Positions 1 through 64,000 of a stretch of 64,000 nt of DNA are shown here, in pieces; the stretch's first letter is position 1, and the number at the start of each line of letters is the position of its first letter. The notes under the pieces are model-generated. The model was not told the DNA's origin, ran no database searches, and was given only the letters and a program-made list of their open reading frames with translations. A program made the translations under genes and the position numbers. This DNA comes from Macrostomum lignano (taxonomy: Eukaryota). The stretch spans positions 124,001 to 188,000 of the forward strand of contig NIVC01000299.1 in the NCBI GenBank assembly GCA_002269645.1, read 5' to 3'.

Positions 1-43
1 ACCCATATTTTCAACCTCAAACAGCCAAATTCATATCCAAAAA

Positions 44-420
44 ATCCTCAAATTCAGATCCCGAAAATCCTCAAATTCAGATCCTAAAAATCCTTAAATT
101 CAGATCCCTAAAAATCCTTAAATTCAGATCCCTAAAAATTCTCAAATTCAGATCCCTAAAAATTCTTAAATTCAGATCCCTAAAAATCCTTAAATTCAGA
201 TCCCTAAAAATCCTTAAATTCAGATCCTAAAAAGCCTCAAATTCAGATCCTTAAAATCCTCAAATTCAGATCCTAAAAACCCTCAAATTCAGATCCTTAA
301 AATCCTCAAATTCAGATCCTAAAAACCCTCAAATTCAGATCCTAAAAACCCTCAAATTCAGATCCTAAAAATCCTCAAATTCAGATTCCGAAAATCCCCA
401 AATTCAGATCCTAAATCTCA
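44..420. repeat. ~29-bp minisatellite (AAATCCTCAAATTCAGATCCTAA core)
   Basis: Directly visible tandem copies of aaattcagatcc with variable poly-A/C linkers. Confidence 0.9.
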
Positions 421-1384
421 TTCAAGATTTTAGATTCCCAACTCTAGACGTCAAATCCTTGAACTATTTTAAACTCTATTCTCAAACGAACTAACGACAG
501 ATATCACTGTAGTTTCTTGCAAGAAGATATTGAAACGAAAAAGACGATTAATAGACACACTAAACTCAGACAGAGGGGTCACGGAGACTCGTACTCAGTC
601 TGGTACTCAGTACATTGGCTTAACAGACAAAAATAGCGGAGATACATGGATATTGCAGCTAGAATCAGAGAAAAAAGTACACGAGAGCCTGGAGTAATTT
701 CCACAGCAATAACTTTACATTGCTACTGACAAAAGTAGAGTAGTGTGTAAAAAGCCGGAAAAAGCACAGAATCGGTTCAGACTGTAGGAATATTTACTTG
801 ATTCAACTCTTGGTGGATAAAAAAAAGGCTAATGATATTCATCAGATGATAAACGAACCGCCCGTGAAGGTGAGGAAACGAAAGACAACAAACACAAGAG
901 AAGACATTTTATTGCAAAATTTCAAATAAAAATTTCATCAAAAATAATTACAGTCAACAGAAGACTGGAGATCCTCTCTGATCGGAAAATGACAAAGTCT
1001 GGGGATTACAAGTTGAATATGGCGCTATTGTTAAACAATAATTAGTCTATCTACATGGACTTTTAGCGCAGCAAACTGGCATAAAAGTTTCTAGTTTGTC
1101 TCAACGGCAATTTCCTAATACTGACCAAAAATTTAACGCTTAAAATGTTATTACTCGTTTGATTTAAATAAAAAATCGTTAATCGTTGGGTAAAATGTTG
1201 AACACACGGACTCAATTCAGAATAAAAAGGCCGAAAGAAGAGACCGAAAAGAAGCACAAAAATTATTTTTATTGCAATCTGCTGAAGCTTATGAATGTAA
1301 ATATTAATTATTAACATACTGATTGGCACACTGAAAACCACAGAGTAGGCCGGCAAAAACAACTGGTAGGTGCTGCTGCCCTGT

Positions 1385-2222
1385 GATGACTCACTGGAAT
1401 TCTAATTTTGGCACCTGTATGACTCACTGGATCTCAAATTTCGGCACCTGTATGACTCACTGGATCTCTAATTTTGGAACCTGTATGACTCACTGGAATT
1501 CTAATTTTGGCACCTGTATGACTCACTGGATCTCTAATTTTGGAACCTGTATGACTCACTGGAATTCTCATTTTGCACCTGTATGACTCACTTGAATTCT
1601 AATTTTGGCACCTGTATGACTCACTGAAATTCTAATTTTGGCACCTGTATGACTCACTGGAATTCTAATTTTGGCACCTGTATGACTCACTGAAATTCTA
1701 ATTTTGGCACCTGTATGACTCACTGGAATTCTCATTTTGCACCTTTATGACTCACTGGAATTCTCATTTTGCACCTGTATGACTCACTTGAATTCTAATT
1801 TTGGCACCTGTATGACTCACTGAAATTCTAATTTTGGCACCTGTATGACTCACTGGAATTCTAATTTTGGCACCTGTATGACTCACTGAAATTCTAATTT
1901 TGGAACCTGTATGACTCACTGGAATTCTCATTTTGCACCTGTATGACTCACTGAAATTCTAATTTTGGCACCTGTATGACTCACTGGAATTCTAATTTTG
2001 GCACCTGTATGACTCACTGGATTTCTAATTTTGGAACCTGTATGACTCACTGGAATTCTCATTTTGCACCTGTATGACTCACTGGAATTCTAATTTTGGC
2101 ACCTGTATGACTCACTGGAATTGTAATTTTGGCACCTGTATGACTCACTGGATCTCTAATTTTGGCACCTGAATGACTCACTGGAATTATAATTTTGACA
2201 CCTGTATGACTCACTGGAATTC
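1385..2222. repeat. 33-bp minisatellite, ~26 copies, each containing ATGACTCA
   Basis: Unit ATGACTCACTGGAATTCTAATTTTGGCACCTGT; explains the spurious MTHWNSNFGTC ORF. Confidence 0.95.
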
Positions 2223-2294
2223 TATACTAACACAATGGCGGCATTTTGAACACAACAGCAGGTGCAGGAAGAATCCAATAAATCCCATAAGCCC

Positions 2295-5200
2295 CTAAGC
2301 CTCGACACGGCTCAAATCGAAGAGATAGTCCGCCTCCAGGATGAGGTACTCAACCACGCCGGTCTGCAGCGCCAAATCCGTGGCCAAATTGGCGGCCTTG
2401 GCGGCAACGCTGGCAGACCCGGCCGGCCACAGCAGGTTCGGCCCAATGACCAGTGCCAGGTTCCTGGCGGACATCTGGTTCACGGCGCTGTGGTGCACCA
2501 CCCGGGACAGGTGGCCGAACACCAGGCGGAGGGTGGGCAGGCCGGGCGCCACCTGCAGCTCCTGCCACACAGCGGCCCGCCGCATGCTGGGCTTGGCGCC
2601 GGACATGTGGTGGCGGGCGATGGCCTGAGTGGGGGAGGGTGGATAATCGTTACTTACTACTAAGCCACTACTGATAAGTAGTACAAAGTGCGGAATGAGA
2701 AATTTACATAGTTAATATTAATCACTTCAAAGAATACTTCGGAAGTGGTATATAAGACAACCTGAAGCACCGGAAGTGGTATATAAGACAATCTGAAGCA
2801 CCGGAAGTGGGATATAAGACAACAATCTGAAGCACCGGAAGTGGGATATAAGACAACAATCTGAAGCACCGGAAGTGGTATATAAGACAATCTGAAGCAC
2901 CGGAAGTGGTATATAAGACAATCTGAAGTACCGGAAGTGGGATATAAGACAACAATCTGAAGCACCGGAAGTGGGATATAAGACAACAATCTGAAGCACC
3001 GGAAGTGGTATACAAGACAATCTGAAGCACCGGAAGTGGTATATAAGACAATCTGAAGCACCGGAAGTGGTATATAAGACAATTTGAAGAACCGAAAGTG
3101 ATATGACAACCTGAAGCACCGGAAGTGGGATATAAGACAATCTGAAGCACCAGAAGTGCTAAAAGACCAATTCAGCACACCTGAAACAGGTCTGGCGCCA
3201 GCAGTGGCTGCTTCAACTCGCGCAGAAAAGTTTTCAAAGCCGAGGCCAACACGTTGATGTCCCAGCAGGCCTGGTTCAAATCGTAGTCTGCGGTCTGGTC
3301 AACCAGCAGGCGGAGCCGCTGGACGGTGGCCGCGTTGCCGCCGATGCGGTAGAGGCCGACCGTTTCCAGGCCGCCGCGGGCCTCCAGGGCGGCGATGCAA
3401 CGGCGAAGAAACAGCGGCGTGTCTGCGCCGTCCCTAGCGCAGACGTCGGTCAAAGAGGCGCCGAACACCTGCAGTATGGGGATTTTTTGGGGTTTACGAG
3501 AGAAATCAATAAGGAATTAAGTAGGCTTTACAAAATGTCTACCTTTTTCCTAATTGCACATTCACAAAACCTATCTGCACATTCACGGGTTTTCAATAGA
3601 CATGAGCAAGTGGATCTCTAGTAAAAATCTACGGGTTCTTCCCTAGCCATTCACAGGTCTACCCTAGCCGTTCACGGGTCCTCTCTAGCCATTCACGGGT
3701 CTTCTCTAGTCATTCAGGGTCTTCCAAGCCAATCACGGATCTTCCTTAACCATTTACGGGTCTACCCTAGCCATTCAGGGTCTTCTCTAGTCATTCAGGG
3801 TCTTCCCAAGCCATTCACGGGTCTACCCTAGCCATTCACGGGTCTACCCTAGCCATTCACGGGTCTACCCTAGCCATTCACGGGTCTACCGAAGCTATTC
3901 ACGGGTCTACCATAGCCATTCACGGGTCTACCCTAGCCATCGGGCTTTTTGTAGCCATTCACGGGTCTTCCGTAACTATTCACGGGTCACTAAACATTCA
4001 CCTATCTATACTCAACATTCACGGGTCTTCACCGGTTCGCTCCGCACGATGCCGCGCCGTTCCAATTCATCGATGGCCGGCCGTCGGCGAAAGAAATCGT
4101 TGAGCCGCTGAACGATGGTGTGCTTGGCAGGCTGGACAGCCTGAGGCTGCGGCTGCTGTGGCCGCTCGGTGAACTGCCTGTTGATCAGCAGATCCTTGGC
4201 CAGCGTGAGCGCGGCAATCCAGGCGCGTCTCAACTCCGGCGTCTCCCACTGAATGTGAAACTCGAACTGCTTCTGTTGCTGTTTCGACCCGGCGTCGTCG
4301 TCTGGGCCCGGCTCGTGGCAGCGAAGGTGCAGGGTTCGATCGCTGCCAGGCACGGCCAGCCAGGTGGTGCGGGCCAGGCTCAGGATGACCTCAGGCGGCG
4401 GCCGGCGCCTATCGATAGTGCCGCCGCTGCCGCGGTACAGCAGAAGGTCCGGCCCGGTCAGCACCAGCCTGTAAGACTTCAGGCGGCCGGGTTTCAATTT
4501 GGGAGCCGAGGACGACGAAGCGGACAGTTTGAGGACGGCCACGCGGGCCGGGCCCTCCTTGCGAGTCTCCAGCAGGCGGACAGTCGGGCTGGAGATCTCA
4601 AGGCGGCGCGGGAGGCTCTGAGCCGCTCCCGGCTCCGGCGGCGGCGGCAGAAGCAGCTGAGGCAAGGAGGCGGCCGACTCCACGAATACGGGGTTGTCGA
4701 GGCAGCTCGGCGACTGGGGCGGACTTTCCTGAAGCTGTGTGGAGGGGGAAGCAGTCAGACACGCACATGGTGTACACCGCGCGGGAGCAAGCAGTCAGAC
4801 ACACACATGGTGTACACCGCGCGGGAGCAAGCAGTCAGACATACACATGGTGTACACCGGGCGGGAGCAAGCAGTCAGACACACACATGGACACATGGTG
4901 TACACCGGGCGGGAGCAAGCAGTCAGATATACACATGGTGTACACCGGGCGGGAGCAAGCAGTCAGATATACACATGGTGTACACCGGGCGGGAGCAAGC
5001 AGTCAGACATACACATGGTGTACACCGGGCGGGAGCAAGCAGTCAGACACACATGGTGTACACCGGGCGGGAGCAAGCAGTCAGACATACACATGGTGTA
5101 CACCGGGCGGGAGCAAGCAGTCAAACACACATGGTGTACACCGGGCGGGAGCAAGCAGTCAGACACACATGGTGTACACCGGCCCCGACTTTTCTCATTG

Positions 5201-6146
5201 TCAGGCCAGAGCACACGTCTTTGTGCATTGAATTTGTCCGTGCGAGGAATCGAAACCTCGGTATCTGTGATCAGAAACAACCTACTACTCGGGACTGGGT
5301 CGATGTCCGATATGTATCGAAAGCAATTGTAATTTGTTGGATGGTTAGATTCAGGGGTTTTTTGTGGGATGGTTAGATTCGGGGGTATTTTTGCGGGATG
5401 GTTAGATTCAGGGGTATTTTTGTGGGATGGTTAGATTCAGGGGTATTTTGTGGGATGGTTAGATTCAGGGGTATTTTTGTGGGATAGTTAGATTCAGTGA
5501 TATTTTTTATAGGATGGTTAGATTTAGGGGTTTTTGGGGGATGGTTAGATTCAGGGGTATTTTTGTAGGGTTAGATTCAGGGTATTTTTGTGGAATGGTT
5601 AGATTCGGGTATTTTTGTGAGATGTTTAGATTCAGGGGTATTCTGTGGAATGGTTAGATTCGAGGGTACTTTTGGAGGATGGTTAGAATTGGGGGTACTG
5701 TTTGTGACATGGTGGCTCATTGTGCTTTAGTAAAAAAACAAGTCATTTAAAGTTCACCAAGAACTCACAGTCGGACTGACAGAGGGCAGTTTCTGCTGCC
5801 GACTGTCACTGGCGTGAGTCTGCAGGGAGGATTGAAGAAAACTTTTATTGCCCCCGCCGCTGCCGCTGCCCAGACTCAGGCGGAACATCACCGACCTTCT
5901 GTTTGGCAGCAAATTCACCATAGCCATATCATCAATGTCTCCCGTATCCACCTGACTGGCACTGGTTGCCATGGGGACAGCGGGGCAGGAATCATCGAGA
6001 CCGCCTTCTTCGGAGCTGGCCCCACAGTCGGCACCCTCGACGTCTGGATCGTCGGGCGTGGAGGCGTCAGCGCACTGGCAGAACGGCTCCTTGTCCAGAT
6101 CCTCCGCTGACATGACTGTGAGCTCAGTCTGGACTGCAATTTCCAT
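2295..6146 (-). CDS. PH-domain Rho GTPase-activating protein, ARHGAP9/12/15/27 family; 4 coding exons
   Basis: Exons 6146-5769, 4734-4033, 3468-3181 and 2624-2295 join in phase 0 at GT/AG sites. They give a PH-like region, the family motif LNDFFRRRPAIDELERRGIV-RSEP|VFGASL, the GAP arginine finger GLYRIGG, ASALKTFLRELKQPL, and LVFGHL...NQMSARNLALVIGPNLL. The 5' start is least certain. Confidence 0.9.
2735..3160. repeat. 30-33-bp intronic minisatellite carrying ACCGGAAGTG
   Basis: Unit TCTGAAGCACCGGAAGTGG(T/G)ATATAAGACAA(CAA) in RhoGAP intron 3. Confidence 0.95.
3650..3990. repeat. ~20-bp intronic minisatellite (TAGCCATTCACGGGTCTACCC)
   Basis: Degenerate tandem copies in RhoGAP intron 2. Confidence 0.85.
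4745..5185. repeat. 36-38-bp intronic minisatellite (ACACATGGTGTACACCGGGCGGGAGCAAGCAGTCAG)
   Basis: Tandem copies abutting the acceptor of RhoGAP exon 2. Confidence 0.95.
5338..5700. repeat. ~29-bp intronic minisatellite (GGATGGTTAGATTCAGGGGTATTTTTGT)
   Basis: Tandem degenerate copies in RhoGAP intron 1. Confidence 0.9.
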
Positions 6147-7795
6147 AATTTTATTCTTTAAACCTTATCAACCAGTTCAATCACGGATCAGCAGATCCCT
6201 GCTACACAGATCACTTCACACTTTTCTAGAAGTTTAACATAAGGGCATATGGATTTCAATCGACAAAAGTACAGAAGTACAAGATTAAGATGGTTTTAGT
6301 CAAATTATGAGATTACAATGACTTTTTCCTTAACTGTGGACTACCAACACATCAACTTTAATAGTGGAATCCTGGGTTTGGATCCACAGATTACCAATTG
6401 GATATGCTGTTGATTTTTTCTAAGCTTGAAAAGAATTAATTTGAACTCTATGAGTATATTATTTAAATGCATATTGTTTGAAATATCAATAATTTCCAAA
6501 TTATCAAGGGTCAATGCTAGTCAACAATCATAGCCAGAGCCAAAGGTCCCATTTCCCTAATGACAAATCTTGGCTACATACTATCTACATACTATATACT
6601 ATCTCTAAAGCATTTGATCCATCTGTAAATAGCAGTTTTTTCAGGCTGTTCTCACCGTGGATAGAGAATAAGTGGTCAGAAATATTGGCTCCACTCCATC
6701 CTACTGACGACCAAAGGGCAAAAAATTGACTTTGCTGACTTTCAAGGCTCTAAAGAGAACTCATTTTCGCAAAGAAATTTCAAGTTGAAGGCAAGCACTT
6801 GGTACTAATTATCTGCGCTTGCGCAAAAGCTCAGATTAGCTTTATGAGAAATTCTGCTTTTTTTCCATAGACACTACCACATCTTTCTGACATGTCAATA
6901 GCATGAATTCAAAATAAAAATATCCAAAAATAGAGATGAAATTTATTTTCATTGATATGTGAGGTTGTGTAACACTACCCCTGACCTTTGCACACATCTT
7001 TTGCTATAGCTCCTGAATAAAAAAGATACCAACATGATTTTAACTTTGTTTTCTTTGTGACAAAATTTCCTTTCATTTGACACCATTGGAATGAAATTTC
7101 ATGGCTCCATTGAAGAGCTATGTTAGACATTCCAAGAACTTTTAGGACACCTCTCGTAGTAATGTTACCTAGCAAAAGCTGTTAGATCTGGGCTAGAAAC
7201 TGCTACACATATTATATAACTCTATCTATTTATAGACTAACATCTATTTTGAGTAAAATACTATCATTTTGACTCAAGAAAAAATGTTATAAGATTATAA
7301 GATAGAGGCTTACATTATAGGTTTATTTACATTATATCCCAATGATTTCTATAGGGATAGCATTGAAAGCCTACCCTTTTATTGTCAAAGGATAATCAAT
7401 TTCAATGGCAATTACTTTATTAACATTCCAATTTTATTCTTCTAAAAACATTCTTTAACCAAGCCAAAACAGATCAACCACTTTCCTAATTACCCCATAC
7501 AATGGTAGCAAAGTTATCAAATAGTCATAAAAACCTATATCAGTGATTCCACATGTTCTTAGTTCTATTAGTATGCTTAAAATTATAGGTCTTACTAAAA
7601 AATTAATATTGGCTATAATAAAGTTTTATAGTTTGTGGGAATTTTGGGGAAATTTAAATTTTTCCTAGAATTTTAGAATGGGAGTTGCTCCCCTTTAAGA
7701 TAAAGACAAAAAAATGAAAAGGGAGACCAAGCAAATTTTTGACAAAAACGGGCCATCCCTTCATCTCCCTCCTAGGTCTTTACCTTTCAGAATCA

Positions 7796-8493
7796 GAAGT
7801 GCTTATCCCAATGGTCCTGTATTGATAATTCTAATTTTATCCACACAGATTTATGTCAATAATTTCTAGCTTATCCCCTGCATAGCAGCTTATTCAAGTC
7901 TATAGGCCCTGTCAATAATTCCAATTTTATCTACATTGATCCATGTCAATAATTTTCAGCTTACCCCGATGGCTAAGATTGTGCAGTTATTGTTTGTGTT
8001 TAGATTTGTGTACTGATATTAAATTGATATTGTCATTATCATTAATATTATTATCATTATTATAACATATTAAAATTTGAATAAGTCTCATTTGCCTCAA
8101 TCTTAGGGTCCATTCGTTGGTTGTTTTAAGCAATGCCAGTAGCTAAGCGAATATTTAAAATTAACCTTTTTAATGATGACAAAGTACTTGATGCTACTAT
8201 TCAATATTCAGTAGTTTATTTGGAAGATTTATAAAACAGTGAAATAAACATATACATTTTGAACAGATTTATTTTAGTTCTCTATTCTAATAAGCTGCCA
8301 TAGGGATAAGCAGAAAATTATTAACATGGATCTGTGTGGATAAAATTGGAATTATTGACATGGCCTATAGATTTGAATGGTGGCAGCTATTTTAATAAGC
8401 TGCCATGGGGATAAGCTAGAAATTATTGACACAGATAATAGATATATAGATAAAATTAGAATTATCAATATGGGACCATGGGGATAAGCACTT
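7796..8493. mobile_element. Foldback/MITE-like element with ~180-200-bp imperfect inverted arms
   Basis: GAAGTGCTTATCCCA at 7796 is the reverse complement of TGGGATAAGCACTTC ending at 8493. The arms (about 7796-7975 and 8290-8493) align with internal subrepeats. No TSD found. Confidence 0.65.
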
Positions 8494-9025
8494 CCTTAAG
8501 AATCTACCCCCCTCAAAAAATTCTGGTTCCACTACTGTGTGTGCCCTATGCACCCCCTCTCTAAAAAAGCTCAGTCATAAAAATAACTACTAGGCCTACC
8601 TCTAAATCCACCACTGATACTGAGACTGAGACTAGGCCTAAGTAGGCAAGTAGGAAGTAAGAAATTAAGAATAAGCATAATAGTAAAGATAAACAGGCTG
8701 TATAAACTTAGCAAAGTATTCCAGTAAAGGCAGTGAACATGGACACTGTCACTGTCTATGACTCTAGATATAGTGCTAGCCTAGTGCTAGTGCTGCATGC
8801 AGTGTGAGCTGCAGGGGCATAGGGTAGGGAGGGGGAATTGGGGATGCATCCCCTAAACAGCCAAGAATGTTTGTTGAAATGTTTTTCTTAATAAGGGTGG
8901 CCAATCTCCCACCCCGAAGAAAAATTCTGGATATGTGGCTCAGCTGTGGGTCCCACTGGTGTGCCAGACACTGAGACAGGCCTATACGCTACGCTACGCC
9001 CTACTTTCGTTTGAATGTGTCTTAC

Positions 9026-9490
9026 AATTGAAAGTTGCATCTTAAGTTCAAATAACAAAACGAAATCGTTTTTGCCGTTAAAAATTTAGGCAATCATAGT
9101 TTCATTTTGTTAGCAGACGACCAGCTCGTCATCGTTACGAAAAGGTCACATCAGGATGTACACATCGAGAAAGTAAAAGAAAAATTTTCCACGAATTTTT
9201 GTGGTTTAAACGCAGGCAAAATATTTAGATCCCCCTGCATAAAATAAAGTTTTTATATTTTAAAATTAAAATCAGGTTTTTTATAATTCTAAAGAGAAAA
9301 AGCTAAAAAAATACGTATAATTTAACGACCAGTTATTTTACTTTTGTTTTACTGTAAAACGAAATTTTTTTCGGTCCACTTCAATTTTTTTATTTTCTTA
9401 GATACCGTCAAAATCCTATCTGCTCCTTCCATTCGATCGTCACTCGTCAACTGCTTCAAAGTGGACTGTTCTGAAGACCTTTAGTTTTTT
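9026..9490. promoter_or_regulatory. Putative bidirectional promoter with non-coding first exons of RhoGAP (-) and ERM (+)
   Basis: CpG-retaining AT-rich patch bounded by outward-facing donors: gtaaga on the - strand at 9025 and gtaagt on the + strand at 9491. The ERM ATG exon has an acceptor at 9739-9740. Inference only. Confidence 0.4.
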
Positions 9491-9785
9491 GTAAGTTTAG
9501 GCTTTACCGATTTATTTGTTTAGTCTCATGGCTTTTTAGCAGGAAATTTGTTAAAATGTAGAGTTAGTTTTGATTGTTCGAAGTTTGACATTTCAATGCA
9601 TTTAATGTACATGTCCATGTGGGCTCTAATGTACATATAACCAACACGATTTAATAACAGCTGTTTTTCAATCTGAATAAATTTTGGCAAATCGCAATTA
9701 CATAATGTTTACATTACATTACATAATCTTTTTGTTTCAGCCGAACGGTATTTGAGATTTTTAACAACACATATAGTGCATTATC

Positions 9786-12700
9786 ATGGGTCGACCGGTA
9801 AGTTTTTATTAGTAGCGGTTGATAAATTTTCATATATCTTTTCAACTTCGTTATTGTCTTTAAAAATTTATAGAAAACAAAATTTACAGCTTCTAGTACT
9901 ACATGTTTAAACGTTTTAGGTTAATGTTCGGGTCACAACAATGGATGCTGAACTGGAGTTCACAATTCAGCTAATACAACCGGGAAGCAGTTGTTTGACC
10001 AGGTAGGAACTGTAACACAACATTAATTTTTTAGATTGATAATGCAGCCCACCTTACAGTCTTCATAATTGTCGTGTTGGAATTACTCGTAATTAGCTTT
10101 AATTAAATCTTGGTCCAATTGATATTCAAGGTTGTAAAAACGATCGGTCTCCGCGAAATCTGGTACTTTGGTCTGCGCTACACCGATAGCAAAGGTTTCA
10201 GCGCTTGGCTGAAGCTCAACAACAAAGTCATGCAACAGGACGTGCCCAAAGACGGCCCGCTGGCGTTCGATTTTCGCGTAAAATTTTACCCGGAAGACGC
10301 CTGCGAGGAGCTCATCCAGGAGGTGACGCAGCGCATGTTCTATCTGCAGGTGAAGGAGGACATTCTCAGAGGCGAGATCTACTGCCCGCCGGAGACCGCC
10401 GTGTTGCTGGCCAGCATTGCCTGTCAGGTAGATCAGCCTAGCTCTGAGTTGTGCACCTTTATGAGGACACCTGGCTATTTATCTCCCAGTTCCAGACATT
10501 TTCGTTTTACTCGTTTGACATTTCAGATAGTGAACTTGTGAAGTCTCAAAGTGACTCAATCTTGCCACAAAACTTCACTCTACAGGTAAAATTTGGCGAC
10601 TATAACCCGGAGACGCAGCCTCCAGGCTTCCTGAGCCACGCCGAGGGCACCCGGTTTCCCATTGCCGCCAGAGTGCTGGAGCAGCACAGCCTGTCCAAGC
10701 AGGACTGGGAGGACAAGATCGTGAACTGGTACAAAGAGATGCGCGGCCGCCTGAAGGAAGACGCCATGCTGGAGTTCCTGAAGGTGGCGCAGGACCTGGA
10801 GATGTACGGAGTGAACTACTTCGAGATTAAGAACAAGAAGGGCACCGAGCTCTACCTGGGCATCGACGCCCTCGGTCTCAACGTCTACTCGAAAGACGAC
10901 AAGCTGACGCCGAAAATCGGGTTTCCCTGGTCGGAAATTCGCAACATTTCCTTCAGCGATAAAAAGTTCATCATTAAGCCTAACGATAGACGGGCTCCGG
11001 TAAATCGTGTTTAGCAGGATTTTGTGCTTTTAGAAAAAGTTTTTGTGAGAATGCGATGTTCTCGTGTCTAGCAGTTGATGTTCTCGGTCTAGCAGCTGAT
11101 GTTCTCGGTCTAGCAGTTGATGTTCTCGTGTCTAGCAGTTGATGTTCTCGTGTCTAGCAGTTAATGTTCTCGTGTCTAGCAGCTGATGTTCTCGTGTCTA
11201 GCAGTTGATGTTCTCGGTCTAGCAGCTGATGTTCTCGGTCTAGCAGTTGATGTTCTCGTGTCTAGAAGTTGATGTTCTCGTGTCTAGCAGCTGATGTTCT
11301 CGTGTCTAGCAGTTGATGTTCTCGTGTCTAGCAGTTGATGTTCTCGTGTCTAGCAGCTGATGTTCTCGGTCTAGCAGCTGATGTTCTCGTGTCTAGCAGC
11401 TGATGTTCTCGTGTCTAGCAGCTGATTGCTCTCGTGTCTAGCAGCTGATTGCTCTCGTGTCTAGCAGCTGATGTTCTCGTGTCTAGCAGCTGATGTTCTC
11501 GTGTCTAGCAGTTGATGTTCTCGTGTCTAGCAGCTGATGTTCTCGTGTCTAGCAGTTGATGTTCTCGTGTCTAGCAGCTGATGTTCTCGTGTCTAGCAGC
11601 TGATTGCTCTCGTGTCTAGCAGCTGATGTTCTCGTGTCTAGCAGCTGATGTTCTCGTGTCTAGCAGCTGATGTTCTCGTGTCTAGCAGCTGATGTTCTCG
11701 TGTCTAGCAGTTGATGTTCTCGTGTCTAGCAGCTGATGTTCTCGTGTCTAGCAGCTGATGTTCTCGTGTCTAGCAGCTGATGTTCTCGTGTCTAGCAGCT
11801 GATGTTCTCGTGTCTAGCAGCTGATTGCTCTCGTGTCTAGCAGCTGATTGCTCTCGTGTCTAGCAGTTGATGTTCTCGTGTCTAGCAGCTGATGTTCTCG
11901 TGTCTAGCATCTGATGTTCTCGTGTCTAGCAGCTGATGTTCTCGTGTCTAGCAGCTGATTGCTCTCGTGTCTAGCAGCTGATTGCTCTCGTGTGTCTAGC
12001 AGCTGATGTTCTCGTGTCTAGCAGCTGATGTTCTCGTGTCTAGCAGTTGATGTTCTCGTGTCTAGCAGTTGATGTTCTCGTGTCTAGCAGCTGATGTTCT
12101 CGTGTCTAGCAGCTGATGTTCTCGTGTCTAGCAGCTGATTGCTCTCGTGTCTAGCAGTTGATGTTCTCGTGTCTAGCAGCTAATGTTCTCGTGTCTAGCA
12201 GCTGATGTTCTCGTGTTTGGCAGATCTCGCGTCTAAATGATGTTTTTTGTCCAAGAGCTGATGTCTTCGTATCTAGAAATCGCTGATGTTTGGAGTCCTA
12301 CAGAAGACGATGTCGTCGTGTCTAGCAGATATTGTTGTGGTGTTCCGTTACTTTATCTTTGTGTCTACCAGATCATGATTGGTGGCTAACAGATGCCTCT
12401 CTAAAGTAGTTATATATACGTATACTGAGCTTCCTCCTCGCAGTAAATCCTGTGTTCCCACCTGAAAACACCAACGCAGGACTTCATCTTCTTTGCGCCC
12501 GCCTGCGCATCAACAAGCGCATCCTCGCGCTGTGCATGGGCAACCACGAGCTGTACATGCGCCGGCGGAAGCCCGACACCATCGAGGTGCAGCAGATGAA
12601 GGCTCAGGCCAAGGAGGACCGCGCCAACAGGCAGCACGAGAGGTGAGCAACAGGTTGTTGGATGGCATGGACTTTTACTGAGTGACATGGACTGTTACTG

Positions 12701-15700
12701 AGTGACATGGACTGTTACTGAGTGACATGGACTGTTACTGAGTGACATGGACGGTTACTGAGAGACATGGACTGTTACTGAGTGGCATGGACTGTTACTG
12801 AGAGACATGGACTGTTACTGAGTGGCATGGACTGTTACTGAGAGACATGGACTGTTACTGAGTGGCATGGACTGTTACTGAGTGACATGGACTGTTACTG
12901 AGAGACATGGACTGTTACTGAGTGGCATGGACTGTTACTGAGAGACATGGACTGTTACTGAGTGGCATGGACTGTTACTGAGTGACATGGACTGTTACTG
13001 AGTGACATGGACTGTTACTGAGTGACATGGACGGTTACTGAGAGACATGGACTGTTACTGAGTGGCATGGACTGTTACTGAGTGGCATGGACTGTTACTG
13101 AGTGGCAGTGACATGAAACTCGGACAGATTGATAATTTCGACCAGAACTCTGTAACCGTACCGTAGGGTTAAGTGACCGTCTCATTCGGACTCTCCGACC
13201 GTTAAACTATCATTTAGAATTTGCAACTCGATTAAGCAGAGCCTGGTTGCCGAACAGGATGTGTGCGCAATGACTGAGAGTGAAGCAGGAGAGTTATTTA
13301 AAGAAATTGGAGAGCCAGCTGTAGCCCCGCTCCGAAACTGTATGTCATCACCCAACACTAGTTTTGGCCTTCCGGTTTCACCTCAGGTGTCCTGCATCGC
13401 TCAGCTTTGAGCGAATTAATTTGCTGATTTTCTCATCCCCTTAAACAGCTCTCATTCTCCAAGCAAGCTGATTCACTGCGGAGCCAAGAGTTGTCTTCCT
13501 TCAGTCGGTTCATGCGACCGTCTCTATGCGGCCCTGTGTGTCGCTTTCGTCTGACTCGTGAAAAAAGCTGAATAAATAAATACTTTTTAGTTCTCTTTCA
13601 CTCTGGTTTCTAGTACCACCCTTAGAGGCCTGTAGTCTTAGACGGAAATATGTCTCAAGAGATAAATTAGAGAAGGTTTTGGAAGGAAATTTGTGAAACA
13701 GTAAATTGCTTTCCATCTGGTATGAACACAAATGTACTTTAATGGATAGTTCCATTGTGTTGTGTGGCTGCTTAAAGTTAATGCAGGGCACTTCTCACTT
13801 CTCACATGAATACAGGACACTGATCACATGAATGCAGGACACTGCTCACATGAATTCAGGACACTGCTCACATGAATACAGGACACTGCTCACATGAATA
13901 CAGGACACTGCTCACATGAATACAGGACACTGCTCACATGAATACAGGACACTGATCACATTAATACAGGACACTGATCACATGAAATTCGACTTTCAGA
14001 CAGTCAATCTGAAGCTAGCAGTCCCTACAATTTCATTCAACTCCCGCACTTAACTTTCCATTCGAAACAGAAATACTGTCCCTTTCGGATTTGGGACGAG
14101 TATTTCCCAAATGAATAATCCATACCCTGGGCGTGTCCTCTGCAGTGAGCTCTACTGTGCCTGAGTTCACCAACCTCCTGTCTGTAAATCTGTAAACTTG
14201 CTATGAATGGGGGAAGGCGACCGCACTGACCTCATTCAAAAGGTTGATCTGAGCGATTGCCCTCAAGGACTTAACTCATATGCGCTCAGCTCCCCTGACA
14301 CAGAGAGCGTATTTCAAACGGTTCCTCATAATCCTTTGATCTGTTTATGAGTGCCAGTCAAATAAACTGCTAGAACGATATGAACTGCCCTTCAAACAAA
14401 AATAGGGATATTTATAAAGCCAGAAATATCACATTAAAGAGTTTTGCTGAGCAAAATTATAAAAGTTGAGTAAGTAAGCATTCAGTTTTTTCATAGTTAA
14501 TTGAGAATTTGGCTGAGTTTCTCACTTTATCATACTCATACGGCCTGCCATTGGCCCATGCAGTCTAAGCATGCTTATCCTTGAACCTCGGTTCCTCAAC
14601 AACGTCGTTTTTGGGCCTCGTTTCCTCAACAACGTCGTTTTTGGGCCTCAGTTTTTCAGCAACGCCCCCCCCCTTTTTAAGCCTCGGTTCTTCAGCAACG
14701 CCCCCCCCCTTTTTAAGCCTCGGTTCTTCAGCAACGCCCCCCCTTTTTAAGCCTCGGTTCTTCAGCAACGCCCCCCCCCCTTTTTAAGCCTCGGTTCTTC
14801 AGCAACGCCCCCCCCCCCCTTTTTAAGCCTCGGTTCCTCAGCAACGCCCCCTTTTAAGCCTCGGTTCTTCAGCAACGCCCCCCCTTTTTAAGCCTCGGTT
14901 CTTCAGCAACGCCCCCTTTTAAGCCTCGGTTCTTCAGCAACGCCCCCTTTTTAAGCCACGGTTCTTCAGCAACGCCCCCTTTTAAGCCTCGGTTCTTCAG
15001 CAACGCCCCCTTTTTAAGCCTCTGTTCTTCAGCAACGCCCCCTATTAAGCCTCGGTTCCTCAGCAACGCCCCCTATTAAGCCTCGGTTCCTCAGCAACGC
15101 CCCCTTTTTAAGCCTCGGTTCTTCAGCAACGCCCCCTATTAAGCCTCGGTTCCTCAGCAACGCCCCCCTATTAAGCCTCGGTTCCTCAGCAACGCCCTCT
15201 ATTAAGCCTCGGTTCTTCAGCAACGCCCCCCCCCCTTTTTAAGCCTCGGTTCTTCAGCAACACCCCCTTTTAAGCCTCGGTTCTTCAGCAACGCCCCCTT
15301 TTTAAGCCTCTGTTCTTCAGCAACGCCCCCTATTAAGCCTCGGTTCCTCAGCAACGCCCCCTATTAAGCCTCGGTTCCTCAGCAACGCCCCCTTTTTAAG
15401 CCTCGGTTCTTCAGCAACGCCCCCTATTAAGCCTCGGTTCCTCAGCAACGCCCCCTATTAAGCCTCGGTTCCTCAGCAACGCCCTCTATTAAGCCTCGGT
15501 TCCTCAGCAACGCCCCCTATTAAGCCTCGGTTCCTCAGCAACGCCCCCCTATTAAGCCTCGGTTCCTCAGCAACGCCCCCTATTAAGCCTCGGTTCCTCA
15601 GCAGCACCTCTTTTTAGCTTAAACCTCGGTTCCTCAGCAGCGTTCCTATGAGACTTGACTTCTGAGAAACACTTCTCAGTATATTGTTTCTGCGATAGAA

Positions 15701-18700
15701 ATGCTGCTGAATACAAACTAATAGCACCCTTTTCCTGATGTATTGTCGACTAGAACAAATTATGTGTGCAGTTTTTCATAGTAGAAGGCTATAGTAGAAA
15801 GTGAAAGTACGCCCCGTCCTAAAAGTCGGTTTTTACACCCAACATGCCCCCCCCCCTAAACGAGTTGGTATCGCATTGCATTGCCACGTCCAACCGCAAA
15901 CTTGGCCATGGAGACGCGCCCAGGCAAGAGACGATTTTGGTTGAGTTTTGTTTGGTTTTTAAGAAATTCTAGCCTGCATGCAATACGTTTGCACCGCGCT
16001 CGATACAAAAGTACCAAGTGTTCTTGCACCTGTCACGTGATGGTCATCAATCACATGCATTTCTTCACTGCTTGTGGCGATTGTAATGTTTCACCACCCG
16101 AATAACCCGTCTAAAACCAATGGCGCATGTAGCGGCTGCATCACCCAATTACAAGCCCTGAAAGCAACGAATCTGCTTTGGGGAAGAGGTCACGCCTAGG
16201 GCAGAATAGACCGATTTAAATTATAAAGGATTATGAAGTGGAGAGAACTATGAGAGCAATTTTCACCTCTGGTCCCAAATACGAGGTTGGATCGCAGAGA
16301 AAGCGCTAAAATCAGTCAAGCATGAAAAATGGCCTGTCTTGCCCTGCTCGAGCAATTATTGTTGGAAAGAAATCGACGAGGTAAACAAAGTCTTGCCGTC
16401 TTGGCACACACAGCTCAGTGTGTATTGTCGAAGACCTACCTGCAGCTGCTTAATCTGCGCCCGAAATTCCAATTTGTCATCGCCGTGAACTCGCGCACAA
16501 GACTTCTCTGGCGGGGCAGGTACACCCGGTGTGCGGTAGGCTACAATTCACCTGAACCTACCTGTAGATCTAGGACTTGGGCATTGAGAGAGTCAGGGGG
16601 TGAGGCACAACTGCGTCACTGGGCGTAACTGATTGCCTATTAGCCCGCAATTCAGTATGCTCTCTCCTCCGTTCGTTAGTAGTTTCACTTTTTCTCCATG
16701 CATTTAGCCGGGTGTGCAGTGGCGCTGGGCTGAAGTTTCTCAGCGTGGCAGCGGGAGGGGCGCGACACAAGGGGGGGGGGTCTTGACTCTTGCCGCTTGA
16801 CTGCAGCAGCTCTGCCTGCCGGGGTAGGGGTTGCTAGGCGGAGCAAGTCAAGGACATCGTAAACAGAGAATCTGGATTGCCAACTAATATTTTTCAGAAC
16901 TCTCTTTCTCTAGACTGGAGTTTTGTCCATCAACTCTATCAACTCCAGAAAGTCCTGTAATTGTTTTATTTATATTTTTCACAATAAAAACTTGCCTTCA
17001 TACCAGCTTTTTTACGAGCTATCTAGACTTTTATTCAGAGTTGCCAGCTTTTCAACAAAAAGGAGTACGAAGGATTTACTCAATTGAAAGTCTACAGTCA
17101 GCGTGTTGAGTCTTGCAGCTGATGCACCCCGCATTCTGGTCTCAGGTCTCCTTGGACAAGCCAGCCAAAGTCCCTAACCCCAGCTTGATTCCATTTCTCA
17201 GGCAAACTCAACTCCCCCTCCCCAAACACAGCCAGTCGGGCTCCCGAATTCTTGTGCCGATTTCATTTTCTTTTCTCCAATATTTCTTTCTTTTTTCGCT
17301 TTTCTTTAGCTGGACCCTCGGAGAGCGGCTGAAGGCGAAGTATATGGAAAATAAAGAGAAATTTCACACGGCACACAAGCGTTCCAGTTGGATACTATTA
17401 GAGCGAGTAATGGCCAGTACACGGCATGACTTGTGGTGCTCTGAATAGCAGCCGCATTTCACGGCTTTTTCGCCCACTTTTACTTGAAATTCTGAGCAGC
17501 ACAGAATTCTGTTAGTCTCCTTTTGAGTATGAAAGTTTCAATTGCCGAGCAGTCGATTAACTCTTAGTAATAGAGTAGTATAAATTCAGTTAAACTCAGA
17601 CGTACCCTGAGGAGGGAAGGGTTGTGTCAGGGAGAAGCTAAATTAGGTGTCAGGGAGAGGCTGGATCAGGTGTCAGGGAGAGGCTGGACTAGGTGTCAGG
17701 GAGAGGCTGGACTAGGTGTCAGGGAGAGGCTGGATCAGGTGTCAGGGAGAGGCTGGACTAGGTTTCAGGGAGAGGCTGGACTAGGTGTCAGGGAGAGGCT
17801 GGACTAGGTGTCAGGGAGAGGCTGGACTAGGTGTCAGGGAGAGGCTGGATCAGGTGTCAGGGAGAGGCTGGACTAGGTGTCAGGGAGAGGCTGGATCAGG
17901 TGTCAGGGAGGGGCTGGATCAGGTGTCAGGGAGAGGCTGGACTAGGTGTCAGGGAGAGGCTGGATCAGGTGTCAGGGAGGGGCTGGATCAGGTGTCAGGG
18001 AGGGGCTGGACTAGGTGTCAGGGAGAGGCTGGATCAGGTGTCAGGGAGAGGCTGGACTAGGTGTCAGGGAGAGGCTGGATCAGGTGTCAGGGAGAGGCTG
18101 GACTAGGTGTCAGGGAGAGGCTGGACTAGGTGTCAGGGAGAGGCTGGACTAGGTGTCAGGGAGAGGCTGGACTAGGTATCAGGGAGAGGCTGAATCAGGT
18201 GTCAGGGAGGGCCCAGATTGCAACTAAGTGTCTGAAAAGGGAAGAAACTATTTTTCAGATGGGACCGATCGTTTGTCAGGGAGCGTATGAGTTAGCTGCC
18301 AAGAATGGCCGAATTGAATGTCAGGGAGGGTATGAGTTAGCTGCCAAGAATGGCCGAATTGAATGTCAGGGAGGGTATGAGTTAGCTGCCAAGAATGGCC
18401 GAATTGAATGTCAGGGAGGGTATGAGTTAGCTGTCAAGAAAGACCGAATTGAATGTCAGGGAGGGTATGAGTTAGCTGTCAAGAAAGACCGAATTGAATG
18501 TCAGGGAGGGTATGAGTTAGCTGTCAAGAAAGACCGAATTGAATGTCAGGGAGGGTATGAGTTAGCTGTCAAGAAAGACCGAATTGAATGTCAGGGAGGG
18601 TATGAGTTAGCTGTCAAGAAAGACCGAATGGAATATCAGGGAGGGCTGAATGGGCTACCACATGCGCGAGTCTGTTACCCAGGACACCTGAGTCTGTTAC

Positions 18701-21700
18701 CCGGGACACCTGAGTCTGTTACCCGGGACACCTGAGTCTGTTACCCGGGACACCTGAGTCTGTTACCCGGGACACCTGAGTCTGTTACCCGGGACACCTG
18801 AGTCTGTTACCCGGGACACCTGAGTCTGTTACCCGGGACACCTGAGTCTGTTACCCGGGACACCTGAGTCTGTTACCCGGGACACCTGAGTCTGTTACCC
18901 GGGACACCTGAGTCTGTTACCCGGGACACCTGAGTCTGTTACCCGGGACACCTGAGTCTGTTACCCGGGACACCTGAGTCTGTTACCCGGGACACCTGAG
19001 TCTGTTACCCGGGACACCTGAGTCTGTTACCCGGGACACCTGAGTCTGTTACCCGGGACACCTGAGTCTGTTATCCGGGACACCTGAGTCTGTTACCCGG
19101 GACACCTGAGTCTGTTACCCGGGACACCTGAGTCTGTTACCCGGGACACCTGAGTCTGTTACCCGGGACACCTGAGTCTGTTACCCGGGACACCTGAGTC
19201 TGTTACCCGGGACACCTGAGTCTGTTACCCGGGACACCTGAGTCTGTTACCCGGGACACCTGAGTCTGTTACCCGGGACACCTGAGTCTGTTACCCGGGA
19301 CACCTGAGTCTGTTACCCGGGACACCTGAGTCTGTTACCCGGGACACCTGAGTCTGTTACCCGGGACACCTGAGTCTGTTACCCGGGACACCTGAGTCTG
19401 TTACCCGGGACACCTGAGTCTGTTACCCGGGACACCTGAGTCTGTTACCCGGGACACCTGAGTCTGTTACCCGGGACACCTGAGTCTGTTACCCGGGACA
19501 CCTGAGTCTGTTACCCGGGACACCTGAGTCTGTTACCCGGGACACCTGAGTCTGTTACCCGGGACACCTGAGTCTGTTACCCGGGACACCTGAGTCTGTT
19601 ACCCGGGACACCTGAGTCTGTTACCCGGGACACCTGAGTCTGTTACCCGGGACACCTGAGTCTGTTACCCGGGACACCTGAGTCTGCTGTAACGGCTGGA
19701 CAGCACCGACGCTGCAGTTCAGCGGTGACCACTGCAGCCATGGTCCGTCTGCCTACAATTTTAATATAAACTTCATGTCAAGCAAAGACTGGAATTGCAT
19801 AGAGCCTCACACGCCCGACATATAAAACGTGTGCTGGCATGTTAATTTGACGTGCGACTCCCAAATCTCCCGTCAGAGCAATGCATAACGCACTGCGGGC
19901 AGTTGAGCTGGGAGGGAGAACTGCCGAAATTTTTGTGAAATTTTTTACCCTTCTCTTAGCTGCTCTGTTTGCTCTGCTGTAACTTGTCAGTCTGACTGCG
20001 GTACGTCAGCCCCCACCCCCCTGCCATGTGGTAGCAACTGGAGCTGAAAGTCTAGAAGAGTCAGACTGGCCTGTTTTTGACGAGTACGTTGAAGAAATAG
20101 AAAAAAATTCAGCAATTCACATTGTTTATTTTACTGAAATTCCAACGAAACTACTAACTGTTGTGTGTAAGTAGAGAGGAACGATTTTTAAGCGTAATGA
20201 TAGGAAAAAAGTTAAAATTTCAAATATGACACATACATGTATTGAAGTTGTACTTCTCATCCCCACCCGGTCCCGACAGAGTCTGCCTGGAACGCGAGCG
20301 GGCCGCCAGAGAGGCCGCCGAGTCGCGACGTCGCGAGCTGGAGGACCGGGTGCAGGAGCTGGAGCGAATGCAGGCCGGAATGTCGGACGAGCGCGAGGAG
20401 CGGGCGAGTCGGCTGGCCGACATGGAGCGCCAGATGGAGGAAATCCAGCGACAGAAAGACGAGCTGGAGGCGGCCAGGGCGCGGGTTGAAGAAATCCGCC
20501 TCCAGCTGGAGTCTGAGGCGCAGCTCAGCCAAGTGCGCAACCTGCACAAACCCCAAACTGCACAAACCTTAAACTGCACAAACCCCAAACTGCACAAACC
20601 CCAAACTGCACAAACCCCAAACTGCACAAACCCCAAACTGCACAAACCCCAAACTGCACAAACCCCAAACTGCACAAAACTTAAACTGCACAAACCCCAA
20701 ACTGCACAAACCCCAAACTGCACAAACCTTAAACTGCACAAACCCCAAACTGCACAAACCCCAAACTGCACAAACCCCAAACTGCACAAACCCCAAACTG
20801 CACAAACCCCAAGCTGCACAAACCCCAAACTGCACAAACCCCAAGCTGCACAAACCCCAAACTGCACAAACCCTAAACTGCACAAACCCCAAACTGCACA
20901 AACCCCAAACTGCACAAACCCCAAACTGCACAAACCCCAAACTGCACAAACCCCAAACTGCACAAACCCCAAACTGCACAAACCCCAAACTGCACAAACC
21001 CCAAACTGCACAAACCCCAAACTGCACAAACCCCAAACGCTAGGCTGCACTGCTTTTCTTCGGTAGGCAATCTGCTGTATCGTCAATGCAATCAGGAGAA
21101 AAGTCCAACAATTGCGTCTCAATCGGATAATATTCCAGGAGGAGCGTCGTCGCCTTCAAGAGGAGAATCAACGAGCTCAGGCGCTCGTCGCGGCGCGTGA
21201 AGACGAGGCGCGCCAGGCAGCCGAGGAGCTGCAGACGATGCGAGGCCAGCAGCAGCAGCAGCAGCAGCAGCGCCAGCGCCACCAGGCGGTCCACTCGGCG
21301 GCTCCGGCTGCTCCTGAGCCAGCGGTGCAGCCGAGGCGTGCCAACCAGGCGCTGGCAGCGGCGACGCCCCAGAAGATGCAGCCGTCGATGACGGCGGCTC
21401 CGACGCAGCACCTGCGAGAGATCGACGACGAGCCGCAAAGTGAGTGGGCGGGCAGAAGTTTTGCTGTAGCAAATTAATTATTTTTTCCTGCAAGCGGCTG
21501 CTAAGCGGCTACTAAGCATTAATTTACAAACTCTCTGGTTAAATCACTCACCAACTACTAAAGTCTACTTAATACCATCGTCATCAGTCTTTATAATTTC
21601 TGAGTCGTTAATAAGCTACAAAAAAGTCGCGTGATCTAATTTTGCATCGATGAAACGAATGATGTCTCAATTTCACACGCGACTTCCGCCAGTACAACCA

Positions 21701-23786
21701 ACGAGGTCATCCGAGGTCAACGCCAGCCGTGTGGCGGCCCGCACTGCCTCCCACTCAAGCAGCGGCAGCGTGTCCGCAGCCTCAGGTTTTGATCCCTTTT
21801 TTGTTTGCCAGCACTGATGCAGTTCATTTGCCGAGCTAATTTTGAGTGGCGTTGGTGTTGTAGTCTTCTGCGTGCACTCTATTGCGCGTCCTTGGTAGAG
21901 GACAAGCACTTATCCTTTATTTTTACGTTTTCCTGGGAGAGAGAGGCGTGCGCATTTCGTCTGGTGGCAGCGGTGGGATCCAAATCCCCGCCATCTTTCC
22001 GTCTTTCATGGTGTCTCAACTTTATCACCTCAGTACCTCGTAGACACTTTGGTTGGATGAGCAGTCAAAGACCACAGTTGCATACAGAGACGTGCGTATG
22101 GAAATTTACAGGTAGCTTCGAAATGCTTCATTGAAAAGTTTTTTTTCGATTTGTTTTAAGCCACCAAATTGACCGACTTTCGCTATCTGTACTTTCATTC
22201 TTAATTCATTGCAAGTTTGTATTTTGTTCTTCAAGATTGTCTATTCACATTTTCAAAGTAATTTATTTGGGTTTGAAAGCAATTGAAAGCACGACGTGTT
22301 CTTCATACAAGTGGATTTGCTCGTTCTTGTACAAGCTAGGGGTTTTAGCCTAGTGGTTTGACAGCCGGGCTCGCGACTTGAAGGTCGGGGATTCGATTCC
22401 CGATCCCACTGGAACAATCTGTCTCCTTGAGCAAGACGCTTAATTCTGCATTGCTTCAGTTCACCCAGCTGTAAAATGGGTGCCAGCATTAGCTGGGGTT
22501 ATTGGGGCTGTGTGGCGACCCCCCAGTCCTTGGACTGAACAGCCATACGCAGCCTTCAGATGCGCCGCGCAATAGCTGGGGCTGAGCTGTCGGTAGCACA
22601 TATGGCCCTAATGGGACAGGTGTAATCAATTATTATATAATTACAAGCTTGGACTTCCGGCCTTCCAGGAGATAAGAAGCTGGTTGATTTACAGCAAGAA
22701 ACCGAAAATGCTCTTCATCGATATTGTCTTTTGAAGCAGCATATTCCTGTAGATTTGAAGTTGTCACGACATCTTACTAGCAGTGATCCATATGATCTTA
22801 GTCTGCTTTTTGTTTTCCATATTTTGAATCCACTAATGTCGCATAAAAATTTGTTTTTATGTGGTATATTGGTGCAGGGAATCTGTACGTTCCATGATTC
22901 ATTTTATAAATGCGAATTAAACCAGTTTAAATTATTTTTTTTTATTTAGCTAGTTTGTAAGGGGCTTCGGGCACTGTCGAGTTTGGGATCTGCGCCTTGA
23001 CGGTTGTCCCTCAAGAACATAAACCCTACGATCGACAAGCCGGGGTCAGTGCTCGGGGTCAGTGCTCGGGGTCAGTGCTCGGGGTCAGTGCTCGGGGTCA
23101 GTGCTCGGGGTCAGTGCTCGGGGTCAGTGCTCGGGGTCAGTGCTCGGGGTCAGTGCTCGGGGTCAGTGCTCGGGGTCAGTGCTCGGGGTCAGTGCTCGGG
23201 GTCAGTGCTCGGGGTCAGTGCTCGGGGTCAGTGCTCGGGGTCAGTGCTCGGGGTCAGTGCTCGGGGTCAGTGCTCGGGTCAGTGCTCGGGGTCAGTGCTC
23301 GGGGTCAGTGCTCGGGGTCAGTGCTCGGGGTCAGTGCTCGGGGTCAGTGCTCGGGGTCAGTGCTCGGGGTCAGTGCTCGGGGTCAGTGCTCGGGGTCAGT
23401 GCTCGGGGTCAGTGCTCGGGGTCAGTGCTCGGGGTCAGTGGAGCGGGCATGGCTGCATGGCCTCATCCTCGCTTGCAGCGGCTGACCAACCCACCCGCCA
23501 TCCAACTGCAGAGGAGCGCAACTACAGCCTGGAGACGTTCCAAAACGGCGAGCCGACGGTGCCCCGAGCCGAATACCGGGAGGAGTACATGCACAGCCGC
23601 GACGTGAAGGCCCGCCTGGACGAGATGCGCGACCAGTTCCGCTCAGTGCGGCATGAAGACCGAGTCCAGCCCATCGACAAAATCCACGAGAGCAACGTGC
23701 GCGAGGGCCGGTCGAAATTCCGAACGCTGCAGAAAATCCGAATGGGCAACACGAAGAAAAGAATCGACGAGTTTGAGTCCATGTGA
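9786..23786 (+). CDS. ERM: Ezrin/radixin/moesin (ERM) protein; 8 coding exons
   Basis: Exons 9786-9797, 9920-10002, 10131-10427, 10586-10999, 12480-12642, 20280-20532, 21139-21439 and 23479-23786 with GT/AG boundaries and consistent phases. FERM motifs [36 protein letters not shown] and [27 protein letters not shown]; a coiled coil; C-terminal [23 protein letters not shown]. Apparent 1-nt deletions at ~9971 and ~12500. Confidence 0.95.
11055..12220. repeat. 22-bp intronic minisatellite (TCTAGCAGCTGATGTTCTCGTG)
   Basis: About 50 tandem copies in ERM intron 4. Confidence 0.95.
12665..13110. repeat. 20-bp intronic minisatellite (GAGTGACATGGACTGTTACT)
   Basis: Tandem copies starting ~25 nt after the ERM exon 5 donor. 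Confidence 0.95.
13800..13985. repeat. 22-bp minisatellite (TGCTCACATGAATACAGGACAC)
   Basis: About 8 tandem copies. Confidence 0.9.
14580..15650. repeat. ~30-36-bp minisatellite (AAGCCTCGGTTCTTCAGCAACGCCCCC-T(n))
   Basis: Tandem copies with variable C/T runs and a higher-order duplicated block. Confidence 0.95.
17625..18210. repeat. 23-bp minisatellite (GTGTCAGGGAGAGGCTGGACTAG)
   Basis: Tandem copies; source of spurious CQGEAG ORFs. Confidence 0.95.
18285..18645. repeat. 45-bp minisatellite (TGTCAGGGAGGGTATGAGTTAGCTGTCAAGAAAGACCGAATTGAA)
   Basis: About 8 copies; shares TGTCAGGGAG with the adjacent 23-mer array. Confidence 0.95.
18668..19687. repeat. Nearly invariant 22-bp minisatellite (GAGTCTGTTACCCGGGACACCT), ~46 copies
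   Basis: Only one internal variant seen (ttatccggg near 19072). Confidence 0.97.
20540..21037. repeat. 16-bp intronic minisatellite (AAACTGCACAAACCCC)
   Basis: Fills ERM intron 6, starting a few nt after the donor. Confidence 0.95.
22338..22641 (+). mobile_element. tRNA-derived CORE-type SINE with 8-bp TSD
   Basis: A-box TAGCCTAGTGG, B-box-like GGATTCGATTCCC, and CORE-like CCTTGAGCAAG...CTTCAGTT...CTGTAAAATGGG. TSD TACAAGCT at 22330-22337 and 22642-22649. A second copy lies at 61466. Confidence 0.85.
23042..23437. repeat. 13-bp minisatellite (GGGGTCAGTGCTC), ~30 copies
   Basis: Ends ~40 nt before the last ERM acceptor. Confidence 0.95.
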
Positions 23787-26046
23787 GCAAACTAAGGACA
23801 ACTGTGCGGTCTCCCATGAACTTCCCATCGTAACTTCGCGTGTAAAAGTTTCAAGAGTCACTTCAATTCGTTCTGACATTCGAGAATGAGAAGTGATCTT
23901 GCAACTGCTTTAGCATTCAAGCACCAGTGTTGAGTGCAATTGTGTGTTCGCTAAATTATTCTGATGATATCTGCTCTTTATGCTACACTGGATATTTATT
24001 GTCACTAGGAGTAAATGGGTTACTTAATGGGACGCAGCCACAGTGGTCCTTCATTGATTTACAAAAAGTACATCATGGCAGTCGATCAAATGAGAAGCCT
24101 GCCAATGAAAAAGTTTGCATGGTTGCGCCCTGAGGGATGACCTTGTGCCTATGATTGAAACGATGTAAAATAGTTTTTCTTTTGGTGTCAGATTTTTTTA
24201 ACTTGTAGCAGAATTGTTTTTGTCCAATGTGCGTGCACTGCTTTTGCTTTTGCAACTTGAAACTCTACGTATTCGAGCTTCCTTCAAGGTTTTAATATTT
24301 GTCTTTATACTCTGAGACTTCCCTGTATCCACAGCTTCACAAACAGCTTTTGCAATTTGCGTCTTTGTCTTCCACAGTTTATTTTTGTCACAATTTTTTG
24401 TGCACCTTTGACTTCATCTTCAGTAGCTGCAATTTGTGACGCTCAGAATTTGAGCAACTCTTCAATTCGTGGGAAGAAAGTTAGGGATTGAAATGAACGC
24501 ATCAATGCTTGATTAGTGTCCTTCCATCAGTGGGCTCCTCAAATCAATTGATAATTCTATAGCCGCAAAACCGATTCCCCCGATAATTAATTTCATAATC
24601 CTTTAGCAACTCTGTGCAACTGTTTTGAACTTGTGTTTATTTAACTGCGCCATGGTAGCATGTCTTGCACTTTTATTTTTAGAAAACTTCAGCCATGCGT
24701 CGCATCAAGCCGGATGTACAAGTACATCTAGAGCAAAAACTTCAAAGTGTTTACAAGCCAATCTATCACCTTTGCCTAGCATTGTCCAAACCCATATTAT
24801 ATTCTATATAATGCCAGGTCACCATAAACAGTTGCCCCTCCCCTACTGTAGTTTTTAGTTATATGTACATCTACGATACCTATAGTTACTACCTGTACCA
24901 GCATTTATATGTGCTCGATTATTTGTTCCTCTTGTTGCGGTGTTGAAAATCGCTAATTATTATATTTTCTCTATCTCACTGATCTAAAACTTTGAGCAAA
25001 CAGCTGCAAACTACATGTACCTGCATGGCCATTTTCGAACGCTGGAAGATGCCACAGCCTTTTCTGCCTTTTTCATTCCCGCCTATTGATACACATTTCA
25101 CCTTGGCCACAAGGGGCGCTGCTGGTCTCCATGCGCTGTGTTCATTGCAATAAACAAGTAATGATATTGATAAAATTTTAAATTAGTACTTGCAATTGTC
25201 ACCTTCTCATTACCGTCTTTTTGATGCTTTTTGATGTCCTTTTGACATGCACATTTATGCTTAATTAGTATCGTATTACACGCAGATGATGCAAAATGGT
25301 CATAAACGGACAATTCACAAGGCACGAGTGCAGTGTAGTCCCCTTCTGCTTGAACACCGCAAAAATCTCGTTGTTAGTGACAAAAAGTGTAGACTATGCC
25401 AAAATTTGCATTTCGATTTTATTTCATCATCCTATTCGAGTTTTATGCTTTCAAGACTGTTGGGGTATAGTTATCGCTGTTTAGCTACAATAAGTTTAAT
25501 AGAATCTACACTTACTTATACATGGATACTTACATGAAGTGACAGATACTTGCTGCCCTTTGATCGTTGAGACAATGATGATTCATGCGATTGGAAGGCT
25601 TTCCGGGCTTTAGAGTGCAGAAAATGATTGTTTAGAGCTCTGGCCTTCCACTCCAGATATTGTTGTCATTAAGTACCCGATATGGCTAATCGAGAATCGA
25701 CAGCGAGAGACATCTTGCGCAATTGCCGACCGACTCCATCTAGCAGGCCACATCGCACTAATCATCATTTTTAACATTTATACATGCCTTTTTGCTGGCC
25801 AGATTTAGTGGAGGAGTTTTAAATAGGATGAGGCCCTCAATGGGTCATGTTTCATTCAAGGACAACATAACTTCAGTTGTCCTTGGTTTCATTACTATCA
25901 ACGTCGCTCTTTAAATCCCACCGACAACCCCTCCTGAACCTCTGAAAAAACGCTTCAATTTTTTCCTAGTGATCTCCTGCAAGAAAAAGATCCAATATAC
26001 CTGTGGGAGCGAATGGCTTTGCCTTTGTTGTCCTGTACTGCTCGAG

Positions 26047-26728
26047 GGGTCGCTTTCATAAGACCTAAATTTCACAACGCCTAAAACCACCACACTTCAC
26101 AACGCCTAAATTTCATATCGCCTAAATTTCACAACGCCTAAAATATTTGCACGCTCTTTCACATCGCCTAAATTTCATATCGCCTAAACTTCATAACGCC
26201 TAAATTTCACAACGCCTAAAATCTTTGCTTCTCTCCTTCACATTCAGTTTTAGGTGTTGTGAAATTTAGGCGATATGAAGTTTAGGCGATATGAAATTTA
26301 GGCGATATGAAATTTAGGCGATGTGAAAGAGCGTGCAAATATTTTAGGCGTTGTGAAATTTAGGCGATATGAAGTAGGATGCATTTTCGGTTTTAGGCGT
26401 TGTGAAATTTAGGCGATATGAAGTAGGATGCATTTTCGGTTTTAGGCGTTATGAAATTTAGGCGATATGAAATTTAGGCGATATGAAGTAGGATGCATTT
26501 TCGGTTTTAGGCGTTATGAAATTTAGGCGATATGAAATTTAGGCGATGTAAAGGAGCGTGCAGAAATTTTAGGCGTTGTGAAATTTAGGCGATGTTAAAT
26601 TTTGGCGTTGTGAAGGAGGCTGCATTTTCGATTTTAGGCGTTGTGAAATTTAGGCGTTTTGAAATTTAGGTGATGTGAAGTCATGTGCTTTAGGCGTTGT
26701 GAAATTTAGGTCTTATGAAGCGCCCCCC
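26047..26728. mobile_element. Non-autonomous foldback DNA transposon with 8-bp TSD (MULE/Merlin-like)
   Basis: TSD TGCTCGAG at 26039-26046 and 26729-26736. Termini GGGTCGCTTTCATAAGACCTAAATTTC and GAAATTTAGGTCTTATGAAGCGCCCCCC. The internal AAATTTAGGCG(A/T)T subrepeats flip orientation near 26245. Confidence 0.85.
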
Positions 26729-26861
26729 TGCTCGAGATGCTCTGTCGGTTTAGCGGGCATGTAAAACGCAACATGAAATGATAGCCGCAAGTTTGAAGGT
26801 TCTGCGTGTTTTGAGGGTGCGATCGATGACTAATTAAATGTACTCGTAGTCTCTATTTTTT

Positions 26862-28083
26862 CTGTGTCTACCTATGTTTCCATGTGTCTCCCTGTCTTTT
26901 CTCTGTGTCTTCCAGTATCTCCCTGTCTTTTCTCAGTGTCTTCCTGTGTCTCCCTGTGTCTTCATGTGTCTCTCTGTGTCTCCCTGTGTCTTCATGTGTC
27001 TCCCTGTGTCTTCATGTGTCTCTCTGTGTCTCACTGTGTCTCCGTGTCTTTTCTCTGTCTCCCTGTGTCTCCTGAAAGACCGGAAGACTGAAAGACTGGA
27101 AGACTGAAAGACTGGAAGACTGGAAGACCGGAATACCGGAAGAGAGGAAGACCGGAAGACCGGAAGACGGGAAGACTGGAAGACTGGAACACTGGAAGAC
27201 CGGAAGACTGGAAGAGCAGAAGACTGGAAGACTGGAAGACTGGAAGACCGGAAGACTGGAAGACCGGAAGACTGGAAGAGCAGAAGACTGGAAGACTGGA
27301 AGACTGGAAGACCGGAATACCGGAAGAGAGGAAGACGGGGAGACCGGAAGACTGGAAGAATGGAAGACCGGAATACCGGAAGAGAGGAAGACCGGAAGAC
27401 CGGAAGACTGGAAGAATGGAAGACCGGAATACCGGAAGAGAGGAAGACCGGAAGACTGGAAGACGGGAAGACTGGAAGACCGGAAGACTGGAAGACCGGA
27501 AGACTGGAAGAGCAGAAGACTGGAAGACTGGAAGACTGGAAGACCGGAATACCGGAAGAGAGGAAGACGGGGGACCGGAAGACTGGAAGAATGGAAGACC
27601 GGAATACCGGAAGAGAGGAAGACGGGGGACCGGAAGACTGGAAGAATGGAAGACCGGAATACCGGAAGAGAGGAAGACGGGAAGACCGGAAGACGGGAAG
27701 ACTGGAAGACTGGAAGACTGGAAGACTGGAAGACCGGAAGACTGGAAGAGCAGAAGACTGGAAGACTGGAAGACTGGAAGACTGGAAGACTGGAAGACTG
27801 GAAGACCGGAACACTGGAAGACTGGAAGACTGGAAGACCGGAAGACTGCAGGAAGACTGGAAGACTGGGAGACCGGAAGACTGGAAGACTGGAAGACTGG
27901 AAGACTGGAAGACCGGAAGACTGGAAGACCGGAAGACTGGAAGACCGGAAGACTGGAAGACTGGAAGACTGGAAGACCGGAATACCGGAAGAGAGGAAGA
28001 TAAGAAGACTGGAAGACTGGAAGACCGGAAGCTGGAAGACCGGAAGACTGGAAGACCGGAAGACTGGAAGACTGGAAGACCGG
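26862..28083. repeat. CT/GT-rich tract followed by ~1-kb purine-rich 8-bp satellite (GAC(T/C)GGAA)
   Basis: Directly visible; source of several spurious ORFs. Confidence 0.95.
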
Positions 28084-28139
28084 CAAGGAAGCCGTTGGTG
28101 TTCTGCTTGTTTATGGCGCCACGTACACGCAGCTTACTT

Positions 28140-28624
28140 AGAGTGAAGGGCAAGCATCTAATGCCAGGATCGCAGGATCTTCGTGAGAAAGTGAGACAGT
28201 GAGAGCTTCGTTAGAATGATTTGACGATGGGGTGCCAGAGAGACCTGACAGTCTCCAGGCAGGGCCACATTCAGTGTCGTGTTCTCGAAGGTCGCAAAGC
28301 AGATCGTGCCAGGCTATCGGCGGTTTTAGACTCCCGAACCAGCCGAGAGGCTTCGGCGCTGGCGGCAAGCCATTGCTCACGGTTTTCGGAGACCGAGCGC
28401 CGCAGGGGGTTGCGGCGCTTGATGGCAGCGCGAGCTTCGGGAGTCAAGCCACGTTTGTTGCTTGATGCTCTTTGGAACAGTCTTGCCCACGTGCTCATGG
28501 CCGTGCTGTGCATTAGGTTGGTGAAGTGCAAGGCATTTGTGCACCGAGAGAGAGTGGAGATTGTGCGGTCGTCTGCAGGCAACCCAACCAGTGAGGCCCG
28601 GGGCGACCTCTCGGCGTTTCATTG
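28140..28624 (-). pseudogene. Frameshifted non-LTR retrotransposon (LINE, jockey/I-group-like) ORF2 linker fragment
   Basis: Joining the minus frames gives ...HVGKTVPKSIKQQTW/LTPEARAAIKRRN.LRRSVSENREQWLAASAEASRLVRESK..W..LL.DL...AWR.SGLSGTP...NEAL. This resembles the endonuclease-RT linker of LINEs (recalled similarity). Confidence 0.55.
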
Positions 28625-29400
28625 TGAGGCAGGCCCAATATTCTTATACGTATACCATTTCGAATTTACGCCAAATTTCTTAGTTACCGAATTATTTTGT
28701 TTAAACGAAACATTTGTTATAACGAAGAATAATTATTTTGTTTAAATTGATGAAGTAATATTTTGTTTAAACACGTCCCGCGCACCCGTCCCCCCCTCAG
28801 TAAAACCTATAAATACAAGCGTTTTCGGGCTTTAAAACTTCGCCCGCCGTTTCCTTGATTCGGTTAAGAAAAGCAAAACGTGTTGTCTTAGTCACTGGAA
28901 AGCAAGACAGGAGAGAAAGCTGTTAGAAGTAAGAAAGCTGTAAGAAGCCAGAAAAAGCCGTAAGAGGCCAGGAAAGCTGTAAGAAGCCAGAAATAGACGG
29001 TTGACGAGTCGGGCAACTCCTTCCCAGGGAGCCCGCAACTAAATATAGGGAATTAATAGTAGTAATAATAATAGTAGTGAGATTCATAACTACATGTAGA
29101 CCAGTGTTTGCCGCTCGACACTGCTACCAGGGCGACTTGCATAGATTCAAGGAGTCCTTAGATTAGAATTCTAGACTTGATATTTTCTAAGAAGCAGCAA
29201 TTGACTAAGCAATTTTATGGAGTAATAACTATTCTAAATTACAACAACTTGATTCTGTAGTGTGATTATAAACTAGGAAGTGTATAGCCCTGGTACAACT
29301 TGGTAACAGCAGTGGGATCTTAACAGACAGAAATACCCCCTGCAACAACTTGGTGGCATAGTGGAATAAAAATACAATAATAGTAAAGACACCTACAACA
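28625..29400 (+). repeat. 5' LTR
   Basis: TGAGGCAGG...CCTACAACA; TATAAATA at 28808; three TTTTGTTTAAA motifs in U3. Confidence 0.95.
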
Positions 29401-29403
29401 ACT

Positions 29404-29415
29404 TGGTGGCAGCGG
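29404..29415 (+). other. Primer-binding site complementary to the tRNA-Leu 3' end
   Basis: TGGTGGCAGCGG, 3 nt after the LTR end, matches the reverse complement of the metazoan tRNA-Leu(AAG/TAG) end CCGCTGCCACCA. Confidence 0.85.
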
Positions 29416-29551
29416 AAAGGGATTGGAATCCGACTAAGTCGACCGCTAAAGCGAATAACGTGAGAGTACAGCGAATAACGTGAGAGTACAGCGAATAACG
29501 TGAGAGTACAGCGAATAACGTGAGAGTACAGCAATTAACGTGAGAGTACAG

Positions 29552-30451
29552 ATGGCAGCACTTAATGACGCTATAGGTTTATTAGCAGAGGAACTTAGGA
29601 ACAGGCTAGAGTTAGGGCCCATGAGACATGTAAAGATTCAAAAGTACACCCCTAGCCAGGATGTACGAATTTGGTTGACTGCATTCGATCAAAGGTGTGA
29701 TCAGGAAGGAATAGATCAGGAGCACAGGAAAACTGAACTTCTAGCTAACCTAGATCTGTCAACTGCATTCGCTGCAGTACAGCGATTAAATTTACCCGAG
29801 GATTTGACGTATGAGGAATTTAAGGAGAGATTGGTGGAAAGATTTGGCCGGATTGGTAGCTCATCTGAGTGCAGAGAGGAGTTCAGAGGTAGGATGCAGG
29901 GTAGAAACGAGGCAACCGACGTGTTCGCCGATGCTTTGATCGAACTAGCAGCTAGGGCGTTCCCAAATATGAACGCAGAACAGCGTGAAGAGGAAGTAAT
30001 CGAGCAATTTATCAAGGGAGTAAGAATTTCCTCCGATACCCGGGAGAAACTCATTTTTGCTCAGCCCACTAGCCTGCAGGAGGCCAGACGCATGCTTAGG
30101 AGAATAGAAGCAGCCTGGCATATGTCGCATAAGAACGGTGTCAGAGTCGTGAGAGACGAAGATGATGAGAAGAGCAAGCTAGAAAAGCTAATTAAGCAGC
30201 AGAAATCTGAGCTCGAAGAGCAGAAGAAGCTAATTCAGGAACTGCAAGCTGAAAAGCAGCAGCCGCCAGTTACTCAGACTAGGCCGCAATACTATCAGCC
30301 AAGAGTTCAGGCGTTCCAGCCACAGCTTCGCCCGCTGATGCAGCAGCAGATAAGGAGGCAGATTCCGTGGAAGCCAACACAGAATGTAGTGCGACCTGGC
30401 TTTAACAACCAGAGTCGATTCCCTGCCCGCAACCCCAATCAGGGAAACTAG
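29552..30451 (+). CDS. gag: Gag polyprotein
   Basis: 300-codon ORF with Ty3 capsid-like motifs (WLTAFDQRC, FRGRMQGRNE, EQFIKG); preceded by 20-bp leader repeats at 29451-29550. Confidence 0.9.
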   Translation: MAALNDAIGLLAEELRNRLELGPMRHVKIQKYTPSQDVRIWLTAFDQRCDQEGIDQEHRKTELLANLDLSTAFAAVQRLNLPEDLTYEEFKERLVERFGRIGSSSECREEFRGRMQGRNEATDVFADALIELAARAFPNMNAEQREEEVIEQFIKGVRISSDTREKLIFAQPTSLQEARRMLRRIEAAWHMSHKNGVRVVRDEDDEKSKLEKLIKQQKSELEEQKKLIQELQAEKQQPPVTQTRPQYYQPRVQAFQPQLRPLMQQQIRRQIPWKPTQNVVRPGFNNQSRFPARNPNQGN

Positions 30452-30515
30452 GATTCGAGGGTCGATATTCGAGGCCACGTCCCTCTGGGAAACCCCAAAG
30501 CGAAGCTCAGGCCTC
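30442..30515 (+). other. -1 programmed ribosomal frameshift signal
   Basis: G GGA AAC (30442-30448) sits in the gag frame directly before the TAG, and the pol frame is -1 and open from here. Potential pseudoknot: 30457-61 pairs with 30481-85, and 30471-76 pairs with 30510-15. Confidence 0.75.
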
Positions 30516-33500
30516 TCATTTCTCCCGCAAACCCGTTTTCAACCCACTCCCTGGAGGATGGCGACAAGTCCCATTTTCCAGGAATTCAATGCGTAATGCA
30601 CCAATGCGTAATGCACCAACGCGTAATGCACCTGTAAACAGCGCGTCTCCCATCGCGCTATCTCCTAATATGTTTGAGTTATTGGCGTCAGAGCCCAGTG
30701 AGTCAGATGCAAAAGCATCAGCATCTGAGTTGACAAAGTCCCCAGTGACTAAGCCAGCAAATGCAAAGCAGAAGGCGAGGAAATCTCGCAAAGCGAAATA
30801 TCGTGAAGCTAAGAAAGCAGCTGAGAAAACAAAAGTTGATTTGATAAGCGAGAAAAGTAGCGAAGCAATTGTCTTTGGAGACGTTGAAGGTCAAGAAATT
30901 GACTTCTTGCTTGACACCGGAGCCGGAAACTGCTTCCTGAGCAAGTCAGTATGGTCCAAGGTGATCAAGACAGAGCAAATCCGAGAAACCAATAAGAGAG
31001 TTACCACATTTGATGGTTCCTCAGTGCAGCTAGAAGGAGAAGCTAGTGTGTCTGTAACCTTTGGAGATATTCAAATTAATACCAGCTTTTTGCTGTGCAG
31101 CTATGAATGTGATAACATTCTTGGCATGGACTTCTTCCTTTCCCACTGTAAGAGCATTGATTTAGACAATGGCATGCTTGTACTAAAAAGAGGCCTCTGT
31201 GTGCCTATGCAGTACACTCGCCAAGCAGTTAGAATTTGCCGAGTTTATACTCGAGAAAAGGCAGTAGTACCTGCTAATAGTGCATTGAGAGTTCCCATTA
31301 GGCTAGCGAAAGACCATGAGCCCAATCATGGCACTCCTATGACAGTAGAAGTGATCGGAGAAGGCGTGAGAGCCAAGGAATTGACAGTAGAGATGGTTCC
31401 GACATTGGTCACCATGAGAGACGGCAGTGCCATCGTGGAGATCGTGAATCGACACTCTGTCGACGTGAGACTGCCGAAGTCGACATTGATTGGTCTGGCC
31501 AAGCCCATGAGAGCCAAGGACCTCGTCTACTGGTCAGCATCGCCTTCCGCCGCCGAATCAGCTTCGCCGACAATTGCCGAAGATGCCGCACAACCCGCCG
31601 GACGTGTCAATCAAGCTCAGGCAACTGAAGATGCTTGGGTGAGCGAAATTAGTATTGGTGCCGATTTATCTGAAAGTCAGCGAAAAGCAGTAATTGATCT
31701 CGTGAGAGAGAATAGAGAAGCATTTTCCCAGCATGATTTAGACATGGGATTGACTCATCTAGTCACTCATGAAATTTCCCTGAAAGACGAGACCCCTGTT
31801 AGAATCCCTACCCGCCGCATCCCCCCTCATCTCCAAAAACAAGTCGACGCCCAGCTAGACGACATGCTAGCCAAGAATCTCATTCACCCTGCTATTCTAC
31901 CTATTCTACCCCATTAGTCATTGTGCCAAAGAAGGATGGCACCATCCGAATAGTGAGTGATTTCCAAGTGCTCAACTCTAGAGTTAACTATTTTCCCTAT
32001 CCCCTCCCCAATATTCAAGAAACTTTTTCTAATATTACTGGCAGTAGGTACTTTAGTAGTTTAGATCTTAACTCAGGTTATTGGCAAGTGCCTATAAAGG
32101 AAGAGCATAAGTTCATGACCGCGTTCTCTACTCTGACGCGAGGACAGTTTGAGTACCAGGTTATGGCGCAAGGGTTATCCAACGCGCCCGGTACATTTCA
32201 AAGACTGATGAACTTAGTGCTAGCCGGAATCCAGCATAAGTTTGCAATGTCGTATATTGACGATATAGTTACTTACTCGAAGCAATTTGAGGAGCATTTA
32301 TCCCACCTAAGAGAGGTGTTTCAGAGATTGATCACCGCAGGTTTAAAGTTGAGAGCGAAAAAGTGCAACTTATTTCACTCTGAACTCAAGTATCTAGGCC
32401 ATGTGATAGGCAGAGATGGCATTCGCACAGACGAAGCCAAGATTGAAGCCATTAGGACCTGGCCAAAGCCAAAGGAAGTAAAGGAATTGAGAAGCTTTCT
32501 AGGATTGTGCAATTACTACAGCAGATTTGTCAAAAATTATGCTGAAGTAGCGCATCCTCTTTTCCAACTGACTCGTAAGGGAGTTCAAAACTTCCAAGCA
32601 AAATGGACAGCAAAGCATGATGAAGCGTTTGAGCTATTGAAAACCCGTATGATGAGTACTGAAGTATTAGCGTACCCTGAGTTCATAGACAATGAGAAGG
32701 TGAAGATGGTTCTCGATGTAGACGCCAGTGATGGACGCATAGGTGCCTGTTTGGGACAAATCCAATCAGACGGTGTCGAGAGACCAATCGCCTACTTTAG
32801 TCGCGCTATGAAGGAGTCAGAGAAACGCTATCCCATAACTCGCAAGGAGTTGCTAGCTCTAGTAGATGCCATGAGGCATTTCCGCTTCCATCTAATAGGA
32901 AAGAAATTTCTAGCTAGGACCGACCATAAGGCTATACTTTGGTTATTAAGGCAGACAGAAGCCCAGGGCATTTTAGGCAGATGGATTGAGCGCCTCAACG
33001 AGTTTCAATTTGAAATTGAGCATAGGAGTGGCGCGAAACATTCAAATGCCGATAGCTTGTCCCGAAGGCCAGCCGAGGCTGCCCAGCCAGATAGTAAAGC
33101 CGATGAGAAGGCGGAAGCCGAGACAAAGAGTCAAGAGATAAGCAAAATCACCAGCAAAGGCGTAAGAGCCGAAGTGAACCAAGAGATAAGAACTGATAAA
33201 GAGGAGTTTATCCCCAGCGAACGCGTGTGTGCAAAGCAGAACCAGAATGGGAAGGCTAAGGACAGCATGAGCGATCTGATCCAGCCCCCCACTGAGCTGA
33301 GAGAAGGAGAGACCAACCCCCCTGAGCCACAGAGGAATAAAATAGTCTCTGGTGAGAAGAGTGTAAGGATTGACAGTGTGAAAACACAGAGCTCCTGCGT
33401 TATGCAATCGAGCAGAGTCACCCCACAATCTGAGCATAGTGAGGAGTATGGCACGCTGAAGGTTGGAGCATTATTAGTTGACTTCCTACCCAACCCCCTG

Positions 33501-35213
33501 CGGAGAGAGCAGATCGTTAATGCCCAGCGAGAAGACCCCAATATTCTCACTTTGCTAAATTGCAAACTCGAAGGAAAGGAACCCCCCGCCGAGCAAAAGA
33601 GTATTAGCTCAGAATTAAGGCAGTTGAGCAAATTTTACGAGAAAATGAAAATCGAAAGCGATATGCTTGTTATTGAAGAAGAAGGAGTAAGCAAAATTGT
33701 ATTGCCAGTGTCGCTAGACAAATTAGTGCTGGCTGATCTACACGTTAGCCCACTAGCAGGACACTTGGGTCGTGATAAAACAGTGCAAAGAGTTAGGGAG
33801 AGATTCTGGAGACCCGGCTTAGTAACAGCCATTGAGAAGTACATATCTGAGTGTATTCCGTGTTTGGAAAGCAAAAGAGGATGCCCTGTTCAGGCTCCAG
33901 TGCAGTCATTCCCAGTCAACGAGGCATTCCACCGCCTGCATATCGATATCATAGGCCCCATTTCCAAGGAAAGCAGGAGAGGCCATAGATATGTGCTGAC
34001 TGTAGTTGATAGCACTACCCGCTACCCATTCGCGTTCCCAATCCGTAACCAGAAGTCTGACACAGTGATTAAGATCCTACAGGAGCGAATTTTCAGCGAA
34101 TACGGTCAATGCCATTGGATACATACTGACAATGGGAAAACCTTCACAAGCAGACAGTTCAAAGCGTTTTGCGATTTGTACAATGTTAAACACACTTGTA
34201 CCACCCCGTACCATGCCCAAAGTAATGGCTTGGTAGAGAGGTTTAACAAGCAAGTGAAATCCATCATTACCTGTTTAATTAAGAAGGACCATAGCAATTG
34301 GGATCTAATGATTCCCGCAGCGCTTGTTGCAGTGCGCACTAGTGTGAATCAAACCACAGGCTATTCACCCTATTTCCTGTTATTCGGAAGGGAGCCAGTT
34401 TTGCCACTAGACAGTCAAATTCGCCAGCCAAATCAGTACTCAGGCTATCCAGCCTATGTCGCAGATCATGCCGAAAGGCTAGAAATTGCCAGAAAAATCG
34501 TGAGAGATAAGCTCGAGAAAGTTGCTGATAATAGAAAGAATATTGCTGAAACAGCCAAGCAGCCTAAGGAAGTACCAGTAGGGAGTTTAGCGTTATTAAA
34601 TAACCCGCAGTTAGACAATGAGGAGTCTAACAAATTTCACAGAAAGAAGAGAGCCGCCTATAGAGTGATCGAACAGATCTCAGACGTAGTGTTTAGAGTG
34701 CAGAAAGAAGAGGATGGTGAGCTTGTAGGGAATAAATTATTAGTGCATAGGGACAATTTAACACTAGTTCCTAATTCGACCGCAGAATTGCCAATTAAGG
34801 GAAGCCAGCAGGAGAGGCGCCGGAAGAAAAATCAGTCAAGGAGGGAACCTAAAGCTAAGGGAAGCCACCCGCCGAGGAAGCCTAAGGAGATAGTGATTAG
34901 TGAAGAGTCTGAGTATGACACTGAATCTGAGGATGAGCGAGTGCAATGGCAATGCCAAATGAGAGAGTCCGAAACGGAACCAGCAACTGAGAGCGAAGAT
35001 GAGAGCCAAGAGTCAGAGAGTGCAGTAGAAGAAGAAGGAATAATGAGCAATGCAGAAGACACCAGAGAGAACAATGAGATTGAGCATGAGCACGAGGAAG
35101 CTAATTCAGAGAGGAGATACAATACACGCAGGCAGGTCAGGCCCCCCAAGTGCTATTGTTGCTTGAAGCGGCTGGCCACTGTGCTGTCGTTGTTGGGCAA
35201 TCTCAGTTTCTGA
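30442..35213 (+). CDS. pol: Pol polyprotein (protease, RT, RNase H, integrase), interrupted by one 1-nt deletion at ~31894
   Basis: Protease FLLDTGAG; RT LDLNSGYWQV, QGLSNAPGTF and YIDD; RNase H DVDAS/KELLA/RTDH; integrase HHCC plus IDIIG, TDNG and LVERFN. Adding one A restores PANSTYSTPLVIVPKKDG. Confidence 0.93.
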
Positions 35214-35433
35214 GTGGAGGAGAAGGGAGGAAGGAGAAGGAGTGAGAGCCAATGAGAGGAGGCGTAGAGGTGAAGGGATTTCGAGGCCGTGGATAGGAGG
35301 AGAGAGGCGAAGAGGCCGACAGACAACAAGGAAGAATCATCAGCCAATGAGAGAAGACCTGCCATTTAAAACAAATATTTGTTTAAATAAACTCGAAACT
35401 TAATACCCCCCCAAAGTGGAATGTTTGCAAATC

Positions 35434-35464
35434 TATATAAGCGAGATCCCTGACGCAATCAGTT
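35434..35464 (+). promoter_or_regulatory. Putative internal TATA/Inr promoter for ORF3
   Basis: TATATAA at 35434-35440 and TCAGTT at 35459-35464 (A +1 is 27 nt from the TATA start), about 75 nt before the ORF3a ATG. Confidence 0.55.
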
Positions 35465-35534
35465 CCTCATCCTCAACAGAGCAATAAGGCAGCAATTAAG
35501 TAGCAATAAAGAAGCAGTCAAGAGCAAATCCGTT

Positions 35535-36008
35535 ATGGATAAAGAAAACGAAGAGTTAAATATTTTAGCAGACGGTAGTGAATTTGACGATCTATTAAAA
35601 GAGCTTGAAGGGCCTTGGCCCATGCAGCAAGATGAGCAAACTGAGAAACCACAGCCAGAGCGTTCAGCGCAGCAAAACGAGCAAGAACAGCTAGCTGAGG
35701 CTCCGTCGCAGCCGCCTGCTACGCAGCAGCCTGCTCCGACGCTGGCACCGCCGTCAGAGCCATTACGGGAGCGTCAGCCAGCTGACCTGCCCGGGCCCTC
35801 GCAGCCACCGGAGCCCTCCACCAAGCCAAAGCGACCTGCTGCAGAAACGGATCAGGGTACACAAGCAAAGAGGCCGGCCCCGTCAAGGCTGCCAGTGTCC
35901 CAGGATCCAGCAGCACGACAGGAGCTCGTTAGAGTGAAGTCGGTGCAGTCCGTGGTGGTGAAGCCGACGGTTATGAAGAGGCACCCGGCGGCGCGCGGCC
36001 CACACTGA
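35535..36008 (+). CDS. Gypsy accessory ORF3a, acidic then Pro/Gln-rich 157-aa protein of unknown function
   Basis: ATG-initiated ORF inside the element after pol; its stop overlaps the next ATG (TGATG at 36006-36010). Confidence 0.55.
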   Translation: MDKENEELNILADGSEFDDLLKELEGPWPMQQDEQTEKPQPERSAQQNEQEQLAEAPSQPPATQQPAPTLAPPSEPLRERQPADLPGPSQPPEPSTKPKRPAAETDQGTQAKRPAPSRLPVSQDPAARQELVRVKSVQSVVVKPTVMKRHPAARGPH

Positions 36009-37201
36009 TGTTAGCTGCCCCGCCTCAGCAGCAGCGGCCAGCTCAGCGGTCGCAGCCATCACAGCCTCGTCGTATGGCGTCGCGAATCGAAGTCCGACAG
36101 CAGCTGCCAGTGCACCGCAGGCTGGCTCCGCGGCCGCCGCCACAGCAGCGTCAGCAGTCGCCGCCGCGGCACCGCCACCAGTCTCCACCGCGGCATCATC
36201 AGCAGCCACCGCCGTCTCAGCATCATCAGCAGCCACCGCCGTCTCAGCATCATCAGCAGCCACCGCCGTCTCAGCATCATCAGCAGCCACCGCCGTCTCA
36301 GCATCATCAGCAGCCACCGCCGTCTTAGCATCATCAGCAGCCACCGCCGTCTCAGCATCATCAGCAGCCACCGCCGTCTCAGCATCATCAGCAGCCACCG
36401 CCGTCTCAGCATCATCAGCAGCCACCGCCGTCTCAGCATCATCAGCAGCCACCGCCGTCTCAGCATCATCAGCAGCCACCGCCGTCTCAGCATCATCAGC
36501 AGCCACCGCCGTCTCAGCATCATCAGCAGCCACCGCCGTCTCAGCATCATCAGCAGCCACCGCCGTCTTAGCATCATCAGCAGCCACCGCCGTCTCAGCA
36601 TCATCAGCAGCCACCGCCGTCTCAGCATCATCAGCAGCCACCGCCGTCTCAGCATCATCAGCAGCCACCGCCGTCTCAGCATCATCAGCAGCCACCGCCG
36701 TCTCAGCATCATCAGCAGCCACCGTCGCATCAGCAGCCGCCACCGCAGACTGCAGTGCCACCACAGGCGTCAACCTGCCGCGCAGCTGCAAGTTATTTGT
36801 TTGCCCCCGGCAACCAAGACATCCAAAGGCTTGCTGCGATGGGCGCCGATTTCAGCGCTATCATGGACGGTCTGTCGCCAGAGCAGCAGGCAAGAATGAA
36901 GCGACTGATTGCGGCCCTGAAGGAGTATCTAATGCGAATCGGCCACTTGCGGTTGGACCGGCCGCTGCCACAGCGGGCCCAGGTCCGGCCAGCTTGCATT
37001 GTGCTTCGCCAAGAGTTCACGCCTGAGCAAGCTGTCGCGGCTTGGCGCCGCGCTGTGAACTACGTACTTCATGACCTGAATGCGGCTGGCCAGCCGTACT
37101 TTCACACGCTGCTTATTATCGAGATTAAGTGGCTCGCCGAGCAAGTCGGATGGCTTCTACGCGACCTTTTGCCGGACGAATTTAATCTGAACGATAATTA
37201 G
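36008..37201 (+). CDS. Gypsy accessory ORF3b: (HHQQPPPSQ)x~20 repeat plus ~130-aa helical C-terminal domain; two CAG>TAG stops in the repeat
   Basis: The track ORFs 36008-36328 and 36755-37201 share one frame, broken only by TAG variants at 36326 and 36568 of a 27-bp repeat (36192-36725). No signal peptide or TM segment, so not env. Confidence 0.55.
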
Positions 37202-37556
37202 GTGACTATAACTAAACTGTCATGTACTGTTATTTTTCTTGCATTGCATGCATACCTATTTAGCCTTCACTAATTGTGCATGGATACTTATTTAGCCAAA
37301 ATTTTTGTGTGCTCAACTTTGTGCAACTTTATATCTAGCCAAAAATCTTTTTGTACGCTCAGCTTTGTGCCATTTTAATAATAGTCAACCTTGCTCAATT
37401 CTTCCACTAACTATATTACTGATATTACCACGTTGTGTGCTGTTTTAATGTTTTAGTGTCAGCCAATTTTATTTAGTGCCTACGTTTTGTGATTAAAAGC
37501 CCCCTTTGCACTTTAACTACACATTTATTCACTCACTAGTTTATTCATAAATATGT

Positions 37557-37570
37557 AGAAGGGAAGCCAG
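37557..37570 (+). other. Polypurine tract
   Basis: AGAAGGGAAGCCAG immediately upstream of the 3' LTR. Confidence 0.7.
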
Positions 37571-37571
37571 T

Positions 37572-38347
37572 TGAGGCAGGCCCAATATTCTTATACGTAT
37601 ACCATTTCGAATTTACGCCAAATTTCTTAGTTACCGAATTATTTTGTTTAAACGAAACATTTGTTATAACGAAGAATAATTATTTTGTTTAAATTGATGA
37701 AGTAATATTTTGTTTAAACACGTCCCGCGCACCCGTCCCCCCCTCAGTAAAACCTATAAATACAAGCGTTTTCGGGCTTTAAAACTTCGCCCGCCGTTTC
37801 CTTGATTCGGTTAAGAAAAGCAAAACGTGTTGTCTTAGTCACTGGAAAGCAAGACAGGAGAGAAAGCTGTTAGAAGTAAGAAAGCTGTAAGAAGCCAGAA
37901 AAAGCCGTAAGAGGCCAGGAAAGCTGTAAGAAGCCAGAAATAGACGGTTGACGAGTCGGGCAACTCCTTCCCAGGGAGACCGCAACTAAATATAGGGAAT
38001 TAATAGTAGTAATAATAATAGTAGTGAGATTCATAACTACATGTAGACCAGTGTTTGCCGCTCGACACTGCTACCAGGGCGACTTGCATAGATTCAAGGA
38101 GTCCTTAGATTAGAATTCTAGACTTGATATTTTCTAAGAAGCAGCAATTGACTAAGCAATTTTATGGAGTAATAACTATTCTAAATTACAACAACTTGAT
38201 TCTGTAGTGTGATTATAAACTAGGAAGTGTATAGCCCTGGTACAACTTGGTAACAGCAGTGGGATCTTAACAGACAGAAATACCCCCTGCAACAACTTGG
38301 TGGCATAGTGGAATAAAAATACAATAATAGTCAAGACACCTACAACA
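37572..38347 (+). repeat. 3' LTR
   Basis: 776 bp; two substitutions noticed against the 5' LTR (gagccc/gagacc and tagtaa/tagtca). Confidence 0.95.
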
Positions 38348-41261
38348 TTTGAACTGGATATGGTCTTGGATTTGCGCCCAAGCTTTTTATGGACTGAAGG
38401 TATATTTTGATTTTTTGTAGCTAAAGGATAATTTCTTCAATAAACAGTTGAAGTAAGCCAAAAACTTTAATTATAGACTATAATGAAACTCGTCACGACT
38501 ACGAGCTATTCATTTTTTGTAAGGGTGAATTCAAATGTATTAAAAGCATTAAATTAGAGCAGCTGCGCAGGCGCTCAAAATCGCGCCGGTTTAAAAAATC
38601 TCACAATCTCACCTCACAAGTTATGAACCTGCGCCGCTGCGTGCAAGTGCTAACCTACTCATGAAGGAATTATATGGGTTTTGCCCAAGATGTCAGTTTA
38701 TACAATGGGTAATATAACTTGTATTCTTCAAAAATTCTTGCTAAACTCCAGTCTTGAATAGCATTATTGATAGCACGATTTTGAGTTAAGCAAACGACGA
38801 TTCCTAAAGATTGCCTGTAAGCAGTGTTGCCACTTGGTATCGACTGTAAAGTTTTCTCTGCAAGAAAAGATTTCCTCCAAAATTTCTTGCTTTGAAAATG
38901 GATGTTTTGGTGCTTTTTTATTAGCTGAGCAATCTATTTTGGCAGTCTTTTCCTGAATATTTCTAGATTTTTTTCCTTAAAAGTTCTAATTCATTTGAGA
39001 TAATGTGTTTTAAGCACATAAGATTACAATATTGAATGAATGGAATAGTAAGCCTAATTGAAAATTTAAAAAAGTACAATGGCAGATTTTATTACAAGAT
39101 TTTATAGAAGATTGAAAATTTTAACAAGGGTAGACAAGAAACCTACAATTTATAGAAAAATATAAAACTTTAAAATAGAAATAAAAATATAAAATGGAAC
39201 TTATATATTAAATTGCTTAAATATTAAATGGCCTTGCCTAACTCTAGGCACAAAAGGGTGGATAGCTGTCTGGGATGGTGTGGTGCCTAATGTGGCAGTC
39301 TCATGTAGTCATAAAATTACATAAAGTTACTTTTGCTTCTTAGCACTGGCAGTGGCAGCAAGACCCTTGCATTATTGTTGATGTTTTTCATTGCTTCTTA
39401 ATATGCCTACAGCATAGCAGCAGCAAATCAGCCTCCTGCTCACCTAGTTCTTTTTCCTTCTGCTGCTACTCTTTGGCTTTCCATTTCTCTGCTTGCAGGC
39501 ATTGATGCTGTCGCTAGGCCTCCTCTTATTCTTGCCTCTTTTGAATATTTGCCTCTGCTTCTAAAGCATGCCGTTTGTATTCTCTCTGCTTGCACATATT
39601 GCTAGGTCTAGTAAGTTAGGATGCAATTTGTGTAGCAACAATAAGCAATTCACTAAAATTGAAGCCATAGCTTCTAGTCTAGTCTAGTCTTCTAGTCTAG
39701 TATTCTAAAAATGAAAAAAATTGCTTGTATGAAATTGATTATCTCCCAAAAGGCTCAACCAATTTTTTCCGTTTCTTCGCCAAAAGATGTCAAATGTGCC
39801 CGGGATAGTACATGTAATTTTATTAAGCTCTAGCTCATTGCTAAAAAGATTAAATATAAAAAAACTGTTTTAAATGGGCTTTTTCAATGCAAATTTTATT
39901 AGCCTGCGCACAGCAAGAAACTTCACAGCCAATTTAATTGATTGCACCAGAGCCAACTAATAAGAAAACTCACTAGGCCCCACTGCCTAGATAATTACTC
40001 TATTTAACTTGTGTAACCAATTAAGGGGGGATAATAAAAATTCTGGATGCTGGCAGACAGCCTACCCTAGCTAGTAAATTCACTAAAATTGAAGCTATAG
40101 CTTAAATTCACTAAAATTGAAGCCATAGCTTAAGCTTTATTGCTGATTTGAGATTGTATTTTTTACTTGCAAGGCTGCTTTGATCATATCACCTAACAGA
40201 CAATTGCGCTTATTTGTCAGGATGTTCACCAAGTCTAAGAACATTTTCTCATTGTCACTGTTACTATCCGGGAAAGCTAGGCATGCCAAAGTAAGCCCAC
40301 TAAATAGTGGGAACTTCTAGGCACTTGCTCCATCCACAATCTAAGACTTTAGCCCAAATTTCAATATATTTCTTTTCATTCCTAAATATACATCCATTTT
40401 CCTCTAAAATTCATAAAATTCCTTAGAGAAAATTCACATTTATAAAATTTCCTCCAGCCCTCAAATTTTCCTCAATTTCTTCCAATTTCCTCACAAAGGA
40501 AATTTCCTCCAAATACACTGCCTATAAGCCAAATTTTAGAAACTTATTTTAATAAAATTTTCAAATAATAAGGCTTTCATAGGACCTATAACTTATTTAA
40601 CTTTTGCTTCATTTATCAAAATCAATATTAATATTGTTACACTGTCTTTTTTGCCTATCTCTACTGTTAGCTTAATTAGTTAGGCCTAGCTTCTTATTAT
40701 TTATGCATACAATAAATGTACAATAGGCCTACTGCAAAATACAACATGGAAAAATTTTAAATACTATGTATAAAAAGGCAAAATGAATACCTAGGCTATA
40801 TAACTTTTGCAAGCATATTATCAGACACATTGTCCAACATTCAAGTCTTGGATGATGTGCTGGCAAAAGTTAATTGTTATTGAATACAACACTTTCTGAC
40901 ACCTTTTGCAACATTTTTAGTGTTGTAAAAAGTGTTGGAAGATATGTCTAAAAAGGTGTTGGCAAAAGTTATACAGGTAAAAATAATACCATAAAAGATG
41001 AATAAAAATATTTGAATTCATTAAGGCATACATTATTTTACTTCTTAAAATGGTAGGCCTAAGTAGCTCATTTGCTATATCTTTACTTTTTGTTTTTATT
41101 TCATATTTTTATTGAACTAATACAATATCAAAATATCCTTTATTATCTATAATAAAACCTATATCTATATTGCTCAATATCTATATTGCTTAATATTTAT
41201 ATTGTTTAAACAAGACATTTTTCAATGCTTTCTTAATGAATGAGTGCAAAAGTTGACTATA

Positions 41262-42241
41262 CCTTTTCAACTTCAGATTCGTCAAAAGTGAGTTCAAATT
41301 TGTCAGTGTATGCAAAACTATATAGTGCTCAAGGGGAAGAGAATGAGTGTCTATGGTAAATTTTTAGAGAAAGTGACTTCAAATTCTTTTAAGAAAGTGA
41401 ATTTTGTCAGTGCAAATACAGCCTGATCAAAAAAGTGTTTGCTTTGTAAGAAAAGGTGTCTATGGTAAATTTTAAGTAAGTAAGTGAGTGAAGTTTGTCT
41501 GTGGAAAAGTAGCCCAATTGCCTAAAATCTTCATCTCATGCTTTGCTTATTGTTAGAGATGCCCTACATGACAAAAAATAGCCAATGTAACACACAAAGT
41601 CCAGTCAAGCCGGCGACTGATTGCCTGCATTGTCACAGCAGGAGCAGCAGGAAAATCTGCAACAAGCTTTTGCTGCATTTCTTTGAGGGTCACAGTCGGC
41701 TTCTCTTCCACATACCTTGCCAATGCCCTGAGCATCCCCTCAGAAAACTTTGGTCTTACTGCACCTCCATGCGCATTAAGATCAATCCTACCCTCATCAA
41801 CATATCTCCTGATAATGTCACTAGCAGTTGTCATCTTGATATCCAGTTCAATTGCGAGTTGTCTCCAGTCTCGTCCTTGTTGAAAACATTGCACGAGTCT
41901 AGAGCGATCCACAGACGAAATTCTCATGTAGGGCATCTCTGACAACAATCAAAGTATGAAATGAAGATTTCAAGAAATTGGGTTACTTTTCCATAGATGA
42001 ACTTCACTCACTTTCTTACTTAAAATTTACCATAGACACCTTCTTTTCTTCCATGGACAAAGCAAACTTTTTCTGATCAGGCTGTATTTGCACTGATGAA
42101 TTTCACTTACTTAGATGAATTCAAAGTCACTTTCTCTAAAAATTTACCATAGACACTCATTCTCTTCCCCTTGAGCGCTATATAGTTTTGCATACACTGA
42201 TAAATTTGAACTCACTTTTGATGAATCTGAAATTGAAAAGG
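41262..42241 (-). mobile_element. Internally deleted IS630-Tc1-mariner-like DNA transposon with ~310-bp TIRs and TA TSD
   Basis: TA|CCTTTTCAA...TTGAAAAGG|TA; diverged TIRs at 41262-41571 and 41924-42241. Confidence 0.85.
41600..41936 (-). pseudogene. N-terminal paired-like HTH fragment of a Tc1/IS630-like transposase (no DDE domain)
   Basis: MPYMRISSVDRSRLVQ...RQLAIELDIKMTTASDIIRRY...GG.RPKFS...VEEKPTVTLKEMQQKL...TMQAISRRL, a typical bipartite DNA-binding region. Confidence 0.75.
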
Positions 42242-45200
42242 TAAAGGTATATTATAAATTTCGATATAGTTTGTGTAACTCTATGGTACAGGTATAGTTA
42301 CTTTCGTGGATATAACTTTTATTCTCTAGTATCAATTTAAAAAATTCAAAAAACAGTCTGTAGAAGAGATTTTCTGCTATCAGTTCAAAATTTTTAAAAA
42401 ATAGGAAGCCATAGAATGAGAGCTACAGTTAAAAGTATGTATCATTACTTTTTGGACACCCTTCATAAAAAACCTTTTTGGAAAGCAAAGCTTTTGCACT
42501 TCATAGATTAAAAGTGTATAAATGAAATTCTATGGCTGAATTTTGTTCTAAATATAATTCCAATGATATTCAACAATAGTGAAAAGTCAATAATAGCATT
42601 AACTAAAATGCAAAACAAACAGTTTTTTACGAATAAAGAAACTTTATATAGGTTCACACGAACTTGAAAAAAGCAGTCCTTGCCATTTCACTTTAGATCA
42701 AGATTCAAAGCCTCTGTTTTTTTAAGTACATAGTGGAAGTCCTTGGCCTTATCTTTCCTTCTTTAGACATGAATTGGACTAGTAGTAAGCCTGAAAAGTT
42801 TTGCATTTTAAGCAATTAGAAGATTGATTATGTAAAAAGAAATAAAAAGAAAATAGATTACAAAAATGAAAGTCATAAGTTTTTTTATTAATTTTTATTT
42901 TATTGTATATATAGTTTTTTAAATTCAAATGTTGAGTAATTAAAGAAGCTTCATTTCAATGTTTCTCATTAGAATCATAGTCATTTCTGGGCCACTTTCT
43001 CTTCCCTTGCTGCACCTTGCTAGTAGTGTCTCCTTGCATTTCAACTTTGTGGTGCTCTTCATGGATGTAGGGATTTTTTGCATTGGCATGCTTCCCTCTT
43101 GGCATTGGCATGCCTCCCTCTTGGCAACATGTTTCAGTACCTAAATAATGGCAACTTCTGCATTGCATTCAGATGGTTGTCCTCTGTCCTTAGAATATAT
43201 GAACCTGATTGCCTCTGCAAATTTTGGTTTGGGTGGGTGTTCTGTCTGTACACAGGTTGGGAAGGTTACCTGGAAGCCACATAGATTGGGTCCCTGAAGT
43301 GGAATGAATTAGCAATGATTATTTTTACAAGATCAAAGTATAAAATTATATTACTACTACAAGTAGGCTGGAAGCACATGTCTATTTTATTTCCTATGGC
43401 TGTAAGTTGACTGATATTCATTTTGATCAGATATCTATTTGTGATTAATTTATCAAATATAAAAACTGAAAAGGTGCTGTTGAGCTTCAATTGATTATAT
43501 AAAGCTAAGGTAGTCTGGCCACAAGTCAATTTACTTGAACTCAATGGCAATTTCTTCTAGGCTTTTCTTCCTGTTTTCCTTAAAACAACATCAACATCGC
43601 CAGTGATGTCTTTATCAGTTGTAGCGAGCAACTCTAGCTGGTTGTTGCGAGTGTTAGTTAGCCACTCAAAGAGGTGAAGAAATAGAATGTGGCTGTGCCT
43701 GTATATTTATGGTCTGGTAGAACACAGATTTCCGGTTCATTGAGTGCGCGTTGGGATGTTCTCGAGCAGAGGGAAGTGGATAGGCTGGGTGGGGGTCACG
43801 GAGTGCAAACTAGGTACCCGAACTGCCTGCCTGCGCATGCTACATCAGGGATGCTAGCAAACTAGCCAGATTCTTCTCCTTGGCAAGCCAGTGTTTTTGG
43901 CTAGTATCTTATTACTACTATATTACTACTACAAGTAGGAAGCACATGCCTATTTTATTTCCTATGGCTGTAAGTTGGCTGATCAACATTAAGATCATTG
44001 TTTGCAATATCAATAACATTGATTGCCACCTCATGCATGATTTCCTCTTGTTCAGCAGCTTGGATAAGCATCTTATTAAGCTGTTTGTCATCTAAGGCAT
44101 GCAATGATGCAACCTATTATTAATACTGCATATACTCACTAGGGGCCTTTTTGGTCATAGATTTGCAAAAATTACCAGACACCTTTTTGAGCAACACAGC
44201 CTTTTACTATATTTAATTCTACACTTATGCTGTTCAGAATACTTTGAAAAAGAATTAAAAATGTAAAACCATGACTTTCTCAATATAATTTTGCAAACAG
44301 ATAAAAAATTTAATATACCAAGACTGACTTTTATTTAGATAAAGAGCAATAGAGTAAAATGATAAAAAATATACAGTGGAGAGAACAATAAAATAATGCA
44401 ACTTTCTCAATAAACTGCCAGCATTTACATAACAACATAAATTAGCACAAAAATAGTTGAAAATGATGCAAAATATATAATGCAAAACATTTTCTATTTT
44501 TATATTGACATAATATATTGCTGCATCACTACAGAAATGTTACTAATGTTATTAAAATCCAATATGATATACATGTATCTCTACATACATTTGCATTGTG
44601 AAGGATTCTCTATAGGATATAATTTTTGCTGACCTGAAATTCTTTGTACTTCTGGAATAATTTGTATTTTGTCTCCCAACAAGAACTATAGGATGTAATT
44701 TTTCGCTGACCTAAAATTCTTTGCACCTTGCATCTTGGACTTTACAATAAATATCACAAAACAAAGTATAATATAAACTGATACAATTTAGCTATACTAG
44801 GCCTAGTGTTGCATCTAAATAAAACAAGTCTGAAATATAAAAAGACCTAATTTTTTCTACTTTTGAACAATAAAAGCATGTACTAATCTTAATCTGATTG
44901 TTACTACTTAAGATTTTTTTCTAAAATAAAACAGAAAGCCACTTAACAATTTATTAAGACTATGTCAAGGCATTAAGATAAAGATGCTTTAGCTAGTATG
45001 TAGCTTTAGCTAGATAGAATATATATCATTAGCTATTAATATCTGATATATTCAACAGTCACAGTCACAAATGTCCAAGTTTGCCTAATAGTTATTAGCA
45101 ATTATCAAAGGATGTTAAATGGCTTGCTGCAGAGGCCTATTTGCTTTGGTTTGTTTGTTAGGAAATCAAATTTGAAGTAAAATTAAAACATTCAAGTTGC

Positions 45201-45380
45201 AAAAGATGGACAAGGCTGGGGATATATTCCTGACACCGGCGGCCTTCAGTTTAAAATATTCAATTTTTATGCTATAGCAGTGCTGATAAGTACAATGTGA
45301 TGCTTATTCCGAACAGAAGTGGACAATCAAAAATTTGCAAAATCTTAAATAATTTCTTGCATGCTTCATCAGATATCACC

Positions 45381-45827
45381 ATGAGCTCAGAGCCCGGCAC
45401 AGGTGCTCCTCTAGAAGCAGAAAAAGCAGACAACTCGGAGCATGAACAACAGCAACAAACTTCAGAGGCTGCAGCGCCAGAATCGGCAGCTGTTGCTGGT
45501 GCGGCAGAGGCGCTGACAGAGGCCAGGGCTGCGGCTTCCGCATCTGCCACAGCGGCTGCAGTCGCTGCCGCAGCTTCAGCTTCCACCGCTCCATCGTCGG
45601 GGCAGCAGCCGGAAGCAACAGTTGAGCAGGCGGGCGACGCCCTGCTGCTGCAGGCGGCCGGCAAGCTGAGCATCGAGGAGCTGAGCAGGAACACCTTCCA
45701 GGCCATCTCCGACTATGTGAAGGGCGAGCTGGAGAGTGAGCGATTGGGCTGCTATGGGGCTAAGGGATTGCTTTTCTGTTTTCACCTTTACGAGTGCTTT
45801 CAGTTAATATCTGTCTGTCTGTCTGTA

Positions 45828-45880
<53 letters not shown>

Positions 45881-47875
45881 GCCTGTCTCTCTGTCTGTCT
45901 GTCTTCCTGTCTCTCTGTCTGTCTGTCTTTCTGCCTGCCTGTCTGTCTGTCTGCCTGTCTGTCTGCCTGTCTGTCTATCTGCCTGTCTGTCTGTCTGTCT
46001 GCCTGTCTGTCTGCCTGTCTGTCTGTCTGCCTGTCTGTCTGTTTGCCTGTCTGTCTGCCTGTCTGTCTGTCTGTCTGTCTGTCTGTCTGACTGTCTGTCT
46101 GACTGTCTGTCTGTCTGTCTGTCTGTCTCCGCCGATCTATGTAACGAAGTTTTTTGTAGTTTCGACTCTCAGTGTTTTAGTCCGGCTATCAGTGACAATT
46201 AGAGTGACTTAGTCAAGAGGTTTAAAGCGCGGTTAAGTTTCCCTTTTGACATGTGACGCATGTACCCACCAATTCAACCAATGTATGTGTGTCTGTCTGT
46301 GTCTGTCTTTGTGTCTGTGCAGGTCTCTGTCTGTCTGACTGACTGTCTGTTTGTATGTATGCTTTTTTCGTGTCGTTCTTAGGTGCCTGTCTCTCGCTGT
46401 CTTCTCTCCTTCCCTTCCTCCGTTCATCTCTGCCATCTGTAGACTGTGAGCAGGAGTACAGGAATTCCCTATCGCGCCCCCGCCGCCCCCGCAGTCACCA
46501 TAGACGACTACGCCCTGCTAGTGGAGATGAACCGAGTGGCCACTCAGAAATACGCCGACATGCACAATGTGGCCAGCGGGGTCAGCAAGAGTCTGGAAGA
46601 TCTCAATGAAAAATGTGAGCTCCGACTGTTGTCATGAGAGTTCACTTTGTACTTTTTTGTCACACCATGCTTTCTCTATTGCTAATTTTTAACTCAGACC
46701 GGGCTCTGCAGCCGTACCTGGACCAGGTGGACCATCTGGAGGCTAGCGTGACGCAGCTGGAGCAGGCGGCTTACCGGCTGGATGCCTACAGCAAGCGGCT
46801 GGGTGCGTTTGGGAATCTGGGATGCAGTAGGGGAGAAACTGGGATGCAGTTTAGGGGAGAATCTGGGATGCAGTAGGGGGGAGAATCTGGGATGCAGTTT
46901 AGGGAGAATCTGGGATGCAGTTTAGGGGAGAATCTAGGATGCAGTTTAGGGGAGAATCTGGGATGCAGTTTAGGGAGAATCTGGGATGCAGTTTAGGTGA
47001 GAATCTAGGATGCAGTTTAGGGGATAATCTGGGATGCAGTTTAGGGATAATCTGGGATGCAGTTTAGGGGATAATCTAGGATGCAGTTTAGGGGAGAATC
47101 TGGGATGCAGTTTAGGGAGAATCTGGGATGCAGTTTAGGTGAGAATCTAGGATGCAGTTTAGGGGATAATCTGGGATGCAGTTTAGGGATAATCTGGGAT
47201 GCAGTTTAGGGGATAATCTGGGATGCAGTTTAGGGGAGAATCTGGGATGCAGTTTAGGGGAGAATCTGGGATGCAGTTTAGGGGAGAATCTAGGATGCAG
47301 TTTAGGGGAGAATCTGGGATGCAGTTTAGGGAGAATCTGGGATGCAGTTTAGGTGAGAATCTAGGATGCAGTTTAGGGGATAATCTGGGATGCAGTTTAG
47401 GGATAATCTGGGATGCAGTTTAGGGGATAATCTAGGATGCAGTTTAGGGGAGAATCTGGGATGCAGTTTAGGGAGAATCTGGGATGCAGTTTAGGTGAGA
47501 ATCTAGGATGCAGTTTAGGGGATAATCTGGGATGCAGTTTAGGGATAATCTGGGATGCAGTTTAGGGGATAATCTGGGATGCAGTTTAGGGGAGAATCTG
47601 GGATGCAGTTTAGGGGAGAATCTGGGATGCAGTTTAGGGGAGAATCTAGGATGCAGTTTAGGGGAGAATCTGGGATGCAGTTTAGGGGAGAATCTGGGAT
47701 GCAGTTTAGGGGAGAATCTGGGATACAGTTTAGGGGAGAATCTGGGATGCAGTTTAGGGGAGAATCTGGGATGCAGTTTAGGGAGAATCTGGGATGCTGG
47801 CTTGAGAGGAATCCTCACTCATTTCCCGCTGTTGCTCTTCCAGAAGCGAAGTTCAAATCGCTGGAGAAGAGATGA
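45381..47875 (+). CDS. BLOC1S2: BLOC-1 complex subunit 2; 4 coding exons
   Basis: Exons 45381-45735, 46495-46614, 46698-46802 and 47844-47875, all phase 1. The protein [17 protein letters not shown]...[11 protein letters not shown]...[25 protein letters not shown] closely matches the BLOC1S2 C-terminus, with an Ala/Gln-rich N-terminal extension. Confidence 0.92.
45805..46128. repeat. (CTGT)n microsatellite
   Basis: In BLOC1S2 intron 1. Confidence 0.95.
46810..47797. repeat. 22-23-bp intronic minisatellite (GGATGCAGTTTAGGGGAGAATCT)
   Basis: Fills BLOC1S2 intron 3, with higher-order blocks. Confidence 0.95.
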
Positions 47876-48282
47876 TGAGCTGTCTGAGTTTCAACACGGA
47901 ACCGGACTTTCAAGTGTCTCGCTTGTCCATCGCTTCTCATTTCCCTTTCCATTGATTGCAGAATCCCATTTTCATGCCCTAGTTTGCAAAAGCAGTGATG
48001 TTTATGTTCTTAACTGTAGAATATTGAAGTTGAAACAGATGCGTATTATAACATATTTCTGATTACATACAAGTAGAATAATATATCAATCACGCTTGTC
48101 AATAATTATCGGTATGATTGTTTTTACAATTCTGGTTCTTATTAAGTAGTTTATCTGCGTGTGATAGACGGTATCTATTAGATGTATTGAATTTACATCT
48201 ATAATTGCGTATCATTTTATTGTTTCTCTTTTCCTATTACCTACTTGCAGTAGACTATTGAGCTAGCATTGAAGTAGATGCG

Positions 48283-49272
48283 GTGCAGTTTTGAGTAGAT
48301 GCGGTGCGGTATTGAGTAGATGCGGTGCAGTTTTAGTAGATGCGGTGCGGTATTGAGTAGATGCGGTGCAGTTTTGAGTAGATGCGTTGCAGTTTTGAGT
48401 AGATGCGGTGCGGTATTGAGTAGATGCGGGGCAGTTTTGAGTAGATGCGGTGCGGTATTGAGTAGACGCGGTGCAGTTTTGAGTAGATGCGTTGCAGTTT
48501 TGAGTAGATGCGGTGCAGTTTTGAGTAGATGCGGCGGTGCAGTTTTAGTAGATGCGGTGCAGTTTTGGGTAGATGCGGTGCAGTTTTGAGTAGATGCGGC
48601 GGTGCAGTTTTAGTAGATGCGGTGCAGTTTTGGGTAGATGCGGTGCAGTTTTGAGTAGATGCGGTGCAGTTTTTTAATAGATGCGGTGCGGTATTGAGTA
48701 GATGCGGTGCAGTTTTGAGTAGATGCGGTGCAGTTTTGAATAGATGCGGCGGTGCAGTTTTAGTAGATGCGGTGCAGTTTTTTAGTAGATGCGGTGCAGT
48801 TTTTTAGTAGATGCGGTGCAGTTTTTTAGTAGATGCGGTGCAGTTTTTAGTAGATGCGGTGCATTTTTGAGTAGATGCGGTGCAGTTTTGAGTAGATGCG
48901 GTGCAGTTTTTTAGTAGATGCGGTGCAGTTTTGAGTAGATGCGGTGCAGTTTTTTAGTAGATGCGGTGCAGTTTTGAGTAGATGCGGTGCGGTATTGAGT
49001 AGATGCGGTGCAGTTTTGAGTAGATGCGGTGCAGTTTTGAATAGATGCGGCGGTGCAGTTTTAGTAGATGCGGTGCAGTTTTGAGTGGATGCGGTGCAGT
49101 TTTGAGTAGATGCGGTGCAGTTTTGAGTAGATGCGGTGCAGTTTTTTAGTAGATGCGGTGCAGTTTTTTAGTAGATGCGGTGCAGTTTTTTAGTAGATGC
49201 GGTGCAGTTTTTAGTAGATGCGGTGCAGTTTTGAGTAGATGCGGTGCAGTTTTGAGTAGATGCGGTGCAGTA
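48283..49272. repeat. 19-24-bp minisatellite (GTAGATGCGGTGCAGTTTTGA)
   Basis: Occupies most of the BLOC1S2-UBE3D spacer and ends just before the UBE3D start. Confidence 0.95.
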
Positions 49273-49280
49273 GATGCACG

Positions 49281-50040
49281 ATGCCCCTCCATCCCCTTCA
49301 TGCCGCAATGCCGTCCGCCACAGCCGCCGCCCCCGGCTCCCTGCAGCTGTCCGCCATTTACTCCTATTCGTTCAAGAAGGTGAGCATCTGCCTGCACGCG
49401 GCCCAGGACTCCGCTGACGCTATCGGCATCGGCGGCTCCCGCTGCTTGCAGCTCAGCCAGCCCAACCGCGTCACCGTTGAACTGGCCGACGGTCAGCGGC
49501 GCACCGTCGAGCTGGAGGGCCTCCGCCTGGAGCCCATCACCTGTTCGGGCCTGCGCCGGCAGTCGCCAGCCGTGCCGGGCTGCGGAGTCGAACTCAGCGT
49601 CTCCGCCGTCGCCGAGGACGACGAAGACCACATCGCAGCCGGCGTCGTCGACGAATTCGCCGCCGCCGACAAGGCGACCATCGACAGGGTGGCCGGCCTG
49701 ATCCGGGAGGCCCGCGGCCTGCTCTGCAGCTTCTGCTCAGCCAGCCTGGCCGACCTGAGCCGCGTGCTGGAGGTGAGCACCGCGCCAGTGGCTGCCAGTG
49801 CCGACGGACTGCACGAAGCCGCGGCCGCCTACTTCTGCCACGTCGACCACGCCGACGAGCGCCGACTGGTCGCTGACGCTTCGTCCGCGGCGACACCTCG
49901 GCCGGGCGAGTGTCGCTATGACGGTGTCGACCTGACGCTGCCGGGTGCCTATATCATCGCCGAGGCCATCCAGAATGTCAGCAGCGGCAGCAGCGGAGGC
50001 CTCGTCGTTTGCGCCCGCTGCCGCTCGCCCGTCGGCTTCT

Positions 50041-50074
<34 letters not shown>

Positions 50075-50648
50075 GACTCCCCGAGCCTGCGCCTTCTTCC
50101 CCGGCCTTGTGCGGCTCCTCCGCGACATTCGCGATGTCGACGATGACATTGTTGGCGAGGAGGCCACGCCGCTGACGTGCCCGGAGGTCGTCGCCGAGGA
50201 TGGCGACGATGCTCACCTGCGCCGCCTGCTGCTGCGCCTCGGCGAAGGCGAAACCATTCGGCGGGCCAGCCTGGTGGCGCTCAGCGACACCGGGTCTCGC
50301 GAGGTCGCCCTGCTGTGGCGGCTGGACGGCCGCTGCCGGGTGTACAGCTCCGACGTTGGCCAACTCCGTCCCGACGGTGATGACGACGCCGAAGGCCAGC
50401 GGGACGCCATCGGCAAGGCGGTCTGCCGCGGCCGCAAAGCCTGCCGCCTGTTGTACCTGCCGAGCTCCGACTCCGCTTTCGCCGGCGCGCACGGCCAGTG
50501 GTCGCGCGACGTGTCTGTCGGCAGCGTCTGCCTGCCGGAGCAGCTGGCGATGCGGGCGCTGCTGCTGCTGGCCCAGAGCACCGGCCAGCTGGCGCCGGGC
50601 TTCCGGCGGGTGCACGGATTTTACTGCGGCTTCGTGCCGTACGGCTGA
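49281..50648 (+). CDS. UBE3D: E3 ubiquitin ligase UBE3D (HECT_2 family), intronless
   Basis: LLCSFCSASL...YFCH...PRPGEC and the C-terminal LLYLP...QWSRDVSV..VCLP..LA...LLLLAQST..LAPGFRRVHGFYCGFV parallel human UBE3D. Start ambiguous (ATG 49281 or 49308, or an in-frame acceptor at 49347). Confidence 0.8.
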
Positions 50649-50914
50649 ACTGGGGCGGGACAGAATCCTTTGTTAGATATGGCTGCATTATGATTTTGTA
50701 ATCAATTTTTACCTGTCTGAACTCAGATTTATGCTTTCTTGCTTTTTAATATATGTAATTATTAGTGTTAAATATCTTATATTCTGAATTAAATTCCATT
50801 CCGTTGCTTAAAATTCAAATCCCGAGTCAAAATCTAAATCCCAACTTTCAACCCCAATTCTATTGCTTAAAATCTAAATTTTAAAGCCCAAGTATATCTA
50901 TCCTGTTAGTTTGC

Positions 50915-51780
50915 AGCCCAAAATCCCTATCCTGTAGCTCATCATCCCCCATCCTGTAGCTCAAAATCCCCATCCTGTAGCTCAAAATCCCCATCCTGTA
51001 GCTCGAAATCCCCATCCTGTAGCTCATCATCCCCCATCCTGTAGCCCAAAATCCCTATCCTGTAGCTCATCATTCCCCATCCTGTAGCCTCAAATCCCAA
51101 TCCTGTAGGTCAAAATCCCCATCCTGTAGCTCCAAATCCCTATCCTGTTGCTCGAAATCCCCATCCTGTAGCTCGAAATCCCATCCTGTAGCTCGAAATC
51201 CCCATCCTGAGACTCAAATCCCAATCCTGTAGGTCAAAATCCCCATTCTGTAGCCCAAAATCCCCATTCTGTAGCCCAAAATCCCCATTCTGTAGCCCAA
51301 AATCCCTATCCTGTAGCTCATCATCCCCCATCCTGTAGCCCAAAATCCCTATCCTGTAGCTCATCATTCCCCATCCTGTAGCCTCAAATCCCAATCCTGT
51401 AGGTCAAAATCCCCATCCTGTAGCTCCAAATCCCTATCCTGTTGCTCGAAATCCCCATCCTGTAGCTCGAAATCCCATCCTGTAGCTCGAAATCCCCATC
51501 CTGAGACTCAAATCCCAATCCTGTAGGTCAAAATCCCCATTCTGTAGCCCAAAATCCCCATCCTGTAGCTCGAAATCCCATCCTGTAGCTCGAAATCCCC
51601 ATCCTGAGACTCAAATCCCAATCCTGTAGGTCAAAATCCCCATTCTGTAGCCCAAAATCCCCATTCTGTAGCCCAAAATTCCCTATTCGGTAACTCAAAA
51701 TCCTCATCCTGTAACCCAAAATCCCCATCCTGTAACCAAAAATTCCCATCTATATCCCAAAATCCCCATCCCAAACTCCT
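50915..51780. repeat. ~20-bp minisatellite (AAATCCCCATCCTGTAGCTC) with higher-order duplication
   Basis: Directly visible. Confidence 0.93.
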
Positions 51781-52562
51781 CAGCCAAGCTTCATCACTAA
51801 TAAACGTCTCATTATCCATAGCCGCGCTGTGCGCATTTCTGCACAGTTTCTGTATTGTCTCAATTTAATTTGCTGGGCAAATATAAACAAAAATGTTTGA
51901 AAAAGTTTATCCCAAAATTTGGTGTCTGTTAAGTGCCTAAAATTTGCGTATCAATAAACCTGTCAGAATTCAAGCCGTTCATGCGGCTTAGATTGGTCTA
52001 ATCGATACCTGATGCAGCATTGTTGGCGCTTTATTATTTATTTGTATATCATTTTAGTCTTGTAGGCTCCCTTGTCTTCTTAGCCCAGCCGTGCATGTCT
52101 AAGCAGCTGCATGCAGTGCCAGCCGAGAGCTTTCCAACTCAGCATGCCGTGACCCGGGCGTGATTGATCCAGAAGCAGCGCAGACTACAGTTTCCTTCTA
52201 TCTCCTGTTCTATATATGGCTTGTCTCCCCGTATCACAGGCTCCAAACTAATTTCTCTTCGAAGAGATCTTTTTTTAAAGGATTCTCTTACTGCCAAGGC
52301 GTGTCTGGAATGCGTAATTTGAGTGCAGTTGAGCTGGGCCACTGCTGGCACTGTACAGATACTGGCTCATGGACCTCTAATTCTATAGAATCTTGGAAAT
52401 GATACATGCACTTATATTAGCTTGGGTGGGGTTTAGGCGGTTGCGGCAATTAAATCTCTGATTTTTCGGCACCAAACTCTTATCAAGTTTTTCAGGTTTT
52501 TTGGTAATTTCAAAGACGCTGTTGTATAGGATTTGTAAACTTGTACGCTTAGTGATGGCTGG

Positions 52563-53096
52563 CTAATCTCCCGAGGATACAGCTGGGGTTCTGAACCGCG
52601 TTTTGAGCACGTTCGCAGTTGTCTGGAATGCACAACTATCTGCCTGATGGGTTGCTGGCGGCTGCTGCACTCTGCCGGCCCCCGCTGAGGATGAGTTATT
52701 GGCCAGGCAGACCGAATAGCCTGCCCTGGGCATCGGCATGCAGGACAAACTTTTCAGAATGAAAACAGGGCGTGTTCCCCAACGCATCGGATTGTAATTA
52801 CCTCTGGTGCCCATGCGGCTCGCCCCATCTGCACGAATGGGGGCATCTGGGGACCGCTTGATGGGGCGTTGAGACCTCCGGGGGCAGCGGCGGCTGCGGC
52901 AGGAAGTGGGCATTGCGGAGCTTTGCATAGAAATTTGCCGGCTCTCAGTCAACTCCGCGGTCCGCAGCCACACATTTCGCGCACTCACTGCTCCGGCGGG
53001 GAGTGCGGCATCAGGGAATTTTGGACAGCTCATCCCGATGGGGCCCGCGGGGAGTGAGGAGTCTGTGGCGCGTGCCAGCCAGTCCATTAATTCCAT
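52563..53096 (-). CDS. Unassigned 177-aa ORF in a GC/CpG-rich patch, divergent from DHFR
   Basis: ATG-initiated non-repetitive ORF in locally GC-rich DNA; no recognisable domain. Confidence 0.2.
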   Translation of the reverse strand: MELMDWLARATDSSLPAGPIGMSCPKFPDAALPAGAVSARNVWLRTAELTESRQISMQSSAMPTSCRSRRCPRRSQRPIKRSPDAPIRADGASRMGTRGNYNPMRWGTRPVFILKSLSCMPMPRAGYSVCLANNSSSAGAGRVQQPPATHQADSCAFQTTANVLKTRFRTPAVSSGD

Positions 53097-53519
53097 GCCT
53101 AATCTGCCGAACTGCCGATAGATTCGACACTTTGCGGGGCTGGCGTCTTTTTTCGGCCGCCGGATTTTATTTCCAAAAGCTCTCAGCTCGGCTCGTTAAA
53201 TACGTAGCGAAATTGGGTTTTATTTATTACTGCATGGGTCAGCCTTGTCCAAGTTTGCTCTCAGCTCTGGAGTATTGCATTTCTTGCAGTATTCGTCACA
53301 TATTTCCTATTTTATTTGGTTCCGGCTTTAATTCACATGAATTATTCATTAAAATATTAGTCATACTGCTCCAATCAGCCCTACTGACTCCAGCGCATGG
53401 AATTAGATGCTTCTTAATGCCACAAGCCTGCACAGAACACAGCCTCCCCCACCATCAGTGTACATGTACGCCTGCAGTCCACTCCCCAGCACAGCCTGCC
53501 CCACCATCAGTTGACACAT

Positions 53520-53998
53520 GTCCAGTACAGAGGCTCCCGCACAATGGTGTGGCCACTCCCCAGCACAGAGGCTCCCGCACAATGGTGTGGCCACTCCCCA
53601 GCACAGAGGCTCCCGCACAATGGTGTGGCCACTCCCCAGCACAGAGGCTCCCGCACAATGGTGTGGCCACTCCCCAGCACAGAGGCTCCCGCACAATGGT
53701 GTGGCCACTCCCCAGCACAGAGGCTCCCGCACAATGGTGTGGCCACTCCCCAGCACAGAGGCTCCCGCACAATGGTGTGGCCACTCCCAACACAGAGGCT
53801 CCCGCACAATGATGTGGCCACTCCCCAGCACAGAGGCTCCCGCACAATGGTGTGGCCACTCCCCAGCACAGAGGCTCCCGCACAATGGTGTGGCCACTCC
53901 CCAGCACAGAGGCTCCCGCACAATGGTGTGGCCACTCCCCAGCACAGAGGCTCCCGCACAATGGTGTGGCCACTCCCCAGCACAGAGGCTCCCGCACA
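53520..53998. repeat. 38-bp minisatellite (CAGCACAGAGGCTCCCGCACAATGGTGTGGCCACTCCC)
   Basis: About 12 copies ending ~50 nt before the DHFR acceptor. Confidence 0.95.
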
Positions 53999-54046
53999 TG
54001 TTGGCTACGTACGAAATCGAACCGCCCACCTGCACTCAACCCGCAG

Positions 54047-54676
54047 CCATCGACTCAACAGAAGACTTTCAGCCTGGTTGTGGCCGCGGCCACCAACGGC
54101 GTGATCGGGCGGGACGGCGGCCTGCCCTGGGGCTACGGGCTGAAGACCGACTTGAAATTCTTCCGCCTGGTAACCAGCGGCCCCGCCAAGCCTTCGGCTG
54201 CGGACTCGCGGCGCAATCTGATCATCATGGGCCGGCGCACCTGGGACTCCCTGCCGCGCAAGCCGCTGCCCAACCGCCTGTCCGTGGTGCTCACCCGCTC
54301 TCCGGATGAGCTTCAGCCCCGCCTGCCGGACGGTGTCCGAGCCGCAGCCAGCCTGGACGCCGCCCTGGCTCTCGCCGATCCGGACGGCCCGCTGGCCGCC
54401 TCAGTCGCCGAAATCCACGTGATCGGCGGGGCCGCCGTGTACGCCGAGGCGGCCCGGCATCTGCGCCTCGGCCGGATCTACTTCACCCGCGTGTTTGACG
54501 ACAACTGCATTGGCGACTGCCGATTCCCGGACAGCCTGGACTGGTCCGAGTTCGTCCAGCTGCCGCCGGATCGGCTGCCGGAGCATCTCCGGGCGGAGTT
54601 CAGCTTCGATAGGCAGATCGAGGCTGGGCTCGAGTTCCAGTTCACCGTGTGGGACCGACGCGGTGACCTTGAATGA
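54047..54676 (+). CDS. DHFR: Dihydrofolate reductase (no in-frame ATG; begins at a splice acceptor)
   Basis: FSLVVAAATNGVIGRDGGLPW, TDLKFF, IIMGRRTWDSLPRKPLPNR, VIGGAAVY, IYFTRV and GDCRFP. The acceptor ccgcag at 54041-54046 is in phase 0. Confidence 0.95.
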   Translation, partial: PSTQQKTFSLVVAAATNGVIGRDGGLPWGYGLKTDLKFFRLVTSGPAKPSAADSRRNLIIMGRRTWDSLPRKPLPNRLSVVLTRSPDELQPRLPDGVRAAASLDAALALADPDGPLAASVAEIHVIGGAAVYAEAARHLRLGRIYFTRVFDDNCIGDCRFPDSLDWSEFVQLPPDRLPEHLRAEFSFDRQIEAGLEFQFTVWDRRGDLE

Positions 54677-55010
54677 CCTTTTATTAACCTGAACAATCTG
54701 AAATGACCTTCAATGGCCTTGAGTATCCCCGAAGGACCTTGAATAAGTCTGAGTGACCTTGAGTAACCTGAATGACCTTGACTAAGCCTGAATGACCTTG
54801 ACAAAGCCTGAATGACCTTGACTAAGCCTGAATGACCTTGACTAAGCCTGAATGTCCTTGACTAAGCCTAAATGACCTTCACTAACTCTGTAACTCGAAT
54901 GACCCTGAATGAACTTCAACGACATTGAAAAACCCCAAATGACCTTGAATGACCCTGAATGACCTTCAAAGCAGAATGAATGTTCTTATGGAAATAGAGT
55001 GACCTTGAGC
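54662..55010. repeat. ~20-bp degenerate repeat (GAATGACCTTGACTAAGCCT) starting at the DHFR stop
   Basis: Directly visible; 8 exact TGACCTTGA copies. Confidence 0.85.
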
Positions 55011-55740
55011 GACCATTGACTGTCTCTGAATGCAATTTGTTGACTTCAATTAGCCATTTGAATTCGAATAACCTGTAATAAGTCTGATTGAAGTTTAGCA
55101 TCAAGCTACGAGCGTAAAATTGTGTTTAAATTTCAGTAGCCAAATTTTTTAAACGTCTTCGTTGCAATTACGAGCGTAATTAATTTTTTTACAGCATTTC
55201 GCATTAAATATTTGCTATTTTTTAATAAAACTCAAATACATTTCATTGTTTCATTACTTGCAATTTATCCAAATCAACTTTCAAAGCTGCAATAATTCGC
55301 TATTTACTGGTGGACAGCAAAAGTACATTTCTCTGAGCTATCATCATCCCTAGTTAAGCTCAGCAATCAAAGTTAGTAAAGGGCCCAGCATGCCTGGCCG
55401 CGTGTCTTGTTCGCCTTGTCGGGGGAATAAACTTCATTGCTGAGCAAGAGGGCCGGCCGATGCGGCTGGGAAATGCTCGATGCTGATGAGAATTCGATAT
55501 CATGGGGTCTGAGCAGTAGATCTATCCGCGTCGCAGAGTTGAGAGGCCTTGCAGTCATTATTTGTGATGCAATTTGCTGCTCCTCAATGTCCGGCAGTCA
55601 CCAAATAGCTTAGCGTTTTAGTAGCTCCCTAAAACCCACATTACAGACCGTAGCCTGACCATGGCGCAAGGACATTGTAATATACGGCACTGCGATGATA
55701 TAATGCGCTCCAAACTTGGTCATTTATTTCAGGGTGGCAC

Positions 55741-56298
55741 CAGCAGTCGATGTGTTTCTTCTGGGGTACGGGCCATAGACATTAGGAATCGGTAACTTGC
55801 AACAGCAGTCGATGTGTTTCTTCTGGGGTAGGGGCCATAGACATTAGGAACCGGTAACTTGCAACAGCAGTCGATGTGTTTCTTCTGGGGTAGGGGCCAT
55901 AGACATTAGGAACCGGTAACTTGCAACAGCAGTCGATGTGTTTCTTCTGGGGTACGGGCCATAGACATTAGGAATCGGTAACTTGCAACAGCAGTCGATG
56001 TGTTTCTTCTGGGGTAGGGGCCATAGACATTAGGAATCGGTAACTTGCAACAGCAGTCGATGTGTTTCTTCTGGGGTAGGGGCCATAGACATTAGGAATC
56101 GGTAACTTGCAACAGCAGTCGATGTGTTTCTTCTGGGGTAGGGGCCATAGACATTAGGAATCGGTAACTTGCAACAGCAGTCGATGTGTTTCTTCTGGGG
56201 TAGGGGCCATAGACATTAGGAATCGGTAACTTGCAACAGCAGTCGATGTGTTTCTTCTGGGATACGGGCCATAGACATTAGGAATCGGTAAGTTGCAA
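55741..56298. repeat. 62-bp minisatellite, 9 copies
   Basis: Unit CAGCAGTCGATGTGTTTCTTCTGGGGTA(G/C)GGGCCATAGACATTAGGAATCGGTAACTTGCAA. Confidence 0.95.
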
Positions 56299-56904
56299 CA
56301 AACGAAACGAAAATCAACAGGAGAAGTTGACATGCGGTCAGTTGTCAGCAATGGGCAGGCATTAAAAGTTAAAGGTGCATTCGTTGAATTTTCAAGAGTC
56401 CATTGTGACGCAGTCCTCCATATGCTCCGTTAGAAAGGACTCTATAAGAATTCACCGTGCCGCATCATCTGCACGTGAGTCTTCTTTGCCACAGAGACTT
56501 GAACCGACGGCGTCTAAGTGGATTGTCCAGCGGAAAATGGTCCAGATCATCAGGGTGGGTCCGCCATTCGATAAAGTTGAACAGCTCCGCGTCATCCATG
56601 GTGGGCCTTGGCACTCAGTTCCGATATCAGGCTTTGTCGCTTGACTAGGAGTGCAGGAAGGGCTTACCTTTTTTGAGCACGCTAATTGAGAGTGAGAAAT
56701 GGGCAAGGGTTGCGTATAACAAATATGCTTGATTTTGATAACTATTGCAGAATGGGAGGGATGAGAGAAGATAAAAATTCAATCGATGATTTAATTTTAC
56801 ACTTAAAGTAGACTCAGGACGCAGCGAAATTAGGTGATAAAGAAGCTGTAAAATGAAATAAAACTGAGTAGCTGATTTACCTGATGGAATTTCCCCGCAC
56901 CATG

Positions 56905-57705
56905 GCATCTAAGAAATTTCCCTTGAGCCTTGGCATCTAAGAATTCCCCTTGAGCCTTGGCATCTAAAAAATTCCCCTTGAGCCTTGGCATCTAGGAAAT
57001 TACCCTTGAGCCTTGGCATCTAAGAAATTACCCTTGAGCCTTGGCATCTAAGAAATTACCCTTGAGCCTTGGCATCTAGGAAATTCCCCTTGAGCCTTGG
57101 CATCTAGGAAATTACCCTTGAGCCTTGGCATCTAAGAAATTTCCCTTGAGCCTTGGCATCTAAGAAATTTCCCTTGAGCCTTGGCATCTGAGAAGTTCCC
57201 ATTGAGTCTTGGCATCTGAGAAGTTCCCATTGAGTCTTGGCATCTAAGAAATTCCCATTGAGTCTTGGCATCTGAGAAGTTCCCATTGAGTCTTGGCATC
57301 TAAGAAATTCCCATTGAGTCTTGGCATCTGAGAAATTCCCATTGAGTCTTGCGCTTGGCATCTAAGAAATTACCCTTGAGCCTTGGCATCTAAGAAATTC
57401 CACTTCTGCCTTGGCATCTAAGAAATTCCCATTGAGCTTTGGAATCTAAGAAATTCCCATTGAGCCTTGGCATCTAAGAAATTCCCATTGTGCCTTGGCA
57501 TCTAAGAAATTTCCCTTGAGCCTTGGCATCTAGGAAATTACCCTTGAGCCTTGGCATCTAAGAAATTCCCCTTGAGCCTTGGCATCTAAGAAATTCCCCT
57601 TGAGCCTTGGCATCTGAGAAATTCCCATTGAGTCTTGGCATCTGAGAAATTCCCATTGAGCCTTGCGCTTGGCATCTAAGAAGTTCCCCTTGAGTCTTGG
57701 CATTC
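56905..57705. repeat. 28-29-bp minisatellite (CCTTGGCATCTAAGAAATTCCCATTGAG)
   Basis: Tandem copies ending ~270 nt upstream of the GluR ATG. Confidence 0.95.
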
Positions 57706-57972
57706 AAAAACTTCCTCGAGAGCCTTGCCTCCGTTACTTATTGGTTGTCTCTCTATACATATGCTCATTCATTTCATTCATCGGCATCCAATGAGCAGAA
57801 AAGTGGAGCTTTTTTCTAATCCCCCTCCGGGCCAATCGCCACCGACTCAGCCGTCCGACCACACAAAGTGCCGCATCGGCAGCTGCTTCACTCCTGCATC
57901 CCAAGCAGAGAAGCTGCATGCTGATCCCATTGCCAATTTGAGGCCACGATATCGCAGCACCGCGGAGTCCCC

Positions 57973-60924
57973 ATGATCGGCCTCATCCAGCTCAGCAGCC
58001 TCCTCATCCAGTTGCTGCTCATCAGCTGCGGATCCTCGGCCGCCGCGCCGCTGCGGATCCCAGTCGGCGCCATATTCGATGCCAGCCAGGAGCAGCTGAA
58101 GAACGCGCTGTTCCTGGCCGTGGAAAGCTTCAAGTCCGATCGCTTCGAACTGCTCGTCAACTACACCGTCACCAATAGCAACAGCTCGTACAACATGCAG
58201 CGCAGGCTGTGCCAGTATCTGTTCCCATCGGGGGCCTTCGCCGTGTTCGGCTCCACCAACGCCCTGACGGTGGACGGCATCCAAAACCTGGTCTCGGTGT
58301 TCCACGTGCCCTTCGTCACGTCGGGCATTGTGAAGGCCGAGAATCCCAAGGGCCAGGACTATATGCTCAACCTGCGGCCGCGCCACGTCATGGCAATCAT
58401 CGACACTCTGGATCTCTACAAGTGGTCCAATTTTGCTTACCTGGTCAACAGCCACGAAGGTTTGCACCGCTTCCAGGAGATCCTTCGCGAGTACCAGCGG
58501 CGACACGTCTACAGAGACGTGAATGTACAAATCATTTACCTGTCGGATACGCGCTTCGTCTACCCGGACCTGGCCAGGCTGGACAGCCTGCTCAAGGCCG
58601 AAGATCGCAAGCACGTCGTCATCGATCTTGACCCGCCTGAGGCTGTGTCGAATTTCCTGTACCAGATCCACGAGATGGGCATGAACCGCAGGGAGTATCA
58701 CTACTTGATTAGCGGCATCTCGGCTCTGGACATCGAGACCGAAGGCATGCACTATAGCGGAGTCAATGTCACTGGCTTCCAGCTGGTAAATGAGAGCCAG
58801 GTCAATGTGAAATCCTTAAAGCAGAAATGGCTACAGCTGTGTCAGCAGAAGCGCTGGGACTGCAGCAGGGGCGGAAACAGCCTGCCACTATACGAGGTCG
58901 CGCTTCTCATGGATGGCGTCGAGACCTTCGCCAGGGCCATCGACAGTCTGCTGTCGCGGCCCGATACTCGCAGACAAATCGAAGCCGCACTGAAGCAGCC
59001 CGCCTCGAGTAGAGTAGACTGTCTCCAGAAAGTGTACCAGTCGCGGTCCAAGCTGCTGAACCCGCGGGTGTACGCCTACCAGTACCTCGGTCCCTCCGTG
59101 CCAATCCGCACGTCCAAAATCGGGGAGCTGCTAATGCGCGAAATGTCGGCGATCAGCTTCCCCGGCTACAGCGGCCAGGTGACCTTCGACGAGAACGGCT
59201 TCCGTTCCAACTTCTCCATTCAGCTGATGGAGCTGGAGGGGACGAAGTCGTTCCAGCCGGCGGGCGGCTGGCACACCAACTTGGGACTTCAGCGGCAGCT
59301 CATCAGCTCTGGAAATGCTTCTACCGCGGCTGCGAACTTCACTAAAGTTATTCGCGTCGTCACGATCAAATCCGAGCCGTTCATCCAGCCCAGGGAAACC
59401 AAGCCCAACGAGCCCGAGCCGGTGGGCAACGACCGGTTTGAAGGCTTCTGCATCGAAATGTTTAAGAAGATGGCCGAGAGACTTGGCATCCAGTACAGGA
59501 TTCACTTTGTTCGCGACAACCAGTACGGCAGAATTGACAAGAAGGGCGAGTGGAATGGAATGATTGGCGAGCTGCTGAGGAACGAGGCGGACATCGCTCT
59601 GGCGCCTCTCACCATCACAACAGAGCGAGCTGAGTTCGTGGACTTCACCGAGCCGTTTCTTACTTTCGGTATCTCCATCATGATTAAGAAGCCAAAGAAG
59701 GAGAAGCCGGGTACGTTCAGCTTCCTGCGGCCCTTGTCACCGGAGGTGTGGAGCTACATCTTGACAGGCTGCCTGGGCGTGAGCCTCGGCCTGTACCTCT
59801 GCTCCCGCATCAGCCCGCTCGAGTGGCAGGTCGAATTCGAAAACGAGTTGCCGCCGGTGCACAAAGTGACGCGCGACTTCACCGTGAGCAACTCTTTCTG
59901 GTTCTCCTTCGCCGCGGTTGTCAATCAAGGCATCGACCTGTCGCCGCGTAGTTCGGGGACTCGCGTGGTGGCCAGCGCCTGGTGGTTCTTCACGCTCATC
60001 ATGATTGCATACTACACAGCCACCCTAGCTGCCTTCCTCACCGTTGAGCTGCTCAGAACCCCCATTGACAGCTGGGAGGACCTTGCCGAGTCCAAGGAGA
60101 TCCTGTACGGCACGCTGAACTCCGGATCAACTAAGGCATTCTTTCTCACTACAAAGCTGCCTCCGTTTGACCTCATCGGAATCAACATGCAGAAGAATGA
60201 GAAGAAGGGCCTCGGCGTCTACGTGAACACTAGCGAGGACGGCATCCGCAAGGTGCGCGAGTCCAAAGGCCGCTACGCCTTCCTGCTGGAGTCAAAGACC
60301 AACGAGTTTCATAACAACCGCGATCCCTGCGACACCATGATGGTTGGACAGCCGTTCGGCGACAAGGGCTACGCCATCGCGACGCCAAAAAAATCGCCTT
60401 TCCACGAGAAACTTAACGATGCCGTGCTGCAGCTGCGAGAGGCCCAGGTGCTCGCCCAGCTCTACAAGAAGTGGTGGATCGAGAAAGGCCAGTGCATCAG
60501 CGACGACTCCGGAGGCGGCGGCCTGTCCGCCCTGACGGTGGTGAACGTGGCCGGCGTGTTTTACATCCTGGTGGCGGGCTTGGGCATCGCGCTGGCCATC
60601 GCTTTGGTCGAGTTCTACTTCACCAAAAGACGGGAGGCGGCAAAGGCCCGCCTGGACGACTCGGTGGTGACCGCGGCGGCCCGCGCTCGTCTGCTGGACA
60701 CTTCGTCCGAAGGCGGCGGACTCGAAGATGCGCCGGCAAACCCGCCATCGCCAGTACGAAGGTCGGCAGTTGCCGCTGCCACCGTCACCGCCGCCTGCCA
60801 GCGTCGGAGCAACGGAAAAGAGCGGGACGACGACGAAGCGGCGACAGGGCGGCGAGAATTTGCGGGCCCGGTGCACGTGCACCAGAGTGGCAGCGGCTAC
60901 GGGCTGAAGACCTGCGCCTTGTAG
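57973..60924 (+). CDS. GRIA-like: Ionotropic glutamate receptor, AMPA-like, intronless, 983 aa
   Basis: Signal peptide, ATD, S1 (WNGMIGELLRNEADIALAPLTITTER), M1-M3, S2 (YGTLNSGST, YAFLLES, KWWIEKGQC) and M4 (NVAGVFYILVAGLG). Confidence 0.97.
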   Translation: MIGLIQLSSLLIQLLLISCGSSAAAPLRIPVGAIFDASQEQLKNALFLAVESFKSDRFELLVNYTVTNSNSSYNMQRRLCQYLFPSGAFAVFGSTNALTVDGIQNLVSVFHVPFVTSGIVKAENPKGQDYMLNLRPRHVMAIIDTLDLYKWSNFAYLVNSHEGLHRFQEILREYQRRHVYRDVNVQIIYLSDTRFVYPDLARLDSLLKAEDRKHVVIDLDPPEAVSNFLYQIHEMGMNRREYHYLISGISALDIETEGMHYSGVNVTGFQLVNESQVNVKSLKQKWLQLCQQKRWDCSRGGNSLPLYEVALLMDGVETFARAIDSLLSRPDTRRQIEAALKQPASSRVDCLQKVYQSRSKLLNPRVYAYQYLGPSVPIRTSKIGELLMREMSAISFPGYSGQVTFDENGFRSNFSIQLMELEGTKSFQPAGGWHTNLGLQRQLISSGNASTAAANFTKVIRVVTIKSEPFIQPRETKPNEPEPVGNDRFEGFCIEMFKKMAERLGIQYRIHFVRDNQYGRIDKKGEWNGMIGELLRNEADIALAPLTITTERAEFVDFTEPFLTFGISIMIKKPKKEKPGTFSFLRPLSPEVWSYILTGCLGVSLGLYLCSRISPLEWQVEFENELPPVHKVTRDFTVSNSFWFSFAAVVNQGIDLSPRSSGTRVVASAWWFFTLIMIAYYTATLAAFLTVELLRTPIDSWEDLAESKEILYGTLNSGSTKAFFLTTKLPPFDLIGINMQKNEKKGLGVYVNTSEDGIRKVRESKGRYAFLLESKTNEFHNNRDPCDTMMVGQPFGDKGYAIATPKKSPFHEKLNDAVLQLREAQVLAQLYKKWWIEKGQCISDDSGGGGLSALTVVNVAGVFYILVAGLGIALAIALVEFYFTKRREAAKARLDDSVVTAAARARLLDTSSEGGGLEDAPANPPSPVRRSAVAAATVTAACQRRSNGKERDDDEAATGRREFAGPVHVHQSGSGYGLKTCAL

Positions 60925-61465
60925 CTCCTGCGTCATTTGCTTAAATTTCAAGTTGCTGTGCTAATCGTGCTAATTCAAGTTCGCAGCACTGTTGTACCTG
61001 GATATCAGCTTATTGCGTGCGTTCCGCTTCTTTCTCGTGAAAAAATATCGGGCCACGCATTACGGTTTATCGTTTCTCGCGAATTGCTGCTAAATGTTGA
61101 GAGCTTATTAATCATATTCGAGAACTTTATGAATTTGTCCCGGCCTATCGGGTTTTGTTGTAATACCGTTAAGTTGCCTGTAGGATGCATTGTATGCATA
61201 ATTTTTTTATAAACTTTATTTCGCCAATTACCTTGCTTCTGCTTTCAAAACACTAGTTGAATTTTTTCTTAACAATGTCACCAGTAAATATTTTTAATTA
61301 CTGTCGCTGACGCTCCTGTTGGAGGCAGATTTCTAAGAATCAGATACATGTACGGGCGTACATGTATTACATTTTTCGTGTACGAAGCTCGCTATGTACG
61401 AGACATTTACCGATACAATTTTCTTATAATTAACTCTACTTTAGTGTATGATCTTGTAGCAGCCC

Positions 61466-61785
61466 AGGGGTTATTGCGTCGGACTCGCGACTTGAAGGAA
61501 GGTTGGAGGTTCGATTCCCGATCTCACTGAAACAATTTGTGTCCTTGAGCAATTAGACAATTAACCCCTGCATTGCTTCAGTTCACCCAGCTGTAAAATG
61601 GACACCAGCATTAGCTGGGGTAATTGAGGGTGTTTGTGGTGACCCACAGTCCTTGGACTGAACAGCCGTACGCAGCCTTCAGATGCGCCGCGCAATAGCT
61701 GCGGCTGAGCTGTCGGTTGCATATCTGGCCCAATTGGGGTAGTGTAGCTTATCAATCATTATCATTTTATTACTACTATTGAGAA
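61466..61785 (+). mobile_element. Second copy of the CORE-type SINE (A-box region deleted)
   Basis: Colinear with 22338-22641 over the B-box, CORE and 3' body; AT-rich tail; no TSD found. Confidence 0.85.
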
Positions 61786-63021
61786 AATATAAGAGGTACA
61801 CCAAGTTAAGTACAGCTGCAGGTTGTAACAAACAAGTATTTTAATAGTTAGGAACTGATTCGGATTAGAATGTTGCTTGCACGTGTAGATTCTCTTGCTC
61901 CTGGATCTGACTCACCAGCATCCTCGTAACACGGATTTCTTTTGCATAAACTATAGGGCCGCGACACGCACAGATCGTGTGAATTATTTTATTAGAGAGC
62001 TGATTATTCGAAATACATTTACCTGCATGTGCAATTGTATACGCAAAAAAATTGACCTCTTTATTCTTGTTTGGTGAATGAAAATCTCGATACTGGATAC
62101 ATCACCTTATATGAAGAAACAGATCCACGGGACGACTCTACATGTAGTTTTTTATGAAGTTTGCGGAGGGGCACTACTAAACAGTACATGTACAGTACTA
62201 CATGCCAACCGCGCGTTTCCTCATGGCCGCGGAATGGATATCCCTCCAGTTGTTGCCAAGTCAGAAAGTAGAAATCCTATACTAGCTAATTGTCCGCTTA
62301 ATGGCCTCGTAAATTTACATTTACAAGCTTACATCCTCCAATTAAGCTGGAGTTCAATTTCGCTTGATCAAACTTCATCGATTTCAACTAACGACTCAAA
62401 ATAATTCGTTTTTCGAGCGCTGCAAATTATAATGTCCGAGCCCTGGAGAGAATGGGCCGAATGCACGCGATATCTAAAATATTTACACAGTAAATACGAT
62501 CGAGACCCAGCGTTTTTGCACATTCAGCCGCATCATTATTATAAACTTGCCCTATAGCTGCGGATCAAAGCTGTACATGTAAATCAGCAACGCAATTGTT
62601 GATTGCACCGTTCTTCATATCGTCGAAGACCTAAAAACTAAAATTGTCTGTCGTTTTCACAAGCTCGCATCGATCGGATCATAAGCTCAAAAACTTCATA
62701 TCGTCAAAGGTGTAATTAAAAAAACGTACATGTACAGTGCATGCACTGCTCATCACTTTTTTAAGTTCAGAATCGAAATTTACACACTAAATACGCACTA
62801 AATTTTACGTCGTCCAAATTTTATAATATTGTCTGCATTACATATAAACACGTAGAGTACGCTCGAAAAATTACGCGATGTCTGATTGCTCGTTACTTTT
62901 GTGTTCTGTTGTTGAATTAACGAACGCAGAAACAAGATAGATAATTATCCGGGCGCTCAGTGGCACCAAAAGAGGGCTTGGCCAATAGGAGGGCGGCTCG
63001 TATATTTATGCACGCGGGGAA

Positions 63022-63102
63022 GGAAAGTTCTAGAAAGACCGGGAGAGGAAACTTCTGGAACAATGCGTAAACAGTACGTCCTGCTGTGGAAGTTTCTAGA
63101 AA
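63022..63102. promoter_or_regulatory. Cluster of three perfect heat-shock elements (nGAAnnTTCnnGAAn)
   Basis: GGAAAGTTCTAGAAA 63022-36, GGAAACTTCTGGAAC 63047-61 and GGAAGTTTCTAGAAA 63088-102. TATA-like CATAAATATA on the - strand at 63010-63001. Confidence 0.85.
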
Positions 63103-64000
63103 CCCTGTCCACAAAAAAAACTATCCCTACGCATTGCATGCCTTTGCAATACACAACATTTTGCACTAAACTGACTCTTATAGAGCGAAAATTCATCATA
63201 TGCTTGAAATTCCGCATCGTGGAATTTGCGATCGTTATGAGCGAGCAGCAGAAATGTGTAAACTGCACGAAAGTGTGCACAGAAGTGTTGCCTGAGTTGT
63301 ACACGGAATTCTCGCTCGTTTATAGAGTCTGTCATTCAGAAAGCTACAAATAAGTGGTTTTTGGCAACATATAATTCGAAATGTGGGAATTTTTTTGCAT
63401 TCGATGGATTTACAATTTAATTTTCCAAGCGAATTTTTTGACAAATTACTTTCAATGCTACTTCCTTCTGAGCCCTGAGCAACCACAGAATTTTTGTAAA
63501 GATACAGCTACATATTATTATTCTTCTTCTATAGCTACATAAATTACTTCTGCTTCAGGTTAGGTTAGATAAGCATATGGCCACAGCTTTTGAGCAGAAT
63601 TCTTTGGCTGAATTTTTCAACCAAAAAATCAGATGGGAAGACCATTTTTAGTATATGGATATCTTGATTCTATTCATAAATTCTGAGATTCAGGCTTTGG
63701 GAAATAAATTTCCATCTTTGCAGAATTGAAAATAACGAATTTTTACGGATTTTACAATTTACGAATCGGGTCGATCGAATTTTTAAACATATAGATATTT
63801 TACTTTTCTATCCTCGATGATGCAACTGGATAGACAGATAATGATGATTTTTAGTTAGCTAGGGACTGGGCTAAGGGTGGGCTAAGTTTGCTTATGTTAC
63901 CCGAATTTGGTCAGTGCTTTGCTACTACTAACTAAGCCTTCTAGTCGTTTTTATGTAATAAACACCAAGCAGGGCCTTTGGCTTTTACTATGGACAACGT

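Follow-up and report, generated by a model that had tools for sequence, protein, structure and literature searches.

Sequence comparison points to ORF3 as a selected orphan accessory gene with unusual cassette evolution in a Gypsy clade of Macrostomum lignano

Introduction

Extra open reading frames (ORFs) of LTR retrotransposons are well known, and to our knowledge almost none of them has an assigned function. A described accessory gene of a related kind is tas of the foamy viruses, which is located downstream of the main genes, ahead of the 3' LTR, and has an internal promoter (PMC6669543). In plants, the maize element Grande carries gene23, a nuclear orphan ORF that is placed between pol and the 3' LTR, under its own promoter (PMC7264820), while in Oikopleura the env ORF of Tor elements is driven by a promoter, Penv, located in or behind pol (PMC4402516). 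Among the non-env extra genes of invertebrate elements, the ORF3s of bdelloids are captured enzymes of known folds (PMC5408684), and CERV of the Caenorhabditis elegans element Cer1 is made from a spliced mRNA and exports RNA (PMC10309623). Accessory proteins are also found on DNA transposons, as in Arabidopsis, where VANC proteins are anti-silencing factors associated with DNA demethylation and type-specific tandem-repeat targets (PMC5735166).

The locus described here, ORF3 of a Gypsy clade in the flatworm M. lignano, resembles each of these systems in part. Like tas, it follows the main genes and precedes the 3' LTR, has a candidate promoter of its own and combines acidic and basic parts such as an activator would be expected to have; in contrast to tas, its host is a Gypsy retrotransposon without env, the searches gave it no sequence or fold match to Tas, and activation by ORF3 is putative. 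It shares with Grande gene23 and other additional ORFs of plant elements the status of a conserved orphan ORF between pol and the 3' LTR, whereas those ORFs are antisense and from plants, and ORF3 is sense, animal, unrelated in sequence and present in many exchangeable types. As in Tor of Oikopleura, it is the third ORF of an invertebrate Gypsy-like element with a candidate promoter near the end of pol, yet the Tor protein is a membrane glycoprotein and the Macrostomum protein has no hydrophobic segment. Bdelloid ORF3s and CERV are likewise non-env extra genes of invertebrate LTR elements, but no homology was found between either and Macrostomum ORF3. Finally, ORF3 and VANC are both element-encoded accessory proteins that diverge strongly between related elements, although a k-mer and repeat survey detected no type-specific tandem-repeat targets for ORF3.

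Macrostomum Gypsy elements have been placed in the Mag, CsRN1, Gmr1/Osvaldo and Mdg3 clades (PMC12801592), and the term 'orf' occurs 0 times in the accessible text of that paper. Literature searches gave no description of Macrostomum ORF3, though earlier Macrostomum classification work may bear on its novelty, and the titles and abstract openings searched contained no LTR retrotransposon with its own transactivator.

Results

The window, a stretch of 64,000 nucleotides from contig NIVC01000299.1 of M. lignano, carries on its forward strand a young Gypsy element, the 776 bp LTRs of which (28625-29400 and 37572-38347) differ by 2 mismatches. The element has the Ty3/Gypsy hallmarks of TG..CA LTRs, a primer-binding site (TGGTGGCAGCGG..., 29404-29423) common to the whole clade, a polypurine tract (37555-37571) and a short target-site duplication, which is 4 bp in relatives and contains one mismatch in the window copy. 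We take the primer-binding site to be tRNA-Leu-like. The gene order is gag followed by PR-RT-RH-IN, with gag at 29552-30451 giving only a weak, sub-threshold Retrotrans_gag match (E 0.014), and pol (protease, RT, RNase H and integrase) at 30406-35213 being interrupted here by a single frame break near 31,890. Three copies of TTTGTTTAAA lie in U3 of the 3' LTR ahead of the LTR TATA box. At the U5 ends of the window LTRs (29290-29423 and 38237-38347), two degenerate copies of the LTR end plus primer-binding site precede the real one; 0-3 such relics per LTR were seen across the clade, where U5 ends are variable.

ORF3 (35535-37201), a single gene in sibling copies, is broken here: a one-base frameshift lies near 35,989, and stops follow at 36326 and 36569. 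It begins with an acidic amphipathic N-terminus (35535-35624; predicted helices 3-12 and 15-24), which is followed by a basic, Pro-rich, predicted-disordered linker (35625-36193) containing conserved short motifs, NLS-like motifs and one predicted helix, by a 27-bp minisatellite (36194-36733) with 20 units here, 2-11 in siblings and none in other families, and by an all-helical C-terminal domain of no known family (36764-37198; pLDDT 90). The motifs listed in the initial annotation are all in place: AATAAA at 35386, TATATAA at 35434 and TCAGTT at 35459 in the intergenic stretch, the palindrome AAACAAATATTTGTTT at 35369, the TGATG at 36006 that ends ORF3a (35535-36008, 157 aa), the 20 repeat units, and two identical CAG>TAG changes 9 units apart, in units 5 and 14 of the array (36326 and 36569). 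Of the 7 occurrences of TTTGTTTAAA in the whole window, one is at 35378 and the other six are divided equally between the two LTRs. Minisatellites are very dense throughout the window (67 entries), and the repeat expansion in ORF3 is consistent with this background.

The meaning given to several of these features changed once sibling copies were compared. A DNA search of the M. lignano genome gave 11 matches, 7 of which are siblings at 96-97% identity, six of them with complete 3' ends and six different flanks. The initial annotation had proposed two cistrons, ORF3a and ORF3b, joined by termination-reinitiation, but the site of the supposed overlap is read through in one frame in 7/7 siblings, and a contig crossing 35989 (run X3, guessed to be RNA) lacks the frame break of the window; ORF3 is intact and single, with 454-480 aa, in 4/7 siblings, and has frameshifts elsewhere in the other 3. 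None of the 7 carries the palindrome, the AATAAA, the overlap frame, a TAG unit or the forward TTTGTTTAAA seen at 35378 in the window, and the sibling arrays number 2-11 units when counted with the pattern used for the window copy. The TGATG overlap is thus only apparent and results from the frameshift near 35,989, and since the siblings lack the overlap, the TAG stops and the long array, the comparison identifies these as lesions or assembly errors of the window copy. The two identical TAGs 9 units apart would be compatible with a single change that was later copied by a block duplication. The (HHQQPPPSQ)20 array, previously suggested to be a functional prion-like repeat, likewise lost that standing, as its length is variable and it is limited to one family: 2-20 units occur in family 1 and it is missing elsewhere, the shared feature being Pro-rich disorder only. 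The window copy forms its own sub-lineage, with no close twin found among the own-genome matches; its C-terminal domain differs from that of L013 by 13 synonymous and 2 nonsynonymous changes (dS 0.14).

A search of the genome with the C-terminal domain gave at least 150 scored matches of 262 candidates, with 30-100% identity. Seventy ORF3 loci were examined, 60 of them hand-picked across the ranking of the matches. Complete gag-pol precedes ORF3 at 44 loci, partial pol at 9 and gag only at 8, while neither gag nor pol was found within ~7.8 kb at 9/70, some element DNA being present at 8 of those 9. Full-length ORF3 is intact in 37/70 loci, with lengths of 279-535 aa, and in every other family it is a single ORF. 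Among the pairs listed, the 24 with dS of 0.06-1.14, which are not independent, have dN/dS of 0-0.26, and these ratios indicate that ORF3 is under purifying selection. More distant pairs have dN/dS of 0.19-0.77 but are saturated and hence uninformative, and no sign of positive selection was seen. Non-LTR retrotransposon fragments sit inside ORF3 at L019 and L107. Copies of the domain with little or no element context also occur, at L109 and as identical matches on five contigs (L082/L083 and three more), and are remnants or further solo copies.

The layout of the protein is shared by the 37 intact members: the first 30 aa have a net charge of -7 to -11 in 37/37, an amphipathic N-terminal pattern is present in 31/37 and an NLS-like motif in 33/37, the linker is basic and mostly Pro-rich, and the C-terminal 115 aa have a net charge of +2 to +9. 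Recurrent linker motifs are of one kind in family 4 and of another in families 1-2, and neither is clade-wide; we label them PPxY-like and SxIP/SxLP-like, respectively. The maximal mean hydropathy in 19-residue windows is 0.27-1.11, so that a 19-residue hydrophobic stretch is absent from 37/37 members, in agreement with the earlier statement that ORF3b has no signal peptide or transmembrane segment. An Env identity therefore finds no support, as neither a signal peptide nor a transmembrane anchor was apparent by hydropathy and the N-terminus is strongly acidic in the 37 members. The sORF2/FAST-like proteins, which are short and single-pass membrane proteins (10.1101/2025.03.14.642691), were likewise dismissed as candidates given the length of ORF3 and its lack of a hydrophobic segment.

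AlphaFold confidently predicted the C-terminal domain (~120 aa) as seven helices (pLDDT 89.9), as the initial annotation had anticipated for a helical domain; outside this domain, the model of full ORF3 has no helices other than two at the N-terminus and one in the linker. Residues D65, P69, E120 and W130 are invariant, and eight positions carry Lys or Arg in at least 60% of members. Pfam gave nothing past the cut-off for ORF3 or for any of 28 aligned domains, and PDB sequences gave a best E of 0.25 for ORF3. A profile search of 1.84 billion proteins returned 7 matches: 5 from M. lignano, the P0002 cluster and one weak repeat protein (P0007, E 2e-4) taken as chance, leaving 6 credible matches, 5 of them from Macrostomum. 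P0001 is identical to the ORF of L099. Word-index searches returned none in one case, 1 Macrostomum gene model in another and 1 protein cluster in a third. The proteins P0002 and P0008, from sequencing runs, have the full ORF3 motif set and are at most 44% identical to anything in the M. lignano genome, so that the ORF3 family appears to extend to another organism. Foldseek found 0 matches at E<=0.001 in PDB and BFVD, the VIA fold search gave best Z values of 7.2 and 6.8 (0 at Z>=8), which does not in itself demonstrate a new fold, and the Atlas search with two queries had a best score of 0.77. No fusogen fold was among the matches listed in the fold searches, and Tas had no match in the Pfam, profile or Foldseek searches. 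A Gag origin of the domain was rejected (hhalign probability 0.2%). The view of ORF3 as a non-env accessory ORF that is conserved across the family, has promoter-like motifs of its own and lacks a recognisable homolog was therefore upheld.

The pol-ORF3 intergenic region (35214-35534) is a candidate internal promoter, with CCAAT at 35249 and 35344, the TATATAA at 35434 and the Inr-like TCAGTT at 35459. In 13/24 types the ORF3 start codon is preceded, at 72-160 nt, by a strict TATA, compared to 1.1 expected from shuffles and to 4 of 24 on the antisense strand, and the types that have it span all 7 pol families; CCAAT is found upstream in 15/24 types, with 5.1 expected. Because the ORF3 types are related, the P values for these motifs are too small. 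Within the tested stretch 11/24 types have no strict TATA, the exact Inr is limited to family 1, and the TATA+Inr pairing is weak alone because it occurs 3 times on the two strands of the window. Taken together, the motifs make an internal TATA/CCAAT promoter the likely origin of ORF3 transcripts. Contigs from 6 runs guessed to be RNA and 1 run of undefined kind cover ORF3 at least partly, and such contigs cannot show a start site or an expression level; several from the RNA-guessed runs bridge pol, promoter and ORF3, as would full-length RNA or DNA. Contig ends at 35407 are accounted for by sibling sequence plus adapter. No splice joint from the leader to ORF3 is present among the 9 joints listed.

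In the LTR, the motif TTGTTWWAA, i.e. TTGTT(A/T)(A/T)AA, is repeated upstream of the TATA box in 14/16 ORF3 types and may be a clade-wide host-factor site; we assume a resemblance to Forkhead or Sox sites. No own-type motif common to the internal promoter and its own U3 was found (mean rank 0.43-0.45 vs 0.5 under the null, n=16), and the repeat survey revealed no type-specific LTR tandem repeats, the repeats tracking pol family rather than ORF3 type. Both results rest on k-mer sharing and the repeat survey, which short targets or targets elsewhere could escape.

Clustering of the 44 complete elements gave 7 pol families, whereas with 8 pol-less ones included the resulting 52 elements gave, at the same threshold, 29 ORF3 types, a few of which are perhaps decayed copies; the total diversity is about 25-29 ORF3 types over 7 pol backbones. 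Pol family 4 has 9 ORF3 types on 14 near-identical elements and family 6 has 6 on 7. In 9/9 pairs of unlike types within a family, gag-pol is mostly 80-100% identical, whereas the stretch running from the promoter region to U3 inclusive is 36-65% identical, and RT dS is 0.10-0.25 where ORF3 dS is ~1.3-1.5. Some 3'-region clusters are common to 2-3 ORF3 types. In trees of 31 and 44 rows, restricted to copies with unbroken segments, the ORF3s of families 1, 2, 4 and 5 each form one clade, and those of families 6 and 7 together with the pol-less elements form one joint clade. These clades and the contrast in divergence between gag-pol and cassette suggest that ORF3 was likely acquired once and that old ORF3+LTR lineages may have been retained as they exchanged gag-pol with one another.

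Cassettes are common to autonomous elements and to pol-less partners with a short Gag, and selection on ORF3 within the latter is therefore not separable from that on the autonomous copies. The pol-less elements (L088, L097, L099, L100, L103, L104, L106, L107 and L112-L123) are about 5-7 kb long and consist of a diverged short Gag of ~200 aa, a non-coding middle, an integrase tail and the ORF3+LTR cassette; the short Gag is under purifying selection of its own (dN/dS 0.06-0.14). Among 14 loci fetched via the short Gag, independently of ORF3, 10 have the ORF3 domain, 2 are decayed, and two complete elements, L120 and L121, have lost it.

A solo locus is present in three homologous copies, L132-L134 (C846:44212, C3012:52820 and C2203:58541), which are 98.6-99.4% alike in coding sequence and 93.5-97.3% in the downstream flank. 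The gene (P0005 = Mlig026206) encodes 118 aa corresponding to the ORF3 C-terminal domain alone and has no LTR; gag, RT and integrase had no match within ~10 kb on either side. The locus retains ~170 bp of the family-6/7 element promoter including the TATA, hence this host-located copy looks element-derived. It is an annotated gene in an RNA-derived annotation set (PMC5730564), and as it lacks an LTR, this suggests that the internal promoter works without one. None of four gene ids that were looked up occurs in the accessible paper texts or the PMC12801592 supplements. On its sequence, the solo gene is a candidate domesticated dominant-negative.

Discussion

The acidic amphipathic start, the NLS-like motifs, the basic folded domain and the separate promoter lead us to favour, tentatively, a reading of ORF3 as a nuclear accessory product that probably activates transcription of its own element and is expressed from the internal promoter. 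In this reading, the basic helical domain would be the part that binds to the LTR and the internal promoter, through either nucleic acid or a chromatin factor, and the acidic N-terminal helix the part that recruits co-activators. The internal promoter could let ORF3 be made first and the LTR then be switched on, as with Tas of foamy viruses. The cassettes would be old lineages that are kept, with gag-pol exchanged between them via template switching. Several observations count against an activator: proteins that bind RNA or serve as adaptors may have acidic helices and basic patches too, the internal promoter and U3 share no own-type motif, the U3 motif TTGTTWWAA is clade-wide and LTR tandem repeats track pol family, 11/24 types have no strict TATA in the tested stretch, and two complete pol-less elements do without the domain. 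The co-inheritance of ORF3 and U3 is moreover explicable by linkage alone, because the two are adjacent.

A role after transcription appears rather unlikely, in which ORF3 would bind the element RNA for export, stability or escape from small-RNA silencing in a Rev- or CERV-like manner, possibly via condensates formed by the linker. The conserved basic patch and the long disordered linker agree with this, as does the precedent of CERV (PMC10309623). Weak fold neighbours point in the same direction, namely the Gle1 CTD (Z 6.9, rmsd 3.8, 116 aligned), Pdcd4 MA3 (Z 6.5, rmsd 5.0, 100 aligned) and NOT1 MIF4G (Z 5.5), but Z values of this size are typical of generic helical bundles. Furthermore, the absence of a leader-to-ORF3 joint among the 9 listed leaves no evident need to export unspliced RNA, and the invariant acidic N-terminal helix would be left unexplained.

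The activator reading can be extended to a joint scenario that we consider unlikely as a whole: a Gypsy clade with its own transactivator of new fold, an internal promoter, a match between ORF3 and LTR type, swapped cassettes, pol-less borrowers and a dominant-negative host copy. Here the pol-less parasites with their dedicated short Gag would borrow ORF3+LTR specificity cassettes, and the host copy, keeping the binding domain without the activation region, would act as a dominant-negative repressor.

Such a match between types could also reflect sequence-specific anti-silencing of the VANC kind (PMC5735166), with each ORF3 type recognising its own LTR type only and the diversity of cassettes arising from an arms race. 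The many types on near-identical backbones of families 4 and 6 and the cassettes common to pol-less elements and autonomous partners agree with this. It is nevertheless quite unlikely, since own-type motif sharing was not seen and tandem repeats do not track ORF3 type, since ORF3 divergence at saturated synonymous sites indicates that the lineages are old, positive selection not being in evidence, and since some 3'-region clusters span 2-3 ORF3 types.

Lentiviral accessory proteins and Ty1 p22 offer analogies for yet another function, in which ORF3 would act as an adaptor, binding a host restriction factor and so disabling it, or would be encoded by the element to control its own copy number. 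We regard this as improbable: the short conserved linear motifs within the disordered linker, and a promoter that would permit expression separately from gag-pol, are in its favour, but there is no similarity to Gag.

Finally, translation of ORF3a and ORF3b as two cistrons by stop-start reinitiation, with a functional prion-like repeat, is highly improbable: although the TGATG and the 20 units exist in the sequence and the window copy, as the sole member found of its sub-lineage, has no close twin for comparison, 7/7 siblings have one frame and no TAG unit, the other families have a single ORF, and ORF3b contains two further stops.

In conclusion, the comparative evidence identifies ORF3 as a genuine orphan accessory gene that is under selection, belongs to an entire clade and has evolved in cassettes in an unusual manner. 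It is an orphan family with a confidently predicted domain in an experimentally tractable host, for which transgenesis, LTR reporter assays and 5'-end RNA data exist (PMC12801592, PMC5730564). Natural controls are provided by the roughly 25-29 types that occur over 7 pol backbones, by the pol-less partners and by the truncated host copy. Together, the tractable host and this natural variation would make the self-switching of simple retroelements, and its counter-use by the host, testable.
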